Positions 1 through 64,000 of a stretch of DNA of 64,000 bases are shown here, piece by piece; positions within the stretch are counted from its first letter, which is position 1; every line of letters begins with the position of its first letter. The stretch is from NCBI GenBank assembly GCA_964188305.1, contig OZ076889.1. One strand, 5' to 3'. A model generated the notes under the pieces. The model ran no database searches. It saw only the letters and a list, made by a program, of their open reading frames with translations, and was not told the origin of the DNA. Origin of the DNA: Podarcis bocagei (taxonomy: Eukaryota). The position numbers and the translations under genes were made by a program.

Positions 1-83
1 GTTCAGATATTACTAGATTCAGCTCTCATCATCTCTTGCTGGAGGGAATCAAGCCCCCCACCCCTGATCTACATTGCACAGAG

Positions 84-575
84 TGTCAGGGACTGGGCAG
101 AGGAGGAATGGTGGAGACCGCCTCCCCAGACTGACCCTTCCAGAGAAGAAGGAGACGGTTCAGAATTACAACAGGGGGTTGAGGGAGGTCACAGCTCAGA
201 GGCAGATGAGGGGGAAAGCTGGGAAATAATGGGAGAGGAGGAGGAGGAAGAAGAGGCAACAGGGAAGAGACAGCTGATGGACTCAGTGTCTTTAGAAAGC
301 ATGCTAGAACCCTCACTCCCAGAAGCCGGCAGTCATTGAAAGTAGGAGAGCAGAGAGCTCAGAGGCAGAAGGCACAGCTCAGCCACCATAGAGATGAATC
401 ATAATAGGAGACAGAGGGGGTGCAGTTTCACTCAGAGCGATACCATTACTCCAAGAGACTGCATTTCTAAGCCTCTCTCTGTGAATATTGAATAAAATTC
501 ATTGGTAAGAACTGTCCTTGTCTTATCCATTCCTGGCAACCCACCGTGGGGGGTTGGATCCTCTGACGCCTGACA
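84..575 (+). mobile_element. Solo LTR (LTR-A), probably Gypsy/Metaviridae-type
   Basis: TGTCAGG...CCTGACA inverted termini; perfect 5-bp TSD CAGAG (79-83, 576-580); AATAAA at 491-496. Confidence 0.88.
85..404 (+). pseudogene. ATG-less acidic/basic reading frame inside LTR-A U3, one frameshift near 310
   Basis: Open from LTR base 2 (VRDWAEEEWW...SWEIMGEEEEEEE...SLESMLEP), continuing after a 1-nt shift as LTPRSRQSLKVGEQRAQR...*; homologous at protein level to the frame at 53628-53990. Confidence 0.6.
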
Positions 576-1393
576 CAGAGGCAGCTCACGTATCAATTAG
601 ACAGTGTATCCCTTCTTGCCACACATAGAACATGTAGAAGCATGCATCTGAGTGCTCATATCTCTTTTTGGAGTAAGCAGATTGTGCATTTTTAGGAAGC
701 GTATGTGACAACATGGGAGAATTTCTGAGACAGAGATTCACTCCCCTGCTCCACCAGTGTGAGTTACCTACCCTTTGGGATATGTTGATAGATTTCCTCC
801 CTGCATTTTAAGCAGAAACTATTTCAGCTCAGAATTACCCCAGTGGAAATACGGTTAGATCTAATAAGTCGTTGCAGTCAACTGTTTCACTAGAATTCCT
901 TTTGCTTCGTTCTCTTGCTGCTTCATTGTGTGCCCAGACACTCAAATGGCTGTTCTTGATTTGCTTTCATTTCATAAATGTGGTAAACAAAAACCCATTC
1001 CAGTAGATGATGCTGCATACTTAGGAAGAATGAAAAATAAGGAGTGGGTCTTTGTCAAGGATTTTTGTCAAGGGTTATAATTTTTTCAACAACAACAACC
1101 TTTTCTTTTAAAGCCACATGTTCTAGTGGGAACTGTAGAATGAGTACAATGTCTTCTTATCACACTCAGTATCAGTGAGACTCTGCACCATGTCCCATAA
1201 CTTCCTGAGATGCTCTTGCCAGAGTAAGTGGGAGAGTGTGTGTTTGGTAGTTTAATCCCTTCTCTCTCTCCCTCTCCCTCCCTCCCTCCCTCAAATTGTC
1301 TAGGTTAGACATACTTTTTAGGCTGATTCCCCATTTTGTTTATGTGCTGCTGCTCTTATGTTAAGTTAGCTGTTGTGTTTTCAAAATACTGAG

Positions 1394-1679
1394 TGTTATG
1401 TATTGAGTTGAATAGGATCCAAAATGCAGCAGTCTGATTGGTCCTAGAACAATGCAGCAGTATGATTGGTCTGCAGGAGCCACCCAATCCGGCTCCAGAT
1501 GGAAGTGAATCCGCAACCTGATTGGCCTACAGGAGAATTCCGCAATTAGCCAATCACGTGCAGCCCATTGTGTAAATAATATATATAAAGCAGATACTTG
1601 GAGGGGACTTTCATTCCTCCTCACCACTATGAGCTGAATAAAGAGCATGAAATCCACTCTCGACTCTGAGTATATTTCA
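1394..1679 (+). mobile_element. Short solo LTR rich in CCAAT boxes
   Basis: TG...CA ends; TSD CTGA(G/A); several ATTGG/CCAAT boxes, TATATAAA near 1582, AATAAA 1637-1642. Confidence 0.8.
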
Positions 1680-2824
1680 CTGAAGTTTTTTTTTGTTTTT
1701 GTTTTTAAATTATGACTGTGAACCTGTTTGGGGGTGGCTTAAATGGAGCCGAAACGTGTATAAATATTCATATTAAAGCCAAAAAAACCAACCAACCAAA
1801 ATCACTGGTAAATCTTATTTTGATGAAAACAAAAACAGGTCTTGCTCAAATCTGTGATGCATTCATATCCACCATCATTCCACTGAAAGCAATAATGCAT
1901 ATACAAGAAATTTAAACAAGGGACACAACACAAACATTACCCATTGCCATTATCCGATTGCCTTTTGTGATTGGTGCATATACTGTACAAGGAGCGGAGC
2001 ATTTAATATTTTGGCCTTCATCTAAGGTTTATTATTTATTTATTTTATTTAAAAATTAAAATATGAGGTTAGGTCTGCAAAAGGTTAAGTGCCTGATTAT
2101 GCAGAATCATATAGAAAAGTCCTGCAGGACAGAAAACTGATTAAACCAATCTAACACTACAGAGATTTAATCAGGCTGACTCAAAATGGCAAAGAGCCTA
2201 TACGGTTTAAGAGGATATGACATCCTTAGCAGAAGGTTTTAATTTTCCTTTTAAAAAAGATTCCGATATTGAATTCTCGTAGGGTTTTAATTTTTTTAAG
2301 GGAATGACGTTTTTCAAATTCTGTTCAGGGCCAGTGTTAAGCTGGGCAAAGTGTGATTATGGTTTCTGAAATCCTTCAGTCTCTGATCCCATTCTGAGCT
2401 CTGTGTCTTACTGGCAATGGTGATGAATTTCAAAAATGGAAGGATTCAGAATGCAAACTCCCCCTGCTGGGACATATCACAGCCATTATGAGCCACTCCC
2501 AAGCATCTTGGTTTTCTGCTGGCAATAATAGCTCAAAGCATACTTAGAACATCTCATCACAAGAAGAGCCCTTGGCTTCAGTCAAAGCTTTCGGCTGTCA
2601 TGTTGCATGTCCTTTCTCATGCGACCTGCTAAGTTTAGCAAACTGTGTGGGTGGAGGAGACTGGCAAATAAGAATATGCAGATAGTGAAGGAGCTATCCG
2701 AGACTGAGCTTTGGGAAACTTGGGAGAGGTCCAAGTTTTCCCCAAGAGTTTTCAGAACAGAAAACTTTCAGAACAGAAAGACTTAGCCCATCCTGAATTG
2801 AGATGCGATGAGTTTTATCCAATA

Positions 2825-3053
2825 CAGTCGTACCTTGGATCCCAAACACCTTGTGAGTTGAAAATTTTGGCTCCCAAACACCACAAACCCAGAAGTGAGT
2901 GTTCTGGTTTGCGAACATTCTTTGGAACCTGAAAGTCTGCCGGGGCTTCCACGGCTTCCGATTGGCTGCAGGAGCTTCCTGCAGCCAATCGGAAGCCGCG
3001 GAAGTCGGACAGACTGCTGGAATGGATTCTGTTTGACTTCTGAGGTACCACTG
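2825..3053. mobile_element. Tc1/mariner (pogo/Tigger-like) MITE with internal hairpin
   Basis: TA TSDs; CAGT(C/G)GTACC...GGTACCACTG TIRs; perfect 22-bp inverted repeat at 2952-2998. Confidence 0.85.
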
Positions 3054-3515
3054 TACTCTTTTGCATTGTTTGGTCTGTACCACTTTGGACCACAGGTGGA
3101 GGCTCGCATGACTGAATTCTATCCCACGTAAAGAAATAAAACCGTTCACAAGCAAACCTAGAAGACAGGAGAAAGACTGGATCAGAAACCTTTCCACTGA
3201 TATTCTAGCTCCCTGGATCTTGCGAGTTATTTATTAATTCATTCTACAGAGAAGGATTTCTCCATGTGAGTCTTTACCTGCATTCTGAAGAGGTACAATC
3301 CAAGCACAAATTGACCATGCCAGGGGAAACCAGGCATGAGATACTACATGCACGCAATCTGACCCAAGGTCTCCTAGTGCTCAAGTTGTGATGCCTTCTT
3401 CCCTATCAATTCAATAATGAGCAGCCAGTTGGGTTCTGCTACATAGCTTGCCTGTTACTGGGATATGTGTGGAGGCAGGGCAGGCAAATGGCATGGTCAA
3501 GAGGTGTGCTGGCTG

Positions 3516-3769
3516 GAGAAGAAGAGAAGAAGAATTTGGATTTGACATCCCGCTTTATCACTACCCGAAGCAGTCTCAAAGCGGTTAACATTCTCCTTTC
3601 TCTTCCTCCCCCACAACAAACACTCTGTGAGGTGAGTGGGGCTGAGAGACTTCAGAGAAGTGTGATTAGCCCAAGGTCATCCAGCAGCTGCATGTGGAGG
3701 AGTGGAGACACGAACCCGGTTCCCCAGATTACGAGTCTATCGCTCTCAACCACTACACCACACCGGCTC
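3516..3769 (-). mobile_element. tRNA-derived MIR-like squamate SINE with (TTC)n-like tail
   Basis: A/B-box-like head on the minus strand (GGTGTGGTGTAGTGG, GGTTCGTGTC); close copy at 30371-30618. Confidence 0.8.
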
Positions 3770-3924
3770 CAGTGCTGGATTGGCTCTGCTGATGCTCCTG
3801 CACCACCCCAACCTTGCCAATGCCTCACACTGTACCACCACCACATCCTAGTGAACAGTAGACACTACTGCCAGGAAGTCAATTGTGTAGCAGTGCTGAA
3901 CCCAGCTCGTTTTGTTCCTTAAAG

Positions 3925-4061
3925 CAGTGGAGGGCAACCTGTGGCCCTTCAGATATTGTGGGGTTACGGCTCATGTTAACCCTCATGCCTGACCATGCTA
4001 GCTGGGGCCGATGGAGGTTGGATTCCAACAACATCTGATGGGTCACAGGTTAAAAACCCCA
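3925..4061. mobile_element. hAT-type MITE
   Basis: 8-bp TSD CCTTAAAG (3917-3924, 4062-4069); degenerate TIRs. Confidence 0.7.
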
Positions 4062-5571
4062 CCTTAAAGGAATTTAACTAGCATCCTGGGCTTAGAAACA
4101 CATTAACAGGCTCCACAGAGAAGAATAAGAGTATGTCTGTTTCCTAAAACCCAACCAGCCAAGAGGCACGTTTCAGAATCCTGTCTTTAGACCATCTTTC
4201 TGGACTGTCAAGGGCAATCGCAGAAAAATCTTAAATTGACTCCAGAAAACCCAAACCACTTTTTTCTTTTTTTGCATTCCCCACCCCCCTTTCATTTTAG
4301 CTCTGAAAGATAGGAGCATTGATATGATAAGTTTGCAAGGTGGTATGAAAAATAAAGGGAGATTAAATCATTTATTTAGCAGGTACAAAAACTAATACAT
4401 TTTGAGCCGGGATAGTTTAGTGGCAATCTATCCGCCCTCATAGAAGAATCTAAAAATCTTTGGCAATTCCAGAGTCTGCTTGGCCCTAACAAAGGTATTT
4501 GACAAAACACTGAAAAACCAAAAGAGATAATACTGGTACTGTTCCAGATGAATGGATGAAAGACAGCTACATTTTTGGATTTAATCCATGAATACATCCT
4601 CACCATGATGCTTTGTACAAAGCAACTGAAGCTGATCTCAGAATCTTTTTTCTGCCCTCTGTTAACTTTTTATTTTCAGACATCTCCCCACCCCCTAATC
4701 ATGGCAACAGATAAGAAAAATGCAAACAGAGAAAATAAAACAGTGAATTAAAGAAATATAAACAGAGTAAGGTGAAAAATGCTCCAAGTATAATGAAGAA
4801 AAGTTTTTTTAGCATTAGTTTTACCATAATAAGAAAGTATAATTTGACAGTGGCAAAACTGATTAAGTGTATGTTGCAATTTCACAGGAGCACAGATAAA
4901 GACTTGATAGCTACCCTAGGTGAAGAATTCAGGTACTTGGGAATTTCAGCTTTCAATTTTTAAAAGTTTGTGTTTCTAGTCGTTACTGTTGCAAACATAA
5001 TGTTTTTCAGATGCCCTGCTGAAATCCCAGAAGCCAAAGAATGCACTCGACAAGATTCACAGTGCTTCAGGTTGGGTAGGCTAAAGTCTTCTGCATAGCT
5101 ACTTGCCATCACCATGACTAACAAAACCAGATTAAATCATGAAATTGCGCAAAATAGTAAAAATGGGAGAATGCACACACACACACAGATACAAACACCT
5201 AGAAGCATTCTGCTCCCCACCCCATGGACCGAACTCCATGCTGCAGATTTTTAGTTTTATTTCTTAGCACAAAGTACACAAAGTTCTGACCGTGGCTTGC
5301 TGATAACATTACACTTTAGAAGAAGTAGCATGTGAAACGTGGATCAAGCTCCATTCCAACCAAAATTGATCTTACCAACAGGAGCGACCTCCACTTTGGA
5401 ATCAGCCTTGTTCTTTTCAGGCTAAATTCCATAATTTTGAACTCTCATAGTGACTTCCCAGTATAATAGGGAGTGTAATTTAGCTTCATTTGCCTGAGAA
5501 CCTTAGAACCTTAGATACTCCCTTAGAAACCTCCCCTACCATCCACCTATGAACCTTTGGATCTTCCCCAC

Positions 5572-5730
5572 CATAAGAACATGAGAAGAGCCTACTGGAT
5601 CAGGCCAATGACCCATTTAGTCCAGCATCCTGTTCTCTAACCATATGCCTGTGGAAAACCAGGAAGCCGAACATGAGTGCAAGGGCAATCTTCCTTCCCA
5701 CTGTTTCCAGAAATATCCCTTGATCCTAAA
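5572..5730 (-). mobile_element. CR1 LINE 3' end fragment
   Basis: CATAAGAACAT tail and GCTGGATCAGGCCAATG..CCAT.TAGTCCAGCATCCTG-like 3' UTR motif. Confidence 0.7.
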
Positions 5731-5897
5731 CATATCTGGAGGCCCATATTTATCCTTAGTGCTTGGGGCAGAGAAGTGTCTTGAGGACCTTAGAACATTG
5801 AGTTTTTCAGGTTTATTAGGTAGTTAGCAGGGGTGCTAGAACTTATTGGGCATGAGACACTGGTTCAAAGAGCCCTGGGACATGTAGTTTCCATCAA

Positions 5898-6455
5898 CGG
5901 TGTCTCCACATCACTTGGGAAGACAGGCAAACTAATGCCAGTGTACTGGAAGAAGCAAAGATCACCAGTGTCGAAGCGATGATTCTTCAACATCAACTAC
6001 GTTGGACTGGTCATGTTGTGCAGATGCCTGATTATCATCTTCCAAAGCAACTACTCAACTCCAAACTTTAAAATAGTAAGCGTAATGTTGGTGGTCAACA
6101 AAAGAGGTTCAAAGACTCTCTCAAGGAAAATGTAAAAAAAAAAGTAGAATAAACACCAACAACTGGGAAACACTTGCCTGCAAGTGCTCCAATTGGAGAA
6201 CAGCCTTTACCAAAGGTGTCATGGGCTTGGAAGATGCTCAAACTCAGGATGAAAGGGAGAAACGCACTAAGAGGAAGGTATGTTTGCCAAACCCTCACCA
6301 TGATCAACTTCCACCCGGAAACCTATGTCCCCACTGTGGAAGGACATGTGGATCCAGAATTGGCCTCCACAGTCACTTACGGAGTCACTTTTAAAACCGT
6401 GTTTATGGAAGACAATCTTACTCGGCTACGAGTGATCGCCAAAGAAGAAGAAGAA
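5898..6455 (+). mobile_element. RTE-clade LINE 3' fragment, (GAA)n tail
   Basis: Degenerate RT C-terminus (QLRWTGHVVQMPDYHLPKQLL...GGQQKRFKDSLK); related copies at 49570-50263 and 60623-61020. Confidence 0.85.
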
Positions 6456-6920
6456 GTTTCTAGAGTGTCGGACATCCTCCTTGTGGACTTAGGCATCCTG
6501 GGAATGATATGCCCCAGAGCTTCTTGTTGTGGACAAACATTGAGCAACATCTCTACCTGTCGCTGACTGACCCTTCACAGGAGCAGCCAGGAAGAAAGCC
6601 AGGTATACAAGGTATTATGGAAAAATAAAACTGCTACATCAGTTAAGGAGACGTGAGTGGGCAGAGCTGTCTGCTTGCCAAAGCATTAGAAAAGGCAAGG
6701 GAAGCAAAACAGAGTGACTGCTTTTGCTCTCCAGCTGCCTCTGACTGTTTTCACCACTTCAGAGAAGGGGAAGAAATTGGAGGGAAGTATGATGGCAAAC
6801 AGATAAAAGTTTGATTCCATGTGTTTACACATCAATAGGTTCATGTGCGAAAACAATCCCAAGAAGCCTTAAGATCTGCTCTGTATTTTGACATGGTTTG
6901 AGAGCTAGATCTGTTCTATC

Positions 6921-7760
6921 TAGGGAAGGATGAATCTTTCAATTCACAGGTTCCCCTCCACCCAATCTTAAATTCAGTTCTCTCTATTTCCATAGCAATT
7001 TGCTATTTAAAAAAAATTCTCATGAAAATGTAACATTTTTTGTGGGAATTTTTTCTATTAAACATATTTTTTGCATACAATCTTGCCTAATATGCACATT
7101 TTTGCAAAGCTGTGGCCTCTAAGATATGGCCTTTTTGCATATTATTTGACTAATATTATTTGACTAATATTAATTTGCATATTATTTGTACATTCTTATC
7201 CACACTTTGTGTGTTTTGTATACATTGTTTGGTAAGAGAACTACATTGCAAAATTCAGGAACTTGCCAATTTTGAAGGATGACTATGTTTCAGTTTACAT
7301 ATACCATATTTTTCGCTCTATAGGACTCACCCGACCATAGGACACACCTAGTTTTAGAGGGGGAGAACAAGAAAAAAAAATCTCTCCTTCTCTGCGCAGC
7401 GCCCCTTCAGCGAAGCGGCAGGAGAAACGGAGCCCCTTCCATTTCTCCTCCCACTTCGCTGAAGGGGCGCTGTGCAGAGAGGGGAAGCTGTGCAGCACTT
7501 CTCCAGCGAAGCGAAGCCAGGAGAGTCTTGTTCTCCAGACTTCAGGGATAGCCGCCCAAAACCCCCGGAGGCTTCACATTGCTTTCGCTGAAGCCATGGA
7601 GCCTGCATTCGCTCCATAAGATGCACACACATTTCCCCTTAGTTTTTGGAGGGGGGAAAGTGCGTCTTATAGAGCGAAAAATACAGGTAGTTTCAGAAAT
7701 TGCTAATTTTGTAGGTTCTCCTTTAAAAGTGAACTGAATCAGATTTCACCCCCAACCCTA
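6921..7760. mobile_element. AT-rich non-autonomous DNA transposon (TAGGG...CCCTA ends), interrupted by a MITE
   Basis: TAGGG/CCCTA termini; similar sequence at about 61375-61803. Confidence 0.5.
7304..7687. mobile_element. Tc1/mariner MITE (CCGTATTTTTCGCTCTATA-type TIR)
   Basis: TA flanks; TIR CCATATTTTTCGCTCTATA / TATAGAGCGAAAAATAC; related inverted copy at 9312-9568. Confidence 0.8.
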
Positions 7761-8105
7761 GTTCTACCTACTGATGTATCAAAATTTCTCCTTGGTTTTA
7801 CTTTTCAACTGTGTTCACAACAATGTATAAGAAAATAAATTGCACCCAAAAAATGATCAATGGAGAGAGAAAATACCTTTGGAATTCCCATGAATGGGCT
7901 GCAGGGCTTTGGTTGGACTTAGCTGACTTTCAAGCTGGCCAAGGGGCATATGTAGAAGTGTCCTTTCTTTCATTCTTGAAATAATTTCTTCAGTAGTGTG
8001 CACTCTGCAGCCTTCCCGGGTGTCTGCATTTCCTGAATACCACATTTGAGTTTGCTGTAGCATAGAAAAGAGGAGATACTGTTTCTTGTGTGCTTAACAA
8101 AGGCT

Positions 8106-8107
<2 letters not shown>

Positions 8108-8155
<48 letters not shown>
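8108..8155. repeat. (TC)n microsatellite
   Basis: About 24 perfect units. Confidence 0.95.
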
Positions 8156-8158
<3 letters not shown>

Positions 8159-8371
8159 ATATTTTTGAAGTTACAATGAAGACACTGATGCCACTTTCTG
8201 AGGATTGAGGGGCCCCGATGCAACTTCATGACATTGCACATGCAACGTCTTGTGGTGTCAGGACATTGAACGACATTGAACATGGGGCCCTCTGAACAGT
8301 GAGGGAGGCTGCCCCCTTAAAAAAAGGCAAAAGATCTGGTAGAAGATTCCTGTCCTCTGCTGACGTACATT

Positions 8372-8653
8372 TGTTGTTGTCTTAGTCATGTTCGACTCTC
8401 CATGACTCCATGAACCAGAGCATGCCTTGGAAACTCTCACTTTCTTCTCAAAGCATCTCCTTTTTTATGTCCATGGAGTTTTCTGGGCAAAATACTGGAG
8501 TGGTTCGCCAGTTCCTTCTCCAGGTGGATCACATTTAGTCTAAACTCTCGGCTATGACCTGTCCATCTTGGGTGGCCCTGCACGGCATAGCTCAGAGCTT
8601 CTCTGAGTTATTCAAGCCCCTTCACCACAACAAGGCGGTGATCCATGAAGGGG
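8372..8653 (-). mobile_element. Bipartite non-autonomous Bov-B derivative (5' region joined to 3' end)
   Basis: Bov-B 3' end with (CAA)n tail at 8372-8440 joined to Bov-B 5'-region-like sequence (ATACTGGAGTGG..GCCA.TTCCTTCTCCAG); 11-bp TSD TGAC(G/A)TACATT. Confidence 0.72.
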
Positions 8654-9311
8654 TGACATACATTACAGCCATACAAAAACCAGCAGATTATTCTGTGCAA
8701 TTTCCCCTCAGTTCCATTGCACACACCATACACCTTCTTATTGTCCATACATTATCTTACTGTCCATTTAATTGGACACCAATTACTGCTGATAAATAGA
8801 TAAAACAGAAGGAGAGCGGAACCAACATAATAAACCATTTAGGAGATAAAAATATATTTCTTCCCCGCAGGAGTTGTCAAAAAACGCATGCAGTTCCTGA
8901 ATCAAGCTGTTCCAAGCTTCCTTCTTCTCAATTCAGACTCGGATGGTGGGCCAGGGGACATCTAGACTTCACTACAATCCAACGTGAAGGAGGAATGGTC
9001 CTCTGCTAGAGGGAATTCAATGCACTAAGGGCTTGGGTATGTGAATGAAGGTTGCATTGCCTCAATCCTGGGATTGTGAACCTTTCTTCTGATGTCCTGC
9101 ACACCTTTAAAGGCATGTGAGGGGCCCACGGCTTGAGAAATGACTCATCTCAACAGCATAATGAAAATACCAAGATAAAACTCAACATGCTACTGTCAAA
9201 GTCAAGGGTGAGGGACCTCAAGCCTAAGGACTGGATGGAGTGGTGTGTCTGAATGTGTGTAGAAACCCCCGACTTTTGAAAGGCTGGCATGTAGGCTACT
9301 GCAGACAGGTA

Positions 9312-9568
9312 CCGTATTTTTTGCTCTATAAGACTCACTTTTTCCCTCCTAAAAAGTAAGGGGAAATGTGTGTGCATCTTATGGAGCGAATGCAGGCTGC
9401 ACAGCTATCCCAGAAGCCAGAACAGCAAGAGGGATCGCTGCTTTCGCTGCACAGGGATCCCCCTTGCTGTTCCGGCTTCTGGGATTCAGAATTTTTTTTT
9501 CTTGTTTTCCTCCTCCAAAAACTAGGTGCGTCTTATGGTCTGGTGCATCTTATAGGGTGAATAATACA
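9312..9568. mobile_element. Tc1/mariner MITE, same family as 7304-7687 in opposite orientation
   Basis: CCGTATTTTTTGCTCTATAAG TIR; shared internal blocks. Confidence 0.75.
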
Positions 9569-9644
9569 TTACGTGCCAGATAAATTGCTCCACCCACTTT
9601 TGCCTCTGGCCAAACCCAACACTGGCATGCGGCAATGATGCTAA

Positions 9645-9787
9645 CTTGATAGCTCAGTTGGTTAGAGCGCGATGCTGATAACACCAAGGTTGCAAGTTTG
9701 ATTCCTGGATGGGACAGCTGCATAGTCCTGCTTTATAGGGGGGTTGGACTAGATGACCACCGGGTCCCTTCCATTTCTACAATTCTA
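9645..9787 (+). mobile_element. tRNA-derived SINE with CR1-type tail
   Basis: GATAGCTCAGTTGGTTAGAGC A-box head, GTTTGATTCC B-box, GGTTGGACTAGATGACC...TTCTAC tail. Confidence 0.8.
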
Positions 9788-11739
9788 TTAAGAAAGGCTG
9801 CCCCCAAGCTTTAAAAAAACCCTAGCCTGCTTTGAAGTTGCTATCCTTCAAAAATTACCTTGCTCCGTTTGAAAAACTGCCACTTTACTTCCATATTTCT
9901 CCCTGTTTGTTAGTATTTTTCTTTTTTGCTTTTTTAAAATAAAAAAAGTATTTCCACTGCTTTCTAGGACATCAGTGTGGATGTTAAATATTTTTTTAAA
10001 ATAAAAAGAACGAAAACCTCTTTTGATCGGTAATTCCTCTGCTCTTCAAACCCAGTTTTCTATTGTCAAAATAAATCTCCCTTTTTCAGTTTTAAGGAAC
10101 TGGCCCCACTTATTTCTAGAGGTAAAGTAATCACCAACCACTCTAAATGGCATCTCTAGATTACAGCAACTCAGAACATTTATCTGCAACGTAGTCAGCC
10201 TAACCTGAGAGAAGATAACTTGAAGGAGGCACCATTAACCAAAATGTCAGACCCAGATTTCACACACAGAAGCTGCACTGTCAGCATAGGGTATATTTGA
10301 ATAAATAAATTCTCCTGTGTATAAGAAAGATAACAAAGTTTCCAGTAAATCTGCACTTACCAGCACTTGCAGGAGGATTAACTGAAAAAAACAACACACA
10401 CAACCCAATGATTCTTAACTGTTCATGAAAGCACTGGCGGTAATCTTTTGATCTAGATCTTCCCAATTAGTTTTAGGAAGGTTATTATTTTCCTCTGAAC
10501 CTGCTTGTTAAGAATATAAACTGTCTCTGTCGGGACTGTACAACTTGTGATTTAGCTTAAGAAACCAGAGGTTTGCCCTTGCATTCATTTTGATCACCAC
10601 AAAAGAAGAAAAACAACCGTGTTTTCTCAGAAAGGTGCCAGATTTTATTGACACTTGGTGAACAGGGGGGCAGGATTAAGTGCGTGGTTCTGCGGCTCCT
10701 TTCATCCCATTTATTACCTACTTGTGATTAACAGATGAGGAGGGCTTCACTTCTGAAGTTACTTTGAGATATTCTGCAACAGCTGAAGGAGAATCTGAGG
10801 AAGAGCAAACCCACGTAAATGAAAACCAAGTGGAAATCCACTTGTAGCTACCACCAGCACTAACCATGGTTAACACTAACCAGCTTCTTTATAAACCATG
10901 GTCTGTTAGTCTCCTTCAAATGAATGCCTCAAATTCTAGTTTGTGGAGGAATCATGTCTTTAGAAAATTCAGTGTGTTTAAAGATAATTAAATGATTCCC
11001 CCCCCCCAACATAGGTTCAGATCAGCCTTCTCCCATATAGTACCCGCCAGATATTTTGATCACTCCCACCAAGCATGACCAGTGATTAGAGATTATGGGA
11101 AATGTGGTCCAATACATCTCATGGGCACTAGGTTGGGGACGGCTGGTTTAGACAGTTGTGTGTGTGGGGGGGCATGTGTGGTTCTTTCTGCTAACCTCTA
11201 ATTAGCTGTGGTTGAAGGAGAAACAGCAGTGAGAAGTGTTTAGAATTTTGCTTTTTTACAAGAATTGCTTGGCATGTTAACTCTTCAGAATTTTCCCCCA
11301 AGAGAGCCTGCGCTTGTCCTTGTATCTGCCAATGAGATAGTGAATAATTACAGAGTGACCAGAGAGCTCCAAGAGAGGAAAAAATACATCTACACATAGT
11401 AATTAAAAAGCAAAATGTGATTAGACATTGGAGTGTATTCCAAGAAAAATGTGGTTGGGGCAGATAAGACAAGAGAGGAAAGATTCAAAAGCCTGGTTGA
11501 GAAAAAAATCTAATTAAAAGGAAGTGTTATCCCGGTGTTTTGATCTTCGATAGAGAGATGCAGGGTTATTAGTAGAAAATCATTCTGGCAAAAAACACTC
11601 TTCCACATGGGCATGAGAATGGGGTGCTTACGTGAATGCAATGGGGAGAATTTTCTCAAAACCATGTGTTGTCTCTGCAAGTTTAGAAATGTCTCTATTT
11701 TCAAGAATATATCCAATGGGCTGTTAGTGTATGTATGTA

Positions 11740-12218
11740 CAGTGGTACCTTGGTTCTTAAACTTAGTCCGTTCCAAAACCAAGACATACATAGAAAGCAA
11801 TGCAAAATGGATTAACCCATCCCAGACTTTTAAAAACAACCCCTAAAACAGCAATTTAACATGAATTTTACTATCTAACGAGACCAATGATCCATAAAAT
11901 GAAAGCAATAAACAATGTACTGCAGTCACACAATCAATCAATCAATCAATGGCTGAACTGGGTTCCACACAGTCACAAAAACAAAACAAAAAAGCCGCAA
12001 AAACAAAAACGCAAAATAAATAGCAAAACCAAACAGACCACAGTGTAACGCTCAAAACAGAAGTGTGGCACTCAAATTGGAAACATATCACTGAAAACGG
12101 AGCACTTTTGGCTTCCAAAAAAAAAAGTTCGCAAACCGGAACACTTACTTCCGGATTTGCAGTGTTTGGCTTCCAAGTTGTTTGAGTACCAAGGTATTTG
12201 AGAACCCAGGAACCACTG
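11740..12218. mobile_element. Tigger-like MITE
   Basis: TA TSDs; CAGTGGTACCTTGGTTCT / AGAACCCAGGAACCACTG TIRs. Confidence 0.85.
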
Positions 12219-12409
12219 TATGCATGCAAAAATGATAGCAACTGGCATCATTCTTATTCTTATCTTTATTAGCATGTCAAATTCATTTCCTCCTTAGGTA
12301 AGTGAAGTAGACATAACTATGCCTGGCAAGACAGCTTATTCTATAATAATACTACTACCCCTTCATGCTTTAATGAGACTTAAACATGTTGGTTGTTATG
12401 AGGCAGCAT

Positions 12410-12837
12410 TGTGTTGTTGTTGTTTAGTTGTTCAGTCATGTCCGACTCTTCGTGACCCCATGAACCAGAGCACGTCAGGCACTTCTGTCTTCCATTTCCT
12501 CCCACAGTTTGGTCAAACTCATGCTGGTAGCTTCGAGAACACTGTCCAACCATCTCTTCCTCGGTCGTCCCCTTCTCCTTGTGCCCTCAATCTTTCCCAA
12601 CATCAGGGTCTTTTCCAGGGAGTCTTCTCTTCTCATGAGGTGGCCAAAGTATTGGAACATCTGCTTCACGATCTGTACTTCCAGTGAGCACTCAGGGCTG
12701 ATTTCCTTAAGAATGGAGAGGTTTGATCTTCTTGCAGTCCATGGGACTCTCAAGAGTCTCCTCCAACACCATAATTCAAAAGCATCAATTCTTCAGCGAT
12801 CAGCCTTCTTTATGGTCCAGCTCTCACTTCCATACAT
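12410..12837 (-). mobile_element. Bov-B LINE, 5'-truncated
   Basis: RVPWTARRSNLSILKEISPECSLE...LEKTLMLGKIEG; (CAA)n tail; TSD ATGAGGCAGC. Confidence 0.93.
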
Positions 12838-15146
12838 GAGGCAGCGTATACCACAGTAACATCTCTGTCTTGCATGTCACTGTTAAAACATACCTACACA
12901 GGGTGCATTATGCAAAGTTTTCCAGAAGATCACCAAAACTTCTTACAGAAAATCCACACAACTACCCACTCCCACCCCATTTGTCTAAATTTATCTTTAT
13001 AGCTCAAGGAATATGTAGAGGTAGAAGCTGCAATAATTGTATTGATTAGCAGACGAACCTGAGAGATCACAGATACTGCGTTTCAAAGCAACCCCCGGCT
13101 ACCAACTCTTTTCATAACTTTGGTTGCTATGGTAGCTACAAAACAACACTTTTTTCTTCTTCCCTCCAATAAAAGGTGCCTTCCTATTTTCCTTCTGCAT
13201 AGAGTTATTGGTATAACTTAAGTATTTGGAAGTAATCTTTTGAAAAGGCTTCTGAAGAAAGATAATAATGGCTGGTGTTTGTGTTTTCTGGCATTACCAA
13301 GTGAATAAGTTTGCTTTGAACTAGAATCCTCTCTAATCATTACTGGTGTTTCCATAACAACACGCAACAAGAATAGGCTGAAGGTGGCTTGCAGTATTAT
13401 AAAATTAGCCGTTAAAAATTACCAACAATGTTCATGGATTAATAATAATACTTTAAAGCGCAGCATTAAAAACAGCTAAAAACGAATTAAAAATTGCAAA
13501 GTCTTAAAAGAGGCATCTCAGGTGTCAAAGGTCAGGGCAAAGAGGTGTTCCTTCGGAGGGTTGTTTAAAAGGCCAGTTGTGCTCTGCTCCCCTTTTCTTC
13601 CCATCTAGAGTTGCCTGCATTTCAGAGTGGGCACATTGCACAAGGTTGGGCCTTGGCAACAGCTGTCTCCCATCCTCCTCACCTGATCTCCACCAGTCAC
13701 TATGAACTGCCTAAGGGAGGAGGCTGCCATAGAGAGGCCATGGGATTCGCTCTTGCAGCCACTACTGATGCCACCACTTGGGACAAGTGCCAGCTCATCC
13801 TCCTCCTCCTCCAGCTTGGCGTTGGTGCTTTTGGGGAAAATGGGGCATTCCGGGATCAAATCAGAAGCCGGGATGGCTTTCGTAATTCCAGGACTGCCCC
13901 TGGAAAATAGGGACACTTGGAGGGTGTCAGGCCAGGACTAGCCACCCGAGAAACAGTTTCTACGCAAATGCAATTCTGGTTCTAAACGTAGCATAAGGGG
14001 TCTCTATGGTATAGTGTATTTTAAAATGGGGTTTCAGAGTTTTTAGGGGTTTTTGAATGTTTTATGTAGTTTTGTAGTAGTTTTATGTAGTTTTTCAATT
14101 TCATTGTTCTGCATGGGACAATGACAATAAAGATATTGTATATTGTATCGTATATCGTATATCGGTATGATAATGTAATTAACAGGTGCCTGGGCAACAT
14201 GTTTTTCAGGCCACTCTGTCATGCAGATAGGCAAACCGAGGGTTGGTAATGGATGTAGTCATCCTCGGATATTATCTGCTATTAGGATAATATTGTGTTT
14301 TCTGTCAATATTCATCCACCTTCAAATCAGCACACAAATCGCTTTGTGTGAATGCTATTAGGAAATAGCAATACTGCACTATAAAAGAAGGCTTGTTACT
14401 GCCTGCTTCGTGTTCCTTATGCTCAAATACAGTGCCTAGAATGAGGAAAGGTAATAATTTACCCTTCCAAGAGCATTAGAAAAAGTGCTGCGGGGAAATG
14501 GATGCAATTATTAGTAATTGCAAGAAGAGAGAGCTTTTGCAGTGCTTCCCCCGCCGCGAAGTTATGCTTTACTAGTTCCAGACTTAACCAGTTACTCCAG
14601 AACCATAAAACAGTCACCAAGGGAAGCTTCCCCCCCACCTCCTCTCATTCATTCTGTTCAAACCACAGCAAATGGCTTTGCAAGCTGCAGTTGTTCATTG
14701 CAGCCTGATAGAGAAGCTTACCTTAAACAGTTTTAGATCATTGTTCATAATCACGGGTAAATTACTTTTGCGTAAAAATCTTTGCAGCTGCACCTGCTTT
14801 CAGAAATAGTGGAGGAGGAGGGGGAGACCCATGGAAATCTGACTGTAAAGCTATGCACTTAAAATTTGCAGCAAAAAAAGGAGTAGCTCAGGCATGTTTC
14901 TAAGATTTTAATGTAACTATTAGCTTCCTTTTTCCACTGAGTTAGATCTTTAAGGAGACAAATGGAGGATCTGAAAAATTTTCATCGCCTACTGATCTCT
15001 GGCTGAATAAAATGTTGGGCACACCATGCATATTATTAGCCTATCTTGCAAAATACACATCGGTGTAAAAATAGGTGGGTCTGCTTCAGTATTGCAGAGA
15101 TGCATGGGAAGAGAGCAAAGCTATTCCTCTTATTTTTCAGGGTAGC

Positions 15147-15368
15147 GATGCTCACCTGACCTCAAGTTGCCTGTGCCACAGCTGCACACCAGGATGGAGG
15201 GGCCAAGGTAATGTCAAGGTTGGTGTGGTGCAAATGCGCTGGCAGGAGTGCTGAATAGGCTCCGCTGTTGTGTTTGTGCCACACTGATCTCGCTGCTACC
15301 TTGTTCTTCCCCCTCTACATCCTGGTGTGTAGCAGCAAGGCAGGTGACCATAGATCAGGTGAGTGCCT
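15147..15368. mobile_element. Old palindromic MITE-like element
   Basis: Nested imperfect inverted repeats (CTCACCTGA/TCAGGTGAG; CACACCAGGATG/CATCCTGGTGTG). Confidence 0.5.
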
Positions 15369-18300
15369 CTGCCATCACCCCACCCACTAGTATATCTTTT
15401 CAAGGGAGGTAGGCTGAATTTCCCCAAGAGTAAATGACAGCCTGTCAACTCTGCCCTATTAAAACCCATCAGAGCCTCCCAGACTTGAGCCTAACCTTAA
15501 CCAGGACAGTTAGTATAATATTCTGCTGTCTCTCTTTCACAGGCTTGTGTTAGCCTTCTGGACAGGCTCTCTGGGTTGAGAACTGGGGGCACCATACTTT
15601 GGTAGTTGTATCCTGACTTGGAGGGCCAATTCCAGGTGGTGGTTCTGGGTTAGTCTGCCTCTACCCCGTAACATGTATGATACAGGAGCCTATTTTATCC
15701 CTTTTATATTAACATCTACTGAAAGCCACTGAGAGAGGGCACCCAATGATTTGAGGTTGTGTGCCATAAATACCCAGTTTTAGCTGCTTTTTCCAGTCAT
15801 GTGAGGCAGTAGAAAATGTGGAACTGTCCTCTCCTTTCAACCCCCCTTGCACTGTTCAGCTGACTGGGGAACAACTGGAAGTGGTGAACTGTTAGATTGG
15901 AAAACAAACAAAAGTTAATCTTTATCAGGAGTCCTCCACCCTTCTGCCTGCAGCTTGGCTGGTCACTGGAGCTGTGCCATGGTCGGCTCTGTGCTCCATG
16001 CTTTTTTCAACATTGGGGGGCCTGGCCCCTAACCCCAAAATATAGGGGGCCACCCAAAAGGGCTCAGCCCCCAGGAGCTGGTACCCCAGTCCTGGACCAT
16101 GTAAGATTAGGCAGTGGGGGGAAAACAACCTAAGGGGCACAGGCTGAACACTTCTGAACAAGAAATTGTTTCTTGGAGACTATGTATACTGAGTGGAGAA
16201 TGTGCATATTGACTGGAGAATGAAGTGGTAGTGATATGCACATTTCCCAAGGCCTGTTGGATATTATGTATATTGACCACAATTCCCTATTCATGGAAGG
16301 ACTATGTGCCCATCCCCATAAGGCCTGGCTGGTTGTTGTGCACCTTAACCACTGAAATTACATTCCCTTTAACATATACATACGATACTTGTTTAAGAAA
16401 ACAAGGTTGCTGAAGGTTGTTGCTTCTGGACTTCAGAACTGCAAAAGGCACCATGGATACAGTGCAATCAACAATGAAATCCTTATATAACAATACATAG
16501 AAAACAAGACCCCAAACTCTCCTTCTCTCTCTCTCTCTCTCTTTCTCTTTGTGTGTGTGTGTGTATAAAAGAATAATGTAAGCATAACGTATAAGAGAAG
16601 TCTTTTCCACATCCAGGTTCCTTCGGAAGAGTATTAACAACAGGTTCCTTCAGGGAATGCTTCCATTTTCTTCAAATGCATAACTGACCAGTAGAAGATC
16701 CATAGTCAAGACAGCTGCTTTCTTCTTGATAGGTTGCAAATAGGATATTTCACTCAATTATATTCGCCCACTCTTCTGAGGGTCAAACTAGCATCACCTT
16801 CCTACATTTGATATCAGGTGACACCATGTTGAATAGAAAGATGGGCTGTCAATTAGACAAGGGTTTTTGTGGAGCAATGCACCAGATCACATCACTACCT
16901 TCCTCCCTGCTTTTCCACAAGGGACTGCAAATATTCACCCCCCACACATCAAAGAAGCTGAGGAAGCATTCTCTTGAAACCCCATAGATCATGGCTTCTT
17001 CCATTTCCTGAAACACACAGACACACTGATATAATGATTTCATGAAATATTTGACAGTGTTCAATTGTGGACAAATAGGTCATCATTCTAGTCCTAGATC
17101 CAGCAGTGCCTTATGGGTAAAAATGGGGAAGGACTATTGCAAGCAAAATTTGAAGCCTTGTTGTTCACATATAATCTTCCTTTATATCCTGGCTATTAAA
17201 CAGAGAGAGAGAGAAATGTGTCCTTGGGTGATAAAATGGCTCACTTCACACACACACACCCCAGTTGCAAGCCTTTGAGCATCTTTTAGTCACTTACTTC
17301 TAATTGCCTTCACAACCTTGGCATTTCCAATCAAGAGGTGCACAAAGCAAAGTTAACATATAAATAATTACCAATCAGCATTTGGCTTTGATGGGGGTAC
17401 CTTTGGGTTAATGGAAAACAAATAACTATTTCTTCCTAGATATTCAAATCAAATTTCAATCAAAAACTCTCCCCCTACCCAGCTGCCACCCTCCATCCCG
17501 CCAAAAACAAAACAACAGCAGGTCAATATTATTGACAGAAGGTGCCTTTATTTTTACTCTCACCTTAGAAATGGATGTTAACAGGTGCACTTTCGGGAGT
17601 TTAAATGTTGAGGAACTTATTTCTGCTGCTCCTTCTCCAAAGATGATGGCATAAATATGGCTTTGCAAATGTGGTTAACCAGCACTTGTGCTTTAAGTAG
17701 AAGAAATCCTTTGGAATATAGTAAAGATAGTTCAGAGCAGACATTCACTGTGGAAAGCAAGGTTTCCTCCAAATCTGTGTTTTGGACTCAAACAAGTGTT
17801 TTGCCATTATGTTTTGGCCCATCCCTACTCTGACATGTTCAAATCTCATGCAAATCTGCCTTTCATGTACCATCATCTGAAATTGTCCTTAGGGACATAC
17901 AGTTTCGACCCTGTGTTTCTGTTTGTTGAATGTCTCATATACATGCTAACTCCCCCCTCTTCCTTATTAGGCTTCTTGTGATTTAATTAATGATAGGGTG
18001 TTTTTATCATGGCCTGCTTTTCCAATTAAAGTATTTTATGACTTCATTAATCTATTAAAGAATTTCCCAGGAGGTAATTAATTAGATCTTTTCCCCTCGC
18101 TGGTATGACAACAAATTGAGTGGACACAATGGAGTGTATATTTAAATAATGTAACTGCACACATCATCTTAGAAAATAGTTATCTCCTTTTAATTGCTCT
18201 CTTGTAAAGAGGTTGGTTGGTTGCATCTAGTAACACAGACAGCCCAATAGGCTGAAAATTATTTTATAAAAGAGGGATACAAAATGAAATAATAATATGA

Positions 18301-18558
18301 ACAAAAGTTATTATTAACAGCATAATTATTCTATAACATTTTAAAATCTGTAGCATTGCAGAATGTGGAATCAGGTTTTAATTTTTTACTGAGCAAATAA
18401 AATAGTAAAAAAGCTTTCGGGGAGCTGTACTAACTTTTGGAGAGCAGGGAGAGAAATAGCCATCTATAGCACAAAGATGCATCATTCTGCTTAAAGGAAC
18501 CAAATTTTGATGCCTGTAATACAAGCATTAAGCATTTTTGCAGTCATTATATGCCTCA

Positions 18559-19292
18559 TTCTTGGGCTCCATGATCACTGCAGACGGTGACAGCAGTCAC
18601 AAAATGAAAAGACGCCTGCTTCTTGGGAGAAAAGCTATGACAAACCTAGACAGCATCTTAAAAAGCAGATACATCATCTTGCCGACAAAGGTCCGTATAG
18701 TTAAAGCTACGGTTTTCCCAGTAGTGATGTATGGAATTGAGAGTTGGAAGTGAGAGGATAAAATGGGTGTGTTGGAGGCAGAATTAACAGTGCCATTGAA
18801 CAGAAGCAGTGACATCACCTTGCCAACAAGGGTCCGTATAGTTAAAGCTATGGTTTTCCCAGTAGTGATGTATGGAAGTGAGAGTTGGACCATAAAGAAG
18901 GCTGATCGCCAAAGAATTGATGCTTTTGAATTATGGTGCTGGAGGAGACTCTTGAGAGTCCCATGGACTGCAAGAAGGCCAAACCTATCCATTCTGAAGG
19001 AAATCAGCCCTGAGTGCTCACTGGAAGGACAGATTGTGAAGCTGAGGCTCCAATACTTTGGCCACCTCATGAGAAGAAAAGACTCTCTGCAAAAGACCCT
19101 GATGTTGGGAAAGATTGAGGGCACAAGGAGAAGGGGATGACAGAGGACAAGGTGGTTGAACAGTGTTCTCAAAGCTACTAACATGAGTTTGACCAAACTG
19201 CGGGAGGCAGTGGAAGACAGGAGTGCCTGGCGTGCTCTGCTCCATGGGGTCATGAAGAGTCGGACACGACTAAACGACTAAACAACTAAACA
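18559..19292 (+). mobile_element. Bov-B LINE 3' portion with internal duplication and a short foreign insert
   Basis: FLGSMITADGD...; WCWRRLLRVPWTARR...; about 85 bp repeated (18663-18748 vs 18804-18889); CTAAACAAC tail. Confidence 0.9.
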
Positions 19293-19302
19293 ACCACAAA
19301 AA

Positions 19303-19754
19303 TGTCTTTACAGCTGGGAGATGCTAGAAGCAAGGGGTTAGAGCATTCAAGAGGGGTCAGGAGGAGGAGGGTCTTAGAGGCTGAGAGTCACACTGTGAGC
19401 ACAGATTCAGATGGAGGAGGGGTCGGAGGTTGGCCCTGCTACACAGTAGCAGGACAGTCCCAGTCCTGCTGGCTCGCCCCCCACACCATTCAAGGGGAGT
19501 CCTGCACATCACTGAGAAATGGACCAGACAGGTCCAGAAGAGGAGCTTTCCCCCTCAATCCAGCCTCGGGAGGGATCCAAAGTGAGAGGTTAGAGGAGGA
19601 AGGGCGGAGCTAGTGTTTGTTTTCAGCAATGTCTCAGCTGGATTAAGACGAACTAGAGGTCTCTGTTGTGTTGTGATTTTCTGTTAATAAAGAGCTAATT
19701 GCATTCTGTGTGCCTGCCCTGTGGTTGACCTGGCTCGTTGACAGCTTCTTGACA
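19303..19754 (+). mobile_element. Degraded solo-LTR-like element (LTR-C)
   Basis: Ends in TTGACA; AATAAA 19686-19691; purine-rich U3-like part resembling LTR-A/B; no clear TSD, so the 5' boundary is uncertain. Confidence 0.55.
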
Positions 19755-19861
19755 GCCATGTCCTCTGGAAACAAAATGGCTCCTCTCTCATATACTTCTC
19801 AGTATGGTATCAAGAAAAGCCTTTCTTTTGTTGAAGCCTTAACCAAAGTTTGGATTCTTGC

Positions 19862-20257
19862 TGGGACTGGCTGAAATGACTGGCAGAATCCGAGACCAGG
19901 GGAAGGAGACGGCGGAAGAAGATTGGAAGAAATTTAAAATTTATCTTAAGAAATATTGCAAAATTAATGAGTGCTAAAATGTTGTGGTTATAGCAAGTAT
20001 GGGATTATAGCTGTAAAAGTTTAAGTAAAAGTAAAGAAAAGGAAAAAAATTAGATAAAATTAAGGGGGAGGATTTGCTGAAATAAATTTGGGAATTGGAA
20101 TGCAGAAAAGGGAGGTATGGGGAAGTCGGTGAAGTAAGTTTCAAGAAAAAAAGGATTTGAAATTATACATGTTTGTTTTTGTGTGTGTGTGTTTGTATTG
20201 TGTATTGTGTGTGGTTTTATAATTTGCGAAAATTCAATAAATATTATTTTTTAAAAA
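19862..20257 (+). mobile_element. L1 3' fragment (ORF2 C-terminus, 3' UTR, short poly-A)
   Basis: GLAEMTGRIRDQGKETAEEDWKKFKIYLKKYCKINEC*; AATAAA; 21-bp TSD AACCAAAGTTTGGATTCTTGC (19841-19861, 20258-20278). Confidence 0.9.
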
Positions 20258-20899
20258 AACCAAAGTTTGGATTCTTGCAAGCTTCTGGATTACAGAGAAA
20301 GTGGTTTCTGCTGAGAACTGAATGCTTACTAACTGGAATGAGATCATCTATTGAGAGCACCTGTGTTATCTAGCTACGGATGGTAGCTCAAGGTCAGTAT
20401 GGAGGCCTGTCTAATTAAAAGAAATCATGCATCTGTGAGATCACAACTACCAGAAAGTTCCAGCCAGCTGAGCTTTTGATTGACTGAAAAATTCTGGTTC
20501 AGCTGCAAAGCCTTTTTTAAAAGAATAAAGTTTGGGTAATTCCTTTGTTTGGTGTTTCACACCTTTCCCGATGTCAGGAAAACCTAAGTGTTGTATCCAT
20601 TATCAGCATTAGTAGACCCAATGTTGTTTTTGTTCTTCAGGGAGTACTCAGGGGTACATAGTACCAGCAACCCCCTCTTTTTTTGGTTAAAAAGTGTGAC
20701 ACTTACTGTAACAACTTCATAGTGAATACTGGCACCTATTTTTCTAGGCTGGGGAGGGAACCCTGAAATGGATGGATTGAGGGAGTCGTGTCCATTAATT
20801 TCAATGGGTCTATTCAGAGTATGACCAATGTTTGGGACCATTTTCAATCACAGCTCTGGCATTCGTCACAGTTAGTGGGGAAAAGATCCAGGAAATTCA

Positions 20900-22140
20900 T
20901 GGTCCTTATCTAAAGACAACTATGCAAATCTGGAAAAGTTGGCAGTTGTGACTGGCTCCGGGCTGCTCACCGCTCATCCCAAAATAATTTCATGAGAAAA
21001 TACAGGCTACTGCTCTAAAAGCTAAAATGAGATCAGGAGAAAGGTGGGATATTATGCCTTACGGGTTTTTATAAAATGATAAACCTGTGTCATTAGAGAA
21101 GTTGTCTATAGACATGGGAAATACATCCCTGAGTTGGGTCCCAAAAATGCAACATTGATCCCTCATTTAGTTATTAAAACACAGACAACCAAACCACTAA
21201 CAAAAGCAGAATAACACATACTGAGCAGGGGAAGTATTAGAAAGGGTATATGACATTGTTGGAGACTCAGTCAGTCTCTCTCACAGTCAGTTTCGGAACA
21301 CGATCTTGAAAACAATATAGAGGATCCCACATCAAGTAATTTATGGTTAAACAAACCATTTCAATCAATATCAGCTAATGCCAGATATATATCTCTTAAA
21401 ATTTTACATCAGTGGTATTGTATTGCTGAACAAACTGGCACATATTTTGTATACTGTAGATTCCAAGTGCTGAAGAAGCTGTCATGGTAAATGGACATAC
21501 CTAAATATGTCTCCTGCTCACCTAGCAGTTCGAAAGCACGTCAAAAATGCAAGTAGATAAATAGGTACCGCTCTGGCGGGAAGGTAAACTGTGTTTCCAT
21601 GCACTGCTCTGGTTCACCAGAAGCGGCTTAGTCCTGCTGGCCACATGACCTGGAAGCTGTCTGTGGACAAACGCCAGCTCCCTTGGCCTATAGAGTGAGA
21701 TGAGCGCTGCAACCCCAGAGTCATCCGCGACTGGACTTAATGGTCAGGGGTAGCTTTACCTTTAAATATGTGGTGGACATTACCATATGTTTGTTAGTTT
21801 GTTAACAGACCTTCATTCATGCTGAAATGATAAAAATTTACAAAGCACAGATAGATTTCCCTCCAGAGTTGTTTATTTTATCAATATTTACAGGATCTAA
21901 TAAGAATATAAGTTCTAAGTATTTGATAACAGACTTATTGGTGGCAGCTAGAGAAGCAATAGTACGACAACCTGGATAATGCGCCTTTGAAGACTAGGTA
22001 TGGAAACATATGGTATCAGGGAAAGAAAATCACATTCTCCACACATTTGATGCAAGGAAAAGCACAACCACAGGATTTTAGACATTATTCAACATACAAT
22101 GGACACTGGAGAATAGGAGACATTACCAGAAATGGCAAGA
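20900..22140 (+). pseudogene. Ancient degenerate L1 ORF2 C-terminal fragment
   Basis: Remnants ISLKILHQWY, TYLNMWWT (split by the SINE), DLLVAAR; boundaries approximate. Confidence 0.6.
21511..21762 (+). mobile_element. Sauria SINE, 5'-truncated
   Basis: GCAAGTAGATAAATAGGTACC core, TTTACCTTT tail; TSD TAAATATGT. Confidence 0.9.
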
Positions 22141-22176
22141 AGGGTGTAGCTGGGGAGGTATCTTCTTCCTTTAAGT

Positions 22177-22311
22177 GGGCATGGCCAAACTTGGCCCTCC
22201 AGATGTTTTGGGACTACAGTTCCCATCATCCCTGAACACTGATCCTGTTAGCTAGGGATGATGGGAGTTGTAGTCCCAAAACAGCTGGAGGGCCAAGTTT
22301 GGACATACCTG
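22177..22311. mobile_element. Palindromic hAT MITE
   Basis: Long inverted arms (TGTTTTGGGACTACA/TGTAGTCCCAAAACA); 8-bp TSD CTTTAAGT. Confidence 0.8.
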
Positions 22312-22360
22312 CTTTAAGTCAAAGGATTACATTCAACTAAGTACAGTCTTCAGCCTAGGC

Positions 22361-22684
22361 CAGGGGTCAGCAAACTTTTTCAGCAGGGGGCCGGTCCACT
22401 TTCCCTCAGACCTTGTGGGGGGGCCGGACTATATTTTGGGGAAAAAAATATGAACTAATTCCTATGCCCCACAATTAACCCAGAGATGCATTTTAAATAA
22501 AAGCACACATTCTACTCATGTAAAAACACCAGGCAGGCCCCACAAATAACCCAGAGATGCATTTTAAATAAAAGGACACATTCTACTCATGTAAAAACAC
22601 ACTGATTCCCGGACTGTCCGTGGGCCAGATTTAGAAGGTGAGTGGGCTGGATCCGGCCCCTGGGCCTTAGTTTGCCTACCCATG
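22361..22684. mobile_element. Non-autonomous hAT element
   Basis: CAGGGGTCAGCAAAC / GTTTGCCTACCCATG TIRs; 8-bp TSD GCCTAGGC; internal ~53-bp direct repeat. Confidence 0.85.
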
Positions 22685-25026
22685 GCCTAGGCTGTAACCT
22701 GGCCAAGATGTGGAATGCACACATCAGGTGTGTTATTTGTGAAGCAGATGTTGAGCAAAGAATTCAGCACCCTCTAACACAAGAGGCATTTTGCACATGT
22801 GCAAGGAATTACACGCCCATTGTAATCTTGCCAAGAGCCAAGGATAACTTTACCTAAACATTTGGTACAAAATCCAGATAATCTATTATTTGTATTTAGA
22901 CTAAGAATATATAAGGGGAAGAGTACACTAGAGGAAGTGGAGCCAAGTCTCGATTCAAGTTGCTTCTAAAAGAGGGTACACATTTCTCCCTCCCCCCCCC
23001 CATGTAAAATTGGAGGCTCAATTTAGTTTTGCTCTTTTGAGCAAAAAAGTTCCATTAATTATTGCTCGTTTATCTGCCTTACTAAACGCTGTAACTCTAA
23101 TCTACTCAAGACATTTATCTAGCTTTAAATGCCCAAGCCATCATGTTCACTGCATGCAGGTCATTAAAATGTCATGGAAATGGAGCATTACTGCTGGAAA
23201 AGTAGTATTCAGAGACCAAAAGTAATGACATTTGAATGACAGTAAACCATTTATTACCAAAGCAAAAGACACTAACAACAGGGGGGAAAGACTGACTGCA
23301 ATATATAATTTACAGCTTAATGTATGATATTACAGCCTTATTTGTAAAACAGAAGTTTTCTGAAAATGATCTGTGGTCACTTGGAATTCACGATGGGTCA
23401 TGGAAGTGGCATCATAAATTGACCTCATTGGTTATGATGAGAAGGGTGAATATGCACAAGACCTACTGGAATCAATAAGAAGGTTAGCTGTGACTACAGA
23501 TGGGAGCAAGATTCGGTTTGCTTCACATTTTAATGCAGAACTATGCAATCTGCATTTTCTGAAACAGTATCAAAACACGGCTATCCTTTGAAAGCCACAC
23601 TTTTCTGAATTTTGTAATGCAGCTCTGCAGACGGTTAATTCTATTTATCCTTCTCCCCTAATTTTCCACTACATCCAGAGTCATTCTACACATTAGTGAC
23701 AATGAGGAAGTGGAAATCTTGACTGTGCAAGTTCAGAATGCAACAGGGTCAGATTTTTTTTTTAATGCTTCCGCACTCTCCCGTCAAAATTGCAAATCAG
23801 TCCGTAGGGTCACCCCCAACCTCCTTCTTTGATGGTTTACTTACATACAGGAAAACAGGACAGGTGGGCTTTTGTGTGGTGAATGCATTCAAAAACATAT
23901 GATCTCTGAACCTGGAGTTTAATTATTTTCCAGAACTCCACTAATGTGTAAGTTTGGTTTTGCTGAGTGCCATGGTCCCGACAGACCCTTCTCTCTCTAC
24001 CCCTTCATCACTGCAGTACTTGATCTTGTTGACCTGCAAGGAAAAGCCCTGAAACAGACCAGGTTTTCTCTGCAGGAGTGCAGGAATTAATGTCAGAATG
24101 AGTGGGAATGAAAAGAGAGAGGGAAAGACAGGGTGCAGATTAAAGTACAGAGACAGTGATTCAATTTAGACTGAGCTATGAATAATTAGTCTCAGGAGCA
24201 AGCTAAGCAATAAAGATGTGGGTGTTCACCAGAATAAGAATAGATGAATTAGTCAGAAAAGTAATAACTCAGATAGTTTTTAAAATATGATAACAGTCAG
24301 GGAGTCTTCCATGGATGAAGAAATAGCAATTTTAGAGAGCAGCACGGAAAATTCACATTTAATTGCATTGTACAGACTGGTAGCAGTGGAGACAGTTCCA
24401 ACAGTATTCGTAAAGGGAATATACTATTCTTTGCTAAAAGTGCTAACCCCAAAAAAGTGAGGAGAAAGCTTTATGTATTAACTAATGGTGCGGGGGGATT
24501 TATTTATCTCATTTACTTTATTGTAACAATTTAGCTCCCATCCTCTTTTTTAAAAATTCAAGTTAACCCCATACCAGCTAGCATTATTAACAATAAAATA
24601 TTAAACACACAATACAAAATACAAGAGCAGAAGTAGAAAAAGAAGAGGATATTTTCACTAATGCATTTTTATGCACTCTACCCCAGTACATGCACTCTTG
24701 TGCACATTACTTGGTTGGAGCACTGCATTGTCAATGGGGAGACCTGTGAATTTAGAAAGCAGGCTGTGTTTTGGTTCAGTCATTGTTTCAGTTAGTACAC
24801 ATTTGATACAGGATGAATCAAATTCCTGCCCCAGCCCTATGCAGCTTGCATCATGTGGGGAAAATGACAAGGAGGCATGGAAGATATGTCACATGGGAAT
24901 GCACGGAAGAGCTATTGCAGTTGATACCAAGCCACATCTGATTCATTCAGCAGAAGCCTTGAGGATGAGAGAAGGGAAGGATAAGAGGCCCGTTATTGTT
25001 GACACATAGCTCCACCAGCCTGGGAT

Positions 25027-25806
25027 AAAGGCTGTCTTTAGCATATGTGCCGCCAGGGTGCAAAGATCCACCCAGCGCCCCCAAATTTAGTTTAGCCCCC
25101 AAACAATAAGGTAAAGGGACCATTAGGTCCAGTCGTGGCCGACTCTGGGGTTGCGGCGCTCATCTCGCTTTATTGGCACAGGGAGCCGGCGTACAGCTTC
25201 CGGGTCATGTGGCCAGCATGACTAAGCCGCTTCTGGCGAACCACAGCAGCGCACGGAAACGCCGTTTACCTTCCCACCAGAGTGGTACCTATTTATCTAC
25301 TTGCACTTTGACGTGCTTTTGAACTGCTAGGTTGGCAGGGGCTGGGACCGAGCAATGGGAGCTCACCCCATTGCTGGAATTTGAACTGCCGACCTTCCAA
25401 TCGGCAAGCCCTAGGCTCAGTGGTTTAACCCACACCACCACCCGTGTCCCTCTCCAAACAATATGTAACATAATATTTTGATGTAAGAGTTAATTTTGTG
25501 TGCATGGCCCCACTGAGAATGACAAGTGCCGCCATTGTGAATGACAAGTGCCACTGCTGGTGCAGCGCATCTTTGGTAAATGAGCATACAAAGTTGAAAG
25601 TCCTTTAGTGAAACAGTAGGTATACATTTCTGTAATACCTAGGTTTATATGTATATTTTTTTTTAGCTTGATCAAAATTATTTATTATTTCTAACAGGTA
25701 GATAGTTTAGAGCTTAGGCGGCTTCAGCGGTGGGCACCTGGAACGCCCCAGAATTCGGCGCCCGGGAGCCCCGCATCCCTTGCACCCCCGGGTAAAGACA
25801 GCCCTG
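25027..25806. mobile_element. Non-autonomous hAT element with nested Sauria SINE
   Basis: GGCTGTCTTTA / TAAAGACAGCCCTG TIRs; degenerate 8-bp TSD CCTGGGAT/CTTGGGAC. Confidence 0.65.
25109..25451 (-). mobile_element. Sauria SINE, full length
   Basis: Complete body from GGGACACGGGTGG head to TTTACCT tail; TSD CCAAACAATA. Confidence 0.92.
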
Positions 25807-26431
25807 CTTGGGACATTCCTACTGTAGCCCTGTGAATATGGCCTCCTGTAGTTTCTCCACAGGGAAGCACTCTTTGCTGCAGAGAGTGAAGATAATGACT
25901 TGATACTGTAAGCGAAAGAGAGAGAAAATTGAGTAAAGGACATAGAACTTTGAGGAGAAAGGAAAGGACAAAAAGCCATCATGAGAGAGAAACTCCAAGT
26001 TGGGACAGGGAAGGTGATAGCATCTACTTTATAACTTGCCTACTTCCATTCCCCAAGCTGCAGTAGCCCAACACCTAGTAAGACAGAGAGAGAAGGACTA
26101 GGGATGCTTGAGGAATTTCATCTTTGTGAATTCTGGAATGTATTGATCTGCAACTCCCTGGCTAATGTGAGAATAGAAAAGCAGCTATTTTTCGGCCTCC
26201 TCATTTCCTGAATGGTGCAACACAGTTCTCAGGCCAAACAGCATATCAAAACTGAAATGTGTGTTTAGAAATGCACATTAAAATGTCAATTTTGATGTGA
26301 TTTGTTTGTTTGTTTGTTTGTTTGTTTAATCAATCCAGGATGGAATAGATTTACGAGTGAAAGTGTCATGATCTGTGTTCAGATATTCACCTTAACCTCT
26401 GAAGAGGCAATACTAATGGACAATGCAAGTA

Positions 26432-27999
26432 CAGTGGTGCCTCGCAAGACGAAATTAATTTGTTCCGCAAGTCTCTTCGTCTTGCGGTTTTTTCGTCTTG
26501 CGATGCACGGTTTCCCATAGGAATGCATTGAAAATCAATTAATGCGTTCCTAGGGAAACCGCCTTCAGACCAGGTCCGGGGACAGTCTGTCCCCCGACCT
26601 CTTCTGAAGGCTGGGGGGGGGGGACAAGGGCTTTTCTTCCCACCCCCAGCATTTTAAAAAACCCTGGGACAGTGGAGGACTTCTCCGCTGTCCGGGCGAT
26701 CTTAAAATGCTGGCGGGCGGCATTTTAAAATCGCCCCGGGACAGCGGAGGACTTCTCCGCTGTCCGGGGCAATTTAAAAGCCCCTGGGAAGGCAGGCAGG
26801 GGGGACAAAGACTTTCGCCCCCCGCCCGCCTTCAGAAGGTGTTCCCGCCCCCCCGCCCGGCTTCGCAGCAGCGCTACGAAGCCCGGCGGCTGGGGCAGGT
26901 GTTCCCCCCCCCGCCCGGCTTCGCAGCAGCGCTACGAAGCCCGGCGGCTGGGGCAGGTGTTCCCCCCCCCGCCCGGCTTCGCAGCAGCGCTACGAAGCCC
27001 GGCGGCTGGGGCAGGTGTTCCCCCCCGCCCGGCTTCGCAGCAGCGCTACGAAGCCAGGCGGCTGGGGCAGGTGTTCCCCCCCCGCCCGGCTTCGCAGCAG
27101 CGCTACGAAGCCCGGCGGCTGGGGCAGGTGTTCCCCCCCCCCGCCCGGCTTCGCAGCAGCGCTACGAAGCCCGGCGGCTGGGGCAGGTGTTCCCCCCCGC
27201 CCGGCTTCGCAGCAGCGCTACGAAGCCCGGCGGCTGGGGCAGGTGTTCCCCCCCCGCCCGGCTTCGCAGCAGCGCTACGAAGCCCGGCGGCTGGGGCAGG
27301 TGTTCCCCCCCGCCCGGCTTCGCAGCAGCGCTACGAAGCCAGGCGGCTGGGGCAGGTGTCCCCCCCCGCCCGGCTTCGCAGCAGCGCTACGAAGCCCGGC
27401 GGCTGGGGCAGGTGTCCCCCCCCTGCCCGGCTTCGCAGCAGCGCTACGAAGCCCGGCGGCTGGGGCAGGTGTCCCCCCCCGCTGGCTTCGCAGCAGCGCT
27501 ACGAAGCCCGGCGGCTGGGGCAGGTGTCCCGGGGAGATTTTAAAATGCTGGGGGTCGGGAGCGAAGCGTTCGCTGCCGACCCCCAGCATTTTAAAATCTC
27601 CCCCTGTCCCGGGGAGATTTTAAAATGCTGGGGGTCGGGAGCGTTCGCTGCCGACCACCAGCGGGACACGGGGAGATTTTAAAATGCTGGGGGTCGGCAG
27701 CGAACGCTTCGCTCCCGCCCGCCAGCATTTTAAGATCGCCCGGGGCAGGCGGGGGGAAGGCAGGCGGGGGGGGGAGCAAAGACTTTTGCCCTCCGCCGGC
27801 CTTCAGAAGAGGTCCTCTTCTGAAGGCCGGCTGTGGGCGAAAGTCTTTCCTCCCGCCCGCCAGCATTTCCCTATGGGCTTTCGTCTTGCGATGCAAGTCC
27901 ATAGGGAAATTCGTCTTGCGAAGCGCCTCCAAAACAGAAAACCCTTTCGTCTTGCGGGTTTTCCGTCTTGCGAGGCATTCGTCTTGCGGGGTACCACTG
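26432..27999. mobile_element. Tigger-like non-autonomous element carrying a minisatellite
   Basis: TA TSDs; CAGTGGTGCCTCGCAAGACG / CGTCTTGCGGGGTACCACTG TIRs; repeated CGTCTTGCG subterminal motifs. Confidence 0.88.
26837..27530. repeat. GC/CpG-rich ~57-bp minisatellite, 12 units
   Basis: Unit CAGGTGTT(C)nGCCCGGCTTCGCAGCAGCGCTACGAAGCCCGGCGGCTGGGG; units vary mostly in C-run length. Confidence 0.95.
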
Positions 28000-28037
28000 T
28001 ATATTATTTAGCTTTCTCTAGGAAGGTATGGGGATTG

Positions 28038-28821
28038 TGTTATGATATGTAGGGTAGGTAGCATTGATGTTTAGTGAGGAAAGGTTGAATCTCAATTCAT
28101 GATCCTAAGACCTGAAGGCCCAGGTCTGCAAGCTTTCTTGTAAACATGACCTCATTGAAGAAAATAAGATCTCTCAGAAGATTTTGAGCAAGGAGGTTTA
28201 GACTCTAAAGGGCGAAAGGTCAAGAGCTCCCCTAGATATTTTCCATCAGGAGCAACCACGAAAACTGCTTCCAATTTCACTTTAGGAAAGCTTTCTGCAG
28301 CAACCCAAGATAAGCCATTAAAGTGGAGCTGGTACCTCCGGTTTGGATTTCTTAGTACAGAAAGTATTGATCTGATGTGCAGAGATCTTTCCTATTCAAA
28401 TTAATTCAAGAGGGTTCTGGAAGCTTCTCTATGTGAAAGAAACAAGCAGAAGGTTCATGATGTTTAGGTTATTCCTTCAGAGAAGCTGAGTACAGCTGGC
28501 TTAAACTGGTTCTCTTATCTCTTCTGTCCAGGTCATGCTAACTATAAAAGTAGGGCCAGAAGGAGCCTGGGTTTCACTTTTCTTTCTATCTCTTTTCCTT
28601 CTGGAGTGGTGTTCTGCACATAGTATGCTCAGTGTTAAGGTTTAGACTTATTATAAATTATTGTAAATTTAAGTCTGCTGCAACTGGATTTCTTAAGGAC
28701 AGTGCCAATCCTGAATGTATTAGATTTGTGACCATTATGCTCATTTGCCTTCAGAAGCAGTAAAGCTCTGCTGGATGAAATATAATTGCTTCTGGTCTAT
28801 TTTGGGGGGAATCCTGCAACG
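28038..28821 (+). mobile_element. LTR-like element (probable solo LTR)
   Basis: TATAAAA near 28543, AGTAAA near 28759; 28341-28474 is homologous to 63868-64000; termini and TSD unclear. Confidence 0.5.
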
Positions 28822-30370
28822 TGTTTAAGTTTTTACTCTGCTAACTACGCACTGGAGTTCTGCTCTGGATCAATATAGAGAGGAATTCCATGACAAGCAC
28901 AAGTACCAATTGACAGGGCAAGTTCTCAGATTTAGTAAAAAAAATCTTTCTGTGCATGGAAGACACAAGATCAAGATCAGGTAGGGCAATTCTAATGGGA
29001 CAAACTGCCCAATTGAAAGCTCTGTTGGTCTCACACTGACTATGGTGAAAGGTGAGGCAGGTACATGGAGTGAAAATAAGGGCTGATGTGGTTTGCCTGC
29101 CTGGTTTTTTTGGGGGGGGCATGTCAGAGGACCAGAATCCATCCCAACACATCCCCTTTCCTCCCTACCACTGCCAGAGCACCTAAACAACCACAAGAAG
29201 AAGGCACCTGAGATTAGAATTGCTTCTCCATCCATGAACAGTTCCACAATGTTCTATGGCCTTGGAATGTCCTCCCATAAACCCCATAGCATTATGCGCC
29301 AAGTCAATAACAGTTTTGCCAATGACTATAACTGCCCCCTTTACATATTTATGCACCTACATATTCTGTTGCCTTTTTGGCACTTAACTTCTCCCCTATC
29401 TAACGTAACAATGATCAATTATAAATGGTTTAACTACTGTACACTCGGCATAGAGGGGTGAACAAGTGGTAATTAACTTCCACGTATTTTCTTAATAATA
29501 GGCTCATTTGTCAATAAAGACACTAGGATGTTAACAGCAGAAAGTTATTAGCAAAAATTCGCTGCTGAAATTCTGCTCACCCTGCTGAAAAGCTGGCATC
29601 AACATTTTTGTGTGTCGATGCAGATTTCCACACCCGCACGACTCAGTGATTGATTTGTGCTAAGTGAGAGGTTTAAGAGACATCTTTGTTTGAGAAGTGA
29701 TTTACAACTTGGTAGAATAGCAGATCCACATGGGATTCCCCAGTGTGATAAATCCACAAGAGTTTCCACATTTTAGACATGATCTATTGGTTAGATGCAG
29801 ATCTAGAACACTCAAATCTCCAAATCCATCACCAGGAAAGTAATGCAGGAGATGTCTGCATACCTTAAAACGGCAATGTTAAAGAAACTTTTTACCTCCA
29901 GGGAACACTTTTCACATAAACCCATCTAGTCAGGAACTTCTGAGATTTTTCTGGGACATAGTTACCGGTGTCCTCTCAGTTCAGCTGGATCACTCAGAGG
30001 GATGAGCTGATCATGGTTGCATTTGTTGTATGACAGAGATGTATAAAATTACAGATGGTGTATACAATTATGTATGCTAAGTATGGAGAATGTGGACCGA
30101 GAGAAGCTTTTCTCCCTCATGATACCGGAAACCAGAGTCACTCTCTGAAGTTGAATGGTGATCGGTCAAAGAAATATAAAAAGAAGGTAATTCTCTACAC
30201 AGTGGACAGTTAAACCATAGAATTATGAGGCTACTAGCCATGATGGCTGAAATAATTCCAGTATCCAAGGAGTATGCCTCTGAATATCAGTTACCAGAAT
30301 GCTGCATCTGGTAGGCCTTTCACCTCATCCAGCAGGGCTCTTCTATAATGCAGATTAGTCTCAAAGCAGT

Positions 30371-30618
30371 AGAAGAGGAGGAGTTTGGATGTGATATCCC
30401 GCTTTATCACTACCCAAAGGAGTCTCAAAACGGCTAACATTCTCCTTTCCCTTCCTCCCCCACAACAAACACTCTGTGAGGTGACTGGGGCTGAGAGACT
30501 TCAGAGAAGTGTGACTAGCCCAAGGTCACCCACCAGCTGCATGTGGAGGAGCAGAGACGTGAACCCGGTTCCCCAGATTACAAGACTACCACTCTTAACC
30601 ACTACACCACACCGGCTC
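30371..30618 (-). mobile_element. tRNA-derived MIR-like SINE (same family as 3516-3769)
   Basis: High similarity over the full length. Confidence 0.8.
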
Positions 30619-31155
30619 AAAGGAACAGGGTGTGTCACAAAAACAATGTAGAGGTGGCAAGGCAACCCAGGTTGTGGTGAGGAGGCACCTTGCCCAAGGA
30701 CTCTCCAAAATATGGAGTCACTAGTTACCGTTGGAGGAGCATTTCACTTGGCCCACATTTTTAAGCTGACCCAATTCATGTGGATCGGAATGTAATTATC
30801 ATTGGCGTCTGCCTGGGCATCACCCGCAGTCAATCCCCAGCCAAGCAGCAAGGCATTGCCTCTCCAGCAGGGCCTTGGATTAGCCCATTTTCTATTGACT
30901 TTCTGGTGGGGAATCCCGCTCGGTATTTCTTCCGGCCAGGGAATTCCCATAACGGCCAGCCAACATGTGGACTTCTGCTGCTGAGGATGGTGGATGAGAC
31001 GAAAGTCCACAACTGCCACCCACCTGAGAAGGGTGAGAAGCCTTTATCCTTCAGAATACACCCCTTTGTAAGTTTTGCGATACTGTTCTTGAGTCAAGTA
31101 ACATACCAGTGAGTTAAAAATGTATGTTAAAGGGAAATAATTTTTAGAACGTCTC

Positions 31156-31575
31156 CTAACCGAATATTAAAAACATGATAAAACACCAAACATCACAAAC
31201 TTCCCTAAACAGGGCTGCCTTCAGATATCTTCTAGAAGTCAGATAGTTGTTTATTTCCTCGACATCTGATGGGAGGACATTCCACAGGGTGGGCACCACT
31301 ACTGAGAAGGCCCTCTGCCTGGTTCCCTGTAATCTCACTTCTCACAGTGAGGGAACCACCAGAAGGCCCTTGGAGCTGGACCTCAGTGTCTGGGCTGAAT
31401 GATGGAGGTGGAGACGCTCCTTCAGGTATGCTGGGCTAAGGCTGTTTAGGGCTTTAAAGGTCCGCACCAACATTTTGAATTGTGCTGGGAAACGTACTGG
31501 GAACCAATGAAGGTCTTTCAGGACCAGCATTATATGGTATCGGCGGCCACTCTCAGTCACCAGTCTAGCTGCTGC
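31156..31575 (-). mobile_element. L2-clade LINE 3' fragment
   Basis: LKDLHWFPVRFPAQFKMLVRTFKALN; RAFSVVVPTLWNVLP. Confidence 0.88.
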
Positions 31576-31782
31576 TACATATTTTAAAATGAATGTGTGT
31601 GTGTGTGTGTGTCATAGAAAAGTTGTGGAAATGGGTGGAACAGACTTATGAGTGGGCATAGATGAAATTGGCATGGAGCAAAAATGGAGCAGAAATATGT
31701 CCAGTCTTACCAACACCGCAGTTGACACACAGAGTTAGCGCTGACAGCCCATAAACTAAATTAGCTCTCTTAAGCACAAGTA

Positions 31783-32005
31783 CAATGGTACCTCGGGTTA
31801 CAGATGCTTCAGGTTACAGACTCCGCTAACCCAGAAATAGTACCTCAGGTTAAGAACTTTGGTTCAGGATGAGAACAGAAATCGCATGGCTGCGGCGCAG
31901 TGGCAGTGGGAGGCCACATTAGCTAAAGTGGTACCTCAGGTTAAGAATGGTTTCAGGTTAAGAACGGACCTCCAGAACAATAGCTCTTAACCCGAGGTAC
32001 CACTG
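31783..32005. mobile_element. Tigger-like MITE
   Basis: TA TSDs; CA(A/G)TGGTACCTCGGGTTA TIR. Confidence 0.88.
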
Positions 32006-33202
32006 TACTGTCCTTTTTTGGTAGCGGAGTGTGGACAAAATAGTCTCACTGGACTAGAATATATATTGAGATCTCCCAAAGATCGGGGGCTCTTTTGCTT
32101 AGCACACTAAAATCTTTTAAAAAGCTCACAGCATTTTGAAGATAATGAAATAAGTGTTTTCATACAGATGAGACAACAAGGGGAAGGGGCCATAAACCCA
32201 TTTTTACACCCCTTTGCAGTGGAAGGGGAGCTGAGAAAATATACTTCAGCTATAAGCAATTTATATTATGCAAGCTCAGGAGAGGATTCATCTGATTAAT
32301 AAAGAACACACAGAGTACACTAAAGAAGCAGAAAGACTCCGGATGTTCCACTAGTTATATAAGGATTAAGGATAACTAACAGAGTGTGAGTCTCCCTGAA
32401 GCTATATTAATCTTCTGCTGGCAACCAGTAAATAAATTTGCTTTTCCTGCACCAGTATTTACTCAGAGGCTTTGCAGGCTGTACGGCGCACATGACGGTT
32501 TGTATAAATGAGAGCAGAAATTGACCCCTTTTGTTCGCCTTACAAAGAAAATTGGCTGGAGCTGATCCATTGCTGGCTATAGTAAATAAAGCACCATAGG
32601 TCCTAGAGTCATATATTGAAGCTCCCGATGTGTCAGACTTTCTTTGCAGCATGTGCTGGTCTGCGCACCAGCCAATGTTTCTATTCTGGGATGTATTTTT
32701 TCCTTGTAACATTGATATTCCATGCTTCCTCCAAGATGTTCAGAGCGATGCACAGAGAGGCTCTTTCCTTTTGTCCTAGCAACAACTGTGGGAGGAGGTT
32801 AGGTTGAAGAAGTGGTCCAAGGTCACCGAGTGAGCTCCATAGCCCAGCATGGATTTAAAACCAGGTCTCTCTTGTCCCAGCTCCAACACTATTCACTGCA
32901 TCATACTGGCTCATCGCTCCACCAAAGCCCTGCACATTCTGTAGAGCTGCTACCAAATCTATTTGCTCTCAAATTTGGAGGTCATGTTTGGGTGAGCCCA
33001 TCAAGGAACTTCAAGAGAAGAAAGAAGCAATAAAGCTCAGCAGATTTTCTCAGTGCGGGCCACACAGTTGCTACCAGATTTAATCGAACACGAAATGTTG
33101 AGCAGAGGGACAAAGCTCCTTCTGGGGGGAAAAACAGCCAAGGAATTTTTTGGAAAGCAAAAATAATAGAAACTTCCGGGGAAGGTCTGTAGTGCAATAG
33201 TA

Positions 33203-33557
33203 GGTAAAGGTAAAGGGACCCCTGACCGTTAGGTCCAGTTGCAGACAACTCTGGGGTTACGGCACTCATCTCGCTTTACTGGCCGAGGGAGACGGCGTAC
33301 GGCTTCCGAGTCATGTGGCCAGCATGACTAAGCCGCTTCTGGCGAACCAGAGCAGCGCACAGAAACACTGTTTACCTTCCTGCTGGAGCGGTACCTATTT
33401 ATCTACCTGCACTTTGATGTGCTTTTGAACTGCTAGGTTGGCAGGAGCTTGAACCAAGCAATGGGAGCTCACCCTGTCATGGGGATTCGAACCGCCGACC
33501 TTCTGATCGGCAAGCCCTAGGCTCTGTGGTTTAGACCACAGCACCACCCGTGTCCCT
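33203..33557 (-). mobile_element. Sauria SINE inserted in the head of a tRNA/CR1-tail SINE (about 33177-33742, plus strand)
   Basis: Full Sauria body; flanks rejoin as GGGGAAGG.CTGTAG..CAGTGGTAG...GGGTTCAATCCC...AGTATAAGG; 18-bp duplication at the SINE 5' end. Confidence 0.85.
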
Positions 33558-34460
33558 GGCACCACCCACATCCCTGCAGTGGTAGAACATATAATTGCAT
33601 GCAGAAGGCTATGGGTTCAATCCCTGTGATCTCCAGGTACAGCTGCCTGAAACCCCAAGGATCTGTGGCTGGTCAGTGTAAACAGTATTGAGGTAGATGA
33701 ACCAGTGGTCAGACTCAGTATAAGGAAGCCTTTTGTCTTCCTTTCTTGCAATAACACTAGGGAACTTTTTCACCTCCCTTCTTCACATCCCCTTTGCTTC
33801 CCTGCTCTACTGTAAGAAGTGCCCATTTATTCCTACTCTCTGCTTCTGGTTCTTTGGAGTTATTGATCCATGAAAAGTGACATCATTTTATCCCACACCT
33901 GCTGCATTTATTCAGCAGCTTTGGTCGAAAAGTTTCATCGAAACATTTTTGCAAGTCAAAAGCATCATGTCGACTGCGGAACACCCACCCACCTGTTGGC
34001 TAACTTTCCCTCTCTCAGTCCAGCTACCCATTTTTCATTGGTTATACCTTTTCCAATATTGAACAGAGATTTGCAATCGTACCCACTTCCCACTTGTGTG
34101 TTCTGCTTACCCATGAGCAGATTATGAAAGCAGGACTAAAATGTGCAGTTACTGAGTGTAGAGGACATGCTTGTGTGGCCCAGATCAGGGAAACAATTGC
34201 AACTTGTTTTCTAAGAGGAACTAAAGTAGCCTCTCATTGATTTATGCTCAGAGCATTCAGTCTAATGCACATTCACTGTTCTTTTTATAAATGCAGGGGT
34301 AATGACATAATAAGTAGAAAACCATCAGTCATCAATATCATTAGCCACTTTACCACGCTAATGTTCAAGTTATTTTTAACTTTAAGAGTTGTTTTTGATA
34401 TTGTGAAAAATTGCATGTAAGATGAATGATATGCACCTCTCACTCTTGAGGACTTTCACA

Positions 34461-34815
34461 CAGTGGCGGAGCAAGCCGATTGGCCACCTGGGGCGGCGTG
34501 TGAGCCCTGTGCCCAAGGGTGGGGCCAGCAGCCCATGGGGGCCGGGCCAGCCGCCTGCAGGGGAGGGGCCAGTCACCCACGGGGCAGGGTGAGCCAGGGC
34601 AGGACGTTCCGCGGGGCCTCTGATGAGTCTGCCTGCCTCATCCCTCTCAGCTACCCTACAGCTGAGGGTGAGGGGGAGGGTGGACTGTTTGGGGCAGCGT
34701 GGAGCCTGCAGGTGCCCAAGCCACTCCCAGGAGAGACACATGGCTTGGGCACAATTTTGTCACCCCCCTCAGTGGTGACACCTGGGGTGGACTGCCCCCC
34801 CTTCCTCCACCCCTG
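34461..34815. mobile_element. hAT (Tip100-like) MITE
   Basis: CAGTGGCGGAG / CTCCACCCCTG TIRs; TSD CTTTCAC(A/T). Confidence 0.75.
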
Positions 34816-35420
34816 CTTTCACTAAACCTTATGGAAATATACTCTTCCTTCTCTTGAAATTTCATCTCAATGATGTCGTCTAAATTCCCTTCTAATCTCA
34901 CTTTAGGCCAGGGATGGGGGGTGGGGTGGGATCCTGTGGCCCTCAAGGTGTTGCTGGAACCGACACGTCAATGAGTATTCACTCTCTAACAGTTCAAACG
35001 TGCATGAATTTGAAGGCTTGCAAAGGAAAGAGCCACGGGAGCTGCCATGACTAGCAGGAATAGGAGGAGTTCGGGGGAGGGGGACAAGTGTGCCTGATCT
35101 CTCAAAGAAGCTGGTAGAATGGCTGCTGCTACCTAAAAGCTGAGAGGGAAGTGTCACAACAGAGCAGCTCCAAATTAAAGTTTCTGAACATTTCACTCCA
35201 TTCTGTGAAGTGCTCTTTAGCCAGACATTTGATAGTTCTTTTATCTTTGTGTTCTTCTGGGCATCTTAAATGCTTTGGTTTTTTTGGGAGGCCAGTTCTC
35301 CTTTAAGGCAACTCATAGCCTTCTTGTATTTTTTAGTCGGGTAGGTGAGCTGAAAAATGACGCAAATATATTTCACATCTGGCAACCAATGTGCCCCTTT
35401 GGTTTCAGATTATACATGGG

Positions 35421-35751
35421 TAAAGGTAAAGGTAAAGGCTGACTCTGGGGTTGTGGCACTCATCTCGCTTTATTGGCTGAGGGAACCAGCGTATAGCTTC
35501 CAGGTCATGTGGCCAGCATGACTAAGCCGCTTCTGGCGAACCAGAGCAGTGCACGGAAATGCCGTTTACCTTCCCACAGGAGCAATACCTATTTATCTAC
35601 TTGCACCTTGATGTGCTTTCGAACTGCTAGGTTGGCAGGAGCAGGGACCGAGCAACGGGAGCTCACCCCATTGCAGGGATTCAAACCGCCGACCTTCTGA
35701 TCAGCAAGTCCTAGGCTCTGTGGTTTAACCCACAGCACCACCCATGTCCCT
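35421..35751 (-). mobile_element. Sauria SINE
   Basis: Typical body; TSD T(A/G)TACATGGGT; small deletion near the 3' end. Confidence 0.9.
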
Positions 35752-37882
35752 ATGTACATGGGTAGGTGAGTCTAAAAAGCCAGGGACACAAATTTTCACA
35801 GCCCTTGAGTGGCTCTGGTGGCTCATTTACCAGAAGTGATGTATTTAGCGTTAACTCTGGAAGTGTATAAATTCTGATCAAACTAAGCCTTCTAGAGAAA
35901 CATATACAGCAGGAGGCTTACTCTGGTCAGAATCGAGCTGTGCTCACTCTTCAGTCACAACTCTAGCTTCACTCATTGGCTAAAAACAGCAGTGAGGCTG
36001 CTTCATTTCACAGATATTGCCTGAAAGGGTGCCTGCACATTTTGCTTCCTAACTTTCCTTTGGAGGGCTATAGACTTAAAAAGAAAACTCATAGAGCAGG
36101 CCCCCTGCTGGCAGGGGCTGTGATGCAATTGCTTGAAAAGTTTAAATGACCTCTCCCCCAGGCTGGTTTTGATCTCCGATTTACCTTTCCTGTTCAGAAT
36201 TGGCTGCTGAGCTACCTCTATATGAATTTTCATGTGACGTGTTCTTTGGGCCCCAGAGGCACAAACAGAGACTGCCTCTACACCTGCTGAAAGACAAACT
36301 GTTACACAGATTGAAGTTGGATAATTCTGCCCTCTGCCGCTGCCAATTGCAAGCCAGGAGTTCTGGTTTGTAGTGCTCCCTTTAATAAAGAAATCTCCTG
36401 TATGCAGACAACTAGCACATCAGAAACAAAGGTTTCATAGCCTGTGCTACTTTACAGCATGAAGATCACGAGCCGGAGAGAGCTGTTGACTGGCCCTTGT
36501 GAGAACTGAATGCTGAATGGGCCCTGCATCTGATCCAGCAGGACTTTCCTTTATGTTCTATTTTACAATATTTATTTTCTTTTGGTTAAAGCATGCAACA
36601 CAACACAATATCGTGTTACCTGCCCAGCTCCACCAACAGCCTGATGTGGAACAGTCCAGAATGTTACCACTTCATTCTTTTCAATTTGTGAAATTGCGCA
36701 AAGATTTTGGAATGAGGCTACCTGAGAAGACAGTCAAATAGAATGATTAGAACTGAAACGATCTGTCTGTTAGCCCTTGCTTGAAGGCCAGCTGGGAACT
36801 ATAGCATTATGTTGATGTATTTATCCTTGTTTTTCACCCTGATCTCTTGAAAGTTAAATAAGTAAAGAGTAAAGGGGTGGGGGGCGAGAGAGAATATCTG
36901 GCACCTCCGATTAAACACTCTTCTCCTCCACTGCATTAAATGCTCTGATTGCTCTTCTTGTATAATGAGTAACAAGGAATGAAGCTAAATCTCAAATGAC
37001 TGCTTAGCAGCCTGCCACCTTGATCACCCTGCTCAAAAATTACTAGTCCGAATCTGATGTAGCCTAAGCACTGGACGTTCTGTTTGATTTTGCAATGCTC
37101 AAAGAAGTGAAATGAATTCATCCCAAGGGCAAACTACTGGAGCTTGTTTACAAACTTGATTGTCTGTCTTTGGGTAGGCATCCAATTGCAGTGAAGTCAT
37201 TTTCCCCAGCTCCTGTTAACTTGTTAAATTGCCTGTTAGATTCATCAATTTCCCTTGTGCCATCACACAGAATGAAAGGTCTTTTCCACTCCGAAGAGCG
37301 TGCTTTAGAAACTTTTCTCAGTTTGAATTTTATGAAGCATTTATCTCCCACAGGAAAGAGCTAGAGTGGGATCCAATTTTTATAGATTTCAAAGCAAGTG
37401 CTGATTCATTTATCTTTCAGCGATATGGATGAGATTAAGAAAATCTGAGTCGGCCTTCATTAGGATGGGTTTGTCAAGAGATGTGGCTGGAAATTCCATT
37501 GGGAGGGGGGTGGCAGCAAAATTTGTGGATCTGAATCTGCCCATGTCAGAAACTGCCTGGACTAGACAAAAGGATCTGGCAGTGGTCCAAAAGTCTTCAC
37601 TATTATTGTAGTTTGCACTGTTCATGCTCAGAAGTCTCCTGTGTTGATGTCAATTTGCACCATGTTGCCGCAAATATTCACAGCAACAGGATAGCATGGT
37701 GTACAGCTTCATTAAAGATGGCAGAGATGCTGGCAATGTTAAGTTACCTTCTAGAACTGAGTGCCTCAAATCACAACTCGTTTTGGATGCTCGGTGGAAT
37801 CCGGACGAATAAAGCTGCTATGCCAACTATTTACAAAAATAATTCAAGCAGTTCGACCCAAGTCTAATTTCAAAGAAAAATC

Positions 37883-37885
<3 letters not shown>

Positions 37886-37929
<44 letters not shown>

Positions 37930-38238
37930 GCCTCACATGATGATTGCAGAGTCTGGGTAGATTCATAGAGACAGAGGTGGTCCTTGAGGTATTGTGGTCC
38001 TGAGGTGCTGAAGACTTTATAGGTCAGCACTTTGAATTGGGCCCAGAAACTAATTGGTATCCAGTGCAGTCAGGCCAGGATCAGCGTAATCTGACCACTG
38101 GCCACTGGATTCTGCGCTAGCTGAAGTTTCCGAACTGTCTTCAGAGGCAGCCCTGCATACAATGCATTGCAGTAATTTAACCACGAGGTTACCAGAGCAT
38201 AGACAACGGTAGTTAGGCTATCCCTGTCCAGATAGGGA
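37886..38238 (-). mobile_element. L2 fragment adjoining a (TG)n microsatellite
   Basis: LHW.P...WAQFKVLTYKVF...GPQYLKDHL remnants; (TG)n at 37886-37927. Confidence 0.7.
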
Positions 38239-38861
38239 TATTCAGTGCTCCACTTTCAATCTGGCACAGACCATGACGGGTATGTGGCTCTAGAAATGTG
38301 TGTGTCCCTTGGGTGGGAAAAGTCCTCCCCCTATTCTATATCACCCAGTGCTCTCCAAATCTTGATGCCAGTACTGAAGGCATGCCTGTACTTCCCTCAC
38401 CCATGACCCAGACACTACACCAAGTGTAAACTTGGGCTCTCTGCAGCTGACCTAAAAGACAATGCAAATAATAGCACACTACCCTCTAACAAACACTGCA
38501 GGCATTCCCATTATACTTGCTCTTGCGGTTCACATTTCAGCATCTTCCTCTCTGAAGCATTGTGACATGCTTTATCAAGACTGAAAGATAAAAGAACCAT
38601 AGAGTCGTAGCAGCATACATGAAAAAAGGGAGAAGTTTAGACAGATAATTATCATCAGTTCTGATTTACAGTTCACTAGTTCAAATGCTGCAGGACATTT
38701 ACCAAATCAGGGAGAGCAGTGGGAACGGATGGCTCTTTTTTATTTTTAATTCCCATCGGCTAATTTGTAATTTGACTGAACTAGACAGCTTCAACCTTTC
38801 AAGTACCATTAAAGTCAATAGGAGCCATCTGACAAATACTCTCCATAAGGCCTTCTAAAAG

Positions 38862-39011
38862 AGCGGGTGGCGCTGTGGTCTAAACCACTGAGCCTCTTGG
38901 ACTTGCCGATCAGAAGGTCGGCGGTTTGAATCCGCGTGATGGGGTGAGCTCCCGTTGCTCTCCCAGCTTCTGGCAATGTAGCAGTTTCAAAGCACACCAG
39001 TGCAAGTAGAT
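38862..39011 (+). mobile_element. Sauria SINE 5' half
   Basis: GCGGGTGGCGCTGTGGTCTAAACC...GCAAGTAGAT. Confidence 0.85.
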
Positions 39012-41088
39012 GATATTAGCAGTAGTAGTATTATGTACTACTACTATTATTATTATTATTATTATTAGTAGTAGTAGTAGTAGTAGTAGTAGTATGATAT
39101 TGCTTTAAATGTATAGTGCTGATAGGGCCTAAGTGTGGTAGGATATATTTCACTAGGCATTCTCCATCTCGAAACCAAGTGTCTGAGAATGCAGTTGTGA
39201 CCCCACATCTATCACACTTCAGAATGTCAGTGTTTGTCTTCTGAGTTAAATCAACATGCTGGGGTAAAAGGGAGTGTGGAGTTGGGGTGAATTTGTGGAG
39301 TGTGGAGTCTGATGTACTGTTACTATTTGTACTTTTTTTTTTTTTTAGAAAATGTATTTTACAAAGAATAAATTGTACTGGGGGAAAAGAGACCAATGGA
39401 ATGGAATGGAATAACAGCAGTAAATATTGTGACTCCAATTAAAGTCACAGAATCATTGCCTTGTTAATTGGTTAACTCCCTTTAAAAGTGTGTGTGTGTG
39501 TGTGTCTTAGATAGGAGAGGTGGGTGTTGAAGATTGACTGGTTGTTTCACCATTGTTTTGCTGACTGTGGAAACTCCAAGCAGATGCAGAGTCCAAAGGA
39601 GTTTGTGAGGACCGGCAAGCAATGGACTGATAACTTATGGATTGCTACGAAGGAGTTTTGGAAGCTAGAAGACCCTCTCTAGGGCTCAAGGGAGAGAAAC
39701 ACATTGTATTGATATGCATAAATAATACTGCTTGTTAATAGCTGTCATCCTGCAAGTGCAGAGTCATCTTCAAAGACTTGTGCGTAGAGTCTACTTTATC
39801 ACTGGGCTTTGAGGGTGAAACTGCTGCATCATTCTGCATGACTCAGAAAAATAGCTAACATGTAATTGCGTGGCGTACCTGGGAAATCAGGGTTCTACAT
39901 TATGCAGGAAGTCTATGAGTTAAACAAGTCTCCCTGCCGCCATCAACTGCACTCTAATTCATAAAGGGTGGTGGTGATTGAGCTGAATTAACACAGGAGT
40001 TGAAGGCCTGAATGGGGCTTAATCTCTATTGCAGGTTCAGCCTCCCTTCCGCTCTCCCATTCCTGCTATACTATTTCATGCAGAGATATCTGTGCCCCTT
40101 CACTCAACTCGCTGCTCTCTTGGGAATGGGGAAACAAGGATGGTTGACTTAATTCATTTAATATTAATTCCCCATTTCTCTGCTGTCAGCATAATGCACA
40201 AGCCATTAAGCATATACACCAAGCTGCTCCCCTCCCCTCCATCAACGCTTTCTTTTGAAGTGCATTTGGATTGTGGAAAGACACTGGCTCGAAATCACTT
40301 GCTGCTGGTTAAACGTCCTGCAACTGGGTGACTGAATGAAAGGTGTCAAGGGTGTGTCCCAGGAGATGTTGGCAGAGGTGGCAGGACCCGGAGAGCACCC
40401 TGTTACCCTGAAGAGGTGTATAAAAGGGGGGATCTAGCAAATGTAGCTTCCCTGCCCTTTTTATTTTTCAGCCGGCTGTCTTAGTCGTCAGGCCTCCAAA
40501 GGTAAATTTGTGTATGCCAGCAATGTGTGCTCGTGTTTAATAAATCTGAGCATTCAAAGACCAGCTGTACAGCTCTCTCAGTGGCAAGTCTCCATATTTG
40601 CATTCATTTTGCTTGGCAGCTCATCAGAGCCTGAGTATAGCAAAACTGTCAAGGCAAGATATAAAGCATATTTATTTTGTTTAGCATTTGATGGGACTGG
40701 AAGGGAAAGGTTGTCCCATTAAAATTTACTTTTGATGATTTTCTTCAGGCTAACTGGTGTTTAATGCCTGAAACTGACCTACCCAATTTCGTGAGCCGGG
40801 GGGGGGGGGAGAAGGAATCAAACAAACAAACAGCCAGATACCAAACAAATTCAGAAAATAGCATATTAGCATTAGCATTTGAAAGAATTTAATTATTACA
40901 CTGGGGGTTCGAATTCTAATAAGCAAAATGTGCAGGGTGCTCATCTGAAGTTACTGAAAGCCAAGAGAATAATCCATTTTGGGATGAAAAACATGGTGAC
41001 GTCAAGAAGTGGAAATTGGATTCGCAGGAGCAAATTTTGCAAGCCAGTATTTGTGTGTATATATCACAGTGAATTAAAAAATATCCTG

Positions 41089-41222
41089 CTGGGATAGCTC
41101 AGTCGGTAGAGCATAATCTCAGGGTTGCGGGTTCAAGCACCACATTGGGCAAAAGATCCCTGCATTGCAGGGGGTTGGACTAGATTTCACCCAGGATCCC
41201 TTCCGATTCTATGATTCTATGA
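41089..41222 (+). mobile_element. tRNA-derived SINE with CR1 tail
   Basis: GGATAGCTCAGTCGGTAGAGCA, GGTTCAAGC, (ATTCTATG)n tail. Confidence 0.85.
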
Positions 41223-41261
41223 AAAGTCATTGTGTACATTATGAATACAAATTGCAGTGTA

Positions 41262-41643
41262 AGGTAAAGGTTAAGGGACCCCTGACCATTAGGTCCAGTC
41301 GTGACCAACTCTGGGGTTGCGGCGCTCATCTCGCTTTATTGGCCGAGGGAGCCGGTGTACAGCTTCCGGGTCATTTGGCCAGCATGACTAATCCGCTTCT
41401 GGCGAACCAGAGCAGCACACGGAAACGCCGTTTACCTTCCCGCCAGAGTTGTACCTATTTATCTACTTGCACTTTGACGTGCTTTCAAACTGCTAGGTTG
41501 GCAGGAGCAGGGACCGAGCAACAGGGACGCGGGTGTCGCTGTGGGTTAAACCACAGAGCCTAGGACTTGCCGATCAGAAGGTTGGCAGTTCGAATCCCCA
41601 TGACGGGGTGAGCTCCCGTTGCTCGGTCCCTGCTCCTGCCAAC
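41262..41643 (-). mobile_element. Sauria SINE with inverted 5' segment
   Basis: 3' part on minus (41262-41522), 5' 120 nt on plus (41524-41643); 15-bp TSD ACAAATTGCA(G/C)TGTA. Confidence 0.88.
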
Positions 41644-41984
41644 AAATTGCACTGTACAATCTAGCTAAAGAGAGACATGACCGACTGCCAGAATGACACG
41701 TGACATTAGTCACATAGTGCTGCCTTTAAGTCCAAGGGAACAGTCGGGAGACCATGAGCTTGAGCAGATGAATGGTGGTGGGGTGGGGGCGGGGGCATGA
41801 TTTGTAGCCCTTTGGAGCTTGGTGGTGGCTTTTTGTTTTTTTAAAAAAATTACTCATTCCTGTAACTGTTTCTCCTCTCTCACCCATAACTCCGCCTGAT
41901 CCATCCATCTTCTGTAACTCATAGCCTTCAGAGGCAACTTTGGCTAATTACAGAAAAAAAGAGTCTCCATCCCCATCATTCAGC

Positions 41985-42266
41985 CCGGACACTGGGGTCC
42001 AGCTCCGAGGGCCTTCTGACAGTTCCCTCCCTGCAAGAAGTGAGGTTACAGGGAACCAGGCAGAGGGCCATCTTGGTGGTGGCACCCGCCCTGTGGAACA
42101 CTCTCCCATCAGATGTCAAGGAAATAAACAACTATCTGACTTTAGAAGACATCTGAAGGCAGCCCTATTTAGGGAAGTTTTTAATGTTTGGTGTTTTATT
42201 GTGTTTTTAATATTCTGTTGGGAGCCATTCTGTGTGGCTGGGGAAACCCAGCCAGATGGGCAGGGT
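41985..42266 (+). mobile_element. L2-clade LINE 3' end
   Basis: Same family as 31156-31575; FRRHLKAALFREVF; ends GGGAAACCCAGCCAGATGGGCAGGGT. Confidence 0.85.
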
Positions 42267-42547
42267 GTTGTTGTTGTTGTTGTTGTTGTTTTTTTTTTTT
42301 TAATAAACTTTATTACAATCACATATACTTGCGCATACAAAGAAAAAGTTGTAACATAAAGAAATACAATACACACAGCACATTAAAAACACATACATCT
42401 AAAGTAGTAGAAAAAAAAAACATTACGAAGAAGAAAATTCCAATCATACCCTTACACACATTTGACTTCCCTTAACCTCAGCTTTGGATTAAACATTCTA
42501 CATTAATCTTCTGCAGTTATTTTGTTTGTCTTTACATGTCATAGGAG

Positions 42548-45500
42548 TTAAACATCGTCTACTGTTAAGTTGTTAATTCTCAAGTTAGTCTCAAGGTAAC
42601 TTATAAATTTCGACCAATCTTCTGTCTTTTTAATAGAGTTATCCCGCCTAATATATTGTGTAAGTCTCGCCAATTCCAAATATTGGTACACTTTCACCTG
42701 CCACTCTCTCATTGTTGGAATTTCTGAGGATTTCCATTTCTTTGCTATTAAAATTCTCGCCGCAGTGGCGGCGTACTGGAAGAAAGTCTGATCTTTCTTT
42801 TTTATTTCCTCCCCAATCATCCCTAGAAGGAAAGCTTCAGGTTTCTTGGGAAAATTATACTTCAAAATTTTCTTTAACTCCTCGTAAATTTGTCCCCAGA
42901 AACCCTTCACCTCCTCACAGGTCCACCAAATATGAAAGAAAGTCCCCACCTTATCTTTACATCTCCAGCAAGTGTTATCTGCTGTTCTATACATTCTCCC
43001 TAATCTTACCGGGGTCAGATACCAGCGGTACATCATCTTGTACTGATTCTCACATAAATCAGCACATACGGTAAATCTCATACCTTTCTTCCATAATGTT
43101 TGCCATTTATCATAACCTATCTCATATCCTAGATCTTTATTCCATTTAATCATTACCTCTTTAATCAACACTTCCTTGTTTTCACTTTCCAGCAATTGCC
43201 TATACATTTTGGACAGTAATTTGCTATTACTCTCCATAATCTCCACTTGAAATCTAGATTTATTTTCTCCCATACCTATTCTCTTATGTTCCCTCCATAT
43301 TGCACTAACTTGGTGTAGGTGAAACCAATCCTTAATTTTCTCTTTCAGTTCATCCTGTGATCTTAATTTCCACCCTTCTTCTGATTTAATTAATAAATCC
43401 TCGTACGTCCATCTTTTACCTATCATATTTAGTTTCTTTATTTTGATGATATCCACAGGTGAAAGCCACCAGGGGGTGTTTTGTTCAATCACATTTTTCT
43501 TCCTATTCCAGACTTCCATGAGTGGTCCTCTAACTATATGGTTATGAAATCCTCTATGGATTTTGTCTTTTCCCTGCCAGAGGTAGGCATGCCACCCAAA
43601 TCTTAGATCGAACCCTTCCAGGTCTAATAGATCAGCGTCTTTCAGGGTGGCCCAGTCCTTTATCCAAAGTAGGCATGCGGCCTCATAGTAAAGCCTTAAG
43701 TTTGGTACACCAAAGCCCCCTCTTTCCCTGGAATCCATCAAGTATTTGAGTTTCACCCTAGGTTTCTTCTCTTGCCACATATATTTGGTCAGGGTTCTTT
43801 GCCAATTTTTAAAGCAGGTGGTACCTTTTATAACTGGTAGGTTCTGAAACAGAAATAACAGTCTCGGGAGGATACACATCTTAATCGATTCCATCCTCCC
43901 GGTCCAAGATAAATTCAGTCTACACCAGGTATTCATATCTTTCTTAATTTCCTTCCACAATTTATCATAGTTATCCTCTACCAAGTTAATATTCTTTGTG
44001 GACAACCAAATTCCCAAGTATTTCACCTTATTCGCTACTTTAATATCCACCTGTTGTTCTAGCTGTAATCTTTCTTGTGCTGTCAGATTCTTTATTAATA
44101 ATTTAGTTTTCCCCCTATTTAACTTGAATCCGGATAATTTACCGAACTCTTCCAGAAGTTCTATCGCTCTGCTGGTGGTTTCAAATGGGTTCTCAAAAAA
44201 GAAAACCAGATCATCTGCGTAGGCTTTTAATTTGTACTCTTTATCTCCAATTCTTACTCCCTTAATGTTTGGGGTCGCTCTTATTTTGTTTGTTACTGTT
44301 TCTAACACCAAAATAAACAATAAAGGTGACAGAGGGCAGCCCTGCCTTGTGCCTTTCATAATCGGAAAATGTTTAGTCAAGTTATTATTAATGATCAACC
44401 TAGCCTGCTGCTCTGTATAAATCGCCCTGATGCCCTTCAAATAAGGACCCCTTATGCCCACCTTATCAAGTTTTTGTAGCAGAAATTCCCAAGATACGCG
44501 GTCAAAAGCTTTTTCCGCATCAACAAAAATAAGGGCCGCTGGCACATCTGGTCTTGTCTCCAAATACTCCATGATGTCTAATACATGCCGGACGTTGTCT
44601 CTCAGTTGTCTACCCGGTAAGAATCCCACTTGGTCTCTATGTATATATTTATTTAATAATTTTTTGAATCTACATGCCATGATGTCTGCAAAGATCTTAT
44701 AATCACAGTTTAAAAGTGAAATTGGCCTATAGTTTTTTATATCTGTCTTTTCATTTTCAGTCTTGGGGATTAACGTAATATACGCCTCCTTCCAGGAACT
44801 AGGTATCCTCCCTTCTTGAAGAGTATTATTTATTACCTCCGTTAAAGCCGGCGCTAACAAATCTACCAGTTTTTTATAGTATTTTGCAGGTAGACCGTCC
44901 GGACCAGGGGACTTCCCGTTCTTCATCTTATTAATAGCATCCCGGACCTCTTTTTCAGACACCACATTGTTTAGTTGTGCACAGTCCTCTTCCGTAAAAA
45001 AATTCCTTTCTTCTTGGTCTAGATAGTTCTCTATTTCTACGCTGCTCTCTTCTCCTTTTTCATACAGCTTTTCAAAAAAGGTAACAAACCTATTTTCAAT
45101 TTCCTCTGGGTCCTCTATCACCCTTTCATCTATAATAAGTTTATTGATCACATTTTGTTTCTTTCTTTTTCTGAGCTGCCATGCAAGTAATTTCCCCATT
45201 TTATTGGCCGACTCAAAATATTTCTGTCTCGTAAATTTAATTTTCTGTTCTACCTCTTGATTCAGAATAGCTGAGTATTGGGACTGCAGCACCCTCACCA
45301 TTTGATTAGTCATTTCATCTGTCGGATCTAAAGCGAGTTTTCTTTCATGGTCCCTCAATTGGGCCAAAATGCCATCCTTCTTTTTCTCCCTTAATTTCTT
45401 TCTATAGCTATTTTGCTGTATTAGAAAGCCCCTTAGGACAGCCTTACCGGCATCCCATACCAACTCTATTGGAGTATCTCTATTCAGGTTCGTCTCCAAA

Positions 45501-46303
45501 TATTCTCTCAGGGTTTTTTTTGCCATCTCCAGTACTTCCTCATTTTCAAATAAATATTCATTCATCCTCCACCTGAGCTGCCCTTTCAGTTCGTTTTTAA
45601 TTTCCAAAGTCAGAGGGCAGTGATCTGACAGGGTCCTAGGTAATATCTCGCATCTCTTAACTCTCCATACCATAGCTCTAGTCACCCAAATCTGGTCAAT
45701 CCTACCCCAGCTCTGGTGGGGCTCTGAATAATAAGTAAACTGTTTAGTGGTGGGGTTTCGATGTCTCCAGATGTCAACTAGGTCTAGGTTTCCCACTAAC
45801 TCATTAAATGAGTTGGGGAGCTTCCCCCTATTTGCGTTCCTCTGGTTCTCGCTTCTGTCTATACTCGGTGTTGGGACCCCATTCCAATCTCCCAATAAAA
45901 TTAACTTATAAGGTTCCAGTTCCAGCAGCATGCTTTCTAGTTTTCCAAAGAACTCAGTTCTTTTGGTATTTGGTGCATATACCGACACTACATTGATTCT
46001 TTCCCCTCGAAAATTTAATTGAATACCTAATATTCTACCTTCCTCATCTTTACAGATTTGTCTTGGTTCCCACCTTTCTTTAGCGTAGATTACCACTCCT
46101 TTTTTTTTATTTACATCCGAGTTTACAAATTCTACTCCCAGCTTTTTATTCACCAAGATGTGTCTATGTCTCTTTGCGATATGGGTTTCTTGAAAACAGA
46201 TGACATCGTATTTCTTATTTCTCAAAGCTTTCTGAATTTTATTCCTTTTAATTTTCTCATTCAACCCATTCACGTTCCATGATAAAAGTTTTAAAGTGTC
46301 CAG
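42548..46303 (-). CDS. L1 ORF2p: APE endonuclease, reverse transcriptase, C-terminal CCHC (1251 aa if started at CTG 46303)
   Basis: SWNVNGLN, QETH, VYAPN, GDWN, SDH; KSPGPDG, YRPISLLN, DAEKAFD, GTRQGCPLSPLLF, YADD, KYLGI; CWRC...HIWWTC; start codon inferred. Confidence 0.95.
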   Translation of the reverse strand: MDTLKLLSWNVNGLNEKIKRNKIQKALRNKKYDVICFQETHIAKRHRHILVNKKLGVEFVNSDVNKKKGVVIYAKERWEPRQICKDEEGRILGIQLNFRGERINVVSVYAPNTKRTEFFGKLESMLLELEPYKLILLGDWNGVPTPSIDRSENQRNANRGKLPNSFNELVGNLDLVDIWRHRNPTTKQFTYYSEPHQSWGRIDQIWVTRAMVWRVKRCEILPRTLSDHCPLTLEIKNELKGQLRWRMNEYLFENEEVLEMAKKTLREYLETNLNRDTPIELVWDAGKAVLRGFLIQQNSYRKKLREKKKDGILAQLRDHERKLALDPTDEMTNQMVRVLQSQYSAILNQEVEQKIKFTRQKYFESANKMGKLLAWQLRKRKKQNVINKLIIDERVIEDPEEIENRFVTFFEKLYEKGEESSVEIENYLDQEERNFFTEEDCAQLNNVVSEKEVRDAINKMKNGKSPGPDGLPAKYYKKLVDLLAPALTEVINNTLQEGRIPSSWKEAYITLIPKTENEKTDIKNYRPISLLNCDYKIFADIMACRFKKLLNKYIHRDQVGFLPGRQLRDNVRHVLDIMEYLETRPDVPAALIFVDAEKAFDRVSWEFLLQKLDKVGIRGPYLKGIRAIYTEQQARLIINNNLTKHFPIMKGTRQGCPLSPLLFILVLETVTNKIRATPNIKGVRIGDKEYKLKAYADDLVFFFENPFETTSRAIELLEEFGKLSGFKLNRGKTKLLIKNLTAQERLQLEQQVDIKVANKVKYLGIWLSTKNINLVEDNYDKLWKEIKKDMNTWCRLNLSWTGRMESIKMCILPRLLFLFQNLPVIKGTTCFKNWQRTLTKYMWQEKKPRVKLKYLMDSRERGGFGVPNLRLYYEAACLLWIKDWATLKDADLLDLEGFDLRFGWHAYLWQGKDKIHRGFHNHIVRGPLMEVWNRKKNVIEQNTPWWLSPVDIIKIKKLNMIGKRWTYEDLLIKSEEGWKLRSQDELKEKIKDWFHLHQVSAIWREHKRIGMGENKSRFQVEIMESNSKLLSKMYRQLLESENKEVLIKEVMIKWNKDLGYEIGYDKWQTLWKKGMRFTVCADLCENQYKMMYRWYLTPVRLGRMYRTADNTCWRCKDKVGTFFHIWWTCEEVKGFWGQIYEELKKILKYNFPKKPEAFLLGMIGEEIKKKDQTFFQYAATAARILIAKKWKSSEIPTMREWQVKVYQYLELARLTQYIRRDNSIKKTEDWSKFISYLETNLRINNLTVDDV

Positions 46304-46349
46304 TGTTGTCTTAGTTCTGCAACTACTTTACCTCAAAAAAAAACTCAAA

Positions 46350-47411
46350 TTAAAAACCGACGCCTTTGTTTCCTAGGAGCCCCTCCTCTTCAACCGCCCC
46401 TTCTCCCACTGCGGCTTCTTCATCTTCATCTCCTAAGTTTGACCCCCTCTCTCCTTGGTCTTTCGCGCTCCCTTCCCTCTTTTCTTCCCTTTCTCGCCCA
46501 TTCCCTTTCACCTCTTCATTACTTCGTACTCTATATTCTGTCCTTCCTAACTCTTTTTCATACCTTCTCAGGAACTTCTCTGTTTCTTGTATATCCGTTA
46601 ATTTAAATTTCTTGTCTTTATAGAAGAAAGTAATCCCTTCCGGGAACTCCCATCTAAATTGTATTCCATTTCTCTTTAAAACAGCCACCACTTGTCTATA
46701 GCCCTCTCTTTTTCTTAATAATCTAATTGGAATCTCTTTGTAGATAATAATGGGCCTCCCTTCAATTCTAAGTTTGTTACGGTAGCTCGTCCTTAGAATT
46801 AAATTCCTCATTTCTAGGGAATTGAATATCACCAGGCAGTCTCCCAAGAATTTGTTGGTTTTTAAATGCTGTGGTCTCGACATTCTAAATGCACTATCAA
46901 TCGTTAAAGCTATCTCTACCTCTTCCAAACACAGCCATTTAGAGAGCTCTTTAATCATTTTCTTTCTAACATCCTCATTTCTTTCTTCAACCACACCTCT
47001 AAATTTTAAGTGGAGCTGCTTTTGTCGCATGTCGGCCATAGCAAGGTTGTCCCAAATCTTCTCCTGTGCTTTATTTAGTTCACCCAACTCTTCCCTCATC
47101 CTCCCTGTTTCCCTTTTCTGTTCCCTCAGTTCTTTCTGTAGTTTCTTATTGGACTCCTCAATCATCTTAGATTTTACTGACAGGTCTTGAATTTTGGATG
47201 AGAGCTCTCCTACTGCTTCCTCTATTTTTTTGTCAATCAGGTCTTGCATATCTCCTAGCTTATTTTCCATATATGTTTCGTTTTGTTTAAATTCTTCCTT
47301 TATTTTAATCCATAAGCTATCTAAGTCTTTAATCTCCTCCTGACGCGATGCCTTTCTTTCCCCTGGGGTCCCGCCCATTTTCTTTAAGTCCTTCCCCTCC
47401 TTCCCCATCAT
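46350..47411 (-). CDS. L1 ORF1p (coiled coil, RRM, CTD, acidic tail), 353 aa
   Basis: Heptad-rich N-terminal half; LKFRGVVE...IDSAFRM RRM-like region; RKREGY...FRWEFPEGI CTD-like region; located upstream of ORF2. Confidence 0.92.
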   Translation of the reverse strand: MMGKEGKDLKKMGGTPGERKASRQEEIKDLDSLWIKIKEEFKQNETYMENKLGDMQDLIDKKIEEAVGELSSKIQDLSVKSKMIEESNKKLQKELREQKRETGRMREELGELNKAQEKIWDNLAMADMRQKQLHLKFRGVVEERNEDVRKKMIKELSKWLCLEEVEIALTIDSAFRMSRPQHLKTNKFLGDCLVIFNSLEMRNLILRTSYRNKLRIEGRPIIIYKEIPIRLLRKREGYRQVVAVLKRNGIQFRWEFPEGITFFYKDKKFKLTDIQETEKFLRRYEKELGRTEYRVRSNEEVKGNGREREEKREGSAKDQGERGSNLGDEDEEAAVGEGAVEEEGLLGNKGVGF

Positions 47412-48879
47412 TACTTATAGCACTCCTCCTTTCTTCACTGTTCTTCACTGTTTTCCCTATACTCCTATCCTTTCCTCCTTCCCCTCAAAGAACGTCCACC
47501 GGGGATAACGTATAATATATCTGGTCTAACTATACCGTGTACCCCTACATATAAGCACATAAACACATAAACACATATAAACACGTATAAACCCCGGGTA
47601 GAAGAGAAAAGAAGAAAACCGTGAGGAGGGTATCAGTCCAAAAGTATCAATTAGTCCGCTCCAGGTCTTGACCTTCTCTTTTACTTCTCTCCGTCCTCTC
47701 CCAGGCCTTTACCAACCCTCACCTGCGTCACACCCAACACCCAGTAGGAGGGTGGGGGGGGAGAGAGGGTGGGGAATAGAGAGAGGGGTGGGGTGGCTCT
47801 TAAGCACGTAGTTGTCCCGCACCACTTCTTACTCAGAACATTCAAAGTTTAGTCCTAGTTAGTTCTAGTTAGTTTACCTCCGGCGTTTCAGGAACTTCGA
47901 GCACTTTAAACTCAGACCCAGTCCTGAGAAGGGCTCTGTTCAGTTGGTTAAGCACAGTACCCAGTTTCCACCACCAAGAGCCAGCTTCTTACAATAACCT
48001 ACAGTAGTGCCCTGGTCGGCTGTTGGCGTCACTGCATGGATTGTCTTTAATATATCTCGGGTCTTTAATATATCTCGGGTCGCCAATCTGATACCAGACC
48101 CTTGCCGCACCTCCCTTGTCGTGTTCTTGCCAACTTATCTTAATATATATCCACAGGGAGGTGAGTAGCGTTGAAAAAGTCAGAGAGGTTCTGCAACGTA
48201 ACCAAAATAGGGCCTCTCCGGAGGGCTTGAAAGGCGTTAATCACAATCTATGTCCCAGACTTGGCGTTATGCTTGTTTAATAGAGTTTAATAGAGTTTAA
48301 TAAAGTGGATAAAAAAATCGTTTTGGTCCGTATTTATTATCAATTCGGGTCTAACTCACTCAGTCAGACTGTTTACTAACCTCCTCACTCCTGCGACTCT
48401 CTTTCTGCGCCATCTTGCCTCCGCTGCCGAGGAAAATCCCGAAAGGCAAACAAAAAGTAAAAAAGTACCTAGACGTCTCCTGGCTTCTCATCAGCTGCTC
48501 GCTTAATTAGTTAGCACTTCAGGCAGAGAAAAAAAACCTTTTCATATGCCAGAGACTCCGTTCTTATCTCCAAGGGGTTCCAACGCTATCCGCAGTTGAA
48601 GCTCCGGGCGTTTCGCTGTGGAATCGGCACTTTCCAATTTGCGCTGGCGGTCACCGTTTTTTTTTTCTTGCTCTCTCTGTCCTTCCCAGAGGAGATAGGA
48701 TGACCGCGTCCGCGCTGCAGGTTGCCTCTCCCCCAAGGGTTCCCCCCCTGAAGTTTCGGGGTACGCTACGCCCTTGCGTCTCCCCCACGTCTTCCACAGC
48801 GCCCAGAAAACCGCGAGCTAGCTTTCTGCGCTTCCTCACTGCTCGCGTCCGGAACTGCTCGCGTCCGGAAAATGAGGAA
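47412..48879 (-). promoter_or_regulatory. L1 5' UTR / internal Pol II promoter
   Basis: CpG-rich 48400-48870; YY1-like CAAGATGGCG at 48408-48417; several short tandem duplications. Confidence 0.7.
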
Positions 48880-48880
48880 G

Positions 48881-48927
<47 letters not shown>

Positions 48928-49057
48928 ATACATGATGTGACTGTGTATTATATCTAGTTTGGTACGAACATTGCCTCTGGGATATGTGGCCCTCCCAGGT
49001 GATCACAATTATGTCCCACTGATTTTAATGGGACTTATTTGCTTCTAAGTAAGTTTG

Positions 49058-49494
49058 CAGGGCTGGATTAACCTTTAAGAAATAAGCACATGTGTAGGGC
49101 ATCAAGGGAAGTGAGGCACCAGGGAAATTTTTCATAGCCGTTTTTACCATGGACCGTATGGTGCAGCTGAACCACACAGAACAACTGCTGGATGCCTTAT
49201 CTCTACTAAGTATAGAAGCAGATGTGTTACATGAGATTAGTTTTGAGGATCTGATCAAAGATTTTGCAATTAGAAAAAGTAGGGGAGATTTCCCCCAAAT
49301 AGAAATAAAGTGGAAGTATACAATAACAAACATTATTTCCCATCTTACTGTACATTTCGTTTCATTTCAAAAGATAAACTTTTATTTTATGGTTTATTAT
49401 TGTTCATATTTTGAATTAGAATTCCAAAATCTTTTAAGTGCTCAGGGCCTAATTAAGCTCTTAAATAATTAATTAAGGTCTTAATCTGGCCCTG
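49058..49494 (+). mobile_element. Internally deleted hAT transposon retaining the transposase C-terminal dimerisation remnant
   Basis: CAGGGCTGGATTAA / TTAATCTGGCCCTG TIRs; TSD TAAGT(T/A)TG; LDALSLLSIEADVLHEISFEDLIKDFAIRKSR. Confidence 0.85.
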
Positions 49495-49569
49495 TAAGTA
49501 TGGAACGTAGGAACATTGCAGTTGCCTTATACTAAATCAGACCATTGGTCTGGCTAGCTCAGTAGTACA

Positions 49570-50263
49570 GCTTTCTCCCGATTGAAGCGCAGAATGTTTG
49601 AGAACTGGAACATTTGCAGGGAAACCAAAATGCTTGTTTACAAAGCTATTGTAGTACCAACCTTACTGTATGCTTGTGAAATGTGGACCACTTATAAACG
49701 CCATTTCCAACTCCTCAAAAGATTCCATCAACAGTGTCTACAAAAAGAATTACACATCAACTGGAAGACAGGCAAACTAATGCCAGTGTACTGGAAGAAG
49801 AAAGGATTACCAGTGTTGAAGCCATGATTCTTCAACATCCACTTTGTTGGACTGGTCATGTTGTGTGGGTGGCAGATTATCATCTTCCAAAGCAACTACT
49901 CTATTCCAAACTTAAAAATGGAAAGCGTAATGCCGGTGGTCAACAAAAGAGATTTAAAGACTCTCTCAAGGCAAATCTAAACACTGACAACTAGGAAACA
50001 CTGGCCTGTGAGCACTCCAGTTGGAGAACAGCCTTTACCAAAGATGTCATGGGTTTTGAAGACACTCAGGATGAATGGAAGAGACATGCTAAGAGGAAGG
50101 CACACTTGGCAAACCCTCACATGATCAACTCCCACTCGGAAACCTGTGGAAGGATGTATGGATCCAGAATTGGCCTCCACAGTCACTTACGGACTCACTG
50201 TTAAGACTGTGTTTATGGAAGACAATCTTACTCAGCTATGAGAGATCGCCAAAGAAGAAGAAG
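49570..50263 (+). mobile_element. RTE-clade LINE 3' fragment inserted in a tRNA/CR1-tail SINE
   Basis: TKMLVYKAIVVPTLLYACEMWT; WTGHVV; GAAGAAGAAG tail; minus-strand SINE halves at about 49508-49566 and 50265-50393. Confidence 0.88.
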
Positions 50264-51385
50264 ACAAAGATTGGCAGCAGCCCTCAAAATTTCCAGGGAG
50301 GGGAGTTTCCTAGCACTACTGGGAGATGCCAGGAATTGAATCTGGGAACCTTCTGCATGTTCTACTATCACCCGTCAGTTATAGCCCTTCCCCAATGGCT
50401 AGGACTGCACCTAGCCTAATTTGAGCAATACCCTAATTTGCCGTGTAGAAGTTGGTAGGCAAGAAAATAAAACATTCTGAAAGTGTTTTTCTAAGGAGCT
50501 TCAAAATGGATGCTTTCAAAACTACCAAACTTAGGTCCTTTTGTTTCCTGACACCAAAGTGTTTTTTTAAACAATCAGCATGGATATTCTTGGATCAAAA
50601 TATAAGCAATTCCATGTGCATTTGAGCTGCAGCCATGAATTCCTGTTTGTTTTGCCTCGGAAGGATGAATACAGAAGCAGTAGACAAAATGGGGATTCAT
50701 TACCACAGTGAGGGAGAAATTATCTTCTTAAAGGATCTAATTGGCCTTAACAATGAGCCCTTTCTGAAGACTATTTCCGGGGGGGGGGGGGAGGAGAGGG
50801 GGAGACAGCCAGAGGCACTTTTCTTTTTAACCATTTATAGCTTTCCTTGAATACATTCTCCACCCCATGTTTCAGCTTGAAGAAGCAACAGCAGCAGCAG
50901 CAGCCAAAATGCTTGGGATGAAGGCAGGAAAGCATTGCTTACTGAGTCCAGAAAATGGCCTTTTGATGAAGAGGAGACGAAAATGGAATAAATAAAGGGA
51001 TTCTATGTACTCTGCAATGTTTCAGAGAGAGAAATAGGGCTGTGCTTGTGCAATTACAGTGTTCCCCATCTCTCACAAAGGATCCAGCTGTCTTTTTTCC
51101 TCTCACACATATACACATGTAAACAGAGGTGATATACACCCCATTCATTTAAAGCATACCACCCCACCCCCCAAGAGTCCTGGAAACTGTAGTTTTCCCT
51201 TTGCAGAGCTAAAATTCCCAGCACACTTCAACTGTGGGATTCTTGTTTGTGTGTGTTTTAAATGCAAGGTGTGTATGCAACCACAGACATGCATATAGGT
51301 GGCACCTACACACATTATTACACATTGCTGAAGTTTCTTCTCCACTTGATGTATTTATCCTGAAATAGCTTATACTGTACTGATA

Positions 51386-51729
51386 CAGTGGTGCCCCGCA
51401 AGACAAATGCCTCGCAAGACAAAAAACCTGCTAGACGAAAGGGTTTTCCGTTTTTCGATGCGCTTCGCAAGACGAATTTCCCTATGGGCTTGCTTCGCAA
51501 AATGAAAAAGTCTTGCGAGTCTTGCGATTTTTTTCGCTTCCCCCCTTTTTCTAAGCCGCTAAGCCGCTAATAGCCTTTTAGCCGCTAAGCCGCTAAGCCT
51601 TTAATAGCCGCTAAACCGCTAATAGCGCTAATCTGCTAATCCACTAATAGGGTTGCTTTGCAAGATGAAAAAACCGCTAGATGAAGAGACTCGCGGAACG
51701 GATTAATTTCGTCTTGCGAGGCACCACTG
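51386..51729. mobile_element. Tigger-like MITE, same family as 26432-27999, inverted, with a GCCGCTAA-type tandem array
   Basis: TA TSDs; same TIR and CGCAAGAC motifs; array at 51551-51648. Confidence 0.88.
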
Positions 51730-52394
51730 TATCAAAGCACAGTGCATTGGCTAATTGACTACAACAAATTACTTTCTTTCTTTTTAGAAAACTTACAAAT
51801 GCTTAACAGAAAGTGTGAAGGAAACATCATCATGGTTAGCGGCTCTGAACTCTTTTCAGGAAACATTGCCCGTGGACAAAATGATAGACACATTTTGCGT
51901 ACACAACAACTAAATCAGTGCCCTTTGCCGGCAAGTGATATATAATGGGCAAATTAATATGCACAACCTTCTGCAAGTACTTGGAGACTAATTTATGTTT
52001 AACCTAATAAATTAGAATATGGAAAAGAGTAATAGTGGTCCATGGTTCACATTGATACACAACCCATGCTGACAATTCCCATTTACATCTTGTGGGTGAT
52101 AAGGAAAGAGTAAATCTAGCAGGGTGTGTTTGGCATTTTTATGTAAACGCTAGTGCTGTGTTTACCCAATTTCTGAGAGCTGGCGCATTCTTTTTTGTCA
52201 GTTAAAACTGAAGACATTCTTTACTCCCACTTCCAAAACAGTTTGCTTTTCGAATACACACACATCACTTGCCATTTCTTGACTAGAGTGCCTCCATTTT
52301 CCAACACAATTCCTAACACAATCCCAATACAATCCCAACACAATCCAGTGATCATCCTAAGGGTCAGAATTGATTATTCAGGGACTGAAGTTAC

Positions 52395-52891
52395 CATACC
52401 CTTCAACCATCCCTATTTGAGCAGAACTTCCCGGAATTACAGAAGCCACCCCAGCTTCTGATTGGATCCCGGAATCTCCCATCTTTTGGTCCGGCACTCT
52501 GGCATGAGTCCAGTGGCGTAGTGTGGGGGGTGCAGGGGGGGCCGGCCGCACCGGGCGCAACATCTGGGGGTTAGGGTTAGGGGGTGCAAATCCATGGGTT
52601 AGGGGGCGCAAATCCACGGGTTAGGGGGCGCAAATTACTTGCCTTGCCCCGGGTGCTGACAACCCATGCTACGCCACTGCATGAGTCAGCTGGCTTCCGC
52701 CAGAGCACAGGGCCAAAAGATGCTTGTTGGTTTGTCTCACGCCTTTGCGCAAATCAGCTAACTCACACCAGAGTGCCAGACGAAAAAACAAGCATCTTTT
52801 GGTCTTGCACTCATCAGCTGGCTCCTGCAAGAGCTTTGGACAAAAAAAAAAAAGCATCCCAATTTTCATTAGTGGGATGTTGGAGGGTATG
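52395..52891. mobile_element. Non-autonomous DNA transposon with CATACCCT termini and 6-bp TSD
   Basis: CATACCCTTCAAC / GTTGGAGGGTATG; TSD AGTTAC. Confidence 0.6.
52511..52679. mobile_element. hAT (Tip100-like) MITE, nested
   Basis: CAGTGGCGTAG / CTACGCCACTG; 8-bp TSD CATGAGTC; internal GGGTTAGGG motifs. Confidence 0.88.
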
Positions 52892-53246
52892 AGTTACTTC
52901 CCTGAAAAGACTGTATGCTGCAGTACAGTGTCTTACCACATTGGGGGGAGTCTGTGCACAGGCACAGCAGCTCCTGAGAATCAGGGACTCATGCAGAGAT
53001 TCAACAGTGTTGAGTCCTTTGACTGATTCTGCTGCATGTCTGAATGACTTAGTGCTGCAAACTCATTGAATGGAAAAAATGCAGAAATAATGATTTTTCC
53101 TACTCCTTGCAGAGGCATGAATTTTTCACAAGGAATTTTAATTTATTTTATCACTTAATGCATGCACGAATGATACCATGCTCAGAACAATATCTGGAAA
53201 TTAGTCTTCTATTGGGAAGGAGCATGGGACTGTGCCTTGCTCCTAG

Positions 53247-53566
53247 TCATAGAATCATAGAATCATAGAGTTGGAAGAGACCACAAGGGCCATCGAGTCC
53301 AACCCCCTGCCAAGCAGGAAACACCATCAGAGCACTCCTGACATATGGTTGTCAAGCCTCTGCTTAAAGACCTCCAAAGTAGGAGACTCCACCACACTCC
53401 TTGGCAGCAAATTCCACTGTCGAACAGCTCTTACTGTCAGGAAGTTCTTCCTAATGTTTAGGTGGAATCTTCTTTCTTGTAGTTTGGATCCATTGCTCCG
53501 TGTCCGCTTCTCTGGAGCAGCAGAAAACAACCTTTCTCCCTCCTCTATGTGACATCATTTTATATA
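53247..53566 (-). mobile_element. CR1 LINE 3' end
   Basis: [35 protein letters not shown]...FKQRLDNHM; (ATTCTATG)n tail. Confidence 0.92.
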
Positions 53567-53626
53567 TTTTAATATATATTTTATAGTCAGACCAGTAGTC
53601 CATATATCTTAGTAAAGTTTGCATTG

Positions 53627-54129
53627 TGCCAGGGAATGCTCTGAATCAGAGGACTGGGGAATGCAATCTCAGGCAGATCAGATCCTCTTTGAAGAGGAGT
53701 TGGAGGGGGAAGAACCGCCTCGCCCTGGTCTCCAGCAGTTTCAGAAACAGGGAGAGACACAAGACACCGAGCAGCTTAGAGAAGAGTTGCCTAGCTATGA
53801 GATAATGGAAAGAGAAACAGAAGGGAGGGAACAGCCAGCAGAGACATCATTAGAGAGTGTGGGAGACCCTCCCTCCCCAAGAACTAGGAGGTCTGACCGT
53901 ATTAGAGAACAAAGAATGCAGAGAGGAGGAGGAACTTCCTGTTTGCGGCCAGGATGTCGCAAGCGACAGAAGGGGGAGGATTTAGAGTAGCCAACTGCTC
54001 TCCTTGTGGAGGGATGTGGATTGTTGCTTGCAAGCAGATGAGTGAATAAAAAGGTCTATAAAATATAAAGTGCTCATTAATTCTGGTCTTTGAATTTCCG
54101 AAGGGGGGGGGGAGTCTCCACACCTGACA
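53627..54129 (+). mobile_element. Solo LTR (LTR-B), related to LTR-A
   Basis: TGCCAGG...CCTGACA; 5-bp TSD CATTG/TATTG; AATAAA 54045-54050; inserted in a SINE. Confidence 0.85.
53628..53990 (+). other. Uninterrupted 120-codon frame in LTR-B U3, without an initiating ATG at its 5' end
   Basis: Open from LTR base 2; acidic region, SYEIM, then SLESVGDPPSPRTRRSDRIREQRMQR. Confidence 0.65.
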
Positions 54130-54326
54130 TATTGATTAGCAATGGCTCTTGAGGATGTCAGGCAAGCAACATTCCCAGACCTTCCTGGAGATGCCAAAGA
54201 GCAAACCTAAGACTTGCTGGTGCAAAACAAGAATGTCCTACCTCTGAGCAACAGAGAATGCCAGATTGTGAAAGCAGAATCTCTGCCATGGCATGAAAGT
54301 CACTCCTTTGTAAATTGATAGGCCAT

Positions 54327-54466
54327 ATAGAATCATAGAATTGTAGAGTTGGAAGGGACCATGGCCGTTCTCGAGTCCAACCCCCTGCAATGCAGGAATC
54401 TTTTGCCCAATGTGGGGGTTCAAACCCATGACCTAGAGATTAAGAGTCTCATGCTCTATCAACTGA
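54327..54466 (-). mobile_element. tRNA(Lys)-like SINE with CR1 tail
   Basis: Reverse complement of the 41089 family; GAGACTCTTAATCTC anticodon-arm-like segment. Confidence 0.8.
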
Positions 54467-54569
54467 AAAGCATTTCCGGATTGCAGCACTTCAGACTGCA
54501 AGCAGGGAGAGCACGTGTTTAAGAGCATGTGTTCAAGTGGGGAGAGCACATGTGGAGGAGGGGAGCTGC

Positions 54570-54961
54570 AGGAAGTGGCATTGTGTTCTAAACCACTGAG
54601 CCTCTTGGGCTTGCTGATCAGAAGGTTGGCGGTTCTAATCCATGCGACAGGGTGAGCTCTCGTTGCTCTGTCCCAGCTCCTGCCAACCTAGCAGTTCGAA
54701 AGCATGCCAGTGCAAGTAGATAAACAGGTACCGCTGTGGCAGGAAGGTAAATGGCATTTCTGTGCGCTCTGGTTTCCATCATGGTGTAGTGTTCTGTTGC
54801 GTCAGAAGTGGTTTAGTCCTGCTGGCCACAGGACCTGGAAAGCTGTCTGTGGACAAACACCGGCTCCCTTGGCCTGAAAGCGAGATGAGCACCACAACCC
54901 CATAGTCCCCTTTGACTGGACTTAACTGTCCAGGGGTCCTTTTTATTTTTTACTTTTACTT
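54570..54961 (+). mobile_element. Sauria SINE
   Basis: Typical core and tail. Confidence 0.88.
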
Positions 54962-55689
54962 TGCTAATCTAGAAACCCCCTGTAGTGCTTTGCTGCACAC
55001 TGAAATAGGCCTGTGGAGGGGTGGTGACAATGCTCATTAATTTAGAATTCCTGAATTCCCTAGCCCTTTGTACATTGAACAAAGCAGTATATGCAGAATG
55101 TTCTATGCAAGTGTTCTAAAGAAGGGGGAAAGATTGGCGGTAGAGCTTGCTACTCTCTGACTCATCATGCATGTCCATTCTGCATGCATATTATGAACAA
55201 GTTTTCAGTTTTCTGTAAGTTTATGGTTTTGTTCTGTTAATGGGATGCATTCAAATCATGTAGCCTTCCACCTGTACTTTGAAGTACTCTCATCCAGGAA
55301 CAGTTTTATCACATCATCCGGTATTAAATCAGTTTAGCATATTTTAAATTCCACTCCAGTCAACTGGCTTCAGTTTTTAAAAGGCCCTAACTCATGTCAG
55401 ATACCAGCCGAAACTATCACAAAATGAGTTTCTCCACATCAAACAGCCAGTTCATTTCTTTTTTGGAAAACAAAGTCATTTGCAAAAATGATCACCTGGC
55501 GAGAGATCAGAGTTTCAGTTTATAGTCTAATACTTGTTTCCATCCCTGCAACAGTGAAAGCTGGGTGTCTTTCTGTTATACTTACTAGTTCAAGCCATTT
55601 GTTACTGGCTCAGTGTCCCACCACCACTCCCCTGGCTCTGAGCATTCCTCCTCTGAGTTTTCCCCAGGGGCTTCTCCAGATGTAACCTG

Positions 55690-55995
55690 CCACCGCTCCG
55701 TGTCATCCATCCAGTCCCTGACACAAAGTAGGTTTTCTTTGCTTCTTTCACTGGTATTTGATAGACACAATCTTTCACTACTACTTGGTTTCTTCTAAAT
55801 ATCCAGACCATGCCTCTCCCACCAAGAAGCAAAGACTAAATCAAAGCTATGTCCTGCCCTATGTGTTGGACCGATGATATGTTGAGATACAACCATGGTT
55901 GCCATGGAGGTCATGAAGTCACAAGCCAGCCTTGTCAAGGTGGTCCCAGAGTGAGAATAGAAATTCACCAGGACCAAGCTATTGGGGTTTTCCAG
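55690..55995 (-). pseudogene. L2/CR1-type endonuclease remnant
   Basis: DFMTSMATMVVSQHIIGPTHRAGHSFDLVF motif. Confidence 0.65.
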
Positions 55996-56110
55996 CATCT
56001 CAAATGTAGATGGTCAACCTACAGTCTGAGTGTCACAAGTAGCAAAGGCCACAGAATTTTGTGGTGTTTCCTGTTCAGTGGCAGAAACGCCCATTAGCAT
56101 GGATGCTATG

Positions 56111-56274
56111 CAGTGGAGTAGCGTGGGGGGTGCAGGGGGGTCCGGCCGCACCGGGCACAACATCGGGGGGGGCGCTCGCACTCGCAGCTCTCTGCCCCTA
56201 CCTGGCTCACTCACTCTAGGGTGCGCAAATTACTTGCTTTGCCCCGGGTGCTGACAACCCACGCTACGCCACTG
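56111..56274. mobile_element. hAT MITE, same family as 52511-52679
   Basis: Same TIRs; 8-bp TSD ATGCTATG. Confidence 0.88.
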
Positions 56275-56510
56275 ATGCTATGGCATGGAAGGAACACACA
56301 CACACACTCAGGTAACAGAGAAAATAACAGCAAAAATAAAGCACCTTCAAAGCTAAATATTGAACTCCCCCCCAAAAAAAAACCCCATCAACCCCTAAAT
56401 GAATGGTTGTCAAAAGATGTGACACACCACGCTAGTATGGCAGAAAAGGATGGCAAGTGTGTTGGGAAGATTTGGGGACAATCAAATAAACATTTAAACA
56501 TTTCCCTTGT

Positions 56511-56556
56511 TGGTATGGTATGGTATGGTATGGTATGGTATGGTATGGTATGGTAT
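56511..56556. repeat. (TGGTA)n microsatellite
   Basis: About 9 units. Confidence 0.95.
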
Positions 56557-56681
56557 GTATCAGTTTGTTTGTTTATTTATTTGCAGAATATGGAAATATC
56601 TTTTCAAAATGAAATCAAGAACATCAAGTGATACTGAGGGCAATTCTAGTTGTCATCCAGAATCACCATTTGAACAGAGTA

Positions 56682-56915
56682 CAGTGGAACCTTGGTTCTT
56701 GAACGGCTTAGTTGACAAACAAATCGGCTCCCAGATGCCTTAAGTGTTCCAGTTTTCCAATGTTTTTCGGAAGCCAAACATCCGACGAAGCTTCCGCTTG
56801 AGTGCAGGAAGATCCTGCAGCCAATCCAATCGGAAGCCATGCCTTGGTTTTTGAACATTTCGGAGGTCGAACGGACTTCCGGAATGGATTATGTTCAAGA
56901 TCCAAGGTACTACCG
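56682..56915. mobile_element. Tigger-like MITE related to 2825-3053
   Basis: TA flanks; CAGTGGAACCTTGG / CCAAGGTACTACCG; shared CTGCAGCCAATC. Confidence 0.8.
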
Positions 56916-57190
56916 TACTAGAGAAGACTCATTTATAATTTTTGGAATACTTCACGTTCCTATGTAGTTGTATGGTTTATACTTTCTGGATGCCCCATGA
57001 TCATACTTTAAAGCAGTTGTGATCTGTGTTATAAATCAAGCACTGCCGGGACTTGTTTCTTTTTGTTTTTCAATGTATTTCTTATGAATAAATTATTTGG
57101 TATGGTGTGAGCACATTTTTATTCTGAAAGTGTGGCCCAGGGGAAAAAGTTTGAGAACCACTGCCCCAAACAATACCCTACCCAATATGT

Positions 57191-57192
<2 letters not shown>

Positions 57193-57228
<36 letters not shown>
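57193..57228. repeat. (AC)n microsatellite
   Basis: About 18 units. Confidence 0.95.
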
Positions 57229-57231
<3 letters not shown>

Positions 57232-58749
57232 GTTCCCTTGAATTCATTCATCAGGTGTCCACAATTTCCATTGATTCCTAGGGGAACATTTCTATTCCGG
57301 GATGCTTCCAATCTCTCTTTTTCAATGGTTTCTTCCTGAAATAGGTGCAACCAACCAGCTAAAGAGAGACAAAGGAAAAACTGGTTTGTCTGATCTCTCC
57401 TGCTCTCTGATTCATCCAGTCTCCCTCCCTCCCGGCATGGTTTCCCTTAAATGGCTGATGCTGACTAGAAAGCACAAACAAGCAAGGAAGTGGGCCAATT
57501 CTGCATGTTCAGATATCTGAATCTGCAGAATGTATAGTGAGGTTTGGGCAGAATTTTTTACATTTAGATAAGTGAATTTTCATATAGTGGGAGGGCAGAT
57601 AGTGGGACCTGCCTATGGAAGTGCAGACTGTTGCTACTGTACATGAAATTAATTTCATATCCTCATGTGAAAAGAAGTAACAATCTTAAGTGCTAAAAAA
57701 AAAAGAAAAACAAGCAAGCAAACACCCCAAATTAACTTTGGTCTACAAACAGATTTGGCAAAAGCCTTCCAGCTGAACTGGAACCAATCTATTGCTCTTA
57801 AGAGTGGAATATACTTCTTTTAAACATCTTTCATCAGAAATAAATTGAAGCGAACCATTTCAACCACCGTAAAAGGCCCTCCCAGGTGCTTGATTAGCAA
57901 TTAAGGCCCAAGTATCAGCTGCCCATCATCACTAGGCAGCTGTGAACAATTACACTTTTAAAATAGTCTGAAGTGAAATCACATTGCAGGGCAAACACAT
58001 TAGACAGCCATTAACACACTTGCTCCATGTAAACATAATAAGGATGCCTCGATTAGCATATTTACAGGGTATTATAGCACTTCTTTCCATCAGTCAATTC
58101 CCTGGAGAATCTAACACAATCAATCGTGCAACTGCATGGGCAAAATGGGGTTAATTTGATTCCAAAATCCTTGCCACCATGTTTTTAATACTTGGAACTA
58201 ACAAGGCTGAGCAATTTTCAGAAAAGAAATGAAATCCAATGGGAACAGATTCCTAGATGTGTAATTCCTCTTCTTATTCTTAAGGCTTATTCTTATGACG
58301 CCACTTCACCCAAATGTTTTAAGGCGCACAATCCCCATGTGCATTTAGGTTGGGGTAGAGAAACTCTATCCCATGGGCCAAGCTGGACTGCCACATCTCC
58401 CCACTCAGCCCACAAAGACATTTTTTTTTTCTGAAAGTACACCCACCTCATGTCATATGTGACTTCAGGTGTGGGCAGGAAGATACATAACTACAGAAAA
58501 TGATGTGTGGGGAGGTCAAACCTGCTTGGCTTGGGTTCACCAGCTGGTTCTGCTGGGAACTGGTTGATATGTCCCAGCCTTGCACAATGCAGCATTTAAT
58601 CTGCCACATACACCTCAGCCAATATATAGGGAGTTCACTCCGGTTGGGTTCAGGTCCACTAGCCAGTTTTCAATGAGTTGCTTTTAGAGTATTTCCACTA
58701 TTTCCTGGAAACTTTGCAGTTCCTCCCAGGTTTGCTGATGAATGTGGAT

Positions 58750-59004
58750 GGTCTCACTTGGGCTACAAAAAGACCCACACTCACCTCTGAGCTTTGAGGG
58801 ACTTTGAGAGGTGTTTGCCTATGCTAATCTTATACCTGGGTCTTGCCCTGACATGTATGCTTATGCTATGTGCAATAAACTTTGGTCTACAGCTATTTGC
58901 TCCAGTTGGTGACTGGACTCCTTCCTTTATTCCGCAGGGACCCGCGGGCTCTGCCCGACAAACTGGGTGACTGAGCAGCCTCACACCTAGATTTTTCCGT
59001 AACA
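58750..59004 (+). mobile_element. Probable R/U5 part of an LTR
   Basis: AATAAA 58874-58879, ends CCGTAACA; 5' end not identified. Confidence 0.4.
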
Positions 59005-59379
59005 GAATACATAAGAATATAATGTTCTATCTGTAATATTACTTTTGATCTATTCACTGTAAATTAAGCTGGCTACAACTGAGCAGCTGTACCAATATAA
59101 CAGAGCATCCACACTATTATGTGGAAGTCATGATCCAAAAATCTGCTTCCATGAATGTAAAGCTTTTCTATTTACGTGTGAGATGCTTGCTTATCTGTGC
59201 TGATTTCCCTCTCCACACTGTATTATCCATCACTCTTGACGGTCGCCTGTTTCACAGGTCTATCTTTTGGGAGGGCTCAAGATGTTACAGCAGGAAAGGA
59301 TTCAGCATTCGCTGAACATTCTTCTTAGTTTCCTAGTCTTCTAGGAGCTGATCATGGTCCTGAAGTGATTGACTAAAGT

Positions 59380-59811
59380 TGTTGTTGTTGTTGTTGTTTA
59401 GTCGTTTAGTCGTGTCCGACTCTTCGTGACCCCATGGACCAGAGCACGCCAGGCACTCCTGTCTTCCACTGCCTCCCGCAGTTTAGTTAAACTCATGCTA
59501 TAGCTTTGAGAACATTATCCAACCATCTCGTCCTCTGTCGTCCCCTTCTCCTTGTGCCCTCCATCTTTCCCAACATCAGGGTCTTTTCCAGGGAGTCTTC
59601 TCTTCTCATGAGGTGGCCAAAGTATTGGAGTCTCAGTTTCAGGATCTGTCCTTCCAGTGAGCACTCAGGGCTGATTTCCTTAAGAATGGATAGGTTTGAT
59701 CTTCTTGCAGTCCATGGGACTCTCAAGAGTCTCCTCCAGCACCATAATTCAAAAGCATCAATTCTTCGGCAATCACCCTTCTTTATGGTCCAGCTCTCAC
59801 TTCCATACATC
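59380..59811 (-). mobile_element. Bov-B LINE, 5'-truncated, young
   Basis: Open C-terminal ORF; (CAA)n tail; 12-bp TSD ATTGACTAAAGT. Confidence 0.95.
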
Positions 59812-60373
59812 ATTGACTAAAGTAGTGGCTCCCAATTAGCAAAGTACTGTGGACTCCCTGTTTTACAAAAGTCAAGCCATGGACTCCTTACTTTTGATAT
59901 CTCTATGGTAGTTTTTGTTATGTGAATGGTGCCATGGACTCACTGGGTGGGTTACACAGACCCCCACAGGTGCATGGATCACCAATTGGGAACCACTGGA
60001 CTGAAGAGGTCCTGATGCGTACAACCTTCTATTGCGATCAATTTGATTTTAAGATATTGTGTTTGAGTTCATTGGGCAGCTGAGTTCAATCAATATTTGT
60101 GTTTTGACCATAACTGACTTGCAACAATATTTGTAGAATGATCGAAAGTCATTTCTTCTCTGCACTGAAACAAAACGTCAAATTTGTTAGTGTGAATCCA
60201 TGCAGTTATGAGGAATTATCTGAGGAGGGAGAAGAACAAAATATATATGGCGAAGAAAGTATGCCTCTTGTATGATGGCATGCTGTCACCTGGGCTCCTG
60301 GCAGTGGTATTATTGCCATGTACTGCAATGGAAGGGGGGGGGTAGAATAGTGAGGTCAAGGTAGTTTGCCCTG

Positions 60374-60429
60374 GTAGAGCTAATACTATGTTGATCATCC
60401 TAAGATGATCAACACAGTATTAGCTCTAC
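60374..60429. repeat. Isolated near-perfect palindrome (26-bp arms, 4-nt loop)
   Basis: GTAGAGCTAATACTATGTTGATCATC-CTAA-GATGATCAACACAGTATTAGCTCTAC, one mismatch. Confidence 0.92.
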
Positions 60430-60622
60430 AAGAGAAAACTGCAAACTCTAAAGCACCATCATCAATAGTCCTACAAGTTTTTAAATTAACAAATTAGCAT
60501 ATGTAATGTAGGACATATAGCAGCTGTCAACTGCCGTGTTAACATACGTGCTGAAAGGAAGTCTTGAAATGTCAGATAGGTAGAAGGACTTATCCATGTT
60601 ACACAGGTGTAGAGTATGTTCG

Positions 60623-61020
60623 TGTTCTTCTTTGGCGATCACTTGTAGCTGAGTAAGATTGTCTTCAATGAAAATGATTTTAACAGTGAGTCCATAAGTG
60701 ACTGTGGAGGCAAATTCTGGATCCACACATCCTTCCACAGTGGAGACCTAGGTTTCCGGGCGGGAGTTGATCACGGTGAGGGTTTGCCAAACGTTCCTTC
60801 CTCTTAACACGTTTCTTCCTTTCGTCCTGAGTTTGAGCATCTTCAAAGTCCATGACACCTTTGGTAAAGGCTGTTCTCCAACTGGAGAGTCTTTAAACCT
60901 CTTTTGTTGACCACCAGCATTATGCTTTCCATTTTTAAGTTTAGAATAAAGTAGTTGGTTTGCAAGATTATAACCAGGCATCCGCACAACATGACCAGTC
61001 CAACTAAGTGGATGTTGAAG
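60623..61020 (-). mobile_element. RTE-clade LINE 3' fragment
   Basis: WTGHVVRMP...GGQQKRFKDS; same family as 5898-6455. Confidence 0.85.
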
Positions 61021-62281
61021 AAGACCAATGAAGAAGTCAATGTTGTACAGACCATAGCAAGGACCTATTTTTAGCCCTATCCTTGATGTTGGATCTTCTG
61101 TTTCAACACACGTGCATTGAATTGTTGTGTGGTTGCCTGTTGACCCTAATTGTGAGTCTAAAATGTTACTGAACAAAAGTTATGTGCCTTGTCTCTTTTC
61201 TTGGGTTGTAAAGAAAATCTTGAATAAAAACTATTTATAAATAAATAAATAAATGATCAAATGTTACTGGACAGCAATTCCCATGACCACTGACCATTGG
61301 CCATGCTGGCTAAGTAAGTTGGGAGCTGGAGTTCAGCTACATCTGAAAGGCCCACAGATTTTCTATCTCTGAGACGCAGGTAGAAATGGAAGGCTCTGTC
61401 AATTTTCGGTTTTCTCAGTTTCTCATTTTTTCAATCTTAAATTCAGTTCTCTACTTTGTAAGCATTGATTTAAAAAAATCCTCATAAAAGTTCTTCAGCA
61501 TTTTAGTGCAACTTTCTTGTAATAAACACATTTTGTTAAGTGGTTTTACACATTTTTGTATGCAATTTCTCCTCATATAATGCATTTTTGCATATTTTCA
61601 CCAATAGTTATTTTATGAGCATTTCCCTCTAATATACGTGCATTTTTTTTTTGTAAAAATCGGTTGGAAACCTGCATTGTGAAGTTCAGGTAAGTACAAG
61701 TTTTTTAAGATAGCAGTGTTTCTGTTGTCATATTGCTCTGGAAAGTGTGAATTTGACAGATGCAGCTATCAATGTGAACTGAATTGAATTCCTCCCATCC
61801 CTACAGGAAAACAGCCATGTTCAACATACCATTGATAAAAAGGGGGAAAGAAAAGAAGATCTGATGTCGGTGGTAAGTCTAAAAAGGTGACCCTGCTCTG
61901 TTCTGTACTTGTATATGCCTCGCACATGAGGAATGTGTACACGGGGCTAGCAAGGCAGATAGATAGGTCTTCCTTTCCTTCACAAACAATCTTTTGGCAG
62001 TTTTATGTTGGTCAAGTAATTGTAGGTTGAATTATGGGTTGCCTTTGTCAATGTATATTTGCATGCCTTGTTTCAACATGTGCTGAATGCGTGGAGCTCA
62101 GTCTAGATATATGTGCACGGTATCAGCACAATCCTATGCATATTTATCAAGGAGTAAATCACACCGTGTTCTATGAAGCTTCCTTCCATATCGGTACACA
62201 GAATTTCAGCCAATGGCAGTTTAGCTGCGTGACTTGACCATTGTCCCCTGCCTTTATGGAAGTTATACAAATATCTGCCTG

Positions 62282-62587
62282 AAGGTTGGTGGTTCAAATC
62301 CCCATGACGGAGTGAGCTCCCGTTGCTCGGTCCCTGCTCCTGCCAACCTAGCAGTTTGAAAGCATGCCAAAAAGTGCAAGTAGATTAATAGGTACCACTG
62401 TGGTAGGAAGGTAAACAGTGTTTCCGTGCGCTGCTCTGGTTTCAGTGTTCCATTGCACCAGAAGCGGCTTAGTCATGCTGGCCACATGACTCGGGAAAAC
62501 TGTCTGCGGACAAACGCCGGCACCCTTGGCCTGTAAAGCAAGATGAGCGACTGGACATAACTGTCAGGGGTCCTTTACCTTTACCTT
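62282..62587 (+). mobile_element. Sauria SINE
   Basis: Core sequence and (TTTACC)n tail. Confidence 0.88.
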
Positions 62588-63867
62588 TAAGAAGCAAGCT
62601 ACATAATGGTAATAGAAAAACAGTACTAACAGATTCAAATTGCATGGTATCCAGACAACCTTTTAAAGAAACGTACAGCATTAAATCGTAAGAAGTGTTT
62701 TATATGCAACTGGAAATATTTGGATACTGCTGAGAGTTGTTCTTAATTTAATATCAATAAAATACAGTACTTGTGACAGTAAGATTTCTGAAATCCCCAA
62801 GCTTCATTCTCTTGAATGTATTAAATCCTCATTAAACTACTTTGGCAGTGTAGGAAGGTCCTTAAAGTGGATGCAAATGAAATGGCATATGTAATTGCTG
62901 CAGGAGTGTTAAGGGGGCTTATGGCAAATGAGAAGCCCATGGTTTAAGCTAAATGTAAGAGTGGATTGCCGAGCTATCTTATAAAGAGCACCTGCTTCGG
63001 ACCGAATCAAAGCTCTTTAAGTACAACTAAGTTTGCAGAGACTTGTCTTCCTTTCCCCCTGCTAATTAATGCAATTAATCTGACTTGCCAAAATGAGAAA
63101 CACACCCATATTCCCACCCACCCACCCGCCCATCCCCACCAGAAATGGAGGGTCAAATTTCATCCTGCCGCCTGCGGGGAGGGTCTAAACAATTCTGTTC
63201 CAAGGCAAGTGTTCTTCGTGACAATGGCTGACCTGCAACTTCTACAAAACTCCTGTCCAACCCTCAAGATCCTGCATATGAGAGGTGGAAAGCTAGGAGA
63301 GAACATCTCAAATGGCCTGCTTGGTCAGACAACTTCCCTCTGACTCCAAGTTAAAACTACGGTCCTTTACTTTGCCTTGCCCCAACACCTCATTAATTAA
63401 TTAAGTAAGTAAGTAATTGCCTTCTATACAATTGTCACAAGGCAACACACAATAAAAACTGCAAAAAAATAAAGAAAGTCCTTTAAAAGAACAGCAGATA
63501 CATTAGAAATATGAGAAAGCAGATACGGCCGGGAAAGCTGGAAAAATGCCTTCAGTTGTAAAGTGCAGATTGTGGGCGCCCGTCATATATCGACAGGAAT
63601 GCTGTTCTGCAATATTCTTAAATGCACTTAAATGTGCATCATTATCTCCTGACAATAATAATAATAATAACAATAATAATTTATTATTTGTACCCTGCCC
63701 ATGGGGGACCAGTGAGGCTGTGATAGTTCAAAGGTGCCTTCTGTCTCAGCTCCTCTTGAGTGCTCCCTGATCTCAAGAATCAACATGAAAAATTTGGTTA
63801 GGTTTTCTTAAGAGGTGTCTCAATACATAGGGATCAGCAAGACTCTCTCTCTCTCTCTAATTGTCAG

Positions 63868-64000
63868 TTTGCATTTTTTAGTGCATAAAATATTGATCGG
63901 GTGTGTAGAGATCTTTCCTATTCTAATTAATTCAGGAGGGTTCGGGAAGCTTCTCTGTGTGAAAGAAACAAGCAGAAGGTTCCTGATGTTTGGGTTATTC
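63868..64000 (+). mobile_element. Partial copy of the 28-kb LTR-like family (runs off the window)
   Basis: Colinear with 28341-28474 (GAGATCTTTCCTATTC...GTGAAAGAAACAAGCAGAAGGTTC). Confidence 0.65.

Follow-up and report, generated by a model that had tools for sequence, protein, structure and literature searches.

The full-length L1 retrotransposon in the window, the 64-kb stretch of Podarcis bocagei DNA analysed here, has an intact ORF2 frame with no AUG at its start, and it shares this absence with a diversified lineage of L1 elements from lacertid lizards. We consider it likely, with a probability of about three in four, that this lineage lost the ORF2 AUG before diversifying, that its ORF2 is functional and translated by a non-AUG restart after ORF1, and that CUG is the likeliest start codon in the window copy. 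The missing ORF2 AUG sets the window element apart from all characterised mammalian L1s as well as from its sister lacertid families. The translation of ORF2 from the bicistronic L1 RNA awaits a full explanation, and the key evidence for AUG independence was obtained in cultured cells with engineered human elements. The lacertid lineage is a natural counterpart of that experimental AUG independence. If our reading is correct, a diversified and apparently successful lineage without the AUG would show the mechanism at work in vivo over evolutionary time. We found no description of a naturally AUG-less ORF2 in a vertebrate L1 in the literature; full texts were covered in part, and prior notice is possible.

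The window element and its ORF2 start region

The element lies on the minus strand and has the following features.

About 42289-48879, minus strand: full-length L1, consisting of 5′UTR, ORF1, spacer, ORF2, 3′UTR and poly(A)
47412-48879, minus strand: 5′UTR of about 1.47 kb, read from the sequence
46350-47411, minus strand: ORF1, 353 amino acids, ATG start, TAA stop at 46352-46350
46304-46349, minus strand: spacer of 46 nt separating the ORF1 stop (46352-46350) and the CTG, free of ATG in all frames
46328-46330, minus strand: TAA in frame with ORF2, the upstream limit of its open frame
42548-46327, minus strand: ORF2 frame with 1259 sense codons before its stop (42550-42548) and with endonuclease, reverse transcriptase and Cys-rich motifs intact
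46301-46303, minus strand: CTG in the context ACA-CTG-G, with A(-3)/G(+4), the best near-cognate start candidate in the window copy
46298-46300, minus strand: GAC, homologous to the Met codon of ATG-bearing sister families by protein alignment and by the DNA of loci L002 and L003
46257-46280, minus strand: out-of-frame mini-ORF of seven codons, M-E-R-E-W-V-E-stop, opened by the first AUG after the ORF1 stop
45929-45931, minus strand: first in-frame ATG, inside the endonuclease domain and 124 codons past the CTG
42289-42314, minus strand: AATAAA (42309-42314) and a poly(A) tail of 13 nt (42289-42301)

By its domains, motifs, poly(A) tail and layout, the window element is a true L1. The endonuclease of ORF2 matches the Pfam family Exo_endo_phos (PF03372, E 8e-14), the ORF2 N-terminus aligns with the human L1 endonuclease structures 8sp5 and 1vyb (E 4e-36), and the reverse transcriptase matches RVT_1 (PF00078, E 5.7e-40). 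The endonuclease motifs SWNVNG (46282), QETH (46192), VYAPN (45982), GDWNG and SDH are present, as are the reverse transcriptase motifs FVDAEKAFD (44527) and YADD (44221). At the C-terminus, the translation reads a CCHC-like motif, C-x2-C-x8-H-x4-C, that begins with CWRC (42970). An initial, sequence-only reading of this DNA had described ORF2 as intact, and both domain matches and the 1259 open codons agree with that description. For ORF1, homologues with 59-68% identity (60-68% in Podarcis) carry the UniRef name ‘L1 transposable element RRM domain-containing protein’; the Pfam search of ORF1 returned no family at E ≤ 1 other than weak coiled-coil look-alikes. Exact-protein look-up gave no database record for the window ORF1, for ORF2 taken from its internal ATG, or for the P. 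muralis protein P0013. Within the 64-kb window, tblastn and blastn found no second L1 copy.

Tracts of (AAC)n flank the element on both sides (48880-48927 and 42267-42290), and the length of the target-site duplication is undefinable because the duplication falls inside this microsatellite. The extreme 5′ end of the L1 carries two copies of a 16-nt direct repeat, TTCCGGACGCGAGCAG. Within the 5′UTR, the motif AAGATGGCG near 48410 (minus strand) is one that we take to be a putative YY1-like site. Its ATG opens an upstream ORF of 17 codons in a strong Kozak context (48380-48420, minus strand), and a donor-like GTTAGT lies 11 codons past that ATG. The segment 41980-42265 (minus strand), which follows the L1 and its (AAC)n tract immediately on the 3′ side, resembles, by reading, a squamate SINE or another repeat.

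The minus-strand reading of the ORF2 frame is TAA (46330-46328)-S-S-C-R-T-K-T-T-L (CTG, 46303-46301)-D-T-L-K-L-L-S-W-N-V-N-G-L-N. Re-reading reproduced exactly the codon string that had been claimed from the TAA to N-V-N-G-L-N. Ten codons separate the in-frame TAA from T-L-K-L-L-S-W-N and none of them is ATG; given the TAA, initiation must fall within these ten codons. Thus the element lacks the AUG that lies a few codons before (S/T)-x-N-(V/I)-N-G, which is a usual feature of L1 and not a defining one. The sequence itself also bears out three further claims of the first reading: that the CTG at 46303-46301 sits in the context ACA-CTG-G, with A at -3 and G at +4; that the first in-frame ATG (45931) comes 124 codons later, past SWNV, QETH and VYAPN; and that the out-of-frame ATG at 46280 gives only MEREWVE and a stop (46280-46257). 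This last ATG is made by the S-W codons TCA TGG and is absent in the related contig L001, which reads TCG TGG.

One claim of the first reading did not survive comparison with relatives, namely that the CTG occupies the usual position of the L1 Met. The nearest relatives of the window ORF2 are L1 proteins of lacertid lizards, mostly Podarcis muralis. In protein alignment, the lacertid families that possess a start Met open with M-(T/N/A/S)-L-K-x-L-S/T-W-N-V-N-G, and the DNA of two P. muralis loci reads ATG ACT CTT AAA (L002) and ATG TCT TTA ACT (L003). Alignment to these ATG-bearing families puts the usual Met on GAC 46300-46298, with the CTG one codon upstream of it. Because the Met-homologous codon is GAC and the CTG precedes it, the missing start is not explained by a single A>C change.

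Absence of the ORF2 AUG in related lacertid elements

The Logan contig L001 contains an intact element with an ORF1 of 372 amino acids and an ORF2 frame open over 1253 codons, 69% identical to the window ORF2. Its ORF2 frame reads TAA-ATA-ATA-ACT-CAG followed by T-L-K-L-L-S-W-N, again with no ATG. Additional variants were taken from raw DNA reads of a targeted-capture run (X23) that carries the window’s species label; these reads match the window downstream and are clipped at 46299, 46285 or 46291. Variant a (9 reads) has TAA-AGG-GAA-ACA-ATA-ACA-CAC before T-L-K, and variant b (10 reads) has AGA-GAA-ACA-ATA-ACA-CAC before T-L-N-F; neither contains an ATG. A third variant (c, 12 reads) reads ATA-ATG-AAT-CTT, or M-N-L-K, and represents an ATG-bearing family. 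Every relative for which DNA was read has an in-frame stop 4-10 codons before T-L-K.

The database proteins divide in the same way. All 13 that are at least 68% identical to the window ORF2 start at an internal Met, and those at most 63% identical have a canonical Met start, apart from two evidently truncated entries. In the P. muralis proteins P0035, P0036, P0014, P0037 and P0015, the start, as placed by the annotators and not read from the DNA, is the window’s internal Met (45931-45929). Four of them have a length of exactly 1127 amino acids: P0035, whose identity to the window ORF2 is 94%, P0014, P0037 and P0015. A break within the first 10% of the gene in each of four independent copies that are all unbroken over the other 90% would be unlikely.

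In a maximum-likelihood tree (IQ-TREE), the window and 11 proteins form a clade with support of 100/100, and the canonical Met is found in 0 of these 11. The deepest split in the clade separates the window, together with P0035 and P0013, from P0001, which corresponds to L001. The outgroups P0050, P0003, P0046, P0048, P0007, P0008, P0010 and P0011 all start with M-x-L-K; the canonical-Met outgroups begin with P0050 and are the next outgroups but one to the AUG-less clade. A single AUG loss on the stem of the clade is the simplest history, because both DNA-verified members are without the ATG and together they span the clade. Judging from this distribution, the loss of the ORF2 AUG was probably ancestral to the lineage.

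Conservation does not extend to the CTG. At or around its position, L001 and the two AUG-less read variants (a and b) carry ACA, CAC, CAG or ATA, and they have in common an ATA in an A(-3) context. Of the suggestion that this might be a natural CUG-initiated family, the AUG-less family is therefore supported, but CUG initiation would apply at most to the window’s subfamily, since other members carry ACA, CAC, CAG or ATA. A search for start types with a 159-residue N-terminal piece among short contig proteins gave two matches.

Candidate modes of ORF2 initiation

We propose that the lacertid lineage lost its ORF2 AUG before diversifying and went on amplifying with a functional ORF2. ORF2 would be translated from a bicistronic RNA on which ORF1 terminates at 46352-46350, and ribosomes would restart roughly 40-46 nt past that stop without an AUG, between the TAA at 46330 and T-L-K-L-L-S-W-N. 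The most probable start in the window’s subfamily would be the CUG at 46303, in a strong Kozak context with A(-3)/G(+4), and other subfamilies may use an AUA in an A(-3) context at a similar place. Restart after ORF1 termination is suggested by analogy with human L1. For the window copy we infer CUG as the codon used: it is the likeliest start because the only near-cognates in the start stretch are AAG (46312) and the well-placed CUG (46303). By chance, a near-cognate codon is expected in a stretch of 4-10 codons with a frequency of 50-80%. With near-cognates so frequent by chance and the CTG variable within the clade, the lineage has no single defined start codon.

A more specific version, which we regard as possible but hold with distinctly less than even confidence, is that ORF2 has been AUG-less for long and that the restart codon has turned over, being AUA in most subfamilies and CUG here, so that initiation in vivo would be set by position relative to the end of ORF1 translation rather than by which codon is there. 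The start region follows the ORF1 stop at a distance of 34-46 nt in ATG-bearing relatives and of 41-46 nt in AUG-less elements (41-44 nt in L001), and the natural variety of codons at the start site among AUG-less members is consistent with a codon-independent output of ORF2. Together with the ATG-bearing sisters, whose spacers are laid out alike, the AUG-less subfamilies offer a comparative set for ribosome placement, and if restart is indeed set by position, these natural variants could be used to map the features that position the ribosome.

Human L1 is the closest experimental parallel to the restart after ORF1 that we favour. Work on human L1 is reported to show an ORF2 whose own AUG is dispensable and whose translation requires completion of the upstream ORF (Alisch 2006 via PMC4091050; PMC11485995; PMC5972666). 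Like the window element, human L1 (L1Hs) has a bicistronic RNA and a short spacer with in-frame stops (63 nt in human, 46 nt in the window), and the N-termini of the two endonucleases are homologous (E 4e-36). The ORF2 ATG is naturally present in human, mouse and rat L1 (PMC2241872). AUG independence in human L1 has been shown only with engineered mutants, whereas the AUG is naturally absent in the whole lacertid lineage, for which a similar mechanism is proposed.

Among lizard elements, the sister lacertid L1s (L002, L003, P0002-P0005, P0046, P0048 and P0050) resemble the window in architecture, in the ORF1 tail, in a spacer of 34-46 nt, in an in-frame stop that precedes the start by a few codons, and in the N-terminus x-L-K-x-L-S/T-W-N-V-N-G. 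Unlike the window, they start with ATG, have an ORF2 that is 59-61% identical to the window’s, and fall outside the AUG-less clade. In Anolis, ‘clade 1’ L1 elements have a very short spacer or none, and many families co-exist (Boissinot and Sookdeo 2016, PMC5381506); that study measured overlaps and spacers to the ORF2 start codon and does not mention an AUG-less ORF2. Proteins P0017-P0019, from Anolis, share only 38-41% identity with the window ORF2 and have a Met start.

SART1, caliciviruses and influenza B (UAAUG, TURBS) are like the proposed case in tying a downstream cistron to termination of the upstream one. In those systems the restart AUG overlaps the stop or lies next to it, whereas in the window the restart would lie 40-46 nt away and be AUG-less. 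A UGGGA pentamer, which resembles motif 1 of viral termination-reinitiation, is found exactly 56 nt before the ORF1 stop both in the window (46404-46408, minus strand) and in L001 (about 1531-1535), a placement that recalls TURBS and may be due to chance. In L002 the corresponding distance is 62 nt, and L003 lacks the pentamer. A chance placement is plausible, given the G/A-rich coding tail and the 16 occurrences in the 6.6-kb element.

Spliced L1 RNAs are known for human L1. A spliced or internally initiated transcript in which an upstream exon supplies the AUG, or a structured IRES that places a non-AUG codon, would also account for an ORF2 without its own AUG, and we consider either improbable here. 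In addition to the human precedent, a pyrimidine run with TTGCAG at 46317-46345 lies just upstream of the start region, and IRES predictions have been published for long L1 spacers (PMC5381506). However, the pyrimidine run and its AG are not conserved in L001, and other copies vary within the run (46338-46339). The 46-nt spacer of the window is short, and RNA folding at the ORF1/ORF2 junction compared with shuffled sequences revealed no unusual stability in the window (171 nt, z -0.43) or in L001 (z +0.80).

Three specific candidates were tried and set aside. Frameshifting or readthrough from ORF1, with ORF2 in the +1 frame, is impossible, because it would meet the ORF2-frame TAA at 46330, downstream of the ORF1 stop. 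A splice from the 5′UTR donor near 48385 to the AG at 46317 loses the ORF2 frame, and its acceptor is not conserved in L001. An IRES or another stable structure at the junction gained no support from folding energies, which were no better than those of shuffled sequence.

Variation among copies and constraint upstream of the first in-frame ATG

Logan contigs under three species labels were aligned at ≥85% likeness over 44000-48800. This yielded 903, 588 and 871 contigs, of which 124, 68 and 107, respectively, are ≥99% alike. Two spacer positions, 46338 and 46339, differ from the window in ~100% of contigs and in 20 of 21 raw reads. Such private or minority letters close to the start region are what might be expected if the family were ATG-bearing and the window copy had lost its start through a private mutation or sequencing error, being either dead on arrival or the product of an assembly slip. 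We nevertheless regard this as very unlikely. The ATG is also absent from L001 and from two read variants, the internal-Met starts throughout the clade argue against a private loss, and the Met-homologous GAC is three changes away from ATG. Furthermore, position 46303 was not among the best 40 of 1080 differences between the window and other copies in four runs, which weakly suggests that other copies share the CTG and is likewise weak evidence against a private loss. The single private A>C mutation that the sequence-only reading had offered as one of its two options is therefore abandoned: the absence of the ATG is common to L001, to both read variants and, by annotation, to the proteins of the clade.

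Comparison of the window and L001 revealed how the region upstream of the first in-frame ATG has evolved. From T-L-K onwards, the two ORF2 frames can be aligned through all 1249 codons with no gap, and synonymous sites are saturated with differences (pS 0.70-0.79). For the 122-codon segment that precedes the first ATG, pN is 0.084 and pN/pS 0.12, against a pN/pS of 0.23 in the rest of ORF2. This segment is the most constrained part of ORF2 and carries the catalytic motifs SWN, QETH and VYAPN. Because it is under the strongest protein-level constraint, these 122 codons appear to have been translated ever since the window and L001 split. Translation of these upstream codons in two lineages that both lack the AUG argues against an internal AUG start as well as against a clade of dead fossils.

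The fossil explanation, in which the AUG loss was lethal and the clade is extinct, its members being relics with long ORFs, is about as unlikely as a private mutation. At least three subclades arose after the inferred loss, with synonymous saturation and 1249 gap-free codons under purifying selection. Hundreds of contigs occur under the three species labels, with 68-124 per run ≥99% alike, and the window copy retains both ORFs, the poly(A) tail and repeat-flanked ends intact. Least likely of all is that the ORF2 protein starts at AUG 45931, lacking half of the endonuclease, and that the lineage moves without an endonuclease or in trans: this is the only in-frame AUG and the one picked by database annotators, but the 122 codons upstream of it have a pN/pS of 0.12 at saturated synonymous divergence and include catalytic motifs, and in the window as in L001 the open frame extends upstream until a stop shortly before T-L-K.

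The database records show the consequences for annotation. UniProt entries P0035, P0036, P0014, P0037, P0015 and P0013 from P. muralis are annotated from internal Mets and are 1127 or 1103 amino acids long. These entries lack the first half of the endonuclease, probably through the requirement for an ATG. Pipelines with this requirement mis-annotate such ORF2s as 1127-residue proteins without an endonuclease, and intact lacertid L1s are undercounted as a result.

Several further observations concern the region around the ORF1/ORF2 junction. Raw-read depth in the targeted-capture run X23 is 30-50 over 46093-46736 and 2-10 elsewhere in the element. This segment runs from the 3′ part of ORF1 through the spacer and 200 nt into ORF2, and the excess depth reflects a capture bait or else a short derived repeat that contains the segment. 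In runs X1 and X5, contigs join ~46279 to ~46625-46633 with unknown letters between, corresponding to window positions 46270-46633. In related families, unalignable sequence probably takes the place of the acidic ORF1 tail and the spacer, which would make this the fastest-evolving part of the element. Finally, in Podarcis lilfordi, locus L004 (4468-5002) holds an N-terminal fragment of an L1 ORF2 head-to-head with the ORF1-like gene P0033; the fragment has a frame change inside and is a decayed copy of another family.

Follow-up and report, generated by a model that had tools for sequence, protein, structure and literature searches.

Lizard Ty3/Gypsy chromoviruses whose integrase reading frame runs into the U3 of the LTR and carries a short block under purifying selection

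Reading frames that overlap the U3 of a long terminal repeat (LTR) are familiar from retroviruses, in which lentiviral nef and MMTV sag encode separate proteins made from spliced RNAs. In plants, extension of a retrotransposon ORF into the 3′ LTR is known from chromoviruses. The ORF of CRM group A extends in this way, and the available part of the source describes its LTR-encoded C-terminus as a putative targeting domain, with a CR motif replacing the chromodomain (PMC3059260). Outside the CRM clade, the accessible text on the Beta vulgaris chromoviruses Bingo1-4 and Bingo7 likewise reports an ORF extending into the flanking LTR, and gives neither a selection test nor a function for this extension (PMC3605345). 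Sushi-type chromoviruses combine the Ty3/Gypsy domain order with a C-terminal chromodomain and a self-priming primer-binding site (PBS), the last being a hallmark of the Tf1/sushi type according to the part of the literature at hand (PMC6317226).

The lizard elements described here share these three features with Sushi. In contrast to CRM group A, which has the CR motif and tRNA-Met priming, they keep a chromodomain upstream of the polypurine tract (PPT), as do the plant Bingo elements, and they add a long selected tail. Like the nef and sag ORFs, the lizard frame codes over PPT and U3; unlike them, it is almost certainly the end of the integrase reading frame. The lizard LTR ends, TGTCA..TGACA, resemble the Sushi att motif TGTYANR/CNTNACA in the accessible part of PMC3601003. 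In this part of the paper, which models Sushi LTRs, the terms 'ORF' and 'open reading frame' do not occur, and the available portion of a centromere atlas preprint (10.64898/2026.09.17.752431) holds nothing on an LTR-encoded tail. The preliminary description of this locus knew of no account of such a frame for squamate LTR retrotransposons. Its novelty holds insofar as we found no vertebrate LTR-encoded integrase tail in the open literature (subscription papers on vertebrate chromoviruses, outside this scope, may mention an extension), whereas the plant chromoviruses provide a precedent.

We analysed a stretch of 64,000 nucleotides from Podarcis bocagei (assembly GCA_964188305.1, contig OZ076889.1), hereafter the window, in which the following features were located.

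84..575, + strand: solo LTR-A, Ty3/Gypsy chromovirus family, subfamily A1; TG...CA ends, target site duplication (TSD) CAGAG (79-83, 576-580)
85..404, + strand: relic integrase C-terminal tail frame in the U3 of LTR-A, broken; the downstream phase stops at 402-404
491..496, + strand: AATAAA, likely polyadenylation signal of LTR-A, judged by position
53627..54129, + strand: solo LTR-B, subfamily B1; TG...CA ends, TSD CATTG/TATTG (53622-53626, 54130-54134) with one mismatch
53628..53990, + strand: relic integrase C-terminal tail frame in the U3 of LTR-B, 120 codons open, without a start codon
53715..53770 (limits approximate), + strand: LTR-B segment in another phase than its sister copies, between two offsetting indels private to the window copy
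54045..54050, + strand: AATAAA, likely polyadenylation signal of LTR-B, judged by position

Blastn within the window found no nucleotide match between LTR-A and LTR-B, and their TSDs differ. This bears out their earlier description as independent solo LTR insertions; the families themselves are not independent inventions but relatives within a single lineage. Both are multi-copy, with 3029 (A) and 323 (B) first-look candidates in the genome. The 40 candidates scored for each showed about 83-88% identity to the window copy for A and 75-86% for B, and the copies, like the chromodomain matches described below, are spread over many large contigs. Elsewhere in the genome, A-like LTRs lie upstream of a PBS and gag or downstream of a chromodomain, and B-like LTRs follow a chromodomain and PPT in three loci (L227, L226 and L323).

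Both frames had been reported as open from LTR base 2. The LTR-B frame is indeed open for 120 codons and that of LTR-A, from base 85, for 84. Compared with all five unbroken sister copies examined (5/5), the LTR-A frame moves by one base somewhere from 304 to 319. From about 53715 to 53770, the window copy of B is out of phase with 4/4 sister copies. Owing to these two offsetting indels, its frame is unbroken partly by luck, and part of its peptide is therefore not that of the family. The window copies are thus decaying relics, A frameshifted and B holding offsetting indels.

Among the genome copies examined, neighbouring stretches included, we found none of A or B that was intact. The flanks of the first 60 LTR loci held no internal sequence in common, pattern searches with PPT plus LTR-A or LTR-B start returned no copy with internal sequence upstream, and a genome search with a guessed primer site yielded no 5′ LTR with PBS for B. 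For A, a guessed self-primer site led to A-like 5′ LTRs followed by such a site and gag, and their internal pieces led to the 3′ ends. At these ends, the frame of the integrase chromodomain passes the PPT and enters both A-like and B-like repeats at LTR base 2. A chromodomain lies directly upstream of A-type (L308, L309, L330) and B-type (L304, L305, L323) LTRs. In L227, a reverse transcriptase-RNase H-integrase-chromodomain (RT-RH-IN-chromodomain) sequence continues in frame into the LTR, stop-free between chromodomain and LTR; this LTR matches B (4-452, 67%, E 8e-25), while its start resembles A. L226 and L323 also enter a B-like LTR in frame, the former with one stop in the tract. The A-type loci L309 and L330 run in frame into LTR-A for 37 codons (A match 1-219, 77%, E 8e-45) and about 56 codons (A match 1-157, 80%), respectively, while L308 has a one-base shift at its junction. 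Every junction copy of A and B is decayed, with stops or shifts present.

The phase relation was counted in 30 loci matching the integrase end of L227. A strict rule left 14 distinct junctions, after exclusion of 13 loci without PPT and LTR start by this rule, one without an anchor and two duplicates. Chromodomain and LTR frame were in phase at 11/14 scorable junctions and out of phase at 3/14 (p 7e-4 against an expectation of 1/3). Chromodomain, PPT and LTR thus form a single frame in the A-type loci L309 and L330, in the B-type loci L227/L304, L226/L305 and L323, and in the young families described below. This agrees with the earlier proposal that an ORF crosses the PPT into the 3′ LTR and that the frame represents its C-terminal part. 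As a separate observation, a region at G000:C2:7.81-7.92 Mb (L165-L167, L192-L198, L201-L206) contains an A2 element with an internal deletion, duplicated to six copies; at least one of these adjoins sequence whose translation we take to resemble a vomeronasal (V2R) receptor exon.

The A and B families are Ty3/Gypsy chromoviruses of the Tf1/sushi type. The RT-RH-IN order was read by tblastn in the B-like L227 and L226 and by Pfam in a young family C, and the internal sequence of A was recovered as separate pieces, gag and protease after the 5′ LTR and the chromodomain before the 3′ LTR. The PBS is complementary to the element's own LTR over 14 nt in an A2 copy (L185) and over 10 nt in families C and E; in the decayed L186 and L223, this complementarity is only 7 nt. 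In a tree of integrase ends (117 columns, 36 rows, two short pieces dropped, drawn open), A and B group weakly (87/84), apart from C.

A Pfam Chromo search of the genome, in which 150 of 4606 candidates were scored, was dominated in its scored matches by the young family C. In the two copies that were read completely, the paired LTRs are 99.7% and 100% identical, and each copy contains one ORF of 1558 or 1564 codons, in which Pfam recognized gag, protease, RT, RNase H, integrase, SH3 and chromodomain, and which ends in a 109-codon U3 tail entered at LTR base 2. A read-through of about 100 codons is also seen in family D, with LTR identity of 99.3%, and in family E, with 97.4%. Based on the common phase at 11/14 junctions together with these intact young families, we conclude, with very high confidence, that the frame in U3 represents the C-terminal tail of the integrase ORF, and not a separate accessory gene. 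Several peculiarities of the young elements were noted in passing. In L223:2830-8414, a young D element is inserted within gag of an A-like element; between its chromodomain and PPT, family D has an additional acidic stretch in which FxGF motifs are repeated; and in family E (L238:6297-6715) the frame extends past the primer-site complement, covering part of R plus U3.

The preliminary description had allowed for either a long integrase tail or a separate accessory protein. The latter, comparable to nef, sag or bel, would come from a spliced RNA or from one with an internal start. Family C does have an ATG at the second codon of the LTR frame, and in the RNA runs read depth over the distal U3 tail exceeds that over the integrase, although solo LTRs could explain this difference. 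On the other hand, every intact element that was read joins the frame to the chromodomain, the LTR start of A and B lacks a start codon, and three RNA runs, at low depth, list no joints. The accessory protein is accordingly very improbable, and of the two options the integrase tail stands. The RNA reads come from a related organism and cover the integrase end and tail of C at low depth; in one library, the internal part of C is covered on a single strand. They suggest transcription, not translation, of a C relative. No matching run on record as RNA was found in the indexed-run search.

The G-runs before the 3′ LTR of family C are a source of variation. One-base shifts that cut or alter the tail were present in 14/27 young copies (set L082-L109), caused either by slippage in reverse transcription or by assembly error; run X1 also holds a contig with one such deletion, at a depth of about 11%. 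These shifts count against the tail being indispensable.

In UniRef, the same layout was found in one Podarcis muralis protein and two Anolis proteins. A search of 1.8 billion proteins returned mostly gene-model fusions. The database models P0122 and P0128, for example, begin at the ATG of the tail frame in the 5′ LTR of family C and are fused to gag; both are likely annotation artefacts. Many fish and frog relatives have a tail of fewer than 60 residues, and most of the fish and frog proteins compared end within about 55 residues of the chromodomain. The long tail is therefore not needed by the clade as a whole. Some fish relatives are similar to the lizard elements in reading briefly beyond a PPT-like G-run, whereas the lizard families add an LTR-encoded tail of 100-120 codons that comprises an acidic spacer and a basic block under selection. 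Four Labeo rohita proteins (P0015, P0019, P0021, P0023) end about 20 residues past a PPT-like Gly run, all with an SPE[FY] motif at this end; they may represent a short version of the same read-through, with the LTR boundary placed from the protein only.

The tail has a recurrent layout, with 22-23 D/E in the first ~75 residues and 6-7 K/R in the following 24. Its landmarks in the window copies are the following.

217..231, + strand: S[WY]EIM motif in A
289..365, + strand: conserved 26-codon block in A, Ser/Pro and then basic, with the break inside
53793..53807, + strand: S[WY]EIM motif in B
53847..53924, + strand: conserved 26-codon block in B, with nearly all of the selection signal and the sole predicted helix of the tail
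53886..53903, + strand: RRSxRI motif in B, which resembles the HMGN RRSAR core in sequence

With the codon at the break treated as X, the blocks of A and B are identical at 13/25 residues, 9/13 of which use a different codon; the earlier figures of 14/26 and 10/14 agree once this codon is counted. Nucleotide identity by codon position is 15, 18 and 10 of 25. Between A and B subfamilies, 14-18/26 block residues are identical at a pS of 0.79-0.89, at which synonymous sites are near-saturated.

Selection was measured in four subfamilies of natural copies (A1 30, A2 30, B1 22 and B2 30 copies). Because multiple alignments slipped phase in the purine-rich repeats, unbroken natural copies were used as coordinates, and counts were made against the commonest codon of each column. 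In the base-2 frame, a stop column first appears at codon 107 in A1, 106 in A2 and 118 in both B1 and B2, and the five other frames stop sooner. Between subfamilies, dN/dS of this frame is 0.41 (A1/A2, p 0.019) and 0.32 (B1/B2, p 0.0008), compared with 0.89-1.65 in the other plus frames, and downstream of the stop there is no significant dN/dS signal between subfamilies. The comparison of subfamilies suggested in the preliminary description thus came out as expected for a coding frame. The antisense frame in register also gives low values (0.58 and 0.28); it shares the wobble position, contains 2-4 stop columns and was rejected as a gene.

Single-copy changes served as the neutral yardstick, which CpG decay blurs at arginine codons. 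Over the whole frame, the ratio of synonymous to replacement changes is 22:20 between subfamilies vs 139:487 among single-copy changes (p 5e-5). In the 26-codon block it is 13:1 vs 42:117 (p 1e-6), with changes by codon position of 1/1/9 (A1/A2) and 3/2/10 (B1/B2). The block was chosen by A-B resemblance, of which the A1/A2 and B1/B2 contrasts are independent. In the acidic upstream ~70 codons, the synonymous excess is not significant (8:16 vs 89:339, p 0.2), and the other two plus frames show none (odds ratios 0.99 and 0.45). Among the young families, dN/dS of the tail is 0.46 in C (two intact copies, p 0.045), compared with 0.12 in the rest of gag-pol, and 0.44 in D (two copies), the latter not significant (p 0.13). 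Over the whole frame, with dN/dS of 0.32-0.46, selection is therefore moderate; it is strong in the 26-codon block alone, while the acidic part of the tail is kept open only.

Purifying selection has acted on the progenitor replicating lineages, concentrated in the 26-codon block, and inserted copies decay. The purifying selection claimed earlier thus exists between subfamilies and is strong in the block; it is moderate overall and does not act on the window copies. The B copy, open for 120 codons, might by itself suggest that the host had co-opted the solo-LTR frames of the window and that they are selected at these loci. This is extremely improbable considering that the A copy is frameshifted and the B copy holds two offsetting indels, that single-copy changes (139 synonymous to 487 replacement or stop) look like those of control frames, and that among copies beginning at TG just 3/17 of B1 and 7/26 of A1 keep at least 100 open codons.

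The same data bear on a passive read-through, in which a purine-rich U3 is merely poor in stops and the conservation reflects promoter DNA elements. Such an account would fit the upstream 70 codons, near neutral except for the absence of stops, the shift at the PPT in about half of the young C copies, and the position of the block shortly upstream of the inferred transcription start. However, changes in the block fall at third positions, 13:1 synonymous, a pattern which constraint at the DNA level would not yield, and both remaining plus frames contain stops and lack a synonymous excess. The codon-position pattern largely refutes the passive read-through, which we regard as very unlikely.

Pfam matched no family in the tails. 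AlphaFold2 applied to the tail of a B sister copy (L003) gave a mean pLDDT of 61.5 and predicted a single helix, residues 83-98, within the block. The RRSAR core of HMGN2 (residues 22-26) is described, in the available part of the source, as binding the acidic patch (PMC12487698), and the tails of C, Anolis elements and B resemble the HMGN/Dsup motif (RRSARLSA, an arginine anchor on the H2A-H2B acidic patch) over 5-6 residues, a likeness of sequence. The family C tail ends in RRSARL and the Anolis elements in RRSARI. An exact RRSxR[IL] occurs in 7/22 B1, 2/30 B2, 0/30 A1 and 0/30 A2 copies; when residues expected from CpG decay are allowed, these counts rise to 17/22 for B1 and 20/30 for B2 and stay at 0 for A1 and A2. 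HMGN proteins show no homology to the tails, and the motif likeness is missing in A, D and E: RRSxR[LI] was absent from A (0/60 copies), from the D and E tails and from the long tails of database relatives (0/76, many of them gene-model fusions). The common feature is therefore a basic cluster and not an exact motif. CpG decay has affected this region, with an exact SPxxRR kept in no A1 copy.

Two further loci showed similar frames. The upstream flank of L032, on the minus strand, has a 277-codon open frame, acidic and Ser-rich, that ends in TP..RR.....EQR like A, B and D, and probably represents another LTR family of the same kind. The B-like 3′ LTR of L226 (G000:C10:3723500-3733400, minus strand) contains a nested solo LTR from a different family, and this solo LTR too has an acidic frame, with a basic SP..RR motif at its end.

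These motifs leave two ways to understand the block on the same integrase tail. It might act on nucleic acid or in the particle (RNA or cDNA binding, multimerisation, processing), as the acidic spacer and Arg-rich cluster that the families have in common, with no single exact motif, and the lack of RRSxR in A would allow. Against this, the acidic residues of the block (EQR motif) are as well conserved as its arginines, which suggests a shaped protein surface, and lacertid family C has the RRSAR[LI] ending, but not the spacer, in common with Anolis. We consider a nucleic-acid or particle role unlikely. An integrase tail whose basic block serves as a chromatin-binding or nuclear-import signal is, as a joint reading, the one we hold to be probable; for the chromatin or nuclear role of the basic block taken singly, the evidence leans in favour.

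The U3 forms the 3′ end of retrotransposon genomic RNA, and reverse transcription copies it to the 5′ LTR; the tail would therefore be made as part of the polyprotein. In the proposed mechanism, it would be translated on the integrase within this polyprotein, reverse transcription would place the tail-coding U3 in both LTRs, and LTR-LTR recombination would leave the frame in solo LTRs as a start-less decaying relic. In the protein, a disordered acidic and Pro-rich spacer behind the chromodomain may present the short Arg-rich helix, which could act as a second integrase handle on chromatin or on an importin. When the B block was modelled in complex with lizard H2A-H2B, the median score was 0.33 against a mark of 0.34, a value that weighs neither for nor against binding. 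A more specific idea is that the LTR of squamate chromoviruses came to encode a second chromatin reader, in which a long acidic tether carries an HMGN-like arginine anchor; it is tentative and seems rather doubtful at present.

To our knowledge, what steers the integration of vertebrate chromoviruses is largely unknown. The 26-residue selected block, situated behind the chromodomain and inside the LTR, is a defined candidate for such steering. Start-less tail frames can seed false gene models, as in P0122 and P0128. The U3 of these elements is promoter and coding sequence at once; solo LTRs therefore record the evolution of the integrase tail even where full-length copies are gone. If the tail should prove to be a second chromatin reader, the integrase would be a bivalent nucleosome binder, recognizing methyl-lysine and the acidic patch, that steers integration in parallel to the plant CR motif, and thousands of solo LTRs would record the sequence history of this reader.
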